59,656 bases of DNA from Candidatus Palauibacter denitrificans. GTDB taxonomy: Bacteria > Gemmatimonadota > Gemmatimonadetes > Palauibacterales > Palauibacteraceae. This document shows, in pieces, positions 1-59,656 of this stretch; positions within the stretch are counted from its first letter, which is position 1, and each line of letters begins with the position of its first letter. Where the stretch lies: positions 1 to 59,656 of the forward strand of contig VXMQ01000089.1 in NCBI GenBank assembly GCA_009841015.1, in the 5' to 3' direction. The position numbers and the translations under genes were made by a program. The notes beneath the pieces were generated by a model. That model saw only the letters and a program-made list of their open reading frames with translations, searched no databases and was not told the DNA's origin.

Positions 1-952
1 GCGACGTGAGACTCGGCGGCACCTCGAAGGCGTTGGCTTCGATCACCGCGTCGAGGAGTCGTTCGCCGACCTCCTCGTCCGCCTGACGTTCGCCCCGCGC
101 CAGGAGTTCCTTTTCGACCGCCTCACGAAGTTCCGCCAGCGTCTCGAAATTCCCGATCTCACTCGCGAAATCGTCCGTGAGGTCCGGAAGTTCGCTGGCA
201 CGGACCTCGTCGAGACGGATCTGCAGCGACCGGGTGGTCCCCGCGAGTTCCTCGGCCCCGAAGTCGTCCGGGTAGGAGACCGTGAACGTGCCTTCCTCGC
301 CGGGTGCCAGCGCGAGTATCGCGTCTTCGACGTCCGGAATCGCGTAGCCCGCGCCCAACTCGAACCGATACGGTTTCTCCGCCGCGCCGTCGCCTCCCTC
401 ATGTTCCCTGATGGCCACCGCGACGACGTCCCCGCTCTGCGGCGCCCGGTCCACGGGCTGGAGCACGGCGTTCTCCTTGCGGATGTTTTCGATGACCTCG
501 TCGACGTCCGCATCCTCGACCGCCACCTCGCGCCGCTTGACCCGGAACCCTCCCGTCCGCGCAAGCTCGATTGCCGGCATTACTTCCACGTCGATGCGGA
601 ACGAGAGCCGCTCCCCGGGCTGGTAGTCCAGTTCGCTCACGACGGGCTCCCCAATGGTGGAGAGGTCGTGCCGCTGGACGGCGTTCCGGAACGCGCGGTT
701 GACGAGCGCATCGACCGTCCGTTCGTCGATGAGGGGACCGTAGCGTTCCTCGACGATCCGGACCGGCACCTTCCCTTTCCGAAATCCCTTGATGCGGGTC
801 GTCTTCCGGAGCTTGGCGGCTTCCCGGCGACGCGTCGCCGCCACCTGCGCGGGGTCCACGGACACGTCGAGGCGGCGCAGGTAATCGTTCTCCTGCTTGA
901 TCGCGACATCGAACGGATCCGTCGCGGCGGCTTGTGAATCGGCTGCGCTCAA
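1..952 (-). CDS. tig: Trigger factor (3' part runs off the window start)
   Basis: Manual translation of the minus strand from TTG at 952 gives MSAADSQ...TRIKGFRKGKVPVRIVEERYG (GFRKGKVP ribosome-binding signature) followed by an FKBP-like region; tRNA-Leu lies directly upstream. Not in the ORF track because the stop is outside the window. Confidence 0.93.
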   Translation of the reverse strand, partial: MSAADSQAAATDPFDVAIKQENDYLRRLDVSVDPAQVAATRRREAAKLRKTTRIKGFRKGKVPVRIVEERYGPLIDERTVDALVNRAFRNAVQRHDLSTIGEPVVSELDYQPGERLSFRIDVEVMPAIELARTGGFRVKRREVAVEDADVDEVIENIRKENAVLQPVDRAPQSGDVVAVAIREHEGGDGAAEKPYRFELGAGYAIPDVEDAILALAPGEEGTFTVSYPDDFGAEELAGTTRSLQIRLDEVRASELPDLTDDFASEIGNFETLAELREAVEKELLARGERQADEEVGERLLDAVIEANAFEVPPSLTS

Positions 953-1020
953 GGTCGGTATGGCTCCCCGCTCGTGTCCTCGCGTCCCCGCACGGGCTGC
1001 TGGCAGTCTACGGCACGAAG

Positions 1021-1103
1021 TGCGAAAGGGGGGATTCGAACCCCCACGGCCAAGGGCCACCAGCTCCTAAGGCTGGCGCGTCTGCCAATTCCGCCACTTT
1101 CGC
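1021..1103 (-). tRNA. tRNA-Leu (anticodon TAG)
   Basis: Reverse complement GCGAAAGTGGCGGAATTGGCAGACGCGCCAGCCTTAGGAGCTGG...GGGGGTTCGAATCCCCCCTTTCGCA folds as a cloverleaf with a long variable arm and TTCGAAT T-loop. Confidence 0.96.
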
Positions 1104-1207
1104 GCGAACCCGCCAGGTCGACGCAGCGTCGGGATCGGCCGGGAATCTCGGCACCGGCCGGAACGGGGGCAAGCAGGAACCCCCGCCCCCGCCCGGTGCT
1201 TCGCGAA

Positions 1208-2818
1208 TCAGCGTTCCGGGATCACGACGCTCCGGAAAGCGTTCTGCCGACGCCCGTTGGGCAGCAGAATATCGAGTTGCACGCTCAGCGCGTCGCCGGG
1301 CCCCAACCCGGAGATAATGCGCTCGTAGTCGGCCCGCCCTTGAATTTCCTCGCCGTTGATGTCGACGATGAGGGTCCCCTCGGGCAGGCGCAGCCGCCCC
1401 ACCGCGCCCCTCCGGTCTCCGCCGACGATGACGACGCCGCTGAACCCGGGGTCGATCCGGTACTGCGCATGTTCGCGGGCTTCGACTTCGGCGTCATCCT
1501 TTACCGCGATACCGAGGACATCGCCGGTCGCCTCGATCGGCTCGGAGCGTGCCGCGACCCGGGGTGGCGAGTCGGCGTCCGCCGAGATCAGGCGGACGCG
1601 CGCCCGGTCGCGCTCCAGTGTGGAGCGGCGCACGACGTCCAGTTCCACCGTCTCCCCCGGCTCGAAGGCGCGGATCCGCCGCTGCAGTTCTGAAACGCCG
1701 GAGACGGGCTCCCCCGCCACGCCGACGATGACATCGCCGCCTTCGAGTCCGGCCAGCAGGGCGGGGCTGTCGTCGAAGGAGAAGGTCTGGATCTTCGCGC
1801 CCTCGACGCGCTCCAGGCCGTAGAATGCGGCATCCGCCGCGTCGACGTCGGTAATCGAGACGCCGATGAGCGCCCGCCGCACCTCCCCGAACTCGATCAG
1901 GTCGTCGACCACCTCGCGGGCGAGTTCGATCGGGACCGCGAAGCCGTACCCCTGGTAGCTCCCCGTCGTCGAGAGGATCGCCGTGTTGATTCCGATCACC
2001 TCGCCCGCCGCGTTCACCAGCGGCCCGCCCGAGTTGCCCCGGTTGATGACCGCATCCGTCTGGATGAAGTCCTCGATCGCGAGCGGGTTGCGGTTCCGGA
2101 GGATGGAGATGTTGCGCCCCTTGGCGGAGACGATCCCCGCCGTCACGGATGAGAGCAGCGGTCCCGGCGCCGTCCGGAAGCCCGGACTCCCGATCGCGAG
2201 TACCCACTCGCCTACGGCGGTCTCGTCGCTGGAGCCGATGGGGAGGACGGCGATGTCGTCCACCTCGAGCCTGAGCAGCGCCACGTCGGTCTGCGGATCC
2301 CGCCCTACGAGTGCCACGTTGTCGAAGACCCGTCCGTCGTGAAGCTCGATGTCGATGCGCTCCGCGCCCGCGACCACGTGGTTGTTCGTCACCACGTAGC
2401 CGGCTTCCGAGACGATGAAGCCGGATCCGCTCCACTCGACGGTCTGTGGCAGCCGCTCCTCCTCGCGGTTCCGGGCGGTATCGGGCGGGAACTCGAACCC
2501 CGGCGGGAACTCGAACCCCGGCGGCGGCTCAAAGCCCGGCGGCAACGGGGAAGCGTTCGGGAAAGAGGTCTCCCGCTCCGCTGTCAGGTAGATCGTCACG
2601 ACCGCGGGAGCCACGCGCTCCGTCACGTCGGCGAAGCCGTTCCCCATCGTCATCCCGGCGCCGGCGGGCGCCCCGATCACCCATCCCGGATCCCGGTTGC
2701 CGTCTGCCGCGATCGAAACCGGGGTCAGGTCCAGAACCGAAGCCAGCCCCACGCCGAACGCGAACGCGATCGCTGTCGCGATCAGAAGATTCAGTCGAGT
2801 ACGCAGCGAGTCGCTCAT
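1208..2818 (-). CDS. degP: DegP/HtrA (Do) family serine protease with two PDZ domains
   Basis: TNNHVV, IQTDAVINRGNSGGPL catalytic motifs, N-terminal TM/signal segment, C-terminal PDZ-like regions; start taken at MSDSLRT after an RBS. Confidence 0.92.
   Translation of the reverse strand: MSDSLRTRLNLLIATAIAFAFGVGLASVLDLTPVSIAADGNRDPGWVIGAPAGAGMTMGNGFADVTERVAPAVVTIYLTAERETSFPNASPLPPGFEPPPGFEFPPGFEFPPDTARNREEERLPQTVEWSGSGFIVSEAGYVVTNNHVVAGAERIDIELHDGRVFDNVALVGRDPQTDVALLRLEVDDIAVLPIGSSDETAVGEWVLAIGSPGFRTAPGPLLSSVTAGIVSAKGRNISILRNRNPLAIEDFIQTDAVINRGNSGGPLVNAAGEVIGINTAILSTTGSYQGYGFAVPIELAREVVDDLIEFGEVRRALIGVSITDVDAADAAFYGLERVEGAKIQTFSFDDSPALLAGLEGGDVIVGVAGEPVSGVSELQRRIRAFEPGETVELDVVRRSTLERDRARVRLISADADSPPRVAARSEPIEATGDVLGIAVKDDAEVEAREHAQYRIDPGFSGVVIVGGDRRGAVGRLRLPEGTLIVDINGEEIQGRADYERIISGLGPGDALSVQLDILLPNGRRQNAFRSVVIPER
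2484..2537. repeat. 18-bp in-frame tandem repeat (PPGFEF-type) inside degP
   Basis: ggcgggaactcgaacccc twice plus one degenerate copy. Confidence 0.8.
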
Positions 2819-2971
2819 CCCTCTATCTCCCTCTCCCGGCCGCATCATCCAGCGACCGAAGTACGAATATAGCAGACACCCCCGAACGCCGAACCATGGG
2901 ATGAACGGCGCGCGACCCGGGGTTGCCCACGAGCAGGCCCCGGGCCGCGCCCCGCCAGACCGGTCGAAGGG

Positions 2972-4915
2972 CTACTTGTCGTCGGACTCCTCGACGATCT
3001 CGTAGTCCGCCTCGACGACTTCCGCTTCGTCGTCGTCCGCCTCCACCTCGACTTCGGCTTCTCCGTCGCCGGCTCCCGGCATGTCGCCTGGCGAGGCGTC
3101 CGCCCCCATCCCGGCCGCGGCGTACATCTTCTGCGCCGCCGCGCCGACCGCTTCCTGGATGGCCGTGGTCGCCGCGGCCACCTCCTCGGTGTCGTCCTGC
3201 TTGAGCGCCGCGCGCCCCCGCTCCAGCGTCTCCTCGATCGCGGACCGGTCCGCGTCGTCGAGCGACTCCTTCCAGTCTTCGAGGTTCTTCTCCGTCTGGT
3301 ACACGAGGGAGTCGAGCCGGTTGCGGGTCTCGACGGTCTCGCGCCGCTCCTGGTCCTCCGCGGCATGCGATTCCGCGTCCCTCACCATGCTCTCGATCTC
3401 GGCGTCGGAGAGCCCCGAAGACGCCTCGATGCGGATCTTCTGCTCCTTGCCCGTCGCCTTGTCCCTGGCGCTCACGTGCAGGATGCCGTTCGCGTCGATG
3501 TCGAAGGTGACCTCGACCTGGGGCACGCCGCGCGGCGCGGGCGGGATGCCCGTGAGCTGGAAGCGGCCGATCGTCTTGTTTCCGCTCGCCATCTTCCGCT
3601 CGCCCTGGAGCACGTGGATGTCGACCGTGTTCTGGTTGTCCTCCGCGGTCGAGAAGATCTCCGACTTCTTCGTGGGGATCGTCGTGTTGCGCTCGATGAG
3701 CGACGTCATGACCCCGCCCAGCGTCTCGATCCCGAGCGAGAGCGGGGTGACGTCGAGCAGCAGTACGTCCTTCACGTCGCCGCCGAGCACGCCGCCCTGG
3801 ATCGCGGCCCCGATGCCCACGACCTCATCCGGGTTCACGCCCCTGTGCGGATCCTGACCGAAGAAGTCCTTGACGACTTCCTGGATCTTCGGGATCCGGG
3901 TCGAGCCGCCCACCAGGATGACCTCGTCGATCTCGTCGACCGAGAGACCGGCGTCGGCCAGCGCCTTCTCCATCGGCGGAATCGTGCGCTGGATCAGGTC
4001 GTCCACCAACTGCTCGAACTTCGCCCGCGAGAGGGCGAGGTTGAGGTGCTTGGGCCCCGACGCGTCGGCCGTGATGAAGGGGAGGTTGATGTCGGTCTGC
4101 ATGGTCGAGCTGAGCTCGATCTTCGCCTTCTCCGCCGCCTCCTTGAGGCGCTGCAGCGCCATCGGGTCCGCCGAAAGGTCGATCCCCTGGTCCTTCTTGA
4201 ACTCGTCCACGAGCCAGTTGATGAGGCGCTGGTCGAAGTCGTCTCCGCCGAGGTGCGTGTCGCCGTTCGTGGCCTTCACCTCGAACACGCCGTCCCCGAG
4301 TTCGAGCACGGAGATGTCGTAGGTCCCGCCGCCGAGGTCGAACACCGCGATCTTCTCGTCCGACTTCTTGTCGAGACCGTAGGCGAGCGCCGCGGCCGTC
4401 GGCTCATTGATGATCCGCCGGACCGTAAGACCGGCCACGCGGCCCGCGTCCTTCGTCGCCTGGCGCTGCGCGTCGTTGAAGTAGGCCGGGACCGTGATCA
4501 CGGCCTCCGTCACTTCCTGGCCCAGATAGTCCTCGGCCGTCTGCTTCATCTTCTGCAGCACCATGGCCGAGAGTTCGGGCGGCGTGAAGGTCTTGTCCGC
4601 GTGCGCAATCCGCACCTGAACGCGGTCCTGGTTGTCGCCCTGGATGTCGTAGGTGACGAGCTTCATCTCCTCGCCCACCTCGGACCGCTTGCGGCCCATG
4701 AAGCGCTTGATCGAGGCGACGGTGTTGAGGGGATTGGTGACGGCCTGCCGCTTGGCGACCTGCCCGACGAGCCGCTCACCCTCCTTCGTGAAGGCGACCA
4801 CCGAGGGCGTGGTGCGCGCGCCCTCCGCGCTCGGGATGACGACGGGGTCTCCACCTTCCATTACCGCGACGACCGAGTTCGTCGTCCCGAGATCGATTCC
4901 GATGATCTTGCCCAT
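2972..4915 (-). CDS. dnaK: Molecular chaperone DnaK
   Basis: [42 protein letters not shown] Hsp70 signatures; true start is the ATG at 4915, not the ORF-track start at 5437. Confidence 0.99.
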
Positions 4916-5023
4916 TGGTTTTCCTTGGCTTGTGCTTGTCCGCTGTTTCCGGTGGTTCCGTCCCAGGCCCCAACCGCACGGGGCGGCCGCTCCTGCCGGC
5001 GTGCGCCCGCGAACCCACACATG

Positions 5024-5039
5024 TGCAATCGCCGTGCCG
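5024..5039 (-). promoter_or_regulatory. Sigma-54 (-24/-12) promoter upstream of dnaK
   Basis: Minus strand CGGCACGGCGATTGCA matches TGGCAC-N5-TTGCW with correct GG/GC spacing, about 110 bp upstream of the ATG. Confidence 0.75.
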
Positions 5040-5069
5040 TTCCGCGGGCCGCCTGTGCACCGCCTTTTC

Positions 5070-5124
5070 CGACAAAATGGCACTCGGGGAGAGCCGCGCT
5101 CCGGCGCGGAGTGCCAAAGTGGCA
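5070..5124. promoter_or_regulatory. Two quasi-palindromic boxes, candidate enhancer-binding sites
   Basis: CGACAAAATGGCA (5070-5082) and TGCCAAAGTGGCA (5112-5124), 42 bp apart, upstream of the sigma-54 site. Confidence 0.5.
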
Positions 5125-5213
5125 TGAAAAGGGGCGGGGTTGTGGCGCGGAAGACGGGACGGGGTATGTTCCCCGGGCTCCCGTCGCCCCGAACCCTCAG
5201 CCGGAGTGCGCCG

Positions 5214-6665
5214 ATGTCCCAGCGTCGCGACCCTTCCCGCTCCGCAACCGCGGCGCCTTCGGCGATGCGGCGGGAGGGCTGGCTGCTCCTGGCTTTCGTC
5301 ACCGTGCTGTGTGTCGGCCTGGCCGCGGGCGCGGTGCCGCTATCGGCGCAGGGACTCGAGGGCGTGGGCGGCGCGATCGACGAACCGTTCTTCTCCCGTC
5401 TGGCGCGGGGCCTGCTCGGGATCGCCTTCCTGCTCACGACGGTGTGGCTCTGCTCGGCCCACCGGAAGTCGATCTCGTGGCCGCTCGTCGCGAAGGGCCT
5501 CGGGCTTCAGATCGCCTTCGCGCTCCTCGTTCTCAAGACGGGGATCGGTCACGCCTTCTTCAGTGCCGTCAACGACATCTTCGTCGCCCTCATCGGGTAT
5601 ACGAACGCCGGGTCGCGCTTCGTGTTCGGGTCGCTCGTGGACTACGGGACTCCGGTTGAAGGGGGCGCGGGCGGCGTCGTGAACATCGGCGCGAACTTCG
5701 CCTTCAGCGTTCTGCCCACGATCATCTTCTTCTCCTCTCTCATGGCCCTCGCCTATCACCTGGGATTCATGCAGCGGGTGGTGCGGGGCGTCGCGTGGGC
5801 GATGCAGCGCACCCTCGGGACGAGCGGCGCGGAGACGACCTCCGCCGCCGGCAACATCTTCGTCGGCCAGACGGAGGCGCCGCTCCTCATCCGGCCCTTC
5901 GTGGACCGGATGACGCTGTCCGAACTCAACACCGTGATGACGGGAGGCTTCGCGACCGTGGCGGGCGGCGCGCTGGCGGCGTACGTCGCGATCCTCGTGG
6001 GGGTGTTCCCGGGGATCGCGGGGCACCTCCTGGCGGCGAGCATCATGGCGGCGCCGGCGGGGATCGTGGTGAGCAAGATGTTGATGCCCGAGACGGAAGA
6101 ACCCGAGACGCGCGGCACGCTGGATATCGACCCGCCACAGGCGCACGCCAACGTGATCGACGCGGCGGCCGGAGGGGCCGGGGACGGGCTGAAGCTCGCC
6201 TTGAACGTGGGCGCCATGCTCCTCGCCTTCCTCGCCATCATCGCCCTGGGGAACGGCATCATCGGCTGGGTGACGGGGCTGTTCGGCGTCGAGGGAGTCA
6301 CGCTCGAGCGGATCTTCGGCTGGGTCTTCGCTCCCGTGGCCTGGCTCATCGGCGTCCCGTGGGCGGACGCGGTCGAGGTCGGGACGCTGTTCGGCGTGAA
6401 GATGGTCGCGAACGAGTTCCTCGCCTTCACGAACCTCGGGGCCGGGCTCGGCGGCGACCTTCAGCTCTCCAACAAGTCGCTGATCATGTGCACCTACGCA
6501 CTGACGGGATTCGCGAACTTCAGCTCGATCGCGATCCAGATCGGGGGCATCGGGGGGATCGCCCCCGGCCGGCGGGAGGATCTTTCGAAGCTCGGCCTCC
6601 GGGCGATGCTCGGGGGGACGGTCGCGACCTGGATGACCGCGACGCTGGCCGGAGTCCTCGCGTGA
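5214..6665 (+). CDS. nupC: NupC/CNT family nucleoside transporter
   Basis: [41 protein letters not shown] motifs; adjacent to purine nucleoside phosphorylase. Start could also be 5265. Confidence 0.93.
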
Positions 6666-7507
6666 CCCGCGCCGCCGACCTGGAGGCCGGCGTCGAAGCG
6701 GCGGCCGCCGCGCTGAGGGCCCGCATCGGGGAGCGGCTGGGCGGCGATCCGCCGCACGTCGCGATCACCATGGGTTCGGGACTCGGCGGCCTCGGGGAAG
6801 AGATCGAGGATCCGGTGCGCGTGCCCTACGAGGATCTTCCCGGCTGGCCTCGCCCCACCGTCATCGGCCACGCCGGCCACGCGCTCATCGGGACGCTCGG
6901 CGGCCGGCCGGTCCTGGGCCTCAGCGGACGCGTCCACCTCTACGAGGGCGGCCCGCCGGAGCGCGTCGTCTTCTACGTGCGCGTCGCGGCGGCGCTGGGC
7001 ATCCCGGTCATCTTCCTCTCGAACGCGGCCGGGGCGATCCGGGAGGGCTGGCACCCGGGCGAACTGATGCTGATCGCCGACCACCTCAACCTGACCGGCA
7101 CGAGCCCGCTCATCGGTCCCGTGGTGGGGACGGAGAGCCGCTTCCCCGACCTGACCTTCGCCTATGACCGGGACCTGCGGGTGGTCGTCCGCGAGGCCGC
7201 GTCCGAGCTGGGCCACACGCTTCACGAGGGCGTCTACGCGGCGATGCACGGCCCCGCATTCGAGACGCCGGCCGAGATCCGCATGCTGCGGGCGCTGGGT
7301 GTCGACGCCGTCGGGATGTCCACAGTCCCGGAGGTCATCGCGGCGCGCGCCGTCGGCATCCGCTGCGTCGCCGTCTCCTGCCTCACGAACTACGCCGCCG
7401 GGGTCCTCGACGAACCGCTGAATCACGAAGAAGTGCTGGAGACGACGAAGCTCGCCCAAGCCGACTTCCAGCGCCTCGTCGCCGAATCGGTCCGCCGCTT
7501 CCCGTAG
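6662..7507 (+). CDS. punA: Purine nucleoside phosphorylase (trimeric PNP I type)
   Basis: GSGLG, GRVHLYEG, GPAFETPAE, VGMSTVPE motifs; GTG start overlaps the nupC stop (GTGA). Confidence 0.93.
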   Translation: MTRAADLEAGVEAAAAALRARIGERLGGDPPHVAITMGSGLGGLGEEIEDPVRVPYEDLPGWPRPTVIGHAGHALIGTLGGRPVLGLSGRVHLYEGGPPERVVFYVRVAAALGIPVIFLSNAAGAIREGWHPGELMLIADHLNLTGTSPLIGPVVGTESRFPDLTFAYDRDLRVVVREAASELGHTLHEGVYAAMHGPAFETPAEIRMLRALGVDAVGMSTVPEVIAARAVGIRCVAVSCLTNYAAGVLDEPLNHEEVLETTKLAQADFQRLVAESVRRFP

Positions 7508-7566
7508 CGTAGTGGCCCGTTCCCTCGCCCCGGCCTGTGCGGCCGGATCGCGCGGGCGGGTCCGGG

Positions 7567-7956
7567 TCAGCCCTGGCCCACCCCCCTGCCGGCGCCGGTG
7601 TCCGGGAAGGGAATGCCGAACGCATGGCCCTCCAGCCGGGCCACCGAAGTGCTCGTCTTCGCCACTTCGCCCCGGAGCGCACCGATCTCGCTCCCGAGCT
7701 TGTCGCGCACGTCCTTGATCTCGCCCCGGAGGCCGTGGATTTCGTTTCCGAGCTTGTCGCGCACGTCCTTGATTTCCCCCCGGAGTTCGGCGCGCGTGTC
7801 GCGCAGCTCGCGCCGCACGTCCCCAATCTCGCCCCGGAGTTCGTCGCTCAGCTTGTCGACCCGGCCGCCGAGCTTGCGGTTGCCCAGTTCCAGCTTCACG
7901 CCGACGCCGATGATGGCCAGGACCACCGTGATGAGTCCGATCACATCAAACCCCAT
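7567..7956 (-). CDS. Small protein with N-terminal TM helix and repeat coiled coil ending in ARLEG
   Basis: Hydrophobic N-terminus, 18-aa repeats LRGEIKDVRDKLG(N/S)EI, C-terminal VARLEG. Confidence 0.7.
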   Translation of the reverse strand: MGFDVIGLITVVLAIIGVGVKLELGNRKLGGRVDKLSDELRGEIGDVRRELRDTRAELRGEIKDVRDKLGNEIHGLRGEIKDVRDKLGSEIGALRGEVAKTSTSVARLEGHAFGIPFPDTGAGRGVGQG

Positions 7957-8147
7957 CGCCCGAGAATCTCCCGCTGAAGGTTCACCATGACGCGTTGCCG
8001 CTGCGGCTGTCCGCACATGGCCAACCTCCAGACGCCCATCAATGTGGCCTCAACCGGGCGCCATCTTCAAGCCGGACCGGGACGCCGACGCTGCTCACCG
8101 GCACGATCGCGGTTGACCGCAGGCCGTCGGCCGGTCAGCGTCAGCAC

Positions 8148-9302
8148 ATGACCCTGCGATCATGGATTGCGATGTCGCTGTTGGCCGCGGTGACCGCCGG
8201 TTGTGGCCGGCCGGCGTCCACGGCGTGCGAAATCGCGGACCCCGAGGGTCGTGTCGTACGAAACACGAGCGCCGGCGTCTGGCCAACGGATCTCTCCTGG
8301 CGCGAGGTGTGGCGAGCCGGAGGCGCCGAGGAGGCGGAGGAGCTGGTCTTTCCGGCGGACGTCGCCGTAGGTCCCGACGGATCGGTGGCCATCGCGGACT
8401 GGGGTCTCGGCGAAGTCATCCTGCTCGACCCCGATGGAGCGTGGCAGGGGCCGGTCATGACGCGCGGCGAAGGCCCCGGTGAGGTCCAGGCACCGGCCGC
8501 GGTGACCTGGATGGATGCCAACACGCTCCTCGTCCTCGACTTCGGGGCCTTCCGGCTGACCACACTGGATCTCCCTTCACGCTCGGCCAGCGTCACGGCG
8601 GTCGATCCGGCGTTCATGTCACCCGTATTCGCGTCCGGCGAGGTCACGTTCGTGGCGCTCCAACCGGATTCCACGGTGTGGCTGGAGTTCCCCGGCCCCG
8701 TCGAGGACGGTTGGGAGGAGCGGTCCTTCGTCCGCTGGTCTCCGGAAAGTCCGGCGAACGATACGGTCGCGCGGTCCAGTGCCAGAGCGTTGGAGCGCAC
8801 GACGTTGCCCGCATGGCCGCGGTCGCTGGTGGGCGTCGGCGCGGAGACCCGGGTCGTTTCCGACCCGGACGGACGTTACGAACTGACGGTATTCGACCGG
8901 GATGACACCATGCTCGTTCGGTTCTGCCATCCGGGCGAGGCGCTTCCACTCTCGCCTGCCGAGCGCGGTGAGACCCCGGATGAGCGCATGCCCGAGGCGT
9001 GGCGGACCGCTCTCCGCGAACTCGGAGATCCACCGGATCCGGCGATCATCTCCCGAATCGTCGTGGACGCGGACAGCCGGATCTGGGTTCAGCGGGACCG
9101 TCCCCTCCCCGGTGCCGCTGGCCCGCACGGAGCCCCGGGAGCCCTGCACGACGTGTTCCTCCCGTCCGGACGCTTCGTCGGCTCGATCCGCCTTCCGGAC
9201 GACCATCGACTCCTGGACGCGCGAGGCCGCAGGGTATGGACCCTCCACACCGGCAGCCTCGACGAATCCTCCATCGCGGCCCTCGAGATCGAGGGACTCT
9301 GA
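8148..9302 (+). CDS. 6-bladed beta-propeller (NHL-like) lipoprotein
   Basis: Lipobox VTAGC; PADVAVGPDGSVAIAD, GEGPGEV, IVVDADSRIWV blade motifs. Confidence 0.75.
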   Translation: MTLRSWIAMSLLAAVTAGCGRPASTACEIADPEGRVVRNTSAGVWPTDLSWREVWRAGGAEEAEELVFPADVAVGPDGSVAIADWGLGEVILLDPDGAWQGPVMTRGEGPGEVQAPAAVTWMDANTLLVLDFGAFRLTTLDLPSRSASVTAVDPAFMSPVFASGEVTFVALQPDSTVWLEFPGPVEDGWEERSFVRWSPESPANDTVARSSARALERTTLPAWPRSLVGVGAETRVVSDPDGRYELTVFDRDDTMLVRFCHPGEALPLSPAERGETPDERMPEAWRTALRELGDPPDPAIISRIVVDADSRIWVQRDRPLPGAAGPHGAPGALHDVFLPSGRFVGSIRLPDDHRLLDARGRRVWTLHTGSLDESSIAALEIEGL

Positions 9303-9341
9303 ACTTGCCAGGGCTTCAAAGCTTCGTCCCGCAGCACATTC

Positions 9342-9423
9342 CCTGCATCGCGAACTACGCCGCCGGGGTCCTCGACGAACCTTCCAGCGCATCGTCGCCC
9401 AGTCGATCCGCCGGTTCCGGTAG
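9342..9423 (+). pseudogene. Diverged, internally deleted duplicate of the PNP gene 3' end
   Basis: 9351-9381 is identical to 7386-7416 (31 bp); 9382-9423 encodes FQRIVAQSIRRFR* versus FQRLVAESVRRFP* at 7466-7507. Confidence 0.85.
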
Positions 9424-9699
9424 CTCCGCAGCGCCCCGGTCGGCGCCTGGGTCAACTCGCGCCCACCGGCAATGGCGCCGCCAGCCGTTTCCGTCGATCG
9501 ACCTGGAGTATCCGTCCACTTAATCTACTGTCGTACAGGACTTTACGAACATTTCACGATGAGAACGCGGCCTCCGCCGCGCCGACAGGCTGGATCGGCG
9601 ATCGCGAAGTTTTGCCCTCGGGAGGACCATTAACTAGTAGAGACCGGAGACACATCGAGGACGCGGATCCCGCCGCGTTCCCGTTCGAAAGAGGCCGAC

Positions 9700-10491
9700 A
9701 TGACCCTTGTAGTCGCCGACTCGCGCCATACAGCCCAGGCGGTATGCCGAGCCGTAGGCCCAGGCGCTCGCCTAGCGCACTCGACCGAAGCGTTCGGCGC
9801 TCTCGACGGGGAGGTCGAACCGGTGGTGGTCGTTTGCCATGGGCGGATTCGGCAGGAGCAGGTCGAGTTGTTGGTGAGGTTGGAGCGCGAGCGGCCGTGG
9901 GTGCCGGTGGTTCTCGTGGCGGACCCCGATCCCGAGTTGGCCAGACAACTGCTCCGTGTGCGTACGTCAGCAATGGTCTGGCTCACCGAACTGGAGACGC
10001 ACCTTCGACGCCGCCTGGACGCCGTGCGCGCGACATGGGGCCTGTGGAGCCTGGCGGGCGCGTTCGAGCGCTCCTCGCTGCCCCCCGCGCTCGGGAAAGC
10101 CCTCGTCCATGCGGCGCGGCGGGCCGCGAAGCGACCGGTCCGCAACGTACGGGAACTGGCCAGGGACGTGGGCTGCGCGCCCGTAACGCTGTTCAGGCAG
10201 TTCGGAGCGCGAGCGAACGGCGTGACGACCCTGAGCGCGTTCATCGCCGGCCTCTCGGTCCTGAGGGTGTATGAGCTTCGCCGGTCTGGCCTGAACTGGA
10301 AACGCGTGGAGCAACACATGCAGCTCGGCCGGGCCACCATAACCCGAAGAGCAAAGGTCTGGCCGGGCTGCCCGCCGGGGGAACTGGTACAGATGACGCC
10401 GGATCGGCTCTTCGCAGCGTTCACGGCGGAACATGTCCGACCGATCCTTCCGACCATATCGGACGGGGTGTCCACTCTCGATCATGAGTAA
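9700..10491 (+). CDS. Putative transcriptional regulator (receiver-like N-terminus plus AraC-like HTH)
   Basis: PWVPVVLVAD receiver-like strand; NVRELARDVGCAPVTLFRQF HTH and a second HTH-like segment. Confidence 0.6.
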   Translation: MTLVVADSRHTAQAVCRAVGPGARLAHSTEAFGALDGEVEPVVVVCHGRIRQEQVELLVRLERERPWVPVVLVADPDPELARQLLRVRTSAMVWLTELETHLRRRLDAVRATWGLWSLAGAFERSSLPPALGKALVHAARRAAKRPVRNVRELARDVGCAPVTLFRQFGARANGVTTLSAFIAGLSVLRVYELRRSGLNWKRVEQHMQLGRATITRRAKVWPGCPPGELVQMTPDRLFAAFTAEHVRPILPTISDGVSTLDHE

Positions 10492-10660
10492 ACGGTTTGG
10501 GTCAAATCGACACGTTTCTCTCTCTGGTTACAGGCGTCGCGCACCGCCAGCTTTCATGCCGAAATCGTCGATACGCGAGTTCGTCAGTCGTTGAGTTCGG
10601 GTTTCGGACCGGGATGCCGGGTGAGACAGGTTTCCCGGAAGGGAGGGGACAGGAGGAGCA

Positions 10661-11854
10661 GTGCTTGATGCTCCAGGACGTGGCGTTTCGGGCGCGAGGT
10701 TCTCCCGTGGAGTGCGTTTGGTGCTCCCGCTGCTGGCTTCCGCTTCCGGCGGGGTGGCGCAGGAGGAGATCGCAATCCCGGATGATCCGGCCCCGCCCTG
10801 CGTGATCGAACTCATGCCCGCCGGCCCCGAGCTCGGCGGAGGGGCCGTGGCGGCGTTGGATGACACCTGGCCATCCTACGTTCCCGAGATCGAACTTCTG
10901 CCCGAGGGTCGCATCGCGATGGCAGAGAGTTTTTCCGACCGCTTCTTCGTGGCGTCTCGGGACGGCTCGGGCGGCCACTGGGTGGGACGCGGCGGCGAGG
11001 GGCCGGGCGAATACAGCTTCGTCCGGTGGGTGATGCCGGCGGGGGAGCGCCTGCACGTATTCGATCCCATGCTGATGCGCCGAACCGTGCTGGACGCGAC
11101 GACCTTCGATGTCGTGCATACCAATCCCTTGGAACCGATCCAGTTTCTCGGCGACGCGCAGATGCTGGACGACTCTTCCTACGTGATCAACGGAGCGATA
11201 TACACGAGGGACCGCGCCGGGTACGTCCTCCACCTGTTCAACGGGGAGGGCGAAGTGGTCCGCTCGTTCGACGAAATACCGGTCGCGATACCCGGCGAGG
11301 AGCCGATCCGCGGCGACAGGCGATTGCTCGCACCGGCTCGGGGTGGCGGTGTATGGTCGGGCTGGGGATCGGAATACCGGCTCGATCTGTGGGACGCGGC
11401 CTCGGGGACCCGACGGCGCTCGCTGGTTCGGAATGCGTCCTGGTTCCGCCCTCACAACGGATGGGGAGGGGAGTGGCATCCGGACCGTCCCGATAATCCG
11501 GTAATCGCCGACATCATGGAGGACTCGGAGGACCGGTTATGGGTGCTCGTTCTGGTGGCATCCGACCGGTGGTCGGAGTGCTGGGTGCGGGAGCCGCCGT
11601 CCGTGCACCCCGAGGCTCCCGAGTACACGCCGCGTCCGGGTTGCCCACGCTTCGCGAGACGGCTCGAAGTGCTTGATCCCGAAACCGGGCGCGTTCTCGC
11701 GGCGCAGACCCTTCCGCCCGACCTCTGGCTGCGGAGGCTCACCGGAGGAGAGGCATTCTCGGTGGTGGAAGACGAATTCGGTTTTGCCACCGTGCGGCAG
11801 TGGCGACCGGCTCTGCGGCCGGCGAACGATTCACAAGGAGAGGGACAATGCTGA
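10661..11854 (+). CDS. Secreted 6-bladed beta-propeller protein
   Basis: Signal peptide-like N-terminus; GRGGEGPGEY, MEDSEDRLWV, LEVLDPETGRVLA motifs; strong RBS (aggagg). Confidence 0.72.
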   Translation: MLDAPGRGVSGARFSRGVRLVLPLLASASGGVAQEEIAIPDDPAPPCVIELMPAGPELGGGAVAALDDTWPSYVPEIELLPEGRIAMAESFSDRFFVASRDGSGGHWVGRGGEGPGEYSFVRWVMPAGERLHVFDPMLMRRTVLDATTFDVVHTNPLEPIQFLGDAQMLDDSSYVINGAIYTRDRAGYVLHLFNGEGEVVRSFDEIPVAIPGEEPIRGDRRLLAPARGGGVWSGWGSEYRLDLWDAASGTRRRSLVRNASWFRPHNGWGGEWHPDRPDNPVIADIMEDSEDRLWVLVLVASDRWSECWVREPPSVHPEAPEYTPRPGCPRFARRLEVLDPETGRVLAAQTLPPDLWLRRLTGGEAFSVVEDEFGFATVRQWRPALRPANDSQGEGQC

Positions 11855-12948
11855 GAGAGTCAGGGAGGTTCGCGGGAAGCCTCGCGTGGATTCTCGCGAT
11901 TGCGGTCGCGTGGACCGCATCCGGTCCGAGTCGGGCCGAAGCGCAAGATTGCGTGACCTGCGCCAACGGGCGGGTTGAGGACCAGTCTGGCCACACAGCA
12001 AAGGGAGTCCGCTCGTTTGTCGATTCTGTCGATCCCGGGTTCAGCGGGAAGCGGCAACCGGCTTCCGTGGTTTCGCTTCCGATAGAAGCCGACCGGCTCT
12101 GGGAGGAAATCTGCGGTGACGCCGCGCTCCCCCGAGACGGGCCGGGCGAGTTCCGAATGCTGCGCGCACTCGCTGCTGCAAACGGCGGCGTGTTGATGGC
12201 GGGCCTTACGCGGGTGGACCGAAGGGACCGGGAGGGCGGCTTGGTGTGGTCGTGGCGTCCGGGCGGCGAGGTGGTGGCGGATGTTTGCGTCTTCCAAGAC
12301 GGCGCGGCAGTCCCGGCCCCGGGGGGCCGGGCCGTGGTCCGCGGTCCCGATGGCTCGGCACTCGGCCTCGGGAGCCCCGATGCTCCGCACCCCACTTCGG
12401 CGAACGACTACGAGACGGCCGTTCGGCTGGCCGGGGAGCTGGATAGTTCGAACATCGCCTGCATCGGAGATGTGGCATACGTCCAGGCCGGCAACACGAT
12501 CTCGGGACACACGCTGGACGGCCGGACGTTCACCGTATCGATTCCGGGAGAGTTTCAGGAGGCCGCGCGACGGCGCCGAGAACCGGCCCCCTCGGGAGAT
12601 CGCGGGTACGCCGCTTGGTACGCGGACTTGGCGCATGACGGCGGGGGGCGCCTGGTGCTCACGATGCCCCACTGGCGCCTCGACGACATCGAAGCGGTCG
12701 GTTCGGTGATCGATCCGCGGTCTGGCTGTTATTCGCTGGTCGTCGAACCCGGAGGTGCCGGTGGCGTGAAGATGTCCCGCCAGTTCATGGGCGTGTACCG
12801 CGACAGCGCGGTCGTGTACTACCGCGGCCAAAGCGCGCGCACCGTGCGTGGACGCGAGGTGACCGTGATCGACCCAGAGGCGTTCATGATCGCACTCAGA
12901 CCCCTGCGGCGCGCGGGCGGTACTCCGTGCGAGGGCGGGGGACATTAG
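11848..12948 (+). CDS. Secreted hypothetical protein, divergent beta-propeller-like
   Basis: Signal peptide ending AEA-Q; N-terminal CVTC; DGPGEF motif; overlaps the upstream stop. Confidence 0.6.
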   Translation: MLRESGRFAGSLAWILAIAVAWTASGPSRAEAQDCVTCANGRVEDQSGHTAKGVRSFVDSVDPGFSGKRQPASVVSLPIEADRLWEEICGDAALPRDGPGEFRMLRALAAANGGVLMAGLTRVDRRDREGGLVWSWRPGGEVVADVCVFQDGAAVPAPGGRAVVRGPDGSALGLGSPDAPHPTSANDYETAVRLAGELDSSNIACIGDVAYVQAGNTISGHTLDGRTFTVSIPGEFQEAARRRREPAPSGDRGYAAWYADLAHDGGGRLVLTMPHWRLDDIEAVGSVIDPRSGCYSLVVEPGGAGGVKMSRQFMGVYRDSAVVYYRGQSARTVRGREVTVIDPEAFMIALRPLRRAGGTPCEGGGH

Positions 12949-13074
12949 GGACTCGTAGCGTTCGCCTGTGGATTCCCGTCTTGTCGTGGTGCATGGCCGG
13001 TTCGGTTACCCGGCGGCCGGCGGACCCTTCGGGGTACGAGCAGGTGCCGTTGCCGGACTCGCGGGTCCTGGGCG

Positions 13075-13272
13075 GTGGCAGGCATCTCTACCTTCTTCTG
13101 TCCCCCGGAGGACGACCGACGTCCAGGCGTGGATTGCGATGAGAACTCCGGCTCCACGAGCGCCGGCCCCCCCTCGAACGTCTGCGATCTTCTCGAGGCC
13201 CTCTGCGCTTCGTGCGCCACGAATCCGGCAGGTTGCCTTGTCTGTCCGAGCCTGAGGTATTGTGGGGGGTAG
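13075..13272 (+). CDS. Cys-rich small ORF (8 Cys in 65 aa) or 3' remnant of a frameshifted gene
   Basis: ORF track; CxxC pairs CASC and CLVC, ends CGG; weak GTG start with no clear RBS. Confidence 0.35.
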   Translation: MAGISTFFCPPEDDRRPGVDCDENSGSTSAGPPSNVCDLLEALCASCATNPAGCLVCPSLRYCGG

Positions 13273-13328
13273 CACTCACGTAGCCTCTCAACAACTTCGA
13301 GAACGACACGTAAGTTCCATCTGAGAGC

Positions 13329-13374
13329 ACAACGCCCCCGGCCCTCCCCAGTCGGAGAAACCGGGGGCGTTGTT
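13329..13374. terminator. GC-rich hairpin between convergent ORFs
   Basis: acaacgcccccgg ... ccgggggcgttgt 13-bp inverted repeat directly after the katG stop. Confidence 0.7.
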
Positions 13375-14079
<705 letters not shown>

Positions 14080-14170
14080 CGGTGGCGTTATGTAACGTAA
14101 CATGGTATAATACAACATGTTATGATCACGTTCGGTGGCCGCTGATCACCCCTGCAATCACCCTTTCCAC
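14080..14170. mobile_element. att-like end of an integrative element (junction 1)
   Basis: AT-rich CGTAA-N19-TTATG box (14096-14124) followed by ATCACCC direct repeats (14145, 14157); layout resembles 21004-21085. Confidence 0.5.
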
Positions 14171-14371
14171 GCCGGGTAGCGGAATCCATGGACCGCCGCC
14201 GATCCCCCGTTTCCCGTTCCGTCGTCCCGTGAAACCCTGTCTCATCCGATAAGGTCTCCCGCGAAGGACGCGGCTCGGCTCGTGGCGATGCTGAGTTGAC
14301 GCGGAGGCCGCCTCGTCAAGCTATCATAACGGGGTAGAGGACATGGCCACACCGCGGGCGAGGAGAACAGA

Positions 14372-14677
14372 ATGACGAAAGCCGATCTCGTTGAGCAGGC
14401 CGCCGATGCGCTCCGAGGGCGAGTCACCAAGAGGGATTGCGGGCTGGTGGTCGATGCCTTCCTCGACGCCGTGAAGGACACGCTGGTGGGTGGCGACAAC
14501 ATCGAGATCCGGGGCTTCGGCACCTTCAAGGTGCGGCACCGCAAGGCACGCACGGCCCGCAACCCCAGAACGGGCGAGGCGGTGGCGGTTCCACCGCGTG
14601 TTGCGCCGGTCTTCAAGCCATCGAATCACTTCAGCAGCCGGGTGGGCCGTGGCGCTGGCGGATCAGGTACGGAGTAG
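14372..14677 (+). CDS. HU/IHF family DNA-binding protein
   Basis: MTKADLVE, IEIRGFGTF, ARNPRTGE, PVFKPS signature. Confidence 0.95.
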   Translation: MTKADLVEQAADALRGRVTKRDCGLVVDAFLDAVKDTLVGGDNIEIRGFGTFKVRHRKARTARNPRTGEAVAVPPRVAPVFKPSNHFSSRVGRGAGGSGTE

Positions 14678-14766
14678 CCCCACGGGTCGCCGGCGAGCCG
14701 TTGCTTTGCGTCCGGAGGGCTACGAAGCGGCCCTCCGGTTTCTCCGCCGTCGAGACGGCGTTGCCG

Positions 14767-14799
14767 CTGGCTTGACGCAGGCTAAGGGCGTCAAGCCAG
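14767..14799. repeat. Perfect 12-bp inverted repeat (hairpin or operator)
   Basis: ctggcttgacgc-N9-gcgtcaagccag. Confidence 0.7.
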
Positions 14800-14932
14800 A
14801 ATACCCCGTGTAGGACACCGGGCTGGCGAGGGGCTTGCCCCTTCGATCCCCTACACGTCTCGCGCCAGTGCGCGTAAGGATCGCGGGCGAGGGGTTCGCC
14901 GCATTCCACAGCGAGGGCGGCCCAGGCCAGCG

Positions 14933-16189
14933 TCAGCCTGCCTGCCCGCAGCCCCGGCGCACTTCCCACCGAGCGATGTAGGGCACGTCAAACGCGCCCC
15001 GGATCTGGACCCAGACCTCGTTCCGGCTGGCTTGGAGGATGTATGGCACATAGCCATCCGGCTGCCTCTCGATTCGTACGCTTCCCTCCAGATTGCCCTG
15101 TTCGTCGTAGATCTCCCATGTCGCGGCGCGAGGCAGAGTCTCGCGCCGGAGCCAGATCGAACCGTCGCTTCCGGCCACGATCCTTCCAACTGGGGGGTGT
15201 GTCTCGGGAAAGGTGATCGACTCCCGCGCGATCCGCCTCCGGCGTTCCGCGTCCCGAATGCCCCACGGGGGTCTGAGCCGCTCGGGCGTGAGGTCTCCGG
15301 CGATGCGAGCGGCGAACCGCTCCCGAATCGTTTCACGTTCTTCCCTTGTCACCGGCTGCGGCACGTAGGGCACGGCTCTGCGGAGCGTCGTGTCACCGGC
15401 AATGCCGATCCTGAGCAGGTCGAACGTCGGGTGTTCGTCCTCGGGGCGCACCTCCCCGATGAAGACCACCGCCGACCCATCGGCCACGGCGACCACGGGA
15501 AGCCAGGATTCGTGATCGGCGGGCATCAAAGGGTGCGAGGTCATCAAGCCGAAGCCCCGGTCGTCCGTTTCCCTTTGGATCGCATGGTCGGCGAGGTGGC
15601 GCTCGACCATCGCGATGGTGTCCACGATCTCGCCGGAGGCGGACAACCTCCGCAGGGGTGCCTGCCGGGAGAGCATGAACCGCTCCTCCTGTTGGTTGAC
15701 CGTTCGGTAGGGCAGGAACGTGCCGTCGGCGAGCGGCGTGCCGGGCGCGAACGCCGACCCCTCCGCCGGCATCGGTATCTTGAAGCTGACTTGGCGGACG
15801 GACGTGCCGTCCGCGAGGAAGAACTGTGTCGTGAACCGGTCGCTCACCCACAGCGTATCCGCCCGCCAGCCCATCCTTCGCGGATCGGACCCGAACTCGC
15901 CGGGTCCGCCGCCAGCGCGCCCGATCCGACCTGCCGGACGTCCATCGAGCTCGAATACGGTAACGGAGTATTCCCAAGCCTGAATCAGGTAGATCCGGCC
16001 ATCCGGTCCGGTGTTCATGGCCCGTAGCGGACTCAGGGCGTCCTCGCCGTCCACGGACCCCAGCCGCAGGGTCTCCACGAGTTGCCACGGGGCGTCGCAA
16101 GCCGGCTGCTGCGCGGCCGCGATGGCCGGTAAAAACACGATCGCGCCGATTGCCGCGAAGACGCGGACCGACGACAAGGATCCTGACAC
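14933..16189 (-). CDS. Secreted 6-bladed beta-propeller protein
   Basis: Signal peptide ending AAA-QQ; GPDGRIYL, IGRAGGGPGEF, DTLWVSD, GSDGSIWL motifs. Confidence 0.78.
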   Translation of the reverse strand: MSGSLSSVRVFAAIGAIVFLPAIAAAQQPACDAPWQLVETLRLGSVDGEDALSPLRAMNTGPDGRIYLIQAWEYSVTVFELDGRPAGRIGRAGGGPGEFGSDPRRMGWRADTLWVSDRFTTQFFLADGTSVRQVSFKIPMPAEGSAFAPGTPLADGTFLPYRTVNQQEERFMLSRQAPLRRLSASGEIVDTIAMVERHLADHAIQRETDDRGFGLMTSHPLMPADHESWLPVVAVADGSAVVFIGEVRPEDEHPTFDLLRIGIAGDTTLRRAVPYVPQPVTREERETIRERFAARIAGDLTPERLRPPWGIRDAERRRRIARESITFPETHPPVGRIVAGSDGSIWLRRETLPRAATWEIYDEQGNLEGSVRIERQPDGYVPYILQASRNEVWVQIRGAFDVPYIARWEVRRGCGQAG

Positions 16190-16573
16190 TACCGTATCTC
16201 CGTTTGGATGCGACGAACTCCAATCCGTGCGACACCCGTTTCGTCAGACTGCCTACCGAGTCTCTTGCAATGTGGAGGCGACGGTTCAAGGGCTCAACAT
16301 CAGCGTCTTCTGGGACGATGCCGGCCTTCTCGCGTTGCGAAACGACAACCTCCGACTTCTGGCTCGCCTCGCTCGGCTTCGCGCGGGGGGCGAGACACCC
16401 GAGACCCAGCACCTGATCGCTCTGTCCGGCGTTTGGCTCGGGTCGGCCAACGACCACACCCGTCCGGCTTCCCCGCGAAAGGGCTGGCGGCACGGCTCCG
16501 AGCCGGAGGCTCCGGAACGGGATGCCGCAGCCCATCCCGTTCCCTATTCGGACGGCCCGACAGACGGGGGATC

Positions 16574-16699
16574 CGAAGGGGGCGAAGCGCCCCTTCGACA
16601 GCCGCGACGTTCAACGTCGCGTCGGCTGGCTCACGCACCTTAAGAGCGTAAGCCAGCCCTCGGCGGAGCCGCCGAAAACGCTCTCCGGGCATCGCCCGG
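16574..16699. other. Cluster of five consecutive inverted repeats
   Basis: Hairpins at 16574-16597, 16603-16621, 16624-16658, 16660-16675 and 16685-16699. Confidence 0.65.
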
Positions 16700-16886
16700 C
16701 CCAACCCCTTCCGCGATTCCGCGGACGAACTTCGGAGCCTCTCGGTCGGCAGATTCGCGGACGGCGGGGACGAAGGCTAGGACCTTACCCCCGGACCGGC
16801 CGTGCGAAGGGCTTGGAACACGTCGTATCCGGAGGCGGGACTTACATACCTGGGTTGAGGCAGCGAGCGATCGGGAGGGTGCATCG

Positions 16887-17846
16887 ATGCAAGTCAAAGG
16901 GTTGAGCCTGTTGGAGTTGGCGGAGAAGTTCCCGACGGAAGCGGCGGCACGGAGGTGGTTCGAGCAGATCGTGTGGCCGGACGGGAACCGGCACTGCCCC
17001 CGGTGCGGGAGTCTGGGGACTTACCGTTGCAGGCACGCGAAGATGCCGTACCGGTGCCGGGACTGCGGGAAGTACTTCTCGGTCAAGACGGGGACGCCGA
17101 TGGCGGGCTCCCCGCTCCCCTTGAGGAAATGGGCCTACGCGATCCACCTGAACATGAGCAGCCCGAAGGGGGTGGCGTCGACGAAGCTCGCGCACGACAT
17201 CGGGGTGACGCAGAAGACGGCGTGGTTCATGCAGCACCGGATCCGGCAGATCTTCGTCCGGGACCGCCCGGCGCGGTTCGAGGGGCCGGTGGAGGTGGAC
17301 GAGGCGTACATCGGGGGGAAGGAACACAACAAGCACGTGGACAAGCGGCTTCGCGAGGCGGGCTGGGCGGCGGGGAAGATCCCGGTGGTGGGGCTCAAGG
17401 ACCGTGCCACGAACAGGGTGTCGGCCTACGTGGTGGGAAGCACGGATGCGAGGACGCTATGGCGGATCGTCACCGCGCACGCGGGGCCGGGCTCGGTGAT
17501 CTACACCGACGAGTACCCGACGTACAGACGGCTGGCGCCGAGCTACCGGCACGGAGCGGCGAAGCACTCTGCGGGGGAGTGGGTGCGGGGCGACGCCCAC
17601 ACCAACGGCATGGAGAGCTTCTGGGCGATGCTCAAGCGGGCGTACATGGGGACGTTCCACGTGCTGAGCCGGAAGCATCTTCAGCGGTACGTGGACGAAC
17701 TGGCGGGCAAGCACAACCTCCGGGCGCTCGGGACCATGGAGAGGATGCGGGAGGTCGTGGTTCACATGGCGGGCAAGCGCCTCACCTATCGGGATCTGGT
17801 GTACGGCCGGGGCGCGGCCCGCTACCCCGCCGTGCCCTACGCATGA
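16887..17846 (+). mobile_element. IS1595 family transposase
   Basis: Zn ribbon CPRC...CRDC, HTH (LAHDIGVTQKTAWFM), DDE motifs VEVDEAYIGG, IYTDEY, HTNGMESFW, KHLQRYVDE. Confidence 0.95.
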
Positions 17847-18009
17847 TCCGCTCGCGCACTTCGGGGTCCGTGGGCGTGAGGAGGATGCGGACCACCTCCG
17901 AGAAGCGAAGTCCCCGGTAGAACGGGTTCACGGCAACCGGGTCGAACTCCTCTTTCGGGTCCGGCGGGCGTTCGGCTGCGGGAGGGCGGTCGGATTCAGG
18001 CTTCGTCAT
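17782..18009 (-). CDS. Small hypothetical protein convergent with and overlapping the transposase 3' end
   Basis: ORF track, 75 aa, RBS-like aaggtgaga upstream. Confidence 0.45.
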   Translation of the reverse strand: MTKPESDRPPAAERPPDPKEEFDPVAVNPFYRGLRFSEVVRILLTPTDPEVRERIMRRARRGSGPRPGRTPDPDR

Positions 18010-18034
18010 GGCTGGTTCTCACCTTGGAGACGCA

Positions 18035-18064
18035 GAGGGCCCTGCGATCTTCCGCAGGGCCCTC
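18035..18064 (-). terminator. Rho-independent terminator-like hairpin of the surface protein gene
   Basis: gagggccctgcg-atcttc-cgcagggccctc, 12-bp perfect stem, ~55 bp after the stop. Confidence 0.7.
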
Positions 18065-18117
18065 CGAACTGCTCCCGTTCGACACCGCCAAGGGATCAGC
18101 GGTGCCACCGGATTGGT

Positions 18118-21003
18118 TTAGCTGGATGCCTCCTTGATCGTGATCGTGGCGGGCACCTGGTCGGGGGCACCGCTGCCACCTCCAACCATGATCGTTCCAG
18201 AACTGACGCTGGAACCCGATGCATCCACCTCGGCATCAGCCGTTCCCGACGTGTCGCCAGGATCGATGGTGACATCAACAGAGGCAACGGTGATTCCGGT
18301 CGCTGCGGCACCCGTGCCATCCGTGAATGCCACCGTAACGGTTCGCGCACTTCCGTCCGATGGGACCGCGTTGGCCAGCGTCGCCGTGATGGTGACCGTA
18401 GTGGCAGCATCGCCCACCGATATGTCATGGCTGGCCACCATCAGCAGCACGTCGTTGTCCTGCACGGTTACGGGAACGCTGCTGCCGCTTATGCCGTCAA
18501 AACCCCCGCCGGCAGCGCGGTGCGTCAGCGTCACCATGTCGTCCATGGCATCCTCGGGATCGTCGTCGTCCCGGGCGTCCTCGCCGGCGTTCACCGTGAC
18601 GGTCTGTACGGCGTTCCACAACGTTGCTGTCGCGGCACCGGGGTCGCCGCCGCCGTCAGTGAAGGCGTCGAGTGCAGCCTGCGTCCCCGCGAACACGAAC
18701 GTGCTGTCGTTGGTCGTTACGTTTCCGTCTTGACCGCCGACCGTGACCGTCGTCAGACCTGCCGGCTGCGCATCGAGTACGATGGTGTAGGTGCCGGTGG
18801 CCTCTTCGGCGATCATCAGTGCACCGTTGGCCAAGGTGGCGCCCGCAGCTCCAACCTCAGCGGCGAGGGTCATGCCGAGACCCCAGTCGATGGTGAAGAA
18901 ACCAGCCGTGTAACCGGCAGTGTTGGCTCCCTCATCGTCACCGTTGGCGTCAACGGCCACGTCCGACACATTGAGGCGGAAGCAAAGGTTTTCCGAGCTT
19001 CCAGCGGCCTTGCGGATGGTGAAGGACTCCTCGAAATCGATGCTCTTCGTATCGTTCTCGACATCCTTCGCACGGACGCGTGGCGACGTTCCGACCGTCA
19101 GGTTCGTGTCCCCGCTGTCATCGGGGCCGCAGATGGCCTGCGAGCCCCCGTTGGACCACACGCTAAGCAGCGCCTCGTTGATCACGTTTGCGTCCCTGAT
19201 CGAGCCGCTGACCGTCACCGTGACGCGGTCGGACGATCCGGCACTCACCGCACCGGGACCAGAGCCCGCAGTGAACGTGGGCGCCTTCGTGTCGCGAGTG
19301 AAGTTGAAGAATGCCGCAGCCCAGTTCGTCGGGAGAGCCCCGTCGCCGACGAGTACGCGCACGGCATGCGATCCCTCGCCCAAATCGGAGATGTTGGCCG
19401 TGACGTCTCCACCGCTGCGCGTCGCAAGGACCACCTCGGAACGATACCTCCCGCTCCGGTACCGCTGGCCGACGACGAGACCCAGACCGCTGGCATCCTC
19501 GCCCGTCTCGAGTTCCGGATCCTCGGCTTCGAACGTGACCGCGTCCACGCCCAAGACGACTTCCTCGTCCGGATTGAGGCGACTGACCTCCGGCGTCGTG
19601 CGGTCGACACCGAACTCACCGCCCGACTGTACCCTTGCGGTGCTGCCGCCGAGCCAGGTCGAGTTGCCGATCGCGTCCACCAGCGCCTGCAACTCGGCGA
19701 CGTAGCAGTCGAGGCCGCCATCGTCGCTCAGTTCGCCCTTCGAGTCATCCTCGGGCAGCTCGCTGATGTTCCGCACGTCGTCCATTCCGTCACCGGGCAC
19801 GAACGCGGTGCCCCGGGAGGCACCGTCCGTATTGGCCGTGACCGAGCAGTCGCCCACCGCGATGGTCTCGTTGACGCCACCCACGCCCATCTCGACGACG
19901 TTCGATACGACCAGACGCGCCGGTGTCGAACTCGAACCATCCGAGAAATACATCCCGTCAGATATGTTCTGGTTCCTGCGACCCTGGCCGTCACCGTAGT
20001 TGGCGCTGACGACGATCTGGGAAGTCCCATCCTGATTGATGCGCGGGGCCCGGAAGTCGAACTGGAACGGACCGGCCTTGGCCGTCTCGTCTCCTCTGAA
20101 CTCGCCGGTCACGTCGAGCCCCTCGGCGTTCTTGATGAGACCGAGGTTCTCGATCCAGTACTCCGTCTCGCCCGGCACGTTCTCGACCGCACCGTTGCCC
20201 GTCCACGAGGCCGTGCCGATCGACCACGTGAACGGCGCCTCGTCGTCGACCGGGAAGTGCGGGGCACCATTGGCCCTGCGGAAACTCAGGCCTCCGGAAC
20301 CGAAAGCAGGCTGCGGATCCGTCGCCACCGGCGGCCGCGCCGTGTTCGTGTGGATCGTCCCGAGCTGCATCTCACCGACCATCGTGCCCGTGTAGGACAC
20401 CGGGCAGGCGTGGAAGCTGTTCACGTTGCCCTCGACAGGACGCCCGCCGTAGAACGTGAGACCCTTGGTGGTCTCCGACACCACGGACATCTCGCCCGCC
20501 TCGTGGGCGATCATCACGAACCCCGAGTTCTTCAGCGTGATCGGCTGCGTCGCCACCACGCTCCGGGTCTTACCCTCGTCCGTCGTCACGAATGCGCCCA
20601 GGGCGTAGTCGCCGTTGGCGTACCTGGGCATGAGCTGCATACCCATGCACTCGCCTTCAACGGCGTTGGTGTCGAGGAAGCAGTCCACCTCGATCTGCCC
20701 GCCCGACGACGCGAGACCGGTCGCCGGGTCCGCGTCGGCCGAGGAGCCGCGGCACTGGATCGTCTCATCGCCCAGCATGAGCGCGATCCCCGTCACCGTC
20801 TCGTCGTTGGGCTGCACGTCGAGGATGACTGAGATGTCGCCCGACACGTTCGTCGGGTTGATGGACAGCGACCGGTCCTCGACGCTCCGGAGGCCGAAGA
20901 TCGCGACCGTGGCCTCTCTGAGGCCCGACTGGCCCACCGTGACGTTGAACCCTTGGTTGGCCTGGAGACCGACCGGGTCTGCCGCCGTGATAGTGACAAC
21001 GGC
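18118..21003 (-). pseudogene. Large acidic Gly/Thr/Asp-rich surface (S-layer/Ig-like) protein, 5'-truncated
   Basis: Open frame continues upstream of the GTG at 20937 as AVVTITAADPVGLQANQGFNVTV (tail of an Ig-like module) up to an in-frame TAA inside an AT-rich junction; no signal peptide; beta-rich DxTxP modules. Confidence 0.7.
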
Positions 21004-21085
21004 TTACAGCTCATAAGTAGCTTGTTTATAAATCTGTTACGGATTGCGAAATCGTTGATGTTACCTCATTCCAACCCTCAATCAC
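21004..21085. mobile_element. att-like end downstream of the integrase (junction 2)
   Basis: CATAA-N20-TTACG box (21012-21041) and ACCTCA/ACCCTCA direct repeats; abrupt GC drop at the truncation point. Confidence 0.55.
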
Positions 21086-21090
21086 GATTC

Positions 21091-21300
21091 CGGTCGTCGG
21101 CCCAGGCAGGCGGCCCCGTCGTTCATGAGGCGGCGGTGGCGCTCGACCGGGTCCGTGCGCCGATATGCGGGCTTTCGCCCTTGTTATGCACGACGTACGC
21201 GGTCGTCGGCCAGGTAGGCGGCCCAGTCGTTCATGAGGTGGCGCCGGCGCTCGAACAGGTCCGTGCGCCGGTAGGCCGCCTCGACCTTGTTTTGCACGAC
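21091..21300. repeat. Diverged tandem duplication (~100 bp) of the integrase 3' end
   Basis: 21091-21194 aligns with 21200-21300 (ggtcgtcggc...gttcatgagg...gtccgtgcgccg...gcacgac) with substitutions and small indels. Confidence 0.88.
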
Positions 21301-22401
21301 ATGCGCCAGGGCCGCCTCGACGACCTCCCGGGGATGATCCGTGTTCTCGGCCGCCCAGTCGCGGAAGCTCGACCGGAAGCCGTGCGGCACGGCCCCGATC
21401 TCGTGTCTATGCAGGAGTCGGCGCAGCGTTTTCTCCGACAGCGGCTTCGCGCCACCCCGGGAGAACACGAACGGACTGTGGCCGTCGAGCTTTCGCGCCC
21501 GGGCGAGGATCTCCAGGGCGCGGGGACACAGCGGCACGCGATGCTCCCGCTTCGCCTTCATGCGCGCCGCGGGCACCGTCCACACCCTGGCGTCGTCATC
21601 GATCTCCTCCCACTCGGCCCACCGCACCTCGCCCCAGCGCGCCACCGTCAGGACCAGGAACTCGAACGCGAGCGGTCCGGCGGCGGACCGGCTCGATCCT
21701 CGCACCGCCCGGATCGCCGATGCGACCTCCCGATGCGGCAGGGCCCGCATGTGCCGAATCACGCGGTGTTGCGAGCCGAGCACAGGCCGGAGCCGGTCGC
21801 AGGGGTTGCCGGTGCGGAACTCCATCGCGACCGCCCAATCCAGCACCGAGCGGATGCGCTGCAGCACGACCCGGGCGGTGGCCGCCTTGGTGTACCAGAT
21901 CGGGGAGAGGATCTCGAGCAGGTCCGCGCTCGTCACCTCCGACACCGCCACCTTGCCGATGCGCGGGAAGGCGTACCGGTGGAGGCTCGCCATCCAGTCG
22001 CTTGCGTGCTTCTCGCTGCGCCAGCCGGCCTGCTTCTGCTCCAGGACCCGCGCGGCGGCTTCGGCAAAGCTCGGCACGTCCTGGGCGCGCCGCCTCTCCG
22101 CCATCGGGTCGCCGCCCTCGCGGGCCAGCTTGCGGTTCGCCCGCGCCGTCACCCGGGCCTCGGCCAGCGAGACCAGCGCGACGCTGCCGAGTCCGAGGTC
22201 GCGGCGGCGCCCGCGGATGACGAGACGCTGGACCCAGCTCCGGGCTCCGCTCCGCTGGACGAACAGGTACAGCGTGTTGCCGTCGCAGTACCGGCCCGGC
22301 GGCGCCGCGCGCACGAACGCGGCCGAGAGCGCCTTGTCCGGATGACGACCCTTCGGCTTCCCTCCCGGTGCCGGACCGGCGGAGGAGGCCGGGCTATTCA
22401 T
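21184..22401 (-). CDS. P4-like tyrosine integrase with arm-type DNA-binding domain
   Basis: N-terminal GRYCDGNTLYL...RRRDLGLG...SLAEAR; catalytic R (ARWGE), K (MKAKREH), HGFR, LAH and Y (AAYRR) all intact. Confidence 0.95.
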   Translation of the reverse strand: MNSPASSAGPAPGGKPKGRHPDKALSAAFVRAAPPGRYCDGNTLYLFVQRSGARSWVQRLVIRGRRRDLGLGSVALVSLAEARVTARANRKLAREGGDPMAERRRAQDVPSFAEAAARVLEQKQAGWRSEKHASDWMASLHRYAFPRIGKVAVSEVTSADLLEILSPIWYTKAATARVVLQRIRSVLDWAVAMEFRTGNPCDRLRPVLGSQHRVIRHMRALPHREVASAIRAVRGSSRSAAGPLAFEFLVLTVARWGEVRWAEWEEIDDDARVWTVPAARMKAKREHRVPLCPRALEILARARKLDGHSPFVFSRGGAKPLSEKTLRRLLHRHEIGAVPHGFRSSFRDWAAENTDHPREVVEAALAHVVQNKVEAAYRRTDLFERRRHLMNDWAAYLADDRVRRA

Positions 22402-22598
22402 CGCACCATACCGGGTATTTCATCACACCATAATAGAACGGCCTGCGGGTTCCGTGGCGCGAGCCCCGGCGTTATCATGGCCCGCCGCCGGCGGTTCGCG
22501 CGGCCGCCCGCGAGGAAACTCCGGTTCGGGCCGCCTCGTAGAATCGTTTCACCGATGGCGGCCGGTCCCGGATGACACCGGTTGCGGCAAGGACGGCG

Positions 22599-22892
22599 AT
22601 GAGCGTCTTCGTCTTCATCATCATTATCGTGGCGCTCGTCACGTTCGGGGAAGTGGCCCAGAAATGGTTCGCGGCCCGCCCGTCGCCCACGCCGGTGGAA
22701 CCGGGCCGGGACGACGAGATCGAGCGCCTGCGCGAGCATGTCGCGCTGCTGGCGAACCAGGTGGATCAGTTGACGGAGGAGCAGCGCTTCATGACCCGCC
22801 TCCTCGAGGGGGGCGGGCCGGCGAGCGGGGCGCCATCGCACGAGTCTCGCCCCGACGGGCGACCCGATTCACGAATGCGGGGACCGAACTGA
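22599..22892 (+). CDS. Small single-TM coiled-coil protein (PspB-like)
   Basis: N-terminal TM, coiled coil EIERLREHVALLANQVDQLTEEQRF; first gene of the pspA operon. Confidence 0.6.
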   Translation: MSVFVFIIIIVALVTFGEVAQKWFAARPSPTPVEPGRDDEIERLREHVALLANQVDQLTEEQRFMTRLLEGGGPASGAPSHESRPDGRPDSRMRGPN

Positions 22893-23296
22893 TGCTGAAC
22901 AGAGAAGACATAGAGAGCTTCCTCATCCGCACGGAAGCGGACTATCAGGAACTCGACGAGGGACTGTGGATCGTCCACCCTGACGGCGCGAGCGCGGAGC
23001 GGCAGCCGAGGATCCTGGTGAACTACCAGCCGCCCGTGCTCGTCTGCCGCGCGGACATCCGCGACCTCCCGATCGACGATGAGGACCAGCTCGCGCTCTA
23101 CCGGAGGCTCCTGGAGCTGAACGCGGTCGACCTCATCCACGGGGCCTACGGCCTCGAGGACGGAGAGGTCATCCTGAGCGACACGCTGGAGCTGGAGAAC
23201 CTGGACTTCTCCGAGTTCCGCGCGACGCTCGAGAGCCTCACCCTCGCGCTGACGTCCCACTGGGACAGCCTCACCGTCGACATTCCGAACGACTGA
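22892..23296 (+). CDS. CesT/YbjN-like chaperone-fold protein
   Basis: Small acidic protein with LYRRLLELNA..LIHGAYGL, DTLELENLDFSEF; directly before pspA; ATG overlaps the upstream TGA. Confidence 0.75.
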   Translation: MLNREDIESFLIRTEADYQELDEGLWIVHPDGASAERQPRILVNYQPPVLVCRADIRDLPIDDEDQLALYRRLLELNAVDLIHGAYGLEDGEVILSDTLELENLDFSEFRATLESLTLALTSHWDSLTVDIPND

Positions 23297-23325
23297 AGAG
23301 CAAGCACAGGAAACGAGCATACACC

Positions 23326-24186
23326 ATGGGTGTCCTGGACCGTCTTTCACGGCTGATTCGATCGAACCTCAACGACCTCATCGCTCGGGCCGAGAACCCC
23401 GAGAAGATGCTCACCACGATCATCGAGGACATGCGCCGCCAGCTCGCCCAGGCGAAGCAGGAGGTGGCGGTCGCGATCGCCGACGAACGCAAGCTGCGGG
23501 CGCAGTTCGAGGAGTCGCGCTCCACGGCGCAGGAGTGGGAGCGGCGGGCGCGGCTGGCGATCCGCGAGGGCCGCGATGACCTCGCGCGCCAGGCGCTCGT
23601 GCGCGGGCAGGAGCACGCCGAGCACGCGCGCGAGCTGGAGGCGCAGTGGCAGAACCACCGCGCCGAAACGGAGAAGCTCAAGGACTCGCTGCGCCAGCTG
23701 AACGCGAAGATCGAGGAGGCGAAGCGCAAGAAGAACCTCCTCATCGCGAAGCAGAAGCGCGCGGAGGCCCAGAAGCGCATCCACGACACGATGCAGGGGC
23801 TCCACGACAAGAGCGCCTTCCGCGCCTTCGACCAGATGACCGAGAAAATCGAGCAGGCGGAGCGCCAGGCGCTCGCGAGCGCGGAGGTCACCGAGGAACT
23901 CACCGGCGACACGCTCCTCAGCGAGTTCAAGGCGCTGGAGGCGGGGGGCGACGCGGCCGTGGAGGACCGGCTGCTGGAGATGAAGGCCTCCATGGGCCTC
24001 CTCCCCTCGGCGGAGCCAGAGGAGGTGAAAGCGCTCGGTGCCGGCGAGGACGCGGAGGGCGCGGCGGATTCCGGGTCGGAGGCGGGTGACGCCGGCGACG
24101 CCGCCGACGCGGAAGAGATTCCCGAGGCGGAACTCCTCGAACTGCTGGGCGAGTCCGGCGAGACGGAGCGGGCCGGGAGCGAATGA
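23326..24186 (+). CDS. pspA: PspA/IM30 family protein
   Basis: MGVLDRLSRLIRSNLNDLIARAENPEKML, REDLAR-like GRDDLARQAL, long coiled coil, acidic tail. Confidence 0.93.
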   Translation: MGVLDRLSRLIRSNLNDLIARAENPEKMLTTIIEDMRRQLAQAKQEVAVAIADERKLRAQFEESRSTAQEWERRARLAIREGRDDLARQALVRGQEHAEHARELEAQWQNHRAETEKLKDSLRQLNAKIEEAKRKKNLLIAKQKRAEAQKRIHDTMQGLHDKSAFRAFDQMTEKIEQAERQALASAEVTEELTGDTLLSEFKALEAGGDAAVEDRLLEMKASMGLLPSAEPEEVKALGAGEDAEGAADSGSEAGDAGDAADAEEIPEAELLELLGESGETERAGSE

Positions 24187-25313
24187 GCCCGGGCCCGGGG
24201 CGGAAGCGGCTCTCCTCCTCCCGGCTCGCGATCCTCGCGGAGGGGGCCTTCGGGGTCGAGACGGCGAAGACCGCCTCGTCCGCCGTGCGCTACCAGCCGG
24301 AGCGGGTGGGCGCCGTCATCGATTCCCGCTTCGCCGGCAGCACCGTGGGGGAGACGCTGGGCTTCGGCGGCGACATCCCCATCGTCGCGACCTTCGCCGA
24401 GGCGCTCGCGACCGAACCCCGCCCCGAAGCCCTGCTCGTGGGGATCGCGCCCCAGGGCGGGCAGCTCCCCGAGGCGTGGCGGGCCGTGCTCGTGGCCGCG
24501 CTCGAGGCGGGGCTCGACATCATCAGCGGCCTTCACTTCTTCCTCTGCGACGATCCCGAGCTTGAGGCGCTGGCGGACCGGCACGGCTGCACGCTGTTCG
24601 ACCTCCGCAAACCGCCCCCGGACCTCCCGGTGGGCGCCGGCCGGGCCATGGGGACGGACGCGTTCCGGGTGCTCACGGTCGGCACGGACTGCAACACCGG
24701 AAAGATGACGGTCTCGCTCGAACTGCAGCGCGCCCTCGAGGCCCGGGGCGTGCGCGCCGGCTTCGCCGCCACGGGCCAGACGGGGATCCTCATCGCCGGC
24801 ACGGGCATTGCCGTGGACGCGGTGGTGTCGGACTTCATCTCCGGCGCCGCCGAACGCCTCACGCTGGAGGCGGCGCGGGGCGAGGACGGCGCGGGCGTCG
24901 ACATCGTGCTCGTCGAGGGCCAGGGGTCGCTCATGCACCCCGGCTACTCCGGCGTCACGCACGGCCTCCTGCACGGCACGCTGCCGCAGGCGATGATCCT
25001 CACCTGGATGCCGAGCCGCCCCCGCATCTACGGCGGCAACCACAGTTGGGTCGTGCTCCCGGAACTGGACGAAGTGATCCGCCGCTACGAGGACGCGCTC
25101 GCCTGGGCCTGCCCCGAAGTCCCCGGCCGCGTGATCGGCGTCTCGCTGGCGACCTACGACATCTCCGAGGACGACGCCCGCGCCGCCGTCCGCCACGCCC
25201 GCGACGTCACCGGCCTCCCCGCCACCGACCCCATCCGCTTCGGCCCTGATCCCCTCGTAGAAGCCATCCTGACCGCCCACAACACCCACCGGGAGGCTGC
25301 AGCCCCCGCCTGA
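24183..25313 (+). CDS. DUF1611 family protein (DgcN-like D-glutamate N-acetyltransferase)
   Basis: GIAPQGG, ISGLH, VGTDCNTGKMT, ATGQTG, VEGQGSL.HP motifs. Confidence 0.85.
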   Translation: MSPGPGRKRLSSSRLAILAEGAFGVETAKTASSAVRYQPERVGAVIDSRFAGSTVGETLGFGGDIPIVATFAEALATEPRPEALLVGIAPQGGQLPEAWRAVLVAALEAGLDIISGLHFFLCDDPELEALADRHGCTLFDLRKPPPDLPVGAGRAMGTDAFRVLTVGTDCNTGKMTVSLELQRALEARGVRAGFAATGQTGILIAGTGIAVDAVVSDFISGAAERLTLEAARGEDGAGVDIVLVEGQGSLMHPGYSGVTHGLLHGTLPQAMILTWMPSRPRIYGGNHSWVVLPELDEVIRRYEDALAWACPEVPGRVIGVSLATYDISEDDARAAVRHARDVTGLPATDPIRFGPDPLVEAILTAHNTHREAAAPA

Positions 25314-25464
25314 CGGCCCCGTGTCCGGCCTCTACGCTGAGGTCGTCGTCCGCGTCCGTTGATCGTCCGTTGAGAGCCCCTGCGATCCTGTGGTTGGCGA
25401 TGCTGCCGGAAGTTTCCGCGCGGCAGGCCAACGGGTTACGTTCACATCATCCCAGGGATCCTCA

Positions 25465-25956
25465 ATGTCCGAATCGAACACAGACGCAGCAGAACCCCGG
25501 ACGGTGGTCGGCGAGCCCGGCGCCGCTGCGGGCCGCCGTTCGCACGCGGAAGGACACCGCGTAGTGGACGGGATCATGATCACGCGCTGGAATCTGAGCC
25601 TTTCGCTCACCCTCGCACTCGCGGTCGTGGCGGGCGGCTTCTCTATCCTGTGGGAGCGGACGACCGCCCTTCACGCGACGCAACTCGAACTCGTCACGCG
25701 GGTGACTCGGGTTGAGGTCCAGGTTGAAGGTCTGCGCGAGGACGTCACGGCTCTCCGCGAGGAACTGCACGAGAGCGTGGCGGCTCTCCGCGAGGAGATG
25801 GCAGCTCTCCGCGCGGAATTTCGTGAGGAGATGGCGGCTCTACGCGCGGAGCTTCGTGAGGAGATGGCGGCTCTACGCGAGGAGCTTGGGGGGGATATTC
25901 GGGAACGGGGCGATCTGACCCGCGCGCACGAGACGCTGGAGGTCGGCGCGCAATGA
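25465..25956 (+). CDS. TM-anchored repeat coiled-coil protein
   Basis: TM segment LSLSLTLALAVVAGGFSILW, then 11-aa repeats REEMAALRAE(L/F) from 33-bp DNA repeats; stop overlaps the trpS start. Start may be 25576. Confidence 0.65.
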   Translation: MSESNTDAAEPRTVVGEPGAAAGRRSHAEGHRVVDGIMITRWNLSLSLTLALAVVAGGFSILWERTTALHATQLELVTRVTRVEVQVEGLREDVTALREELHESVAALREEMAALRAEFREEMAALRAELREEMAALREELGGDIRERGDLTRAHETLEVGAQ

Positions 25957-27029
25957 CCGACCGGGCCCCGTCGGGGCCGCGCAAGCGCGTGTTCAGCGGG
26001 ATCCAGCCGACGGGGCACGCGCATCTCGGGAACTATCTCGGGGTGTTCCGGCGCTGGGCGGCGATGGTCGACGAGTACGAGTGCTACTACTGCATCGTCG
26101 ACCTGCACGCGATCACGCGCGAGTACGAGCGCGAGGATCTGCTGCGGCGCGTGTTCGATCTCACGGTGTCGCTCGTGGCCTCGGGGATCGACCCGGAACG
26201 CTGCACGCTCTTCGCGCAGTCGCACGTGCCCTACCACAGCGAACTCCAGTGGCTGTTCAACACGGTCACGCCGGTGGGCGACCTGGGGCGGATGACGCAG
26301 TTCAAGGAGAAGTCGCAGGGCCGGGAGTCGGTGAACGCGGGCCTTCTCAACTATCCGGTGCTGCAGGCGGCCGACATCCTCCTCTACCGGGCGCACTTCG
26401 TGCCGGTGGGCGAGGACCAGCGCCAGCACCTCGAGCTGTCGCGGGAGGTGGCGCGGCGCTGGAACGCGCGCTTCGGCGACGTCTTCCCGGAGCCGGAGAC
26501 GCTGGTCGGGACGGGGGCTCGCGTCCGCGGGCTCGACGGCGTGGCGAAGATGTCGAAGTCGAAGGACAACACGGTGCGCATGGTGGCCGAGCCGGACGAA
26601 CTGTGGGCGCGGCTGCGCACCGCGGTCACGGACCCGGCGCGGGTGCGGAAGGACGATCCAGGGAATCCACACGTGTGCAACGTCTTCGCCCTGCACGAGT
26701 TCTTCACCGATCCGGCGGAGCGGGAGGAGATCGAGATCCTCTGCCAGACGGCGGGGATCGGCTGCGTCGCCTGCAAGCGGCAGCTCACGGACAACGTGGC
26801 CGAGGACCTGGCCCCGGTGCGCGAACGCGCGGCGGAACTGCGTGCGCACCCGGAGCGGGTGATCGAGATCCTGGCGGCGGGGGCGGAGCGCGCCCGCGCC
26901 GAGGCCGCCCGCACGATGGAAGTGGTGCGTGAGCGCATGGGCGTCGGCCCCCGCACGCTGGACGCCGACCTGCCCGGCGTGGCCGGAGCCGCCACCGCAG
27001 CGGCCGCCACCCACGGCGACGGCGGCTGA
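25953..27029 (+). CDS. trpS: Tryptophan--tRNA ligase
   Basis: FSGIQPTG..HLGNY, YPVLQAADIL, VPVGEDQRQH, KMSKS. Confidence 0.97.
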   Translation: MTDRAPSGPRKRVFSGIQPTGHAHLGNYLGVFRRWAAMVDEYECYYCIVDLHAITREYEREDLLRRVFDLTVSLVASGIDPERCTLFAQSHVPYHSELQWLFNTVTPVGDLGRMTQFKEKSQGRESVNAGLLNYPVLQAADILLYRAHFVPVGEDQRQHLELSREVARRWNARFGDVFPEPETLVGTGARVRGLDGVAKMSKSKDNTVRMVAEPDELWARLRTAVTDPARVRKDDPGNPHVCNVFALHEFFTDPAEREEIEILCQTAGIGCVACKRQLTDNVAEDLAPVRERAAELRAHPERVIEILAAGAERARAEAARTMEVVRERMGVGPRTLDADLPGVAGAATAAAATHGDGG

Positions 27030-27050
27030 GCCCCCAGGCCGGGAATCACC

Positions 27051-28097
27051 TTGCGCCGCTTCGTGATCTGGATGTACGCGCCTGAGACCCCCCACTGGTC
27101 GATGCCGGAGTGGTCGTTCGAACGCATTCGCGGCGCCCTGGACCCGGAGTGGGAGATCGAGTCGGTCCGCGTCGCGCTCGAGGCGACGGGCGACGGCGTG
27201 CGCGTGACGCCGCCGGAACTCCTGGCAGCCGTGGCCGACGCGGAGGTCTACTGCGGGTGGGGGATCCGGCGCGATGTCTTCCGTGCCGCCCGCAAGCTGT
27301 GCTGGTTCCACTCGGGCGCGGCCGGGGCGCGGAACTCGCTCTTCGAGGAGATGCGGGAGAGCGACGTCATCTTCACGAACTCGGCGGGCATGTACGCGGA
27401 CTCGCTGGCGGACCACGCCCTGGCCGGCATCCTGTACTTCGTCCGCGGCCTGGACCTGGCGGTGCGGGCGCAGCGCGAACGCGAGTGGGTCCAGTCCGCG
27501 CTGAACTCGCCCCGCAGCCCCCTGCACGCCGCGCCCGCCGCCGGCGAGGTGGCCGGGGCCTCGCTCGGCATCATCGGCTACGGCGGCATCGGATCGGCGC
27601 TCGGCCGCCGCGCGCACGCCGTCGGCATGCGAGTTCAGGCCATTCGCCGAACCGTGGGCCCAAAGCCCCCCGAGCTCGACCGCCTGGACGGGCCCGGCCA
27701 TTTGCCCAAACTCCTGGAATCCTCGGACTTCGTCGCCCTCACCGCCCCCGAGACGCCGGAGACCAAGGGCCTGCTCGGCGCCGCGGAACTCGCGCGCATG
27801 AAGCCGGGCGCCGTGCTCATCAACCTCGCCCGCGGCACCCTCGTGGATGAAGCCGCGCTCGTCCGGGCGCTGGAGGGGGGACACCTGCGCGGCGCAATGC
27901 TGGACGTGTTCAGGATGGAGCCGCTCCCGTCCCGCCACCCACTGTGGGGGCTGGAGAACGTCCTCATCACCCCGCACGTGGGCGGCACCTCGGCCCGCTT
28001 CTGGCAGCGCGAGACGGACCTCATCGTGCGCAACATCTCCCGCTACCAGCGCGGCGCCCCCCTCGAGAACCAGGTAGACAAGACGCGCGGCTACTGA
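27051..28097 (+). CDS. D-2-hydroxyacid dehydrogenase family protein
   Basis: GIIGYGGIG, LINLARGTLVDE, LDVF..EPL, ITPHVGG. Confidence 0.92.
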   Translation: MRRFVIWMYAPETPHWSMPEWSFERIRGALDPEWEIESVRVALEATGDGVRVTPPELLAAVADAEVYCGWGIRRDVFRAARKLCWFHSGAAGARNSLFEEMRESDVIFTNSAGMYADSLADHALAGILYFVRGLDLAVRAQREREWVQSALNSPRSPLHAAPAAGEVAGASLGIIGYGGIGSALGRRAHAVGMRVQAIRRTVGPKPPELDRLDGPGHLPKLLESSDFVALTAPETPETKGLLGAAELARMKPGAVLINLARGTLVDEAALVRALEGGHLRGAMLDVFRMEPLPSRHPLWGLENVLITPHVGGTSARFWQRETDLIVRNISRYQRGAPLENQVDKTRGY

Positions 28098-28180
28098 CCT
28101 TGAAGCCTTCCCGATGATACCACCTTGAGTCCTGCCCGGAACTTGGGTTCGAGACACCAACGAACCCGAGACGCTGGAGA
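28097..28180 (+). repeat. ~85-bp leader repeat, copy 1
   Basis: Aligns with 28790-28879; 28-bp identical core cctgcccggaacttgggttcgagacacc; hairpin GGGTTCG...CGAACCC; ends in GGAGA. Confidence 0.9.
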
Positions 28181-28191
28181 ACGCCGTCCTC

Positions 28192-28440
28192 ATGGGCGAC
28201 GAGAAACTGCGCGAGAAAATGCGCCGGTCGCCCGCCGGCTGGAGGCTTCGCGAACTTCACAAGCTCTACCGCAGCTACGGGTTCCACCGACGTGAAGGGA
28301 GCAAGCACGCGATCTACCATCATCCAGACCATCCGCAGATACGAGCGACCGTTGCGCGGCACGACCCTCCGCCTAACGTGTATGTGAGGGACGCCTTGGA
28401 TCTCATCGACAGGCTTGAAGCAGCGGGAGGTGTCCGGTGA
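28192..28440 (+). CDS. HicA-like toxin
   Basis: GFHRREGSKHAIYHHP (GSxH motif), small basic protein upstream of a HicB-like gene. Confidence 0.78.
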   Translation: MGDEKLREKMRRSPAGWRLRELHKLYRSYGFHRREGSKHAIYHHPDHPQIRATVARHDPPPNVYVRDALDLIDRLEAAGGVR

Positions 28441-28676
28441 GCACTAAAGCAGGGAACGTCAACTACTACATGAGTCTGCCCTACGGCGAGCGGGTCCTGC
28501 AGGAAGTTCTCGACGACGGATCGTCGTACTACGTCGCCCGCGTCGTCGAGTTGGAGGGGTGCACGAGCCACGGCGATACGCCCGACGAGGCGCTATGGAA
28601 CCTCCAGGACGCCAAGCAACTCTACATCGAAACGATGCTTGAAGACGGTCTCAAGCCACCGCTTCCCCGGAACTAG
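28437..28676 (+). CDS. HicB-like antitoxin
   Basis: YVARVVELEGCTSHGDTPDEALWNL...PLP HicB pattern; GTGA overlap with the toxin. Confidence 0.85.
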   Translation: MSTKAGNVNYYMSLPYGERVLQEVLDDGSSYYVARVVELEGCTSHGDTPDEALWNLQDAKQLYIETMLEDGLKPPLPRN

Positions 28677-28752
28677 GCAGTACAGCGGGCGACATGAATC
28701 GCAGCAACCGTGCTCGACAGGATGCGCGGCTACTGCGTCGCGGCCACGGCGC

Positions 28753-28772
28753 GACGTTCCCGCAGGAACGTC
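28753..28772. repeat. Palindrome copy (one mismatch)
   Basis: GACGTTCCCGCAGGAACGTC. Confidence 0.85.
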
Positions 28773-28789
28773 CCCGGACCCCTCCCGCT

Positions 28790-28879
28790 ACCTTGAAGGC
28801 GGTCCCCGATGACGCCACATTGAGCCCTGCCCGGAACTTGGGTTCGAGACACCGAAAACGAACCCGAGACACGAGGAGA
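28790..28879 (+). repeat. ~85-bp leader repeat, copy 2
   Basis: Aligns with 28097-28180. Confidence 0.9.
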
Positions 28880-28884
28880 CGGTG

Positions 28885-29064
28885 ATGACGGCAGAAGGTT
28901 GGACAATCATCGGGGCGACCATCGCGCTCGTCGGCATATTCGCGCCGGTGCTCATGGGGATCCGCCGCGACCTTACGGATCTGCGTGAACGCATGGCCAG
29001 ACTCGAAGGTCTGTTCGAAGGCTTCATCCGCCGGGACGAAAAGGCGCCGAGCCACTCCGCCTGA
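28885..29064 (+). CDS. Small TM plus coiled-coil protein (RERMARLEG)
   Basis: RBS GAGGAG; hydrophobic N-terminus; DLRERMARLEGLFEGF similar to the end of 7567-7956. Confidence 0.7.
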   Translation: MTAEGWTIIGATIALVGIFAPVLMGIRRDLTDLRERMARLEGLFEGFIRRDEKAPSHSA

Positions 29065-29080
29065 GGCGCGAACCCCCGGA

Positions 29081-29100
29081 GACGTTCCCGCGGGAACGTC
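29081..29100. repeat. Perfect 20-bp palindrome
   Basis: GACGTTCCCGCGGGAACGTC. Confidence 0.95.
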
Positions 29101-29135
29101 CATGACGCGCCATTGACCCTAGCTTCGGAAGTTCC

Positions 29136-30029
29136 ATGAGAGATCTTTCAGGTGTGCATCCGCCCGTGGCCACGCCGTTCGGCGAGGACGGCGAGTTGGC
29201 GCTCGACGCGTTCGACAACAACCTGCGCGAGTGGCTCTCGCACCCCATCGCCGGCATCGTCGTGGCCGGTTCCACGGGAGAGGCGCCGCTCCTCGACCGC
29301 CGGGAACTGTGGAAGCTGGTGGAGACCACGGCCGCGCGCATCGGAGACCGTACGCTGACCGTCGGAACGGGGGCCGAGTCCACGCGCGAGGTGATATTCG
29401 TGACCCGCAAGGTGGCCGAGCTTGGCGCGCACGCCGTCCTCGTGCGCTCTCCCTCATACTACCTGAAGGCGATGCGGCCCGATGTCGTGCGCGATCACTT
29501 CCTCGCGGTGGCGGACGCGTCGCCCGTGCCCGTCGTCCTCTACCACATCCCCCAGTTCGTCCCCGTGCACCTGACGCCCGATCTCGTGGGCCGGCTCGTC
29601 GAACACCCCAACATCATCGGGATCAAGGATTCCTCGGGCGATCTCCGGAACCTCGGCCAACTCATCGAGGCGTGCGGCCGCAACGCGCAGGTGCTCGTGG
29701 GCTCCGGCGCGCTCCTCTACGCCGCGCTCGAGGCCGGGGCGGCCGGCGGCATCCTCGGCGTGGCCGTGATCGCGACCCGCTCCTGCTGCCAGATCTACGA
29801 CGCCTGGAAGGAGGGCGACCACCGCCGCGCCGGAGCCATGCAGGAACGCGTGGCGCCGCTCCACAAGAGCCTCGTGGCGGAGGGCGGCATCGCCGCGGTC
29901 AAAGCCGCGCTCGACCGCCTCGGCCTCTACGGCGGCAGCCCCCGCAGCCCGCTGCAGCCCGCCGACGCCGCCAAGCTCGCCAAGGTCGACGCCGCCCTCG
30001 AAGCCGCCACCCTCGGCGTCTCCGCCTGA
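29136..30029 (+). CDS. Dihydrodipicolinate synthase (DapA/HOGA) family aldolase
   Basis: TPF, GSTGE, PVVLY, IIGIKDSSGD Schiff-base Lys motif. Confidence 0.9.
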   Translation: MRDLSGVHPPVATPFGEDGELALDAFDNNLREWLSHPIAGIVVAGSTGEAPLLDRRELWKLVETTAARIGDRTLTVGTGAESTREVIFVTRKVAELGAHAVLVRSPSYYLKAMRPDVVRDHFLAVADASPVPVVLYHIPQFVPVHLTPDLVGRLVEHPNIIGIKDSSGDLRNLGQLIEACGRNAQVLVGSGALLYAALEAGAAGGILGVAVIATRSCCQIYDAWKEGDHRRAGAMQERVAPLHKSLVAEGGIAAVKAALDRLGLYGGSPRSPLQPADAAKLAKVDAALEAATLGVSA

Positions 30030-30058
30030 AGCTGACGGCAGATCTCCAGACTCGCGCG

Positions 30059-31435
30059 ATGAACGAACTCGACGCCGCCATCGCGGAATGGCACCGGGTT
30101 CGCGGGGACATCGCGCCCGAGGACGACGAACGTCTGTGGCAGAAGCTCCGCCTCGAGTGGAACTACAACAGCAACCACATCGAGGGGAACACGCTCACGT
30201 ACGATGAGACCGTCCTCCTGCTGCTTCACGATCAGGTCGCCGGGTCCCACCCGATGCGCGACTACGAGGAGATGAAGGCGCACAACGTCGCGATCGAACT
30301 CGTCCGCCAGCTTTCGACCGCCGAGCAGCCGCTGACCGAGGCAGACATCCGGGAACTGAACCGGAAACTCCTGAAGGAGCCCTTCTGGAAGACGGCGGAA
30401 ACGCCCGATGGCGGGACGACGCGCAAGTGGATCGAGCCCGGGAAGTACAAGACGCAGCCGAACCACGTGAGGACGCGCACGGGGGAACTCCACCGGTTCG
30501 CGGAACCCGAGGAGACGCCCTCACGGATGGAGGAATGGGTACGCCGGTTGCGGAACGATCTGGACCGGACGGATTACCCGCTCCCCGAGTTCCTGGCCGA
30601 ATCACACTGGTCGTTCGCGAACATCCATCCCTTCGACGATGGAAACGGACGCACGGCACGACTGATCACCAACTACATCCTGCTCCGCAAAGACCTCCTC
30701 CCCATCGTGATCAAGAGCGCCGACCGCGACCGCTACCTCGCTGCCCTGCGGCAGGCGGATGCGGGAAACGGCCAGCCGCTCGCCGACTTCATGCGGGCTC
30801 AGCTGCTATGGTCGCTCGACCTCGGCGTCCGCGCCGCCCGCGCCGAGCCGATCGCCGACCCCGAGGACCTCGACAAGGAGATCTCCCTCTTCGTGGAGGG
30901 CCGAAGGCCTCGCGAGACGATCAAGTTCGACGCCGAAACCGTTGACGCTATCTACGACTTGGACGTTCGCCCCACCGTGGAGGCCCTCGACCAACGTATG
31001 GAGAAGTTCGTGCCGCTTTTCCGCGACTGCACGGGAACTTCCTTCATCGTCGCGGGCTCGTGCAGGATGGAAGGCCGTGCCGTCCTGCAAGCTCCGGACT
31101 GGGATCGGTTCCGCGCCGACCCGGTATTTGACACGGACGGGTTTGCTCTCGGCCTGCCCGACATAACCCTCATGCGCAGGTATAATCTGGGGGACTATTG
31201 CGGTCCGTCCGATCAGGGATTCTCTCTGCTACTTGAGGTCAAATGGTTGCTGGGGACGAGCGGGCGACGGTTCACGGCGACCATCAATGGGAAGGTTGTC
31301 GAGGGTGCGTCCCAGGGACTCCCGCTCGCGCGGCTCGAAACGGAATCGACGAACGTAGAGGAGAGAGTCGAGACGATCTGCCGGGCCGTCATGGGCGAGA
31401 TCCGGCTTCAGTCGCAGCAGCCGGATCCGGCTTAG
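30059..31435 (+). CDS. Fic family protein with C-terminal extension
   Basis: YNSNHIEGNTL and HPFDDGNGRTAR motifs. Confidence 0.92.
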   Translation: MNELDAAIAEWHRVRGDIAPEDDERLWQKLRLEWNYNSNHIEGNTLTYDETVLLLLHDQVAGSHPMRDYEEMKAHNVAIELVRQLSTAEQPLTEADIRELNRKLLKEPFWKTAETPDGGTTRKWIEPGKYKTQPNHVRTRTGELHRFAEPEETPSRMEEWVRRLRNDLDRTDYPLPEFLAESHWSFANIHPFDDGNGRTARLITNYILLRKDLLPIVIKSADRDRYLAALRQADAGNGQPLADFMRAQLLWSLDLGVRAARAEPIADPEDLDKEISLFVEGRRPRETIKFDAETVDAIYDLDVRPTVEALDQRMEKFVPLFRDCTGTSFIVAGSCRMEGRAVLQAPDWDRFRADPVFDTDGFALGLPDITLMRRYNLGDYCGPSDQGFSLLLEVKWLLGTSGRRFTATINGKVVEGASQGLPLARLETESTNVEERVETICRAVMGEIRLQSQQPDPA

Positions 31436-31453
31436 CGAGGAAACAGGAGACAC

Positions 31454-32773
31454 GTGTTCAGTGACAGGGTGCGTTGCGTCGTTGTGGTGGGGGCGCAGTG
31501 GGGAGATGAGGGGAAGGGGAAGATCGTGGACGTGCTCGCGGAGCAGGCCACGATCGTGGCGCGCTACCAGGGGGGCGCGAACGCGGGGCACACGGTGCGC
31601 GTGGGCGAGGGCGCGAACGAGGAGGAGTTCATCCTCCACCTCATCCCCTCCGGAATCCTGAATCGAGAGACGCGCTGCCTGCTCGGAAACGGCGTGGTCG
31701 TGGATCCGTGGGTGCTGGCGCGGGAGATGGACACGCTCCGGTCGCGCGGTATCGACCTCGACGGGCGCCTGGGGCTGAGCCGGCGCGCGCATCTCGTCCT
31801 CCCCTATCACCGGCTGCTCGATGCGGCGCAGGAAGACAGCCGGGGCTCGAAGAAGATCGGGACGACGGGGCGGGGGATCGGCCCGGCGTACCGCGACAAG
31901 ATCTCGCGCACCGGGCTCCGCGTCGGCGATCTGCGCGACCTCGACCGCACCCGCGAGATCGTGGCCGCGGCGGCGCTGCACGCGAACGTCACGCTGGCGG
32001 GACTCGGCGACGAGCGGCGCGTGGACGCGGACGAGGTGATGTCGGAACTGGAGACGGTCCGCCCGGCCATGGTGGAGCTGTTGACGGACGCGGGGGACGA
32101 GATCCGCGGCGGGCTGGCCTCGGGGGGACGCGTCCTCCTCGAAGGGGCGCAGGGGGCGCTCCTCGACATCGACCACGGGACGTATCCGTTCGTCACCTCC
32201 TCGACGACGACGGCGGGAGGCGCCGCCTCGGGGGTCGGGATCGGGCCCACCCTGATCGATGAGGTGATCGGCGTGGTGAAGGCCTACATCACACGGGTGG
32301 GCGAGGGCCCGCTGCCGACGGAACTCCCGGAGGCCGAGGCCGAACGCCTGCGGCAGCTCGGCGGCGAGTTCGGCGCGACTACCGGCCGCCCCCGCCGCCC
32401 CGGCTGGTTCGATGGCAGCGTCGCCCGCTATGCGGCCGGCGTGAACGGCCTCACCGGCCTCGCGGTCACGAAGCTGGACGTGCTCGACACCTTCGAGACG
32501 ATCCGGCTCTCGACCGGCTACGAACTCGACGGGGCGCCGACCGCGTCCTTCCCGGACTCCGTCGCGGACCTCGCGCGCGTGCATCCGGTCTACGAACGCT
32601 GGGCGGGCTGGAACGCGGACACGACCGGGTGCCGGGCCTTCGGCGACCTGCCGATTTCCGCGCGCCGCTACGTCGCGAGGATCGAGGAAGTCTGCGCCGC
32701 CCCCATCCGCTTCGTGGGCGTCGGCGCGGCCCGGCGCGAGACGATCGCGCTGTCCACGGGAGCCGCCGCCTGA
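31454..32773 (+). CDS. purA: Adenylosuccinate synthase
   Basis: GAQWGDEGKGK, GGANAGHT, GTTGRGIGPAY, EGAQG, GATTGRPRR, TKLDVL. Confidence 0.98.
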   Translation: MFSDRVRCVVVVGAQWGDEGKGKIVDVLAEQATIVARYQGGANAGHTVRVGEGANEEEFILHLIPSGILNRETRCLLGNGVVVDPWVLAREMDTLRSRGIDLDGRLGLSRRAHLVLPYHRLLDAAQEDSRGSKKIGTTGRGIGPAYRDKISRTGLRVGDLRDLDRTREIVAAAALHANVTLAGLGDERRVDADEVMSELETVRPAMVELLTDAGDEIRGGLASGGRVLLEGAQGALLDIDHGTYPFVTSSTTTAGGAASGVGIGPTLIDEVIGVVKAYITRVGEGPLPTELPEAEAERLRQLGGEFGATTGRPRRPGWFDGSVARYAAGVNGLTGLAVTKLDVLDTFETIRLSTGYELDGAPTASFPDSVADLARVHPVYERWAGWNADTTGCRAFGDLPISARRYVARIEEVCAAPIRFVGVGAARRETIALSTGAAA

Positions 32774-32791
32774 TTTCGTTGCCCGAATTCG

Positions 32792-32820
32792 TTGCCTGAA
32801 ATCGAGAAAACCCCTAAACT
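32792..32820 (+). promoter_or_regulatory. Sigma-70 type promoter for ffh
   Basis: TTGCCT-N17-TAAACT. Confidence 0.6.
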
Positions 32821-32918
32821 GCGCGGCTCAATACGGATCGGGTGCGGGCGGTTCGGCGCCTTCTCGAGACGCGAATGGAAACCTTCCAATCGCGTTTTTT
32901 TGATGCCTGGAACGGTAG

Positions 32919-34277
32919 ATGTTCGAACGCCTGGGTGACCGGCTGGACGGTGCGCTGAAGAAGCTGCGTCAGCGCGGCGTCATCACGGAAAAGATGCTGG
33001 ACGAGGGGCTGCGCGAGGTACGGCGCGCCCTGCTCGAGGCGGACGTCAACTTCCGGGTCGTGCGCGACTTCCTCGCGAAGGTGAAGGAGCGCGCGCTCGG
33101 CGAGGATGTGTTGAAGTCGGTTCGGCCGGGCGATCAGGTCGTGAAGATCGTCCACGACGAACTCGTCGCCCTGCTGGGCGAGGCGGCGCCGGCGGAGTCG
33201 GAGGCGTCGGTTCCGCCCACGGTGGTCATGCTCGTCGGCCTGCAGGGGTCGGGGAAGACGACGACGGCGGCGAAGCTGGGGCGGCGCCTGGCGAAGGAGG
33301 GGCGGCGGCCGGCGCTCGTGGCGTGCGATCCGTACCGCCCGGCGGCGCCGGAGCAGTTGGAGGCGCTGGCGGCGCGGATCGGCGTCCCGCTCCTGGCGCG
33401 GCCGAGCGGCGAGGACATGTCGGAACTCGCTCGCGGCGCGCTGGACGAGGCGAGGCGGAGCGGGGTCACGCACCTGCTCCTCGACATGGCCGGCCGGCTG
33501 CAGGCGGACGAGGAGTTGCTGGACGAACTCCGCCGCGTGAAGGCGACCGTGGAACCGCAGCAGGTCCTGCTCGTGGCGGACGGGATGACCGGGCAGGAAG
33601 CGGTGCGGATCGCCGAGGGATTCCACGGCGCGGTGGGACTGACGGGGATCGTCCTCACGAAGATGGATGGGGACGCGCGCGGGGGCGCGGCGCTCTCGAT
33701 CTACAGCGTGCTCGGCGTGCCGATCCGATTTGTCGGAACGGGCGAACGGCCCGAGGACCTCACGGTCTTCGATCCGGAGCGCATGGCCGGCCGGATCCTC
33801 CAGATGGGGGACATCGTCGGCCTCGTGGAGCGCGCGCAGCAGACGGTCGACCTCGGCGAGACCGAGCGGTTGCAGAAGAAGATGCTTGCGGGGAAGGGGG
33901 AGTTCGATCTGGCGGACTTCCTGACTTCCATACAGCAGATCCAGAAGATGGGACCCCTGAAGGGGTTGCTGAAGATGATGCCGGGTATCGACGCGCGCAT
34001 GCTGGACCAGGCGGACGTCGACCCCAGGCGGGTGAGGCACCTGGAGGCGATCATCCTCTCGATGACGCCGGAGGAGCGGCGGCGGCCGGAGATCCTCAAC
34101 GGGTCGCGGCGGGCGCGGATCGCGAAGGGATCGGGGCGGCCGGTGCACGAGGTGAACCGGCTCCTCAAGCAGTTCCGTGAAATGCGGAAGATGATGAAAC
34201 AGATGGGCAAGCTCATGCCCGGGATGATGCCGGGAGGTCCCGGCGACCTTGGCCAGCTCGGCAAGGGACTGGGCTAG
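32919..34277 (+). CDS. ffh: Signal recognition particle protein
   Basis: ALLEADV, GLQGSGKTT, DMAGR, TKMDGDARGG, Met-rich M domain. Confidence 0.98.
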   Translation: MFERLGDRLDGALKKLRQRGVITEKMLDEGLREVRRALLEADVNFRVVRDFLAKVKERALGEDVLKSVRPGDQVVKIVHDELVALLGEAAPAESEASVPPTVVMLVGLQGSGKTTTAAKLGRRLAKEGRRPALVACDPYRPAAPEQLEALAARIGVPLLARPSGEDMSELARGALDEARRSGVTHLLLDMAGRLQADEELLDELRRVKATVEPQQVLLVADGMTGQEAVRIAEGFHGAVGLTGIVLTKMDGDARGGAALSIYSVLGVPIRFVGTGERPEDLTVFDPERMAGRILQMGDIVGLVERAQQTVDLGETERLQKKMLAGKGEFDLADFLTSIQQIQKMGPLKGLLKMMPGIDARMLDQADVDPRRVRHLEAIILSMTPEERRRPEILNGSRRARIAKGSGRPVHEVNRLLKQFREMRKMMKQMGKLMPGMMPGGPGDLGQLGKGLG

Positions 34278-34291
34278 AATCGGAGAACTGA

Positions 34292-34882
34292 ATGGCGACG
34301 ACAATCAGGCTCAAGCGGCGTGGGGCGAAGAAGGCGGCCTCGTTCCGCATCATCGTGACGGATTCGCGGGAGGGGACGGCGGGCGCGTCGATCGAGCGGC
34401 TCGGCCTCTACAACCCCCGCACGCAGCCGTCACTCGTGCGGATCAACGCCGCGCGCACGCTGCACTGGCTCAACGAGGGCGCGCAGCCGACGGACACCGT
34501 GCGCTCGCTCCTGCGGAAGACGGGCGTCTGGAAGCAGTTCCACGACGGCGTGGATCCGGGGTCGCTCGAGACGGCGATCATCGAGATCGGTCCGCCGCCG
34601 GGGCAGCGCGGCACCTCGCAGCGTCCGAAGCCGAGCGCCGAGGCCCCGCCGGAGCCCGAGCCGGAGCAGCCCGCCGCCGAGAAGGCCGCCCCGGCCGAGC
34701 CGGCGCCGGAAGCCGAAGCGGCGCCTGAGGCGGAGGCTGCCCCCGAAGCGGAGGCGGCGCCCGAAGCCGAGGCAGCGACCGAAGCGGAGGCAGCGACCGA
34801 GACCGAGGCGGCCGCTCCGGGCGACGACGCTCCGGCTGACGCGGCCGGCGCCGACGACGCGGCGAAAGCCGACGCCGACTAG
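34292..34882 (+). CDS. rpsP: 30S ribosomal protein S16 with long acidic C-terminal tail
   Basis: IRLKRRG, IERLGLYNP, GAQPTDTV; position in the ffh-rpsP-rimM-trmD-rplS cluster. Confidence 0.95.
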   Translation: MATTIRLKRRGAKKAASFRIIVTDSREGTAGASIERLGLYNPRTQPSLVRINAARTLHWLNEGAQPTDTVRSLLRKTGVWKQFHDGVDPGSLETAIIEIGPPPGQRGTSQRPKPSAEAPPEPEPEQPAAEKAAPAEPAPEAEAAPEAEAAPEAEAAPEAEAATEAEAATETEAAAPGDDAPADAAGADDAAKADAD

Positions 34883-34895
34883 CCTCGCGTCCACC

Positions 34896-35465
34896 ATGTC
34901 CGACGCGCCCGTGATCGTGGCCCGCATCGCCCGGCCGCACGGGATCCGCGGCGGGCTGCTCCTGGAAGCCGAGACCGACCACGCCGCGGCGCTCTTCCAG
35001 GCGGGTCGCCGGCTCCATCTCATCGACGCGCGCGCGGCCATGGGCGGCCGCACGGCCACGGGCGGGCACGCCGACACGGGCGGCGCGCCCCCGCCCCGCG
35101 CGCTCACGCTGGAGACGGCGCGGCTCCACGGCGGGCGGTGGCTCGTCGAGGTCCGCGAGGTGGCGGACCGCACCGCGGCCGAGGAGCTCCGCGGCGCGCG
35201 CCTGGCCGTCCCCCGCGAAGAGCTTCCGGAGCTGCCGGACGGGGGCTACCTGCTGCACGATCTGATCGGCATGTCGGTCTGCGAGGAGGACACGACGATC
35301 GGAGTGATCCGGGAGGTGTACGATCAACCCGGCGCGCCGCTCCTCGCGCTCGACGTCGACGGCCGCGAGCGGCTCGTCCCGTTCGAGGCGGACCTCGTCG
35401 TGGAACTGGACTTCGAGGCCGGCGAGGTCCGCATGAAGCTCCCCGACGGCCTGCTCGACATCTGA
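34896..35465 (+). CDS. rimM: Ribosome maturation factor RimM
   Basis: ARIARPHGIRG, DRTAAEELRG, HDLIG, LVPF, LPDGLL; synteny. Confidence 0.9.
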   Translation: MSDAPVIVARIARPHGIRGGLLLEAETDHAAALFQAGRRLHLIDARAAMGGRTATGGHADTGGAPPPRALTLETARLHGGRWLVEVREVADRTAAEELRGARLAVPREELPELPDGGYLLHDLIGMSVCEEDTTIGVIREVYDQPGAPLLALDVDGRERLVPFEADLVVELDFEAGEVRMKLPDGLLDI

Positions 35466-35496
35466 CGCAGCTGACGCATCTGACGGGAACGGTCCC

Positions 35497-36177
35497 ATGC
35501 GAATCAACGTCCTCACGATCTTCCCCGACTACCTCGAAGGTCCGCTGGGCCTCTCGATCCCGGGCCGCGCCCGCGAGGCGGGACTCGTCGACTATCGGCT
35601 CATCGACGTGCGCGCGTACGCCACGGACCGCCACCGGACGACGGATGACGAGCCGTTCGGAGGCGGGGGCGGGATGGTGATGAAGCCCGAGCCCTTCGAC
35701 GCCGCGCTCACCGCGCTGGACCGCCCGGGACGCGTGATCTCGCTCTCCCCGCGCGGACGGCCGTTCGACCACGAGACGGCGGTGCGCTTCGCGCTCGAGC
35801 CCGATCTCACGCTGCTGTGCGGGCGCTATAAGGGGATCGACGAGCGGGTCGTCGACGCCTGGGTGGACGAGGAGGTCTCGATCGGCGACTACGTCCTCAG
35901 CGGGGGTGAGCCGGCCGCGCTCGTCGTCATCGACGCCGTGGTGCGCCTCCTCCCCGGGGCGCTCGGCGATCACGACTCGGCCTCCTCCGACTCCTTCTAC
36001 GAGGGACGCCTCTCCGCGCCCTCCTACACGCGGCCCGCCGAGCACGGCGGCCGACCGGCGCCGGACGTGCTCCGGTCGGGCGATCACCCCCGCATCGAAC
36101 GCTGGCGCGCCGCGCGGGCCGAAGCGGCGACGCGACACCGCCGACCCGACCTCCTCGATCTCGACGCGGCCGACTGA
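35497..36177 (+). CDS. trmD: tRNA (guanine37-N1)-methyltransferase
   Basis: [42 protein letters not shown]. Confidence 0.97.
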
Positions 36178-36185
36178 CCGGTTTT

Positions 36186-36215
36186 TTGGCGCAAGCCGAG
36201 CGACAATGGTATACT
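36186..36215 (+). promoter_or_regulatory. Extended -10 promoter for rplS
   Basis: TTGGCG-N18-TATACT with TGn before the -10. Confidence 0.5.
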
Positions 36216-36326
36216 AGAAGGCTGCGGGTCGTACCCATCGTCACATTGCCGCTACCCTCCCGTGACGCAAACGGATACGCCGCCGGAAACGCACCTGGAG
36301 ACGCAGGGAACAAGGATAGACGAACG

Positions 36327-36698
36327 ATGGATCCCAGAATCGCCGGTATCGAGGAGGGATATAAGCGCACGGACCTTCCGGCCTTCGCGCCGGGGGACAC
36401 GGTGCGCGTTCGCGTACGCGTGAAGGAAGGGCAGAAGGAGCGCGTGCAGCCGTTCGAGGGCGTCTGCATCGGCCGCCGCGGAGCGGGGGTCAACGCGACC
36501 TTCACGCTCCGGCGGATCTCCGGCGGCGTCGGCGTCGAGCGGATCTTCCCCCTCCACTCCCCGTGGATCGTGGGGCTCGAAGTCGTGCGGCGCGGCGATG
36601 TCCGGCGGGCCAAGCTCTACTACCTGCGCAACCGCCGCGGCAAGCGGGCCCGGGTGCCAGAGCGAAAGTGGTGGCTCGACAAGAAGCAGGACGGCTGA
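36327..36698 (+). CDS. rplS: 50S ribosomal protein L19
   Basis: [34 protein letters not shown]. Confidence 0.98.
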
Positions 36699-37411
36699 CG
36701 CCGGCGACGCCGACTCCGGAGGCGGCTCCGGAAGCGCCGGTCACGGCCCCGCTCGACTACGAGGAGGAGGGCTGGGCTTCCGGCCTCGGCGTCGTGGTCG
36801 GGATCGACGAGGCCGGGATGGGTCCGGTGGCGGGTCCCGTGATGGTTGGCGCCGTGGCGCTTCACCCGGGACAGCAGTTCGAGGGGTGCACGGACAGCAA
36901 GCAGGTCTCCCCGTCCCGTCGCGAGGCACTGGCCCGACGCATCCGCGCGGAGAGTCTCGCCTGGCGGGTCGCCGCCGCCTCCACCCGTGAGATCGAACGC
37001 CTCAACGTCCGCGCCGCGACCATCGTGGCCATGCGCCGCGCGCTCGACCGTCTCGCGCTTCCCGCGGAACTCGTCCTCGTGGACGGCAACCCGGTCCCGG
37101 AACTCGGCGAGCATCGTTCGATCGTCGGGGGAGACCGGGCCTCGCACTCCATCGCCTGCGCCTCGATCCTCGCCAAGGTGACGCGCGACCGCCTGATGCG
37201 GCGTCTCGACGCGCGATACCCGCTCTACGGCTGGGCGTCCAACAAGGGATACCGGACGCGCGAGCACATGGAGGCGATCCGGCGGCACGGCCCGACGCCG
37301 CACCACCGGATCACCTTCCAGGGCGTCCTGCAGACCGAACTGGACTTCAGTCCGGCTCCGGACCCGACGTCCGGTCCGCGGCGCGATCCGCCGCAAGATC
37401 CAGGGGCATGA
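36695..37411 (+). CDS. rnhB: Ribonuclease HII (start uncertain)
   Basis: [31 protein letters not shown]; follows rplS. Confidence 0.92.
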
Positions 37412-38525
37412 GAACCGGCGGCGTGCCCGGACTCGCGTCGCCGCCGTACCAGGTGGCCATGACCGTCTCGGCCGGTTTCCCCTGCGGCGAGTAGTCGGTC
37501 GCGATCCACTCTCCGGCCGGAGAGCCCGCGTACCACTTCCACGCGAAGCCGCCCGCGAACCAGGGACGGTCCCACCATACGCGGAAGAGCGCCTCGTAGG
37601 CCCCGGACTGCGCCTCGTAGTTCGCCGGCACGCCCCGCGCGCGGCGTCCCTCCGGCAACTCCCACTGGCGCCCCGCCGCTCCGTCGACGCTGCGGTACCC
37701 GTATTCGGCGAATAGGATCGGCTTCCCCGTGGCGACGGCGACCTCCCGCAACTCCTCGCTCCACGGCTCCCACGCCTCGACCAGCGTCTCCACGTCCGGC
37801 GTGGCGTCGTCGGCGAGCGGGAAGTAGGCGTCCACGCCGACCAGGTCGAGCGCGTCCCAGAACTCGATCCGCGCGTACTTGTCCCAGTTCGCCGCGTAGG
37901 TGAGGCGGCCGCCGTAGATGGCCCGCACCTCCTCGATGAGCGACCGCCAGTAGTCCGGCCGCGCGAGCGCCACGAGATCGACCTCGGTGCCCACGCTGAA
38001 CATCTCCACGTCCATTGAGTCGGCGACGTGCGCGAACCGGAGGATGTACTCCCGGTATCCCGAGAGGAACATCTCCCAGTCCTCCTCCGTGTCGGGCTCG
38101 AACTCGCCCGGCCAGCCCTGTCCGCGCACCCAGAGGTGCGGCTTGAGGAGGACGGAGAGCCGGCTCTCGCGGGCGTATTCGATGGTCTTCGCGACCCCCT
38201 CGGTCCGTTCGCCCCAGAACTGGCGTTCGCGGTCGAAGGCGACGCGCGGCCGGGCGGGGTCCACGAAGGCGTAGGGGACGACGGCGACCCAGTTCGCCCC
38301 CGCGAGCGATGCGCGGACGAGCGCGTCCGGCGCCATCTCGCGTCGCGGGGCGGAGAACGAGACGCCGCGCATCTTCTGTTCCGGCCCGATGTTCGCCATT
38401 GCGGCGGCGGGCCGGCCGGACACAGCCGGATCGCTCCCCGTGCCGGCTGCGCCGCAACCGGCGAGGACGGGCAATGCGGCCAGCGCCGCGAACAGCACGC
38501 GGGCGGCCAATCTCTTCGTTTTCAT
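37347..38525 (-). CDS. Glycoside hydrolase family 113-like lipoprotein
   Basis: Lipobox LAGC; LKPHLW, GTE, TYAANWD, GVDAYFPL, EYGY motifs. Confidence 0.8.
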   Translation of the reverse strand: MKTKRLAARVLFAALAALPVLAGCGAAGTGSDPAVSGRPAAAMANIGPEQKMRGVSFSAPRREMAPDALVRASLAGANWVAVVPYAFVDPARPRVAFDRERQFWGERTEGVAKTIEYARESRLSVLLKPHLWVRGQGWPGEFEPDTEEDWEMFLSGYREYILRFAHVADSMDVEMFSVGTEVDLVALARPDYWRSLIEEVRAIYGGRLTYAANWDKYARIEFWDALDLVGVDAYFPLADDATPDVETLVEAWEPWSEELREVAVATGKPILFAEYGYRSVDGAAGRQWELPEGRRARGVPANYEAQSGAYEALFRVWWDRPWFAGGFAWKWYAGSPAGEWIATDYSPQGKPAETVMATWYGGDASPGTPPVLMPLDLAADRAADRTSGPEPD

Positions 38526-38567
38526 CTATACCATCGTGCCTTTCGGCAATCTGAATCTCAACACGTC

Positions 38568-38697
38568 CGCGACGCTTGCCATGCGAGCCGCGACCCTGCT
38601 CTCTACGAGTCGCGACCTCGTGTCGGGTTCACGCCCCGCCCGGCCGCGACGTCACACCGCCCGGCCGCGACGTCACGCCTGCCTGGCCGCGACGTCG
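38568..38697. repeat. Phased array of CGCGAC-core repeats
   Basis: CGCGAC starts at 38568, 38589, 38611, 38645, 38666, 38688; the last three share GGCCGCGACGTC. Confidence 0.75.
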
Positions 38698-38735
38698 CAC
38701 TTGAACGAATCCCGGGCGGCGGGTTTCTTGTGCCC

Positions 38736-39458
38736 ATGAGTACACTCGGAAACGAGGCCCCATTCGACGAGGCCCCATTCGACTTCGATGGCGCGTACGG
38801 CGGCGACTACGAGTACATCGCCCGCACCGTAATACCCGGCTACCGGAGCTCGTTCCGGCAGGCGCTCGCGCTCCTCGGAGGACGCGTGGATCCGAGTCCG
38901 CGGGTGCTCGTCGTCGGGGCCGGAACCGGCATCGAGCTGGTCACCTTCAAGGCGGCGCAGCCCGGCTGGCGGCTGACCGGCGTCGACCCGTCGCGCCAGA
39001 TGATCGAGATCGCCGAAAGCCGCGTGCGCGAGGCGGGAGTGGAAACCGGCGTCCGTCTCGTGCACGGACACGTCTCCGACCTCGATGAAGATGGCTTCGA
39101 CGCCGCGACCTGCTTCAACGTCATGCACTTCCTCCCGGACGACGGCGCGAAGCAGGCGCTCCTGCGCGACATCGCCCGCCGCCTCGCGCCCGGCGCCCCC
39201 TTCCTCCTGTTCGAACTCCACGGAGACCGGAACGGCCCCCGCTTCGACGAACTCTTCGCGGCGTGGAGCCGCTACTGGGAGATCCAGGGGATGGGAGAGG
39301 CGGAGCGCGCCGCGTTCAGGGCGAAGATCGACGAGGGCATCCACTGGGCTTCCGAGGCCCGGATCCTCGAACTGCTGGCCGGCGCCGGCTTCGAAGACGC
39401 CTGGCGCTACTACCGCGCCCTCCTCTACGGCGCCTGGCTCTCCCGCCGCGCCCGGTAG
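38736..39458 (+). CDS. Class I SAM-dependent methyltransferase (CmoA-like)
   Basis: IPGY, VLVVGAGTG, GVDPS, FDAATC..VMHF, LAPGA. Confidence 0.87.
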   Translation: MSTLGNEAPFDEAPFDFDGAYGGDYEYIARTVIPGYRSSFRQALALLGGRVDPSPRVLVVGAGTGIELVTFKAAQPGWRLTGVDPSRQMIEIAESRVREAGVETGVRLVHGHVSDLDEDGFDAATCFNVMHFLPDDGAKQALLRDIARRLAPGAPFLLFELHGDRNGPRFDELFAAWSRYWEIQGMGEAERAAFRAKIDEGIHWASEARILELLAGAGFEDAWRYYRALLYGAWLSRRAR

Positions 39459-39474
39459 CGTCGCCCCTGACCCC

Positions 39475-39492
39475 GACGTTCCCGCGGGAACG
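39475..39492. repeat. Palindrome copy
   Basis: GACGTTCCCGCGGGAACG between two convergent stop codons. Confidence 0.9.
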
Positions 39493-39496
39493 CGGT

Positions 39497-39895
39497 TCAG
39501 TCGTCGCGTTCGAGTTCGGGGAAGTAGCTCGAAAAAAAACCGCGGTCGCGCGTGAGAAAGCGATCACAGGTGGCCACGGCGTGGGCGCCGATCAGAAAGT
39601 CGGTGATGATGCGGTCCTGGGCGCCTCCGGATTGGCGATACCGCCCCCAACGGCGCCCCGCATCGTGGGCCATGCCCGCATCGATCGGCGATACGACGAC
39701 GTTGACCTCGCGCAGCGCCCGGTCCAGCGCCTCCCGATCCGGGAACGCGGGGGCCAACTCGGCGTACACGACGTGAGAGACGATGATCGCGCCGGCGTCA
39801 TATGCCTCCACCAGCCACTCGCGCGAGGTGCGGCCGTGCCGCCCGTCCGGAAGGAAGATGTCGAGCAGGACGTTCGTATCCACCGCCGTGATCAT
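39497..39895 (-). CDS. VapC/PIN toxin
   Basis: MITAVDTNVLLD, VYAEL, DFLIGAHA, FLTRD. Confidence 0.9.
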   Translation of the reverse strand: MITAVDTNVLLDIFLPDGRHGRTSREWLVEAYDAGAIIVSHVVYAELAPAFPDREALDRALREVNVVVSPIDAGMAHDAGRRWGRYRQSGGAQDRIITDFLIGAHAVATCDRFLTRDRGFFSSYFPELERDD

Positions 39896-40107
39896 CGGCC
39901 CCGAATCGCCTCGATGTAGTCGTCCGTGTTCCCGCCCGTCCCCAGGATGCCGTAGACCCGGTCCACCGGGTGCCCGGCGGCCGTTCGCTTTCGAATGAGA
40001 AGGCCCCCTTCCGTTGGAACGAGTTCGACTTCGACGTTGTGATTCATGCCGAAACGGTCTCTCAGCTTCTTGGGGATCGTGATCTGCCCCCGCTCCGATA
40101 TGCGCAT
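39892..40107 (-). CDS. AbrB/MazE/SpoVT antitoxin
   Basis: MRISERGQITIPKKLRDRFG; ATGA overlap with the toxin. Confidence 0.9.
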   Translation of the reverse strand: MRISERGQITIPKKLRDRFGMNHNVEVELVPTEGGLLIRKRTAAGHPVDRVYGILGTGGNTDDYIEAIRGR

Positions 40108-40129
40108 GTTCCGGGTCCGATGATTCGAG

Positions 40130-40172
40130 GTATGAATATTGACGACAGAAAATCATATTTTTACATCCATAC
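40130..40172 (-). promoter_or_regulatory. AT-rich promoter/operator of the TA operon
   Basis: Imperfect inverted repeat GTATGAAT...ATCCATAC around a TATGAT -10-like element on the minus strand. Confidence 0.45.
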
Positions 40173-40281
40173 TTTGGGCAAGGGTCGGGCCAAGTGCAAG
40201 CGACGGGCCGGCCAGCGCACGGGGGACGGGCCGGGCGAAGCGTTGCCTGACGACGAGTGTTCAGGCAGCATCATGGAGGGG

Positions 40282-40312
40282 AGGATCAACGAAGGATCAA
40301 CGAAGGATCAAC
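40282..40312 (+). repeat. 11-bp tandem direct repeat, about 3 copies
   Basis: aggatcaacga aggatcaacga aggatcaac. Confidence 0.85.
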
Positions 40313-40338
40313 CGGGGGATCGCGGGTAGTACCTCACC

Positions 40339-40944
40339 ATGAACGGATTGGAAACGCTTCTGCGGCGGGTCGCGCTACGGGCCCGCCTTCACGCGGTCGC
40401 GGCGGCGGCCGCTTCGACCGTCCTGCTGGCGGCGGCCCCGCTCGCGGGCGGGATCCTGGCGCAGGAGCGGTCACCGGAGGCGGCGGGGGAACCCTCCCAG
40501 GAGTCGACGGTGCTCATGATTTGGGGAGGGGTTCGGGCCGACGGGGAACTCGTGCTCGAACCCGCCTTCGCGTACGAGGGGAGAGTCCGCCACCCCGGGG
40601 GGGTCGGCGACTACCGGGTGCGGGGGCTCGACGGCGAGGGGGAGACGCTGTTCTCGATCCGTTTCACGCCGGGCGAGATCTCGGATGGGAGCAAGGGCTT
40701 CTCCTACTCGATTCCGTTCGATCCCGCGTGGACGGAGGCGCTGGACCGGCTGGAACTCAGCGGGCCGGAGGGCGTGACGACCGTGGACCGGGAGGCCGGC
40801 GCGCGGGCGATGATGGTGATCGACCGCGCCAGCGGGCAGGTGCGGAGCCTCCTCCGCGACGCAGCCGCCGGGCTCCCGGCGGAGCTGGCGGCCGACAGTT
40901 CCGGCCTGAGGATCCTCCGCGGACTGCCGCGTCCCCCGGGCTGA
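40339..40944 (+). CDS. Secreted hypothetical protein
   Basis: Signal peptide ending ILA-QE; globular region LMIWGG...LEPAF...LSGPEG...GQVRSLLRD. Confidence 0.65.
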   Translation: MNGLETLLRRVALRARLHAVAAAAASTVLLAAAPLAGGILAQERSPEAAGEPSQESTVLMIWGGVRADGELVLEPAFAYEGRVRHPGGVGDYRVRGLDGEGETLFSIRFTPGEISDGSKGFSYSIPFDPAWTEALDRLELSGPEGVTTVDREAGARAMMVIDRASGQVRSLLRDAAAGLPAELAADSSGLRILRGLPRPPG

Positions 40945-41026
40945 CCGCGAAAGGTGTACGGCGTCGGCGCCGGTGTTAGCTTGAGCCGCGCCGGGCGGAG
41001 GCCTCATGGGGTCCGCCCCGCGTCCC

Positions 41027-43848
<2,822 letters not shown>

Positions 43849-43856
<8 letters not shown>

Positions 43857-44565
43857 CCCGCCGTTCCTCGGCGTCCGACGGAGCGGCTGAAAGCAGGTTC
43901 TGCGTCCAGGCCGCAACCTGTTCCATCTGCCGTTCGCGCTCGCCCGCCCACCGGCGCAGCCGGAGGGCATTGGCGACCAGGACGCCACCCCCGCCGAGCC
44001 CCATTAGCGCAGGGACCAGCAGCGCCGCGCCCTCCCTGCCGTCCGCGACCACGATGAAGGCGACGATCACCGCCATGACGGAAAACATGATGCCGACGAA
44101 GGTGGTTTCGAGCGCGTCGCCCTTGCGCGTGCCCAACCGGAGCCGGTGGCCGGATTCCGTCTGCTCGAGGACCGCGTGGAGGTTCCCGTTGCTCCATTCG
44201 CGGATCCCGCCCTCAGCCTTGACCTCGCCCTTCGCGTCGAACGTGGCCCGCAGTTCGGCGGTGAGGAATTGCCATTCACGATCCGTCAGCTCACGGGGGA
44301 GATCGACGATCCGGCCGGCGGAAATCGGAACGCCCAGCAGCTTTCGCCGCGGTACGACGCGCGGGGGCGCATCGAGTTCGGCGGCGGCGACGGCGACGCG
44401 CTCCGGGGAGAGCCCGACCTCGAGACCTACGGCCTGGAGTTCCTCAAGCGTCAGTCCGCCATCCACGCGAGATGGCAGGCCGGCGCGCTCCTCCTCGTCC
44501 GCCTCGGCGGCGCGCGCGAAGACCTGCCGTATTTCGTCTTCCCCGTATCTGCGTTCGCTGTCCAT
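43849..44565 (-). CDS. Hypothetical membrane protein (two TM helices)
   Basis: GLTLEELQAVGLEVGLSPE N-domain, two hydrophobic helices; coupled to the receptor gene. Confidence 0.7.
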
Positions 44566-44710
44566 GGCGGCGTGAATCTGTAGTCCATCGGTGGACGAGG
44601 GAAAGATCGCGACGGTCGAACCGATGATCGCGGGCCGGGCGCGCCGGACGCAGCTTATCGTCGTCCGCTTGGCCGACGGCGTCGGGAAGGGCGGGCAGCG
44701 AGAAGGCCGC

Positions 44711-45514
44711 CTAGGTGTCCTCTCGGCCCGTGGTCGGGGCAGCCGGCAGCTGGGTGATCGGAAATGCCTTGATCCCTTCGACGATTCCGCGGGCGGCCCG
44801 CTCCGGCGCCCCGAGGATGATTTCGCGATCCCGTGCGCTGGTCATGAACCCCGTCTCGATGATCAGGGCGATCGTCATCGGGTGGAGGGCGTGTTCGTAC
44901 CGGCGGTAGTTGAAGGCGTAGTAGTTCCTCATGCGGCGGGTCGAGACCGGCAGGTTCCGGAGTCCGGTCGCGGCGCCGTACGTCTCCCGGAGCACGCGCG
45001 CCGCTCCCTCGGCCCGGCCCGTGGCGTCGCGCTGCGGGGAGGCGACGCGGTATCCCGACGCGGCGGGGCTGTCGCTCCCGTCCGCGTGGATGGAGATGAA
45101 GAGGTGCGCCCGGTAGCCGGGGGGCACGACGGCGGGGAGGAGGTCGACCTCATAGCCCAGCGCCTCGAGTTCCGCGGCCGCCAGCCGGGCGATGGCGAGG
45201 TTCGCCTCCCACTCGGCGGTTTCCCGCCACCGCGTGCCGTTGTAGCGGATGCGGCGGAGTTCCTGCGGGGCCTGGTCGGCATGCCAGTGACCGACCTGGA
45301 GGCCGATCCGGATCGGGCCCGCGGGGGCCTCCCACTCCTCGGGCGTCGGGATGGGGCCGGGGTAGCGGTTGTAGTCCCGCCACCTGCGCCACCGCTCGCT
45401 CGCCGCGGCGCCACGTTCGGTAGCGCGCTGCTCCTGGGCCGCGGCGCGGCTCGCGCCGGGTCCCTCGAAACCGGAAAAAAGCACCAAGGCGGCGGTGAGT
45501 ACCGTCAGCTTCAA
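44711..45514 (-). CDS. N-acetylmuramoyl-L-alanine amidase (Amidase_3)
   Basis: IGLQVGH, EWEANLAIA, FISIHAD, IIETGF Zn motifs; TTG start after GGAGG. Confidence 0.8.
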   Translation of the reverse strand: MKLTVLTAALVLFSGFEGPGASRAAAQEQRATERGAAASERWRRWRDYNRYPGPIPTPEEWEAPAGPIRIGLQVGHWHADQAPQELRRIRYNGTRWRETAEWEANLAIARLAAAELEALGYEVDLLPAVVPPGYRAHLFISIHADGSDSPAASGYRVASPQRDATGRAEGAARVLRETYGAATGLRNLPVSTRRMRNYYAFNYRRYEHALHPMTIALIIETGFMTSARDREIILGAPERAARGIVEGIKAFPITQLPAAPTTGREDT

Positions 45515-45638
45515 ACCTGGACCTCCTCGCGAGCGCCGTCCCCACCCCTTCGCCCCCACGCCTTCAACCCCCGAACCGCTCCGGGCGTTTGACGCTAACC
45601 CGCGCGGCAACGGCTCGGCAACGGCGGCCCGCGACGTT

Positions 45639-48386
45639 CTAGCGGCAGCTCAGCCCGGGGCTCGCGGGGAGTCCCTCGGTCGCGGAGGCGGCGAGCGCGT
45701 TGAACAGGAGCTTGAACGTGTTGCGCGGCTGGCCGCGGAAGTGGGGCCGGAAGGCGAAGAGCACGACCTGGCCCGCGCCGACCTCGACCTGCGCGGCGGC
45801 CGGGTAGCCGGCGAGCACCTCCTCGCCGCCCAGCGTCCAGCCACTCACCAGGAAGTCCGCGTCGGCGTAGCACACCGGAGTCGAGACCCGGCCGACGTTG
45901 CCCGCCGTCCCGCCGCCGGTCCTCTCCAGCACCTGGCTGCGGGAGAAGAGGGCCATCGCGTCTTCGTCCATCCCGTAGCCGAGCGGGTGCGAGGGGTCGA
46001 CGTTGAGCCGAATCACGGATCCCGGAATGAAGAACTCCTGCGAGGAGAGCCCCCGAGTCCGGTTCCGGAAGGGGAGTCCGAAGGTCTCGATCGCGTAGTC
46101 CACCGCCTGGTCGAAGGCCACGAGCCAGCCCCCGCCGTCGACGAAGGCGCGGAGCGCCGCGGCGCCCGCTTCGCCGAGGCCGCCCGTGTACTCGTCCGGC
46201 ATGGTGCCCGGCAGGTTCCCGTTCTCGATCCCGCCCGGGGCCTGCGAGGGGAGGAGGATGGCGTCGAAGCGCGACAGGTCGCCGCCGCGCACGTCCGCGT
46301 CCCACACGTTTTCCCACTCGAAGCCGTACTCGTCCAGCACCCAGCGGGTCCAGCCCTCGGGCATCGGCGCCTGCCACGAGCGGTAGATCGCCACGCGCGG
46401 CGGCCGCGCCTCGGCGACGGCGCCGAGGGAGGGCGGGGAGGAGACGCCGGTGAGCGTGAGTCCGTGGTCGGCGGCGAGCGCACGGGCCTCATCGGCGGAC
46501 AGGTCGGGCAGCCAGTACGACCCCGCCGGGATGTCTCCGTCCGGCGTCGCGAGCACCTGCACGGTGCGGAAGCGCGCCGGGGCTTCGTCCGCGCCCCCGA
46601 CTTCGCCCGGGTCCCCGCCTGCGCCGGGCTCGCCGCCCGCGGCGGACAGCCCGCGGTAGATCGAGTTGGCGTTGCCGTGTACCGCGAACCCCGCCGCCCC
46701 CTCGCCGCGCACCTCTCCGATGTCGGTCGAGACCTCGCCCCAGTCGCCCGGCGGCATCTCGAACGGTTCCTCCACGTTCACCGCCTCGAGTCCCATCTGG
46801 AAGCGGAGTTCGTAGCCCGTCATGTCGTACGGCGGCTCCGGGGGCCCGCCGGGATACTGTCGCCGGTCGGGGTACTCCTTGGGCTCCATCAGGTCCACGA
46901 CGTACGGTCGGAAGGCCTGGGGCGGAATCACGTACGACCCGGCGGGGAAGGCGAGATCTCCCTCGGGCCCCGCCACCGAGAACGGCTCCGAAGCCCGCAG
47001 GAATTCGATCCCGGACCGCGACATCAGACCCATGAACTCGACGACCGCGCCCGGATCGTGGGAGGCCTGGGGGTCGAGCACGTAGGCGAACGGGCCGCCC
47101 TCGGCCGCGTTTCCGCGCTCGATCTGGCGCCGGCCCATGAGGTAGTGGTTGAAGAGGTATTCCTCCTTGAGCTTCGCGCCCATGTCCGCCACGGCCTTCG
47201 CCGCCGTCATCATGTAGTCCATGGCGTCTCGCAGGTGCCAGCAGCCGCCGAGCCACGGGTTGTTGTAGTTCGTCGAAGGCGTCTTCGCGGGCAGGTTCCC
47301 GGCGCGGGCTCCGAACGTGTCCGGGATCTCGTCCTCGTCGTAGCAGCGGGGCGTCGCGTAGCCCGCGCCCGCCGTCTCCGTCAGGAACCCGAGCATGTTG
47401 TGATAGTCGGGTCCGCCTCTCATGGAACCGTTCCACCACAGGTCGAAGACGATGCCGCTGTTGACGCCCGGCTTCCCCTCCTCGTCGAAGCGGCGCCGCA
47501 TCGAATGTCCCATCTGGTTCAGGGAACTCACGACGAGCGGATCGAGGTGCGGGTTCACGGGGTTCTCGAAGGGCGGCATCCAGATCCGCCCGGGGAAGGG
47601 GCTCGACTGATGCTGGTTATAGACGATCTGCGGAAACCAGGTGTGATACAGTTGCCGCGTGACCGCCTGCGTCTCGACCTGCGTCAGCATATACCAGTCG
47701 CGATTGTTGTCGTGCCCGATATAGTGATGGTAAAGCTCCGGGACGCGCGCCATCTCGAATTCGCCGCCCACATTCGACATGTACCAGTCGGCGACGATAT
47801 TCAGACCGTCCGGGTTCATGTTCGGCATCAGGAGGACGACCGCGTTCTCGCGCACGCGCCGGGTCTCCGGGGACTCGTCCGTGACGAAGTAGTGCGCCAT
47901 CTCGGGCATCAGCTGCCCGTGGGCGACCTCGGTGGCGTGCAGCCCGCCGTCGATCCACACGATGGCGACGCCCTCCCGCGCCAGCGCCCGCGCCTCCTCC
48001 TCGTCGAGGACCGATCCGTACCCCGCCGCCGGGTCACGGGCATAGGCCAGCGTCCGCGTGATCTCCCTGATCCGTTCCAGGCGACGGAGGTTGGACGGCG
48101 AGGAGATTGCGGCGAGATAGAGGGGCTCGCCGCGGGTGCTCTCCCCGATCTGCTCGAGCGCCATGCGGTCGGTGGAGGCCGCGAGCCCCTCGAAATACGC
48201 CTTGATCCCGTCGTAGTTCGTTAGCTTGTAGTCCTCGCCGGGCGCGAACCCGATGATCTCTGTGGGCACCGGCACGTCGGCGCTGCCGCCGCCCCCCGCC
48301 GAGCAGCCCGCGATCAACACGGCGCCGATCCACAATCCGGGCACCATCCGCCACCTGGCGGCCGGAGAGAGTCCCCTGGCGATCAT
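45639..48386 (-). CDS. M14 family zinc carboxypeptidase lipoprotein
   Basis: Lipobox LIAGC; GGLHATE, NPDG, HDNNRD, HQ; C-terminal GATase-like domain. Confidence 0.85.
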   Translation of the reverse strand: MIARGLSPAARWRMVPGLWIGAVLIAGCSAGGGGSADVPVPTEIIGFAPGEDYKLTNYDGIKAYFEGLAASTDRMALEQIGESTRGEPLYLAAISSPSNLRRLERIREITRTLAYARDPAAGYGSVLDEEEARALAREGVAIVWIDGGLHATEVAHGQLMPEMAHYFVTDESPETRRVRENAVVLLMPNMNPDGLNIVADWYMSNVGGEFEMARVPELYHHYIGHDNNRDWYMLTQVETQAVTRQLYHTWFPQIVYNQHQSSPFPGRIWMPPFENPVNPHLDPLVVSSLNQMGHSMRRRFDEEGKPGVNSGIVFDLWWNGSMRGGPDYHNMLGFLTETAGAGYATPRCYDEDEIPDTFGARAGNLPAKTPSTNYNNPWLGGCWHLRDAMDYMMTAAKAVADMGAKLKEEYLFNHYLMGRRQIERGNAAEGGPFAYVLDPQASHDPGAVVEFMGLMSRSGIEFLRASEPFSVAGPEGDLAFPAGSYVIPPQAFRPYVVDLMEPKEYPDRRQYPGGPPEPPYDMTGYELRFQMGLEAVNVEEPFEMPPGDWGEVSTDIGEVRGEGAAGFAVHGNANSIYRGLSAAGGEPGAGGDPGEVGGADEAPARFRTVQVLATPDGDIPAGSYWLPDLSADEARALAADHGLTLTGVSSPPSLGAVAEARPPRVAIYRSWQAPMPEGWTRWVLDEYGFEWENVWDADVRGGDLSRFDAILLPSQAPGGIENGNLPGTMPDEYTGGLGEAGAAALRAFVDGGGWLVAFDQAVDYAIETFGLPFRNRTRGLSSQEFFIPGSVIRLNVDPSHPLGYGMDEDAMALFSRSQVLERTGGGTAGNVGRVSTPVCYADADFLVSGWTLGGEEVLAGYPAAAQVEVGAGQVVLFAFRPHFRGQPRNTFKLLFNALAASATEGLPASPGLSCR

Positions 48387-48506
48387 CGGCTCCGTCCTCC
48401 CGTCTGTCGATGCGGCCGGTGCTGAGTCTACGACGTTCATGTACGATCTCCCTCGCGCGGGACCGTTGTATCGAAGAAAGGGTCGCAATGCTCAACGTGC
48501 AATCCG

Positions 48507-51341
48507 TCAGTTGGGGACGACTCGGACCACTTGGCCGTTGTGGTCGACGACCCGGATGGGGCCGCGGAGGATGTCGTCGCCGTAGGGGATCATGCGTGCG
48601 GGCGTCGCGCGGGCGCTGCCCGTGGAGCCCGGAATCCGGTAGGTCTCGGCGAGCCCGACCTTGACCGAGTACCCGAGGTCCGCCAGCGACTGGACGGTGA
48701 TGAGGCTCAGGAGATCGCGTTCGCCGACCGCCTGGAAGGGCGTCATCAACTCGTCGCCCAGCACGGATTCCCGCCAGTGTGTGTCCGCTGCCCCGGGTCC
48801 CGACGTGTTTTCGACCGGCACTTTCTCGCCGTCGTTGTAATGGGCTCCGCCCCGCTCGTCGAACGCGGCGATGGCCAGCGGTCCCCTGAAATGCGTGTCC
48901 GCTCCCGTATTGTGAACGGACGGATTCCGCAGCAGGCCGTGGTCGACCCACACCGTCCCGATCCCCAGGACATGGCCGATCTCGTGCAGGATCACCTCCT
49001 CTACATCCTTGAGGTTCCCCTCTTCCTCGAGCCGCGCCAGATCCGTCGCGTCGAGTTCCAGGGCGCCGACGGCGGGCAGGCGGGACTCATCGCGAACGAC
49101 GCAGGGGCCTGCCCGGGCCAGGACGCCGTCCTCGCCGTCGATCTCCCGGACGGACGCCACGATCACGATGTCGTCAGCGGTGCCGATTCGCTGGTCCGTC
49201 GTGATGTCCCAGCAGCCAGGCGCCACATCCTGGCCGAGAGGGACATCCTCCAGTTCCGTGTCCACCAGAATGGCCGTCCAGAAGCTCACCGCGTCGGCCA
49301 GGGCCTCCGCCTGCGACTCCGTCACCGCGTCCAGCAGGATCAGGTCGATGTCGAAGGGCCGTGACGCCGCTTCTCGCACAAGCACAGGGAAGGAAAGCTC
49401 CGCGGTCGCGCCCGGCGGGTCGGTCGCGGTCAGGGTCACCGTCGTGGAACCCGCGGCCCCGGGCGTCAGCGTCACGACGCCGTCCTCGGCGGTCACCGTC
49501 ACGACGGCGGCGTCGGCCGTGGCGCCCGAGATGCGCAGGGCGGCGCCCTCGGGATCCCGGAAGTAGTCCAACGCCGTGAACGCGGTCGGATGGGCGCCCG
49601 ACTGCATGCGCTGCGTCGCCACTTCTCGCTCCGGCACGGGTGGAGCGTTCGTCCCTTCCCCGAAGAGGACGAGCGGGTCCTCCACTCCGATCTCGATTCC
49701 CGTCACCCCTCCCGGGACCGCGGGCGCCGGGCCCGCCACCACCTGGACTTCGTCCTGGCCGCCCCCGGTCGCGGTCACCGTGATCTCCGCGCTCCGTTCG
49801 CTCCCCGCTTCGAGGACCGCCGTCTCCGACGAGAGCGTGCCACCCCAGGCGGAGAGGGGAACCGTCATGGCGAACGGTGCCCCCTCGGCCACGGCGAGCG
49901 CGATCCGCGCGGGACCAGTGGCGGCGGGGTCCGGATTGTCCGTTCGCCCGAGCTCGAGCGCGAGGGCGAACGGGGCCCCCGGGTTCTCCGCCAGGAGCAG
50001 CGTGTCGAGGCTGGACAAGCCGACGAACATCCGCTCCGGCAGCGCCGCCAGGCGGTTCCCGTCCAGCCGAAGCACGCGGAGCGCGGAGGATCCCGAGAGC
50101 AGCCCCGCGGGAAGCTCGGCGAGCCGATTGTCGTACAGGCGCAGCGACTCCAGGCGGGAGAGGTCTGCGAACGCGCCCTCCGGCAGCGAAGCGAGCGCGT
50201 TCCGGTCCAGCCGCAGCTCCCGGAGGCTGGAGAGGCCCGCGAACAGACTCGCGGGAAGCGTCTCGATCCCGCTGTCCTGAAGCAGCAGGCTCTCGAGCCC
50301 GGAGAGTCCGCCGAAGGCGCCTCCCTCGAGCCTTCCGATACGACCGTTGCCGAGGTAGAGCCACTTCAGGCCGCTCAAGCCGGCGAACACGCCGTCGCCC
50401 AGGGTCGCGAAGTCGTTGCCGCCCAGGTGCAGCCGCTCCAGGCTCGCGAGTTCCGCGAACGCTCCCGCCGGCAGCGTGGCGAGCGCGTTGGCACGCACCT
50501 CCAGCGTCTCCAGGGCCGCGAGTCCCGCAAACGATTCGGCCGACAGCGTGGTCAGCGCGTTGTCGCCCAGATCCAGCGTCTTCAGGCGCGCGAGCCCCGC
50601 GAAGGCAGCGGCGGGCAGCGTCTCGAATCCGTTGTTTCGCAGGCGCAGCGTCTCGAGGTTTGTGAGATCGACGAATGCGCCCACGGGAAAGGCGGTGAAG
50701 CCGACGCCGGAGAGGTCCAGGTATCGGAGGTTGTGCAGGCCCGAAAGATCGCCTGGCCTGAGCGTGGGTATCTCGATGCCCGCGAGGTTCAGCGAGGTGA
50801 CCGCCAGGTGCGCCGTGGTCACCGCCGAGCAGCGGTCGGCGCGGCTGCGGGCGACGAGTGCGTCCCGGATCTCCGGAGTGCGGTCGCAAACGCCTTCCGC
50901 GATTGTCACCCGCGTCGAGGTGGTTGCGCCCAGTCGATATCCCGCATCCGTGGCCGGCGCATCCAGGCTGAAGAGGAAGGCTTCGCGCACGGGCTCGATG
51001 TCGTCGTCGTCCCGGATCGCGATCCGGACCTCCGCGACGCCCACCCCCGCGGGAACGGAGACCGAACCATCGGCGCGGTAGTCCGCCGTGTCCGCGTCCG
51101 CGGTGGCCGGGTCTTCATCCGCGCTCAGCGTGTAGCGGAGGATGATGGGCGAGGCTGGCGGGGGATCGAGACGGACGGGCACGATCGCGTCCAGGCCCTC
51201 GAATGCGTCAGGCGCCAGGGCGTGGATCGTCGCCACCGGCGTCGGCGCGGGTTCGGGCGGCGAGGTCGTGCCGCCGTCGCACGCGGCCAGCGCCGCCACG
51301 ATGCACGCCAGCGTCCACCTGCTCCGGGTCGGATCCACCAT
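48507..51341 (-). CDS. Lipoprotein with Calx-beta-like, leucine-rich repeat, Ig-like and leishmanolysin-like (M8) zinc protease domains
   Basis: Lipobox LAAC; IRDDDDIEP..EAF; about ten 24-aa LxxLxLxxNxLxxLPxxxFxxL repeats; TVTLTATDP; HEIGHVLG...HW...ELM metzincin pattern. Confidence 0.85.
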   Translation of the reverse strand: MVDPTRSRWTLACIVAALAACDGGTTSPPEPAPTPVATIHALAPDAFEGLDAIVPVRLDPPPASPIILRYTLSADEDPATADADTADYRADGSVSVPAGVGVAEVRIAIRDDDDIEPVREAFLFSLDAPATDAGYRLGATTSTRVTIAEGVCDRTPEIRDALVARSRADRCSAVTTAHLAVTSLNLAGIEIPTLRPGDLSGLHNLRYLDLSGVGFTAFPVGAFVDLTNLETLRLRNNGFETLPAAAFAGLARLKTLDLGDNALTTLSAESFAGLAALETLEVRANALATLPAGAFAELASLERLHLGGNDFATLGDGVFAGLSGLKWLYLGNGRIGRLEGGAFGGLSGLESLLLQDSGIETLPASLFAGLSSLRELRLDRNALASLPEGAFADLSRLESLRLYDNRLAELPAGLLSGSSALRVLRLDGNRLAALPERMFVGLSSLDTLLLAENPGAPFALALELGRTDNPDPAATGPARIALAVAEGAPFAMTVPLSAWGGTLSSETAVLEAGSERSAEITVTATGGGQDEVQVVAGPAPAVPGGVTGIEIGVEDPLVLFGEGTNAPPVPEREVATQRMQSGAHPTAFTALDYFRDPEGAALRISGATADAAVVTVTAEDGVVTLTPGAAGSTTVTLTATDPPGATAELSFPVLVREAASRPFDIDLILLDAVTESQAEALADAVSFWTAILVDTELEDVPLGQDVAPGCWDITTDQRIGTADDIVIVASVREIDGEDGVLARAGPCVVRDESRLPAVGALELDATDLARLEEEGNLKDVEEVILHEIGHVLGIGTVWVDHGLLRNPSVHNTGADTHFRGPLAIAAFDERGGAHYNDGEKVPVENTSGPGAADTHWRESVLGDELMTPFQAVGERDLLSLITVQSLADLGYSVKVGLAETYRIPGSTGSARATPARMIPYGDDILRGPIRVVDHNGQVVRVVPN

Positions 51342-51345
51342 CAGA

Positions 51346-54300
51346 TCACCGTGAAGACCTCCCGTAACCGGTCGCCCGGTCGGCGGAGATGTAGCCGTCG
51401 AGGATGTCTTCCCTTACCCGGTCGGTCGGGCGCCGTGCCGGGTCGCCGAGGCCGCCGCCCCCCGGCGTCTCCAGCACGATGCGCCGGTCGGGGGGGACGA
51501 CCTCGCGGCCCTTGGGCCGGAACTCGCCCACGCCGGGCACATGGACGCGCCCCGCGGCGCCGTCCCCGCCACCGTCGCGTCCCCGCGCCGGGTTGCGGAC
51601 CCGCTCGAACATCTTGGAGACGGCGAACGCCTCGCCGTCCGCGTGGGAGATCTCCATCACCTGGCCGAGGCCGCCCCGGAACTCGCCGGGACCGCCGGAG
51701 TCGGGGAGGTACTCCTTCCGCCAGAAGATGAGCGGCGCGACCGTCTCCGTGATCTCGATCGGCGTGCTGCGGACCCCGGAGGGGAACGCCGTCGCCGAGA
51801 GCCCGTCCTTCCCCGGGCGGGCCCCCGTACCGCCGGCGTGGAAGGGGTTCACGACGAACGCCTCGCCGCCGTAGGGGTGGGCGCCGGTCAGTCCCGGCCC
51901 GGCCATGATAACGGGGTTCCAGAGGCACGACGCGCCTTCCGCGGGGACGGCGCCGGGCTCCAGCGCCTGTTCGAGGCAGCCCAGGACGACATCCGGCAGC
52001 ATCTGGCCGATCGCGTGGCGCGCGGAGACGGCCGCGGGAGGGGGCGCGTTGAGAAGCGATCCGGGCGGAGCGGCGACTTCGATCGCCGCCAGCGACCCCG
52101 CGTTGTTCGGGACCTCGGAACCGACGATGCAGCGCACGCCGAACGAACTGTACGCGCGCGTATAGGTCACCGGGACGTTGATGCCGCGCGACGACATCGG
52201 CGACGTGCCGTCCCAGTCGATCGTGATGGTCCCGTCGGGCAGGACCGTGAGGGCGCACACGAGGTCGAGATCCTCGTCGTAGCCGTCGATCCGCATCCGG
52301 TTCCGGTACGTCCCCGGGCGGAGCGCCCCGATCCGCTCCCGCATCGCGCGCCGGGAGGCGGAGATGATCGTCTCCGCCAGCGGCTCCAGGGAATCGATCC
52401 CGAACTCCATCATCATCGCCACCAGCCGCTCGGACCCCGTGCGGTTGCAGGCGGCCAGCGAGTAGAGGTCGCCCTGGGCGACATCCGGGTCCCGCACGTT
52501 CGCCCGCACGAGTCGCATGAGCGTCTCGTCCACCCGTCCGCCGCGGATCAGATAGCCGATGGGAAGGCGGATCCCCTCCTCGAACACCTGGTTCGCGTCC
52601 GCCCCGAAGCCGCGTCCGCCGACATCGGCGATGTGGCTCGTGGCCGCGAACAGCGCCACCGGTCGCCCGTCCAGGAACGTCGGCGTGACCACCGTGAAGT
52701 CGTTGAGGTGTCCCGTGCCTTCCCAGGGATCGTTGGTGATGAGGACATCGTCCTCGTGCAGTGTGTCTACGGGGAAATCCCGGAGGAAGAACCCGACGGA
52801 GGCGGCCATCGCGTTGACGTGGCCCGGCGTGCCCGTGACCGCCTGCGCGAGCATGCGCCCGGAGAGGTCGAACACGCCGGCGGAGAGGTCGCCCGCTTCC
52901 CGCACCGGGGTCGAGAACGCCGTCCGCACCAGGGTCCGCGCCTGCTCCTCCACCACGGACAGCAGCCGGCTCCACATGATCTGCCCTTCGAGCGCCGCGA
53001 TCCCCGTTTGGGCGCCGGTGGCCGCCACGCCGACCGCATCCGCCGTGCCCGCTGCACCCTCTGCTGCCGCCCCCTCCGCAGCCCTCCGCTCGCTTGCCTT
53101 CCGCTCGACGAGGAGGTGGCCGCCGGCGACGGCCCGCGCGTCCCAGCCGTCCGGGACCACGGTCGTCGTCTGATCTTCCGCAATCAGCGCCGGGCCCTCG
53201 ACGCGGGTTCCCTCCGCAAGCGTCCCTCGCGTGTAGACGGTCGCCGTCGCCGACTCGCCGCCGGGTCCGTCCCACAGTTCGGTCCGGCGCTCGGGCTCCG
53301 GTTTCCGCGCAGCGGCTCGCCCCCCTGAAGACGTTCCCGCGGGAACGTCCGTGGGCTCCGTAGCGGGCGCCGACACGACGAGCGTCCAGCTCAGAACTTC
53401 GATGTCCAGCCCCGGGATCGTACGTCCGTACACCGCCTCGTAGCCGCGGTCGAACGCGTTGCGCAGCGCCGCCGCGTCCTCGACGTCGCCGGGGAGGTCG
53501 ACGCCGATCTCGTGCCCCTGCCCGACATAGCGCATGTAGGCGCGCGCCTTCTCACTCGTCGGCGCGCCCGGCGCCCCGCGCGAGACCACGGCCTCGGCCT
53601 CCGCCCGCATCTCATCGAACACCTCTCGCACGACAGCGGGATCGAAGCCGGACAGGCGCATGTAGCGACTGCGCACGACCTCGTAGGAGATGGGGGCAAG
53701 GAGGAAGCCCACGGCCGACCCCACGCCCGCGTCGGCCGGGATGAGGAAGCGGTCCACCTCCAGCTTGTCCGCCAGGCGCGCGGCGTGGATGGGGGCGGAG
53801 CCGCCGAAGGCGATGAGCGTGCGGCCCGCCACCCCCTTCCCCCACTCGATCGCGTGGGTGCGGGCAGCGTTGGACATGTTCTCGTCCACCATCTCGCTGA
53901 TCCCGAGCGCGGCGAACGTCGCGTCGAGCCCCAGTCCCCGCCCGACGCGGGATTCGATCGCGGCCTCCGCCCGCCCCCGGTCGAGGGAGATCGAGCCTCC
54001 GGCAAAAGACTCCGGGTCGATCCGCCCAAGGACGACATCGGCGTCCGTCACCGTGGGCTCGTCCCCGCCCCGGCCGTACGCCGCCGGCCCCGGCTCCGAA
54101 CCGGCGCTCCCCGGGCCGACCTGGATCCGCTCCAGGTCGTCAACCCCGGCGATCGACCCGCCCCCGGCCCCGATCTCGACCATTTCGATCACGGGAATCC
54201 GCACCGGCAGCCCGCTCCCCTGCTTGAAGCGGTAGCTGCGGGCGACCTCGAACGTGCGGGAGTGGAGCGGCCGCCCTCCGTCGATCACGCACAGCTTCGC

Positions 54301-55170
54301 CGTCGTCCCGCCCATGTCGAAGGAGAGGACGTCGCCCAGTTCCAGGTTGCGCGCGAGGTGGCTGGCGAGGATGGCGCCGCCGGCCGGTCCGGACTCCACC
54401 AGGCGGACGGGCGCGGCGACCGCCGTCTCCAGCGTCGTGAGGCCCCCGCCCGAGGTCATGAGGAGGAAGGGACAGGCGAGTCCCGACTCCCGCAGCGAAT
54501 CCGAGAGCCCCGTCAGGTAGCGGGCCATGAGCGGCTGGACATAGGCGTTCGCGCACGCCGTCGACTGCCGCTCGTACTCCCGCACCTCCGGACACACGTC
54601 CGAGGCCAGCGTCACCGGAAGGCCCGGCCTCCACGCGTCGAGGATCTCCCCGATCCGCCGCTCGTGGGCCGGGTTCGCGTACCCGTGAATGAGCCCGACC
54701 GCGACGGACTCCACCTCCTCCGCCTCGAGCGTCGGGAGGAGCGCCCGCACCGAATCCTCATCGAGCGGGATGAGGACGCGGCCGCGGTGGTCGACCCGCT
54801 CCTCCACCGGAAGCCGAAGCCGGCGGGGGACGAGCGGGGCAGGGCGGTCGACCCCGATGTCGTACTGCTCGAAGCGGTTCTCGTGCGCCATCTCCAGCGC
54901 GTCGCGGTGCCCGGAGGTGACGATCAGCGCCGTGCGCGCGCCCCGCCGCTCGATGACCGCGTTCGTGGCCAGCGTCGTGCCGTGGATGACGAGACGGACG
55001 GCGGAGGGCGGGACGTCCGCCAGTCCCAGCACCTTGTGCACGCCCTCGAGGACGCCCCGCTCGGGCGCGGCGGCGGTCGTGAGCACTTTCGTCGTAACGA
55101 GGCGCCCGCCGGCCTCCAGCGCCACGTCCGTGAAGGTGCCGCCGATGTCGATGGCGAGCCGGGCGCCCAT
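51346..55170 (-). CDS. Fused hydantoinase A/B (5-oxoprolinase-like) protein
   Basis: DIGGTFTD, HGTTLATN, ESGPAGG, DMGGTT, RYVGQ; B-part TAFS, NDPW..TGHLND, HIADVGG, TPGGGG.GDP. Confidence 0.92.
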   Translation of the reverse strand: MGARLAIDIGGTFTDVALEAGGRLVTTKVLTTAAAPERGVLEGVHKVLGLADVPPSAVRLVIHGTTLATNAVIERRGARTALIVTSGHRDALEMAHENRFEQYDIGVDRPAPLVPRRLRLPVEERVDHRGRVLIPLDEDSVRALLPTLEAEEVESVAVGLIHGYANPAHERRIGEILDAWRPGLPVTLASDVCPEVREYERQSTACANAYVQPLMARYLTGLSDSLRESGLACPFLLMTSGGGLTTLETAVAAPVRLVESGPAGGAILASHLARNLELGDVLSFDMGGTTAKLCVIDGGRPLHSRTFEVARSYRFKQGSGLPVRIPVIEMVEIGAGGGSIAGVDDLERIQVGPGSAGSEPGPAAYGRGGDEPTVTDADVVLGRIDPESFAGGSISLDRGRAEAAIESRVGRGLGLDATFAALGISEMVDENMSNAARTHAIEWGKGVAGRTLIAFGGSAPIHAARLADKLEVDRFLIPADAGVGSAVGFLLAPISYEVVRSRYMRLSGFDPAVVREVFDEMRAEAEAVVSRGAPGAPTSEKARAYMRYVGQGHEIGVDLPGDVEDAAALRNAFDRGYEAVYGRTIPGLDIEVLSWTLVVSAPATEPTDVPAGTSSGGRAAARKPEPERRTELWDGPGGESATATVYTRGTLAEGTRVEGPALIAEDQTTTVVPDGWDARAVAGGHLLVERKASERRAAEGAAAEGAAGTADAVGVAATGAQTGIAALEGQIMWSRLLSVVEEQARTLVRTAFSTPVREAGDLSAGVFDLSGRMLAQAVTGTPGHVNAMAASVGFFLRDFPVDTLHEDDVLITNDPWEGTGHLNDFTVVTPTFLDGRPVALFAATSHIADVGGRGFGADANQVFEEGIRLPIGYLIRGGRVDETLMRLVRANVRDPDVAQGDLYSLAACNRTGSERLVAMMMEFGIDSLEPLAETIISASRRAMRERIGALRPGTYRNRMRIDGYDEDLDLVCALTVLPDGTITIDWDGTSPMSSRGINVPVTYTRAYSSFGVRCIVGSEVPNNAGSLAAIEVAAPPGSLLNAPPPAAVSARHAIGQMLPDVVLGCLEQALEPGAVPAEGASCLWNPVIMAGPGLTGAHPYGGEAFVVNPFHAGGTGARPGKDGLSATAFPSGVRSTPIEITETVAPLIFWRKEYLPDSGGPGEFRGGLGQVMEISHADGEAFAVSKMFERVRNPARGRDGGGDGAAGRVHVPGVGEFRPKGREVVPPDRRIVLETPGGGGLGDPARRPTDRVREDILDGYISADRATGYGRSSR
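53330..53349. repeat. Perfect 20-bp palindrome inside the hydantoinase CDS
   Basis: GACGTTCCCGCGGGAACGTC, read as DVPAGTS in a low-complexity loop. Confidence 0.95.
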
Positions 55171-55958
55171 CACCCGTCTTCGCGCAGCGGAACCGTGTAG
55201 TTCAACGCCAGGCGCCCGCCGTCCGGGTAGATGGTCTCGCCCGTGAGGTACGAGGCGTAGTCGCTCGCGAGGAAGACGGCCACGGTCCCGATCTCGGCGG
55301 GGTCCCCGAACCGTCCCAGCGGCGTGCGGGAGAGGATCGTGCGCCGCGCCTCCTCGTCGGCGATCACCGAGTCGAGGATGTCGGTGACGATCGTTCCCGG
55401 CCCGATCGCGTTGACCCGGATGTCATGCGGCGCGAGCGCGAGCGCCATCACCTTCGTGAGCTGCATGACCCCGCCCTTGGAGGCCGCGTAGGCGAGCTGG
55501 TTCGGAATCGTCACCACCGCGTTCGTCGACGACATGTGGATGATCGACCCCTTCACCCCGCGCGCGACCATGTCCCGCGCCACGAGACGGGAGACGAGGA
55601 AGGTCCCGCGCAGGTTCACGCCCAGCACCCGGTCGAAGTCCTCGACTTCGGCGTCCAGAATCGAGCCCGCCGCGATGATCCCCGCGTTGTTGAGCAGGAT
55701 GTCGCAGCGGCCGAAGCGTTCCGTGCAGGCGTCGAGCAGGGCCGCGCAGTCGCTCTCCTCGCTCACGTCGGTGCGCACCGCGAGCGTCTCCCGCCCCGTC
55801 TCCTCCGCGATGCGCCGGGCCGTGTCCGAGCAACGCTCCTCCAGGACGTCCCCCAGCACGACATCCGCCCCGTGACGGGCGAAGGCGAGCGCGCACGCGG
55901 CGCCGATCCCCTTCGCGGCCCCCGTGACGATGGCCGTCTTCCCCTCAAGTGTGATCAC
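55170..55958 (-). CDS. SDR family oxidoreductase
   Basis: TGAAKGIG, NNAG, YAASK, VNAIGPG; GTG start at 55958. Confidence 0.92.
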   Translation of the reverse strand: MITLEGKTAIVTGAAKGIGAACALAFARHGADVVLGDVLEERCSDTARRIAEETGRETLAVRTDVSEESDCAALLDACTERFGRCDILLNNAGIIAAGSILDAEVEDFDRVLGVNLRGTFLVSRLVARDMVARGVKGSIIHMSSTNAVVTIPNQLAYAASKGGVMQLTKVMALALAPHDIRVNAIGPGTIVTDILDSVIADEEARRTILSRTPLGRFGDPAEIGTVAVFLASDYASYLTGETIYPDGGRLALNYTVPLREDG

Positions 55959-56226
55959 GCTGAGCCCTTCCTGGTTCGGTTGACGTGCCCCTGTCGCGCC
56001 TCCTCGATGCGGCGCTTCCCACGCTCCGCTGCACGGTGATGATCCCGCGTTGATCGTCGGAGCGAAGCTGGGGAGGTCGGAGCGGCGGTCCCTATCGTAT
56101 CGACGAAAGCGGCGTGTGGCATGCAACAGCGGAATCTCACCGAGGCTCGATTACGAAGTCTACCTCTCGTGTCTCGACTCTCGACATGGTATTGTCATGA
56201 AATATGCCAGAAACACGGAGTATACC

Positions 56227-56538
56227 ATGAAGAAAGAGAACCGGAACTCGCCGGCCGATGCTTCGCCGGATCCCGTGCGGGAGTCCGTGCCCGATACGGA
56301 ACGCGTGACGATCGACGAAGCCGGTCGGCTGGTGGTCCCCGCCCGCTTCCGCCGCGCACTGGACATTCGGGGCCGGCAGCAACTGATCATGGCCCTGGAG
56401 GGCGACACGATCCGACTGCGCACCCCCAGCGCCGCACTCGCGCGGCTGCAGGCCATCGCGCGCCGGCACTGGAAGGGCTCCGGGAGCGTCGTCGATGAAT
56501 TCATCCTGGAACGGCGAGCCGAAGCCGCTCGTGAATGA
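56227..56538 (+). CDS. AbrB/MazE/SpoVT antitoxin
   Basis: VTIDEAGRLVVPARFRRALDI, SVVDEFILERRAEA; upstream inverted repeat CATGGTAT...ATACCATG. Confidence 0.85.
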   Translation: MKKENRNSPADASPDPVRESVPDTERVTIDEAGRLVVPARFRRALDIRGRQQLIMALEGDTIRLRTPSAALARLQAIARRHWKGSGSVVDEFILERRAEAARE

Positions 56539-56929
56539 AGCGTTCGAGACCGTGCTTGACGCCTCGGCCGTCCTGGCGGCGCTGCTAAACGAACGGGGGG
56601 CGGTTCGCGTCGAACGCGCGCTCAAGCGAGGAGCCGCCATGTCGTCGGTGAACGTGGCAGAGGTCGCGGCGCGTCTCTCGCAAGACGGCTGGTCCTCGGG
56701 GGACGTGTCGAGCGTCGTCGAGGGATTGGGGATCGAAGTCATCCCCTTCGACCGCCAGACCGCCCTGCTCAGCGGCGCTTATCGCCCGCGAACACGGCGT
56801 CACGGCCTCGGACTGGGGGGCCGCGCATGCCTTGCCACCGCAAGCAGACTCGGTCTCCCGGCCCTCACCGCCGACCGGAGCTGGGCCGCCCTCAACATCG
56901 ACGGCGTGAAGGTCGTGCAGATCCGGTGA
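56531..56929 (+). CDS. VapC/PIN toxin (one acidic active-site residue appears substituted)
   Basis: VLDASAVLA, SSVNVAEV, LGLGGRACLA (usually LSLGDRACLA), LTADR. Confidence 0.87.
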   Translation: MNEAFETVLDASAVLAALLNERGAVRVERALKRGAAMSSVNVAEVAARLSQDGWSSGDVSSVVEGLGIEVIPFDRQTALLSGAYRPRTRRHGLGLGGRACLATASRLGLPALTADRSWAALNIDGVKVVQIR

Positions 56930-57019
56930 AGGCCAGCTTGTGGTCACGATGTGGTCTTGAAATTGGGGAGTGTGATGCCGCATACTGAGTCCGTGAAGCG
57001 CAGCCGGGAGCGATCCGCC

Positions 57020-57280
57020 ATGGAACTCGCAATACGTGAGGCGAAGGCCCGCCTCTCCGAACTCGTCGCCGCCGCCCGCAGCGGCGAGCGCGTGATCATT
57101 ACGAAACACGGTCGCCCCGCGGTCGAACTCGTTCGCTGCGACCACGGCGGCGGGATCGATTTCGAGAAACTGGAGGCAGCCCGCCGTCGGCTCGGCATGG
57201 AAGGGGATCGCGAGCCGTGGCCCTCGGAATACGACGATCCGGCATTCAGCCGCCGGGTGCTGGGTCTCGATATCGAGTAG
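57020..57280 (+). CDS. Phd/YefM antitoxin
   Basis: IREAKARLSELV..A..GERVIITKHGRP. Confidence 0.9.
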   Translation: MELAIREAKARLSELVAAARSGERVIITKHGRPAVELVRCDHGGGIDFEKLEAARRRLGMEGDREPWPSEYDDPAFSRRVLGLDIE

Positions 57281-57290
57281 TCGGCCGACG

Positions 57291-57698
57291 ATGCGCGTAC
57301 TCCTCGATACGTCCTATCTCTACAACTTCATGGAAGCGCCGGGAAGATTCCATGAGTCCGAGCGACGGTTTCTCGCCGCCCGCGATGCCCGCATCCACGT
57401 GAGCGCGGTGTCCATCTGGGAAATGCGGCTCAAGCACCGTGCCCGTCGCGCGTCGGGCGCCCGCAAGAGTCCCTTCGCACCGCAGGACGTGCTCGCGCTG
57501 CTGGAAGATCAGGACGTGACGTTCCTGCCCATGACCATCCTCGATGCCGCGGAGGAGCTTGAGCCGCCCCTCGATCACAGGGATCCGTTCGACGAACTGC
57601 TCCTGGTCCAGGCGCAACGGCAGGGCCTGATGCTGCTCACGACCGACCGACGTCTCGCCGACCATCCGCTCGCTGTGACTGCCGAGGGGCTCGGCTAA
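57291..57698 (+). CDS. VapC/PIN toxin
   Basis: MRVLLDT, VSAVSIWEM, HRDPFD, LLTTD. Confidence 0.9.
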   Translation: MRVLLDTSYLYNFMEAPGRFHESERRFLAARDARIHVSAVSIWEMRLKHRARRASGARKSPFAPQDVLALLEDQDVTFLPMTILDAAEELEPPLDHRDPFDELLLVQAQRQGLMLLTTDRRLADHPLAVTAEGLG

Positions 57699-57727
57699 GA
57701 CCCCTTCCTCAGCGCCCCGCTTCCGCG

Positions 57728-57745
57728 CGTTCCCGCGGGAACGTC
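57728..57745. repeat. Palindrome copy
   Basis: CGTTCCCGCGGGAACGTC followed by a partial extra half site (cgggaacg). Confidence 0.9.
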
Positions 57746-57779
57746 TCGGGAACGCGGGGCATCGCAGGGAGACGGGTCA

Positions 57780-59656
57780 TTAGGGGACCAGGGCGTTTGG
57801 CTGCCGCTCCTTCACGTGACGACTCATCCAGTCGAACATCTCCCACACGGTGTGCAGGACCGATTCCCGGGCCCGGTAGCCGTGGCTTTCGTGGGGCAGC
57901 ATCACCAGGCGGACGGTGCCTCCCAGGCCCTTCACGGCGTGGTACATGCGCTCGGACTGGACGGGGAAGGTCCCGGAGTTGTTGTCGATGACGCCGTGGG
58001 TCAGGAGCAGCGGTTCGTTGATCTTCTCCGCGTGCATGAAGGCGGACATGCGGAAGTAGACCTCGGGCGCCTCCCAGAAGGTGCGGCGCTCGTACTGGAA
58101 GCCGAAGGGCGTGAGGCTCCGGTTGAAGGCGCCGCTGCGCGCGATGCCGGCGGCGAAATCGTCGGAGTGCGCCAGCATGTTGGCGGTCATGAAGGCTCCG
58201 TAGCTGTGGCCGGCGATCCCGACCCGGTCACGGTCGGCCACGCCCATCTCGACGAGCTTGTCCACCGCGGCCTTGCCGTTGGCCACGAGTTGCTCCACGT
58301 AGGTGTCGTTCGCAGCGAAGCCGCCGACGATCGGCATCGCGGCGTCGTTGAGCACCGCGAACCCCTGGGTGAGCAGCAGGAGATGCGAGGCGCCGGAGAT
58401 GGTCGTGAAGCGGTGGGCCGAGCCCCTGACCTGACCGGCGCCGTCCTCGTCGGCGAACTCGCGCGGGTAGGCCCATACCAGGACCGGGAGCCTCTGGCCG
58501 GGCTCGTAGTCGGCGGGCAGGTACAGCTCGCCCGATAGCGGGATGCCGTCGTCGCGCTCGTAGTAGATCTTGCTCTTGGTGATCCCCGCGAGCTGGGGCT
58601 GGGGGTCGGGGACGGACGTGAGGGCCGTGCGCTCGTCGTTTGCCGTCGTGACGAGGTGGTAGTTCGGCGGCTCCTCGCTCGTCTCGCGCCGGATGACGAT
58701 CCGGCCGGCGCGTGCGTCCGCCAGACCGACCACGGTCTCGTAGCTGTCTGCGCCCGAATGGAAGAGTCGCTGCCGCCCGTCGTCCGTCAGATCCAGCCGG
58801 TCCAGGAATGGCCGGTCTCCTTCCGGAGATCCTCCCGGACCCGCCAGAAAGATGCTCGTGCCGTCCATGTGGACGACCCGCTTGCCGGCCCCGTCCTGCT
58901 TCATGACCGGGTCGCCCGGATTGCCGTACCAGTCGTCCGTGCTCCGGTCCCAGAGGAGCGCGGGCCGGGCGCCGGGAGTGGAAGCCTGCACGGCCCAGGC
59001 GCGGGACCGCCGTGTCGGCCAGTCGAATTCGTAGACGAGGGCGGTCTCGCCGTCCTCGCCCCACAGGACCGGATAGCCGAAGCCGAAGGCGCCCGAGCCC
59101 AGGCGGTGCTCGGTGCGGACGAGTTCGGTGCCCTCTCCGTCGAAGGGCGCCGCGAGGGTCAGCACCCGGTCGCGGTGGGGCACGTCGAGCGCGGGGTTGC
59201 CGCCGTCGAGGGCTTCCACGTAGGCCAGGGTGGCGGGCACGCCGGGGCGCCAGGAGAACTGGCGGAGACCGGCCCGGCGAAAGCCCAGGTGCTCGGGGCC
59301 GCCCTCGTCCAGGGGGAGTGTGGCGAGCGTGCGCAGGGGCGCGCCGTCGCTGCCGAGGACTTCCACCTCCCCGGGGAAACGGGAGTCGGGAACGAGATAC
59401 GAGTAGGGGCGAACCGTGCGGACGGACAGGTAGTAGTCGCCGCTGGGTGAAGGGTCGAGGGATTCGTAGACCGCCGGGGCGCCGATGGCCTGTGCGGCTC
59501 CGGTGGCGGCGTCGACGAGGGCCGGCTGCGACGTGAGGTAGTAGTCGAAGAGCGCCTCGTCGTGGGCGTCTTCCAGCAGGTCCTGGAAGGTCCAGGAGGG
59601 GGCGGCCTCTCCGCCGGATTCCTGCGTGATGGGGCCGACGGGGATCGCCGCCGGGG
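57780..59656 (-). CDS. S9 family (prolyl oligopeptidase/glutamyl peptidase-like) serine peptidase, 5' end beyond the window
   Basis: GHSYGAFM nucleophile, DNNSGT, HESHGY; frame stays open upstream of the ORF-track start (RPYSYLVP...). Confidence 0.92.
   Translation of the reverse strand, partial: PAAIPVGPITQESGGEAAPSWTFQDLLEDAHDEALFDYYLTSQPALVDAATGAAQAIGAPAVYESLDPSPSGDYYLSVRTVRPYSYLVPDSRFPGEVEVLGSDGAPLRTLATLPLDEGGPEHLGFRRAGLRQFSWRPGVPATLAYVEALDGGNPALDVPHRDRVLTLAAPFDGEGTELVRTEHRLGSGAFGFGYPVLWGEDGETALVYEFDWPTRRSRAWAVQASTPGARPALLWDRSTDDWYGNPGDPVMKQDGAGKRVVHMDGTSIFLAGPGGSPEGDRPFLDRLDLTDDGRQRLFHSGADSYETVVGLADARAGRIVIRRETSEEPPNYHLVTTANDERTALTSVPDPQPQLAGITKSKIYYERDDGIPLSGELYLPADYEPGQRLPVLVWAYPREFADEDGAGQVRGSAHRFTTISGASHLLLLTQGFAVLNDAAMPIVGGFAANDTYVEQLVANGKAAVDKLVEMGVADRDRVGIAGHSYGAFMTANMLAHSDDFAAGIARSGAFNRSLTPFGFQYERRTFWEAPEVYFRMSAFMHAEKINEPLLLTHGVIDNNSGTFPVQSERMYHAVKGLGGTVRLVMLPHESHGYRARESVLHTVWEMFDWMSRHVKERQPNALVP

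Follow-up and report, generated by a model that had tools for sequence, protein, structure and literature searches.

Between two core genes of Candidatus Palauibacter, an uncultured sponge-associated bacterium, lie two short consecutive units that share a leader and carry unrelated genes, each unit closed by a palindrome. This arrangement raises the question of whether the units belong to a gene cassette system with a recombinase acting in trans, were assembled by a portable leader that captures small accessory genes—both of which were put forward in the original prediction from the sequence—or arose in some other way. To answer it, we analyzed the 59,656-nt stretch of DNA that contains the locus (here called the window), which is part of a metagenome-assembled genome (3.76 Mb, 93.7% complete) in which contig C52 carries the locus of a second lineage as well.

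Two units begin at the stop codon of a dehydrogenase gene

The open reading frames between 25.9 and 32.8 kb encode, in order, TrpS, a dehydrogenase, HicA, HicB, a small membrane protein (TM), a DapA-like protein, a Fic protein and PurA (Table 1). The two-unit layout that had been proposed was recovered with all of its features in place: the array does start at a housekeeping stop codon, the TGA of the dehydrogenase ORF occupying 28095–28097 and leader 1 starting at 28098, and each unit does end in a palindrome, the first with one mismatch and the second perfect. Third-position GC content (GC3) sets the cargo (0.70–0.83; hicA, 0.70) apart from the core genes (0.91–0.94; dehydrogenase, 0.93). 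Orthologs of the dehydrogenase gene in congeners are 85–96% identical. The gene on the right scores 169.5 bits with the NCBIfam dapA model, under that model's cut-off of 206. The Fic gene is missing from C52 and from genomes G006, G019, G021, G022 and G027, where dapA is followed by purA.

Table 1. Features of the locus (positions in the window)
Feature	Position	Strand	Remarks
P4-type tyrosine integrase gene	21184..22401	-	Pfam Arm-DNA-bind_3 + Phage_int_M + Phage_integrase
D-isomer 2-hydroxyacid dehydrogenase gene	27051..28097	+	left core flank; Pfam 2-Hacid_dh_C 174.5 bits
Repeat copy A, final 21 nt of dehydrogenase gene (GACAAGACGCGCGGCTACTGA)	28077..28097	+	
Leader 1	28098..28172	+	promoter-like TTGAAG-15 nt-CACCTT + hairpin 28142-28170
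hicA-like toxin gene, 82 aa	28192..28440	+	Pfam HicA_toxin 22.7 bits (<27)
hicB-like antitoxin gene, 79 aa, N-terminal domain only	28437..28676	+	HicB_lk_antitox 31.3 bits
Copy B of dehydrogenase 3' end	28716..28735	+	right edge of 639-nt unit 1
Palindrome 1 (GACGTTCCCGCAGGAACGTC)	28753..28772	.	genome-wide 20-mer family, 1 mismatch
Leader 2	28790..28870	+	TTGAAG-17 nt-CACATT + hairpin 28837-28868
Small membrane-protein (TM) gene, 60 aa	28882..29064	+	homologs begin at ATG 28885
Palindrome 2 (GACGTTCCCGCGGGAACGTC)	29081..29100	.	genome-wide 20-mer family, perfect
DHDPS/dapA-family gene	29136..30029	+	right core flank; Pfam DHDPS 192 bits
Fic-domain gene	30050..31435	+	second variable insert, dapA-purA interval; Pfam Fic 65.4 bits

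The leader resembles a promoter followed by a conserved hairpin

A BLAST search within the 3.76-Mb genome aligned the two leaders (~80 nt) at 86% identity (E = 1e-19). As had been noted, both contain an identical 28-nt run (CCTGCCCGGAACTTGGGTTCGAGACACC), a TTGAAG hexamer and a conserved stem with a loop of differing length; the stem, CTTGGGTTCG/CGAACCCGAG, comprises 10 bp including one U·G pair, and the loops measure 9 and 12 nt. The expected ribosome binding site is present as a GGAG upstream of both starts (hicA ATG at 28192; TM at 28882/28885). The search for covariation that the original prediction had called for gave a positive answer, as 159 of 160 cells are paired across 16 leaders, two pairs show compensatory changes, and just one of 500 shuffles reached the observed score. 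Several of the changes yield G·U pairs. We rejected the reading of the hairpin as a protein operator because these changes produce G·U rather than palindrome-preserving pairs and because the loop varies by 3 nt.

Each unit has its own conserved −35/−10-like pair, and the spacer is 17 nt long in 14 of 15 leader copies, as well as in G025, though its sequence varies. The −10-like hexamer agrees with the consensus at only three of six positions, and a strict sigma-70 scan of 27900–29300 returned no promoter-like sites. An Rfam scan of the same region (E ≤ 10) gave nothing on the leaders or palindromes, its three chance-level matches all lying within dapA. One contig from an RNA library spans a related allele and may represent DNA carry-over. 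The leader is presumably an ordinary promoter plus 5′-UTR, in which a −35-like TTGAAG, a 17-nt spacer, a −10-like CACATT and a 10-bp RNA hairpin would follow one another; transcription would likely start within a few nucleotides of the hairpin.

The leader probably belongs to the small membrane-protein gene

The assembly contains three copies of the leader, all at this locus or at its ~93% identical syntenic copy on C52, which carries the only one outside the window. Leader matches were found in 11 of 35 congeners and in none of 25 genomes of other genera, always within the dehydrogenase–dapA interval, and remnants were additionally found in G010, G031 and G032. The leader core had eight matching stretches among genome contigs, every one of them at this locus, and none among JGI metagenome contigs. 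In G025, an ortholog of the TM gene lies at another site, adjoining CesT/PspA genes; the 5′ half of its leader is retained (TTGAGG-17 nt-CACATT), whereas the hairpin is of other sequence, with changes that are compensated. Since this displaced ortholog is preceded by a leader that has diverged while compensating its hairpin, the leader appears to be native to the TM gene. The notion of a portable leader that captures genes did not hold up, as the leader is not spread around the genome and would be the native upstream region of one of its two cargos.

A sharp junction directly follows the hairpin (GAGAC|) in all four leader–hicA and all 11 leader–TM copies aligned, and in the window leader 1 is joined to the hicA upstream sequence at 28172/28173. 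The 5′ halves of the leaders track the lineage, not the cargo. That one leader is fused at a sharp junction to two unrelated cargos bears out the original contention that this is not a plain tandem duplication. Since the two-leader layout is also present in G006, in G012 and, decayed, on C52, it must predate whatever happened in the window alone.

Cargo of the two units

The hicA stop codon (28438–28440) and the GTG start of hicB (28437) overlap by 4 nt, with the toxin gene upstream, the inverted gene order typical of hicAB (PMC11594946). An exhaustive search identified 281 HicA homologs at E ≤ 1e-3, and a word-index search only three close relatives; 23 of 43 aligned homologs match HicA_toxin (best E = 2.5e-9), and of the histidines in the alignment, H44 is invariant and H39 nearly so, a conserved histidine being typical of the HicA toxin domain. 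The top PDB match of the HicA profile, 1whz, is weak (E = 0.058), and a single-sequence PDB search with HicA gave nothing at E ≤ 1. HicA is thus a putative toxin, which HicB would neutralize.

The HicB_lk_antitox score (31.3 bits against a 27-bit cut-off) indicates that HicB has the N-terminal, partial RNase H-like domain, and the protein also matches the HicB chains 6g1c (E = 0.0078) and 6g1n (E = 0.016) in the PDB. However, the alignment covers residues 26–77 only (model positions 8–58 of 123), and the C-terminal HTH/RHH DNA-binding domain, which is common but not universal in HicB proteins and serves autoregulation (PMC11594946), is absent. Because HicB lacks a DNA-binding domain, the pair would have to depend on a borrowed promoter or, in the window, on read-through from the dehydrogenase gene. 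Eight loci have traces of hicAB: four are intact and four lack hicA, two of the latter retaining an intact hicB, while hicA alone was found at none.

The TM protein consists of an N-terminal transmembrane helix and an invariant C-terminal block, DLRERMARLEGLFEGFIRR. Pfam returned no family for the 60-aa ORF, NCBIfam returned none at E ≤ 0.01 for TM, HicA, HicB or DUF6941, and a literature search with the motif RLEGLFEGF matched no paper. Candidates from a protein atlas were unnamed clusters and generic single-helix look-alikes, from which no assignment was made.

The dehydrogenase–dapA interval is a hypervariable hotspot

In the window, on C52 and in 18 of 21 close congeners, a single stretch carries both the dehydrogenase and the dapA gene. 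The interval between them ranges from 95 nt to 19.3 kb in this set and from 20 to 1192 nt in four distant congeners, and at least eight different cargo types occupy it across genomes, among them a hybrid histidine kinase–response regulator, LRR/Big_2 and giant Ig proteins, EcoRII, DUF6941-hicAB and a T2SSE ATPase. Comparison of the interval between strains, another of the checks proposed, revealed that units have been gained, lost and reordered: across at least 20 loci they are present, absent, reordered or decayed. Conserved core flanks that enclose many unrelated accessory families are what characterizes an integration hotspot, and such hotspots between chromosomal core genes have been described (Oliveira, Touchon & Rocha 2017, PMC5635113). 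As in those hotspots, a single core-gene interval gathers accessory genes with rapid turnover, and most of its states lack a recognizable mobile-element gene. Unlike those, the present interval is resolved at the level of single bases, with inserts starting at a stop codon, a duplicated promoter/5′-UTR and copies of the 3′ end of a flanking gene. The main text of the Palauibacterales ecogenomics paper (PMC10469786) contains no occurrence of "toxin-antitoxin", "integrase" or "palindrom".

The locus is also a mosaic. The trpS and dehydrogenase genes of the window group with those of G033, C52 and G023 (support 100/100), while its dapA groups with that of G002, G027 and G003 (support 100/99). Leader 2, TM and dapA are 97–99% identical to those of G002, and the nearest hicAB is that of G006 (96.4%). 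G002, the sister of the window on the dapA tree, has no unit 1. C52, in turn, combines G023-like flanks (98.6–99.0%) with G006/G012-like interval content. As the metagenome-assembled genome includes this locus from a second lineage too, a chimeric contig could explain part of the conflict between the flank trees. Short contigs from sequencing runs X1–X3, which may include the source sample, confirm every local junction, not long-range linkage.

We think it probable that the region between the dehydrogenase and dapA-family genes is a hypervariable hotspot of insertion and recombination, and that recombination duplicated the leader and fused one copy to hicAB. In the mechanism that we infer, lineages living together recombined their diverged alleles, with homologous exchange in the flanks or repeats and an illegitimate joint at the opposite end. 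This would have doubled a block consisting of the dehydrogenase 3′ end and the leader, and one leader copy would have become fused, directly after its hairpin, to hicA-hicB. The leader, the dehydrogenase 3′ end and the palindromes would then be products of, as well as substrates for, further gain, loss and decay. What appeared to be a new cassette system would thus be a hotspot of integration and recombination, resolved in detail in a sponge-associated lineage that is uncultured, where a toxin–antitoxin pair without a regulator of its own has apparently acquired its neighbor's promoter and 5′-UTR, and where gene flow between co-resident lineages is documented at the resolution of a single locus.

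Copies of the dehydrogenase 3′ end border the inserts

Copy B (28716–28735) is identical to 28077–28096 at 18 of 20 positions and lies between hicB and palindrome 1, so that direct repeats delimit unit 1 as a segment of 639 nt. Allowing up to three mismatches, the repeat has only four hits in the genome, none of them outside this locus and its counterpart on C52. A copy of the dehydrogenase 3′ end (20 of 21 identical) also borders the C52 insert, a 6.5-kb island in G013 contains two copies of the dehydrogenase 21-mer, and a further 3′-end copy is present in G006. Direct repeats of the target 3′ end thus stand at both insert borders in the window, C52 and G013. Past the 20–21-mer, similarity between the sequence following hicB and the dehydrogenase 3′ end scored no higher than shuffles in G006 and G032. 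The position of the copies exactly at insert borders is compatible with site-specific integration and illegitimate recombination alike.

Under site-specific integration, the dehydrogenase gene would end in an attachment site of ~21 nt, at which small integrase-less modules of leader and cargo, with or without a palindrome, and larger islands would be inserted and excised by a tyrosine recombinase encoded elsewhere; tandem accretion would then build the array. We regard this reading as doubtful. The copies at distal insert borders in three independent cases (window, C52, G013), the 35-nt repeats starting at CTGA around DUF6941-hicAB in G032, the micro-duplications that G022 and G003 have precisely at the stop codon, and the absence of unit 1 from the sister genome G002 all speak for it; yet although the 21-mer is common to the window, C52 and G013, the repeats differ in length (12, 20, ~28–32, 35 and ~200 nt), and the incongruence of the flanks indicates homologous exchange. 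Contigs from one RNA-library run and three DNA runs showed no circle junction of unit 1, but rare forms would escape contigs. The joint in X18 recorded as "goes back 695" is accounted for by a related hicAB-only allele.

The evidence on the integrase is similarly divided. An integrase gene lies 4.6 kb upstream of the dehydrogenase gene; its orthologs are 83–94% identical, and its sole NCBIfam match at E ≤ 1e-5 is to a general model, PRK09692. Orthologous integrases lie 4.5–11 kb from the dehydrogenase gene in at least ten congeners and are lacking nearby in G025, G028 and G010, whose intervals are short or empty, and G006 has integrase paralogs several kilobases from both halves of its broken locus. 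However, with all the empty sites in one clade, phylogeny confounds this association, and five genes, including trpS, separate the integrase from the site. Neither unit contains an integrase, nor do the inserts of G012, G019, G027, G008, G016, G003, G013 and G032. The cassette system with a recombinase in trans, as originally envisaged, mostly fails. There is no recombinase within or adjoining the array. A recombinase may act in trans at the dehydrogenase stop codon, for which role the integrase at 21184–22401 is only a candidate. The locus resembles the islands that tyrosine recombinases insert at gene 3′ ends in its direct repeats of the target 3′ end, serial inserts and nearby P4-type integrase, but differs in the variable length of the repeats (12 to ~200 nt) and in an integrase that lies outside the insert, past five genes. 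More improbable still is a stricter version, in which the stop codon is a dedicated attachment site where integrase-less mini-modules, each able to drive its own expression with a promoter-hairpin leader, a cargo and a terminator palindrome, are inserted, stacked and excised by the chromosomal P4-type integrase in trans; if true, it would represent a non-integron cassette platform in an uncultured sponge-associated member of the Gemmatimonadota, with crossover at the leader core or the dehydrogenase 21-mer.

A single local duplication does not account for the locus

Very improbable, in our judgment, is a one-off tandem duplication of the dehydrogenase 3′ end, leader and gene, followed by replacement of one gene, with no continuing dynamics. 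In its favor, the leader and the dehydrogenase end each recur as direct repeats (spacing, 639/695 nt), but the comparative data already contradict it: unit content and order vary among the loci; alleles with a single unit of either kind exist (G002/G023 versus G033), as does one with the reverse order (G011); leader 5′ halves go with lineage instead of cargo; and the interval content of C52 comes from another lineage than its flanks. The original prediction had named two signs of such an event, a leader restricted to this locus and a locus that does not vary; the first was observed, whereas the locus proved highly variable.

The palindromes are a clade-wide family and not cassette ends

The 20-mer palindrome occurs 20 times exactly and 61 times with up to three mismatches in this genome, versus zero times in the reversed genome. 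Its 16-mer core has 54 copies here and 7–74 copies in 23 of 35 congeners, and none in 25 other genera or in backwards controls. According to a gene map based on a crude ORF/GC3 heuristic, 28 of 65 palindromes follow a predicted gene end at a distance of no more than 60 nt, versus 4.5% of random positions, and 20 of 65 lie inside ORFs; most are outside ORFs, close to stop codons and often between convergent genes. As a genome-wide element, the palindrome is no cassette marker, and its interpretation as a unit-terminating mark had to be abandoned in favor of a clade-wide dispersed element.

The palindrome is predicted to form a hairpin with an 8-bp stem. No T-run follows either copy in the array, and the two terminator-like sites found in a scan of 27900–29300 are unrelated to the palindromes. 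A search of this genome (G000, 93.7% complete) for RAYT (PF01797) gave no matches, while a control search matched six of 14 reference genomes. The palindromes are probably generic gene-end (terminator- or REP-like) elements of the clade, present here as they are after dozens of genes. They share with REP and other dispersed palindromes a short, fixed sequence found tens of times per genome near stop codons, but the cognate Y1 transposase of REP elements with RAYT was not found in this genome; they differ from hairpin terminators in the absence of a T-run and in an invariant 16-nt core, which plain terminators do not need. A role as DNA-uptake sequence was dismissed because there are merely 54–65 copies per genome. 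In Haemophilus influenzae, hicAB reportedly neighbors the cluster of hif pilus genes, and "intergenic dyad sequences" there have been proposed to mobilize loci; the present locus differs in phylum, repeat sequence and flanking genes, and a role in mobility would be hypothetical for the Palauibacter palindrome.

Toxin–antitoxin modules are common integron cassettes; most cassettes are promoterless and expressed from a common promoter, and each terminates in a cassette-specific attC site, whose inverted repeat is imperfect and spans tens of nucleotides. Small accessory units in series, including a toxin–antitoxin pair, each gene-sized and closed by an inverted repeat, recall such an array, but IntI-type recombination at attC-like palindromes is scarcely credible and is contradicted by a perfect 20-bp repeat that is present 54–65 times near gene ends genome-wide and is therefore no cassette-specific attC, by the lack of an adjacent intI-type integrase (the nearest having an arm-binding, P4-type architecture), by the promoter-like leader of each unit, by the hicAB-only alleles of G033 and G022, which have no terminal palindrome, and by an Rfam scan empty outside dapA.

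Two by-products of the analysis may outvalue the original finding: a clade-specific, sequence-invariant gene-end palindrome of 16–20 bp without a known transposase, and an unannotated family of small membrane proteins whose C-terminal block of 19 residues is invariant.

The dh–dapA interval is variable among congeners

The window, contig C161, belongs to a metagenome-assembled genome of 3.76 Mb in 219 contigs, and most runs containing the stretch are labelled sponge metagenome. The two-unit layout described in the original prediction was confirmed in every detail: both leaders (promoter-like stretches with a hairpin), their 28-nt core, the hairpin, the cargo genes and the palindromes lie where they had been placed, between a 2-hydroxyacid dehydrogenase gene (dh) and a dapA-family gene.

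Features at and around the dh–dapA interval of the window
Feature	Position	Strand	Remarks
IS1595-family transposase gene; CesT/Tir-chaperone-like gene (GC3 0.73)	16887-17846; 22454-23296	+; +	beside integrase
P4-type tyrosine integrase	21184-22401	-	4.6 kb upstream of dh
188-aa ORF	25390-25956	+	'AALREE(M/L)' repeats; single TM helix
trpS	25953-27029
dh (2-hydroxyacid dehydrogenase)	27051-28097
leader 1	28098-28191
hicA	28192-28440
hicB	28437-28676
20-nt copy of dh 3' end	28716-28735
palindrome 1	28753-28772
leader 2	28790-28881
TM, 60-aa membrane-protein gene	28882-29064
palindrome 2	29081-29100
dapA-family gene	29136-30029
Fic gene	30050-31435		purA next

A comparison between strains for gain or loss of units had been suggested as a check, and such changes were seen when the window and C52, a contig of the same assembly with a syntenic copy of the locus, were set against 21 congeners (dapA identity at least 86%) and four more distant ones (relatives' genomes carry G numbers): units have been gained, lost, reordered and have decayed. 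The distance between dh and dapA is as short as 20 nt (G018) or 95–122 nt with palindromes as sole content (G028, G025), and reaches 3–4 kb, 6.5 kb (G013) or 19.3 kb (G003); the two genes are separated by 2.2 Mb in the single-contig genome G006 and on separate contigs in G014 and G035. The cargo comprises (i) a hybrid histidine kinase-response regulator (G006, G012); (ii) LRR/Big_2 proteins (G003, G008, G014, G016, G019, G027); (iii) giant Ig-repeat proteins (G013, G003); (iv) an EcoRII-like nuclease (G014); (v) DUF6941-hicA-hicB (G032); and (vi) a T2SSE ATPase (G001). TM occurs without hicAB in G002, G021 and G023, and after larger inserts in G003, G012, G019 and G027; hicAB occurs without TM in G033. 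The order is hicAB-TM in the window and G006, and TM-hicB in G011. Decay is seen in C52 (leader 1, hicA and the 5' part of hicB deleted, TM truncated), G022 (internal deletion in hicA) and G012 (hicA deleted, hicB truncated). Judged from these sequence comparisons, the dh–dapA interval is a hotspot, and the locus is a member of an already known class of integration hotspots.

The locus is mosaic, its segments differing in their closest relatives. The tree of trpS and dh places the window with C52, G023 and G033 (support 100/100) and that of dapA with G002, G003 and G027 (100/99), a conflict between flanks that, in a metagenomic contig, could partly be an assembly chimera; each local junction is covered by contigs of DNA sequencing runs X1–X3, which may include the source sample. 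Leader 2, TM and dapA are 97–99% identical to G002, and the nearest relative of the window hicAB is that of G006 (96.4%). Over at least 10 kb, C52 is syntenic with the region at ~93% identity; its flanks are 98.6–99.0% identical to the species genome G023, G006/G012 are the nearest matches for its hicB remnant, filler, leader and TM remnant, and the 130-nt filler matches sequence preceding the G012 histidine kinase gene. C52 is probably a co-binned second lineage, the bin being mixed at this locus. Contigs from the sponge runs X1 and X2 contain the window-type junctions and both C52-type deletions, and a hicAB-only allele, linked to dapA, was seen on an RNA-library contig from a separate study.

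The palindrome is a gene-end element and the leader is bound to the locus

The original prediction, that recombinase-in-trans cassettes or a portable promoter/leader had built the array, stood only in part: the interval does gain, lose and reorder units, but the palindrome is generic and the leader locus-bound. The palindrome GACGTTCCCGCGGGAACGTC has 20 exact copies and 61 at up to three mismatches in the assembly (none in the reversed genome); those in the window lie at 28753–28772, 29081–29100, 39475, 53330 and 57726. Its 16-nt core, CGTTCCCGCGGGAACG, occurs 54 times in the window's genome. Of 35 species genomes of the genus, 23 have 7–74 copies each, and the core is absent from 25 other-genus genomes and from every backwards control. 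On a crude ORF/GC3 gene map, 45 of 65 copies at up to one mismatch lie outside ORFs, and 28 of 65 lie no more than 60 nt past a gene end, compared with 4.5% of positions drawn at random. Nineteen copies lie between convergent genes. Taken together, this makes the palindrome a gene-end element specific to the clade, and its place after the hicB downstream region and after TM, once taken to mark cassette ends, is uninformative on cassettes. No T-run follows the palindromes, and a search of the assembly found no RAYT gene. The sequence itself, beyond the structure, stays constant.

Over ~80 nt, leaders 1 and 2 are 86% identical (genome-wide E 1e-19), sharing the 28-nt core and a 10-bp hairpin with a loop of 9 or 12 nt. 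One more copy, on C52, brings the total in the assembly to three, and among public genome stretches the core occurs only in Candidatus Palauibacter/Gemmatimonadota MAGs. Across 60 relatives, the leader was found in 11 of 35 congeners and none of 25 others, always between dh and dapA; this search overlooked remnants in G010 and G032, where nothing else of the leader is left, and in G031, which has lost the hairpin. In G025, with its almost empty interval, the TM orthologue lies ~6 kb upstream of trpS, adjoining CesT/PspA genes, and is preceded by a diverged leader with TTGAGG-17 nt-CACATT and a hairpin of other sequence. On this distribution, the leader is locus-bound and native to the TM gene.

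The stem shows covariation: among 16 leaders, pairing is kept in 159 of 160 hairpin cells, two pairs are compensatory and several changes lead to G.U, and only 1 of 500 shuffles reached the observed score. Changes of the G.U type and a loop that varies by 3 nt speak for a putative coding-strand RNA hairpin rather than a protein operator. The hexamers are conserved, and the spacer, variable in sequence, is 17 nt long in 14 of 15 copies and in G025, the pattern expected of a promoter; promoter function is thus predicted. The window's leader 1 departs from this pattern (15-nt spacer, CACCTT). Since it adjoins the dh stop codon without an intervening palindrome, the window hicAB may be transcribed by read-through from dh.

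Origin of the hicAB unit

The 5' half of the leader tracks the host lineage and the sequence past GAGAC tracks the cargo; the leader–hicA junction is identical in four of four copies. The fusion is secondary, since hicA of G032 lacks a leader and overlaps the stop codon of the DUF6941 gene.

HicB exceeds its Pfam cut-off and has matches among solved HicB chains; at 79 aa it has no DNA-binding domain, a form that a review describes as common (PMC11594946). HicA scores 22.7 bits, below the 27-bit Pfam cut-off, and in an exhaustive search 23 of 43 aligned homologues matched HicA_toxin. Four of the eight loci with traces of hicAB (window, C52, G006, G011, G012, G022, G032, G033) are intact and four lack hicA, through deletions that differ between loci, two of them retaining an intact hicB; no locus has hicA without hicB, which was never lost on its own. 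Such hicA-first loss is the order of decay to be expected were HicA active as a toxin.

Unit 1 is a 639-nt segment between 20-nt copies of the dh end, both also present in C52; in G002, sister of the window on the dapA tree, unit 1 is absent (dh-spacer-palindrome-leader-TM). The 6.5-kb island of G013 has the dh-end 21-mer at both borders, with similarity extending ~28–32 nt, the DUF6941-hicAB segment of G032 has 35-nt border repeats that start with CTGA and include the palindrome, and G003 and G022 carry micro-duplications at the stop codon. In the assembly, the dh-end 21-mer occurs only at the window locus and its C52 copy. These findings fit two mechanisms. One-sided homologous recombination combined with illegitimate recombination predicts repeats of variable length; 3'-end att-site integration predicts a shared core.

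The best reading, which we hold to be fairly probable, is a recombination hotspot at which the native promoter/5'-UTR would have been duplicated and one copy captured by hicAB. Site-specific integration at the dh stop codon, the main rival, is unlikely: the dh 3'-end copies at insert borders would suit a shared-core att site, and a P4-type integrase 4.6 kb upstream of dh has orthologues (83–94% identity) near dh in at least 10 congeners, but the integrase gene is not within the inserts, and phylogeny confounds its distribution. Integron membership fails: no integron-type recombinase gene adjoins the array, and the palindromes at the unit ends occur genome-wide, unlike cassette-specific attC sites.

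The integrase family has seven matches at E<=1e-60 in the assembly (up to 16 in G012 and 15 in G006), which holds 18 PF00589 matches in total. In G006, integrase paralogues lie near both broken ends of the locus, and a third place, 129 kb from dapA, holds a ~200-nt dh 3' pseudogene fragment with a degenerate palindrome.

The TM family and neighboring variable sites

The TM proteins form an unannotated family of 53–98 aa (48 word-index matches; loci L092–L121). The TM helix and the number of 'RDxxxL' heptads vary, and the C-terminal block, DLRERMARLEGLFEGFIRR, is invariant, although its apparent invariance is inflated by a method that favours shared words. Of 401 Gemmatimonadota genomes, 36 have matches, and multiple or tandem copies are frequent (G018, G180). 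A Pfam and NCBIfam search with the TM protein returned no family, and no paper in the literature searched contains the motif string. The 188-aa ORF may be a larger relative of this family; in G025, the TM gene is immediately preceded by a homologue of the ORF (58% over 107 aa).

Left of trpS, the stretch with the IS1595-family transposase, CesT/Tir-chaperone-like and integrase genes looks partly accessory too. On the other side, the dapA–purA interval is a second small variable site: a Fic-domain gene occupies it in the window, G002, G003, G008, G012 and G035, and purA directly follows dapA in C52, G006, G019, G021, G022 and G027.
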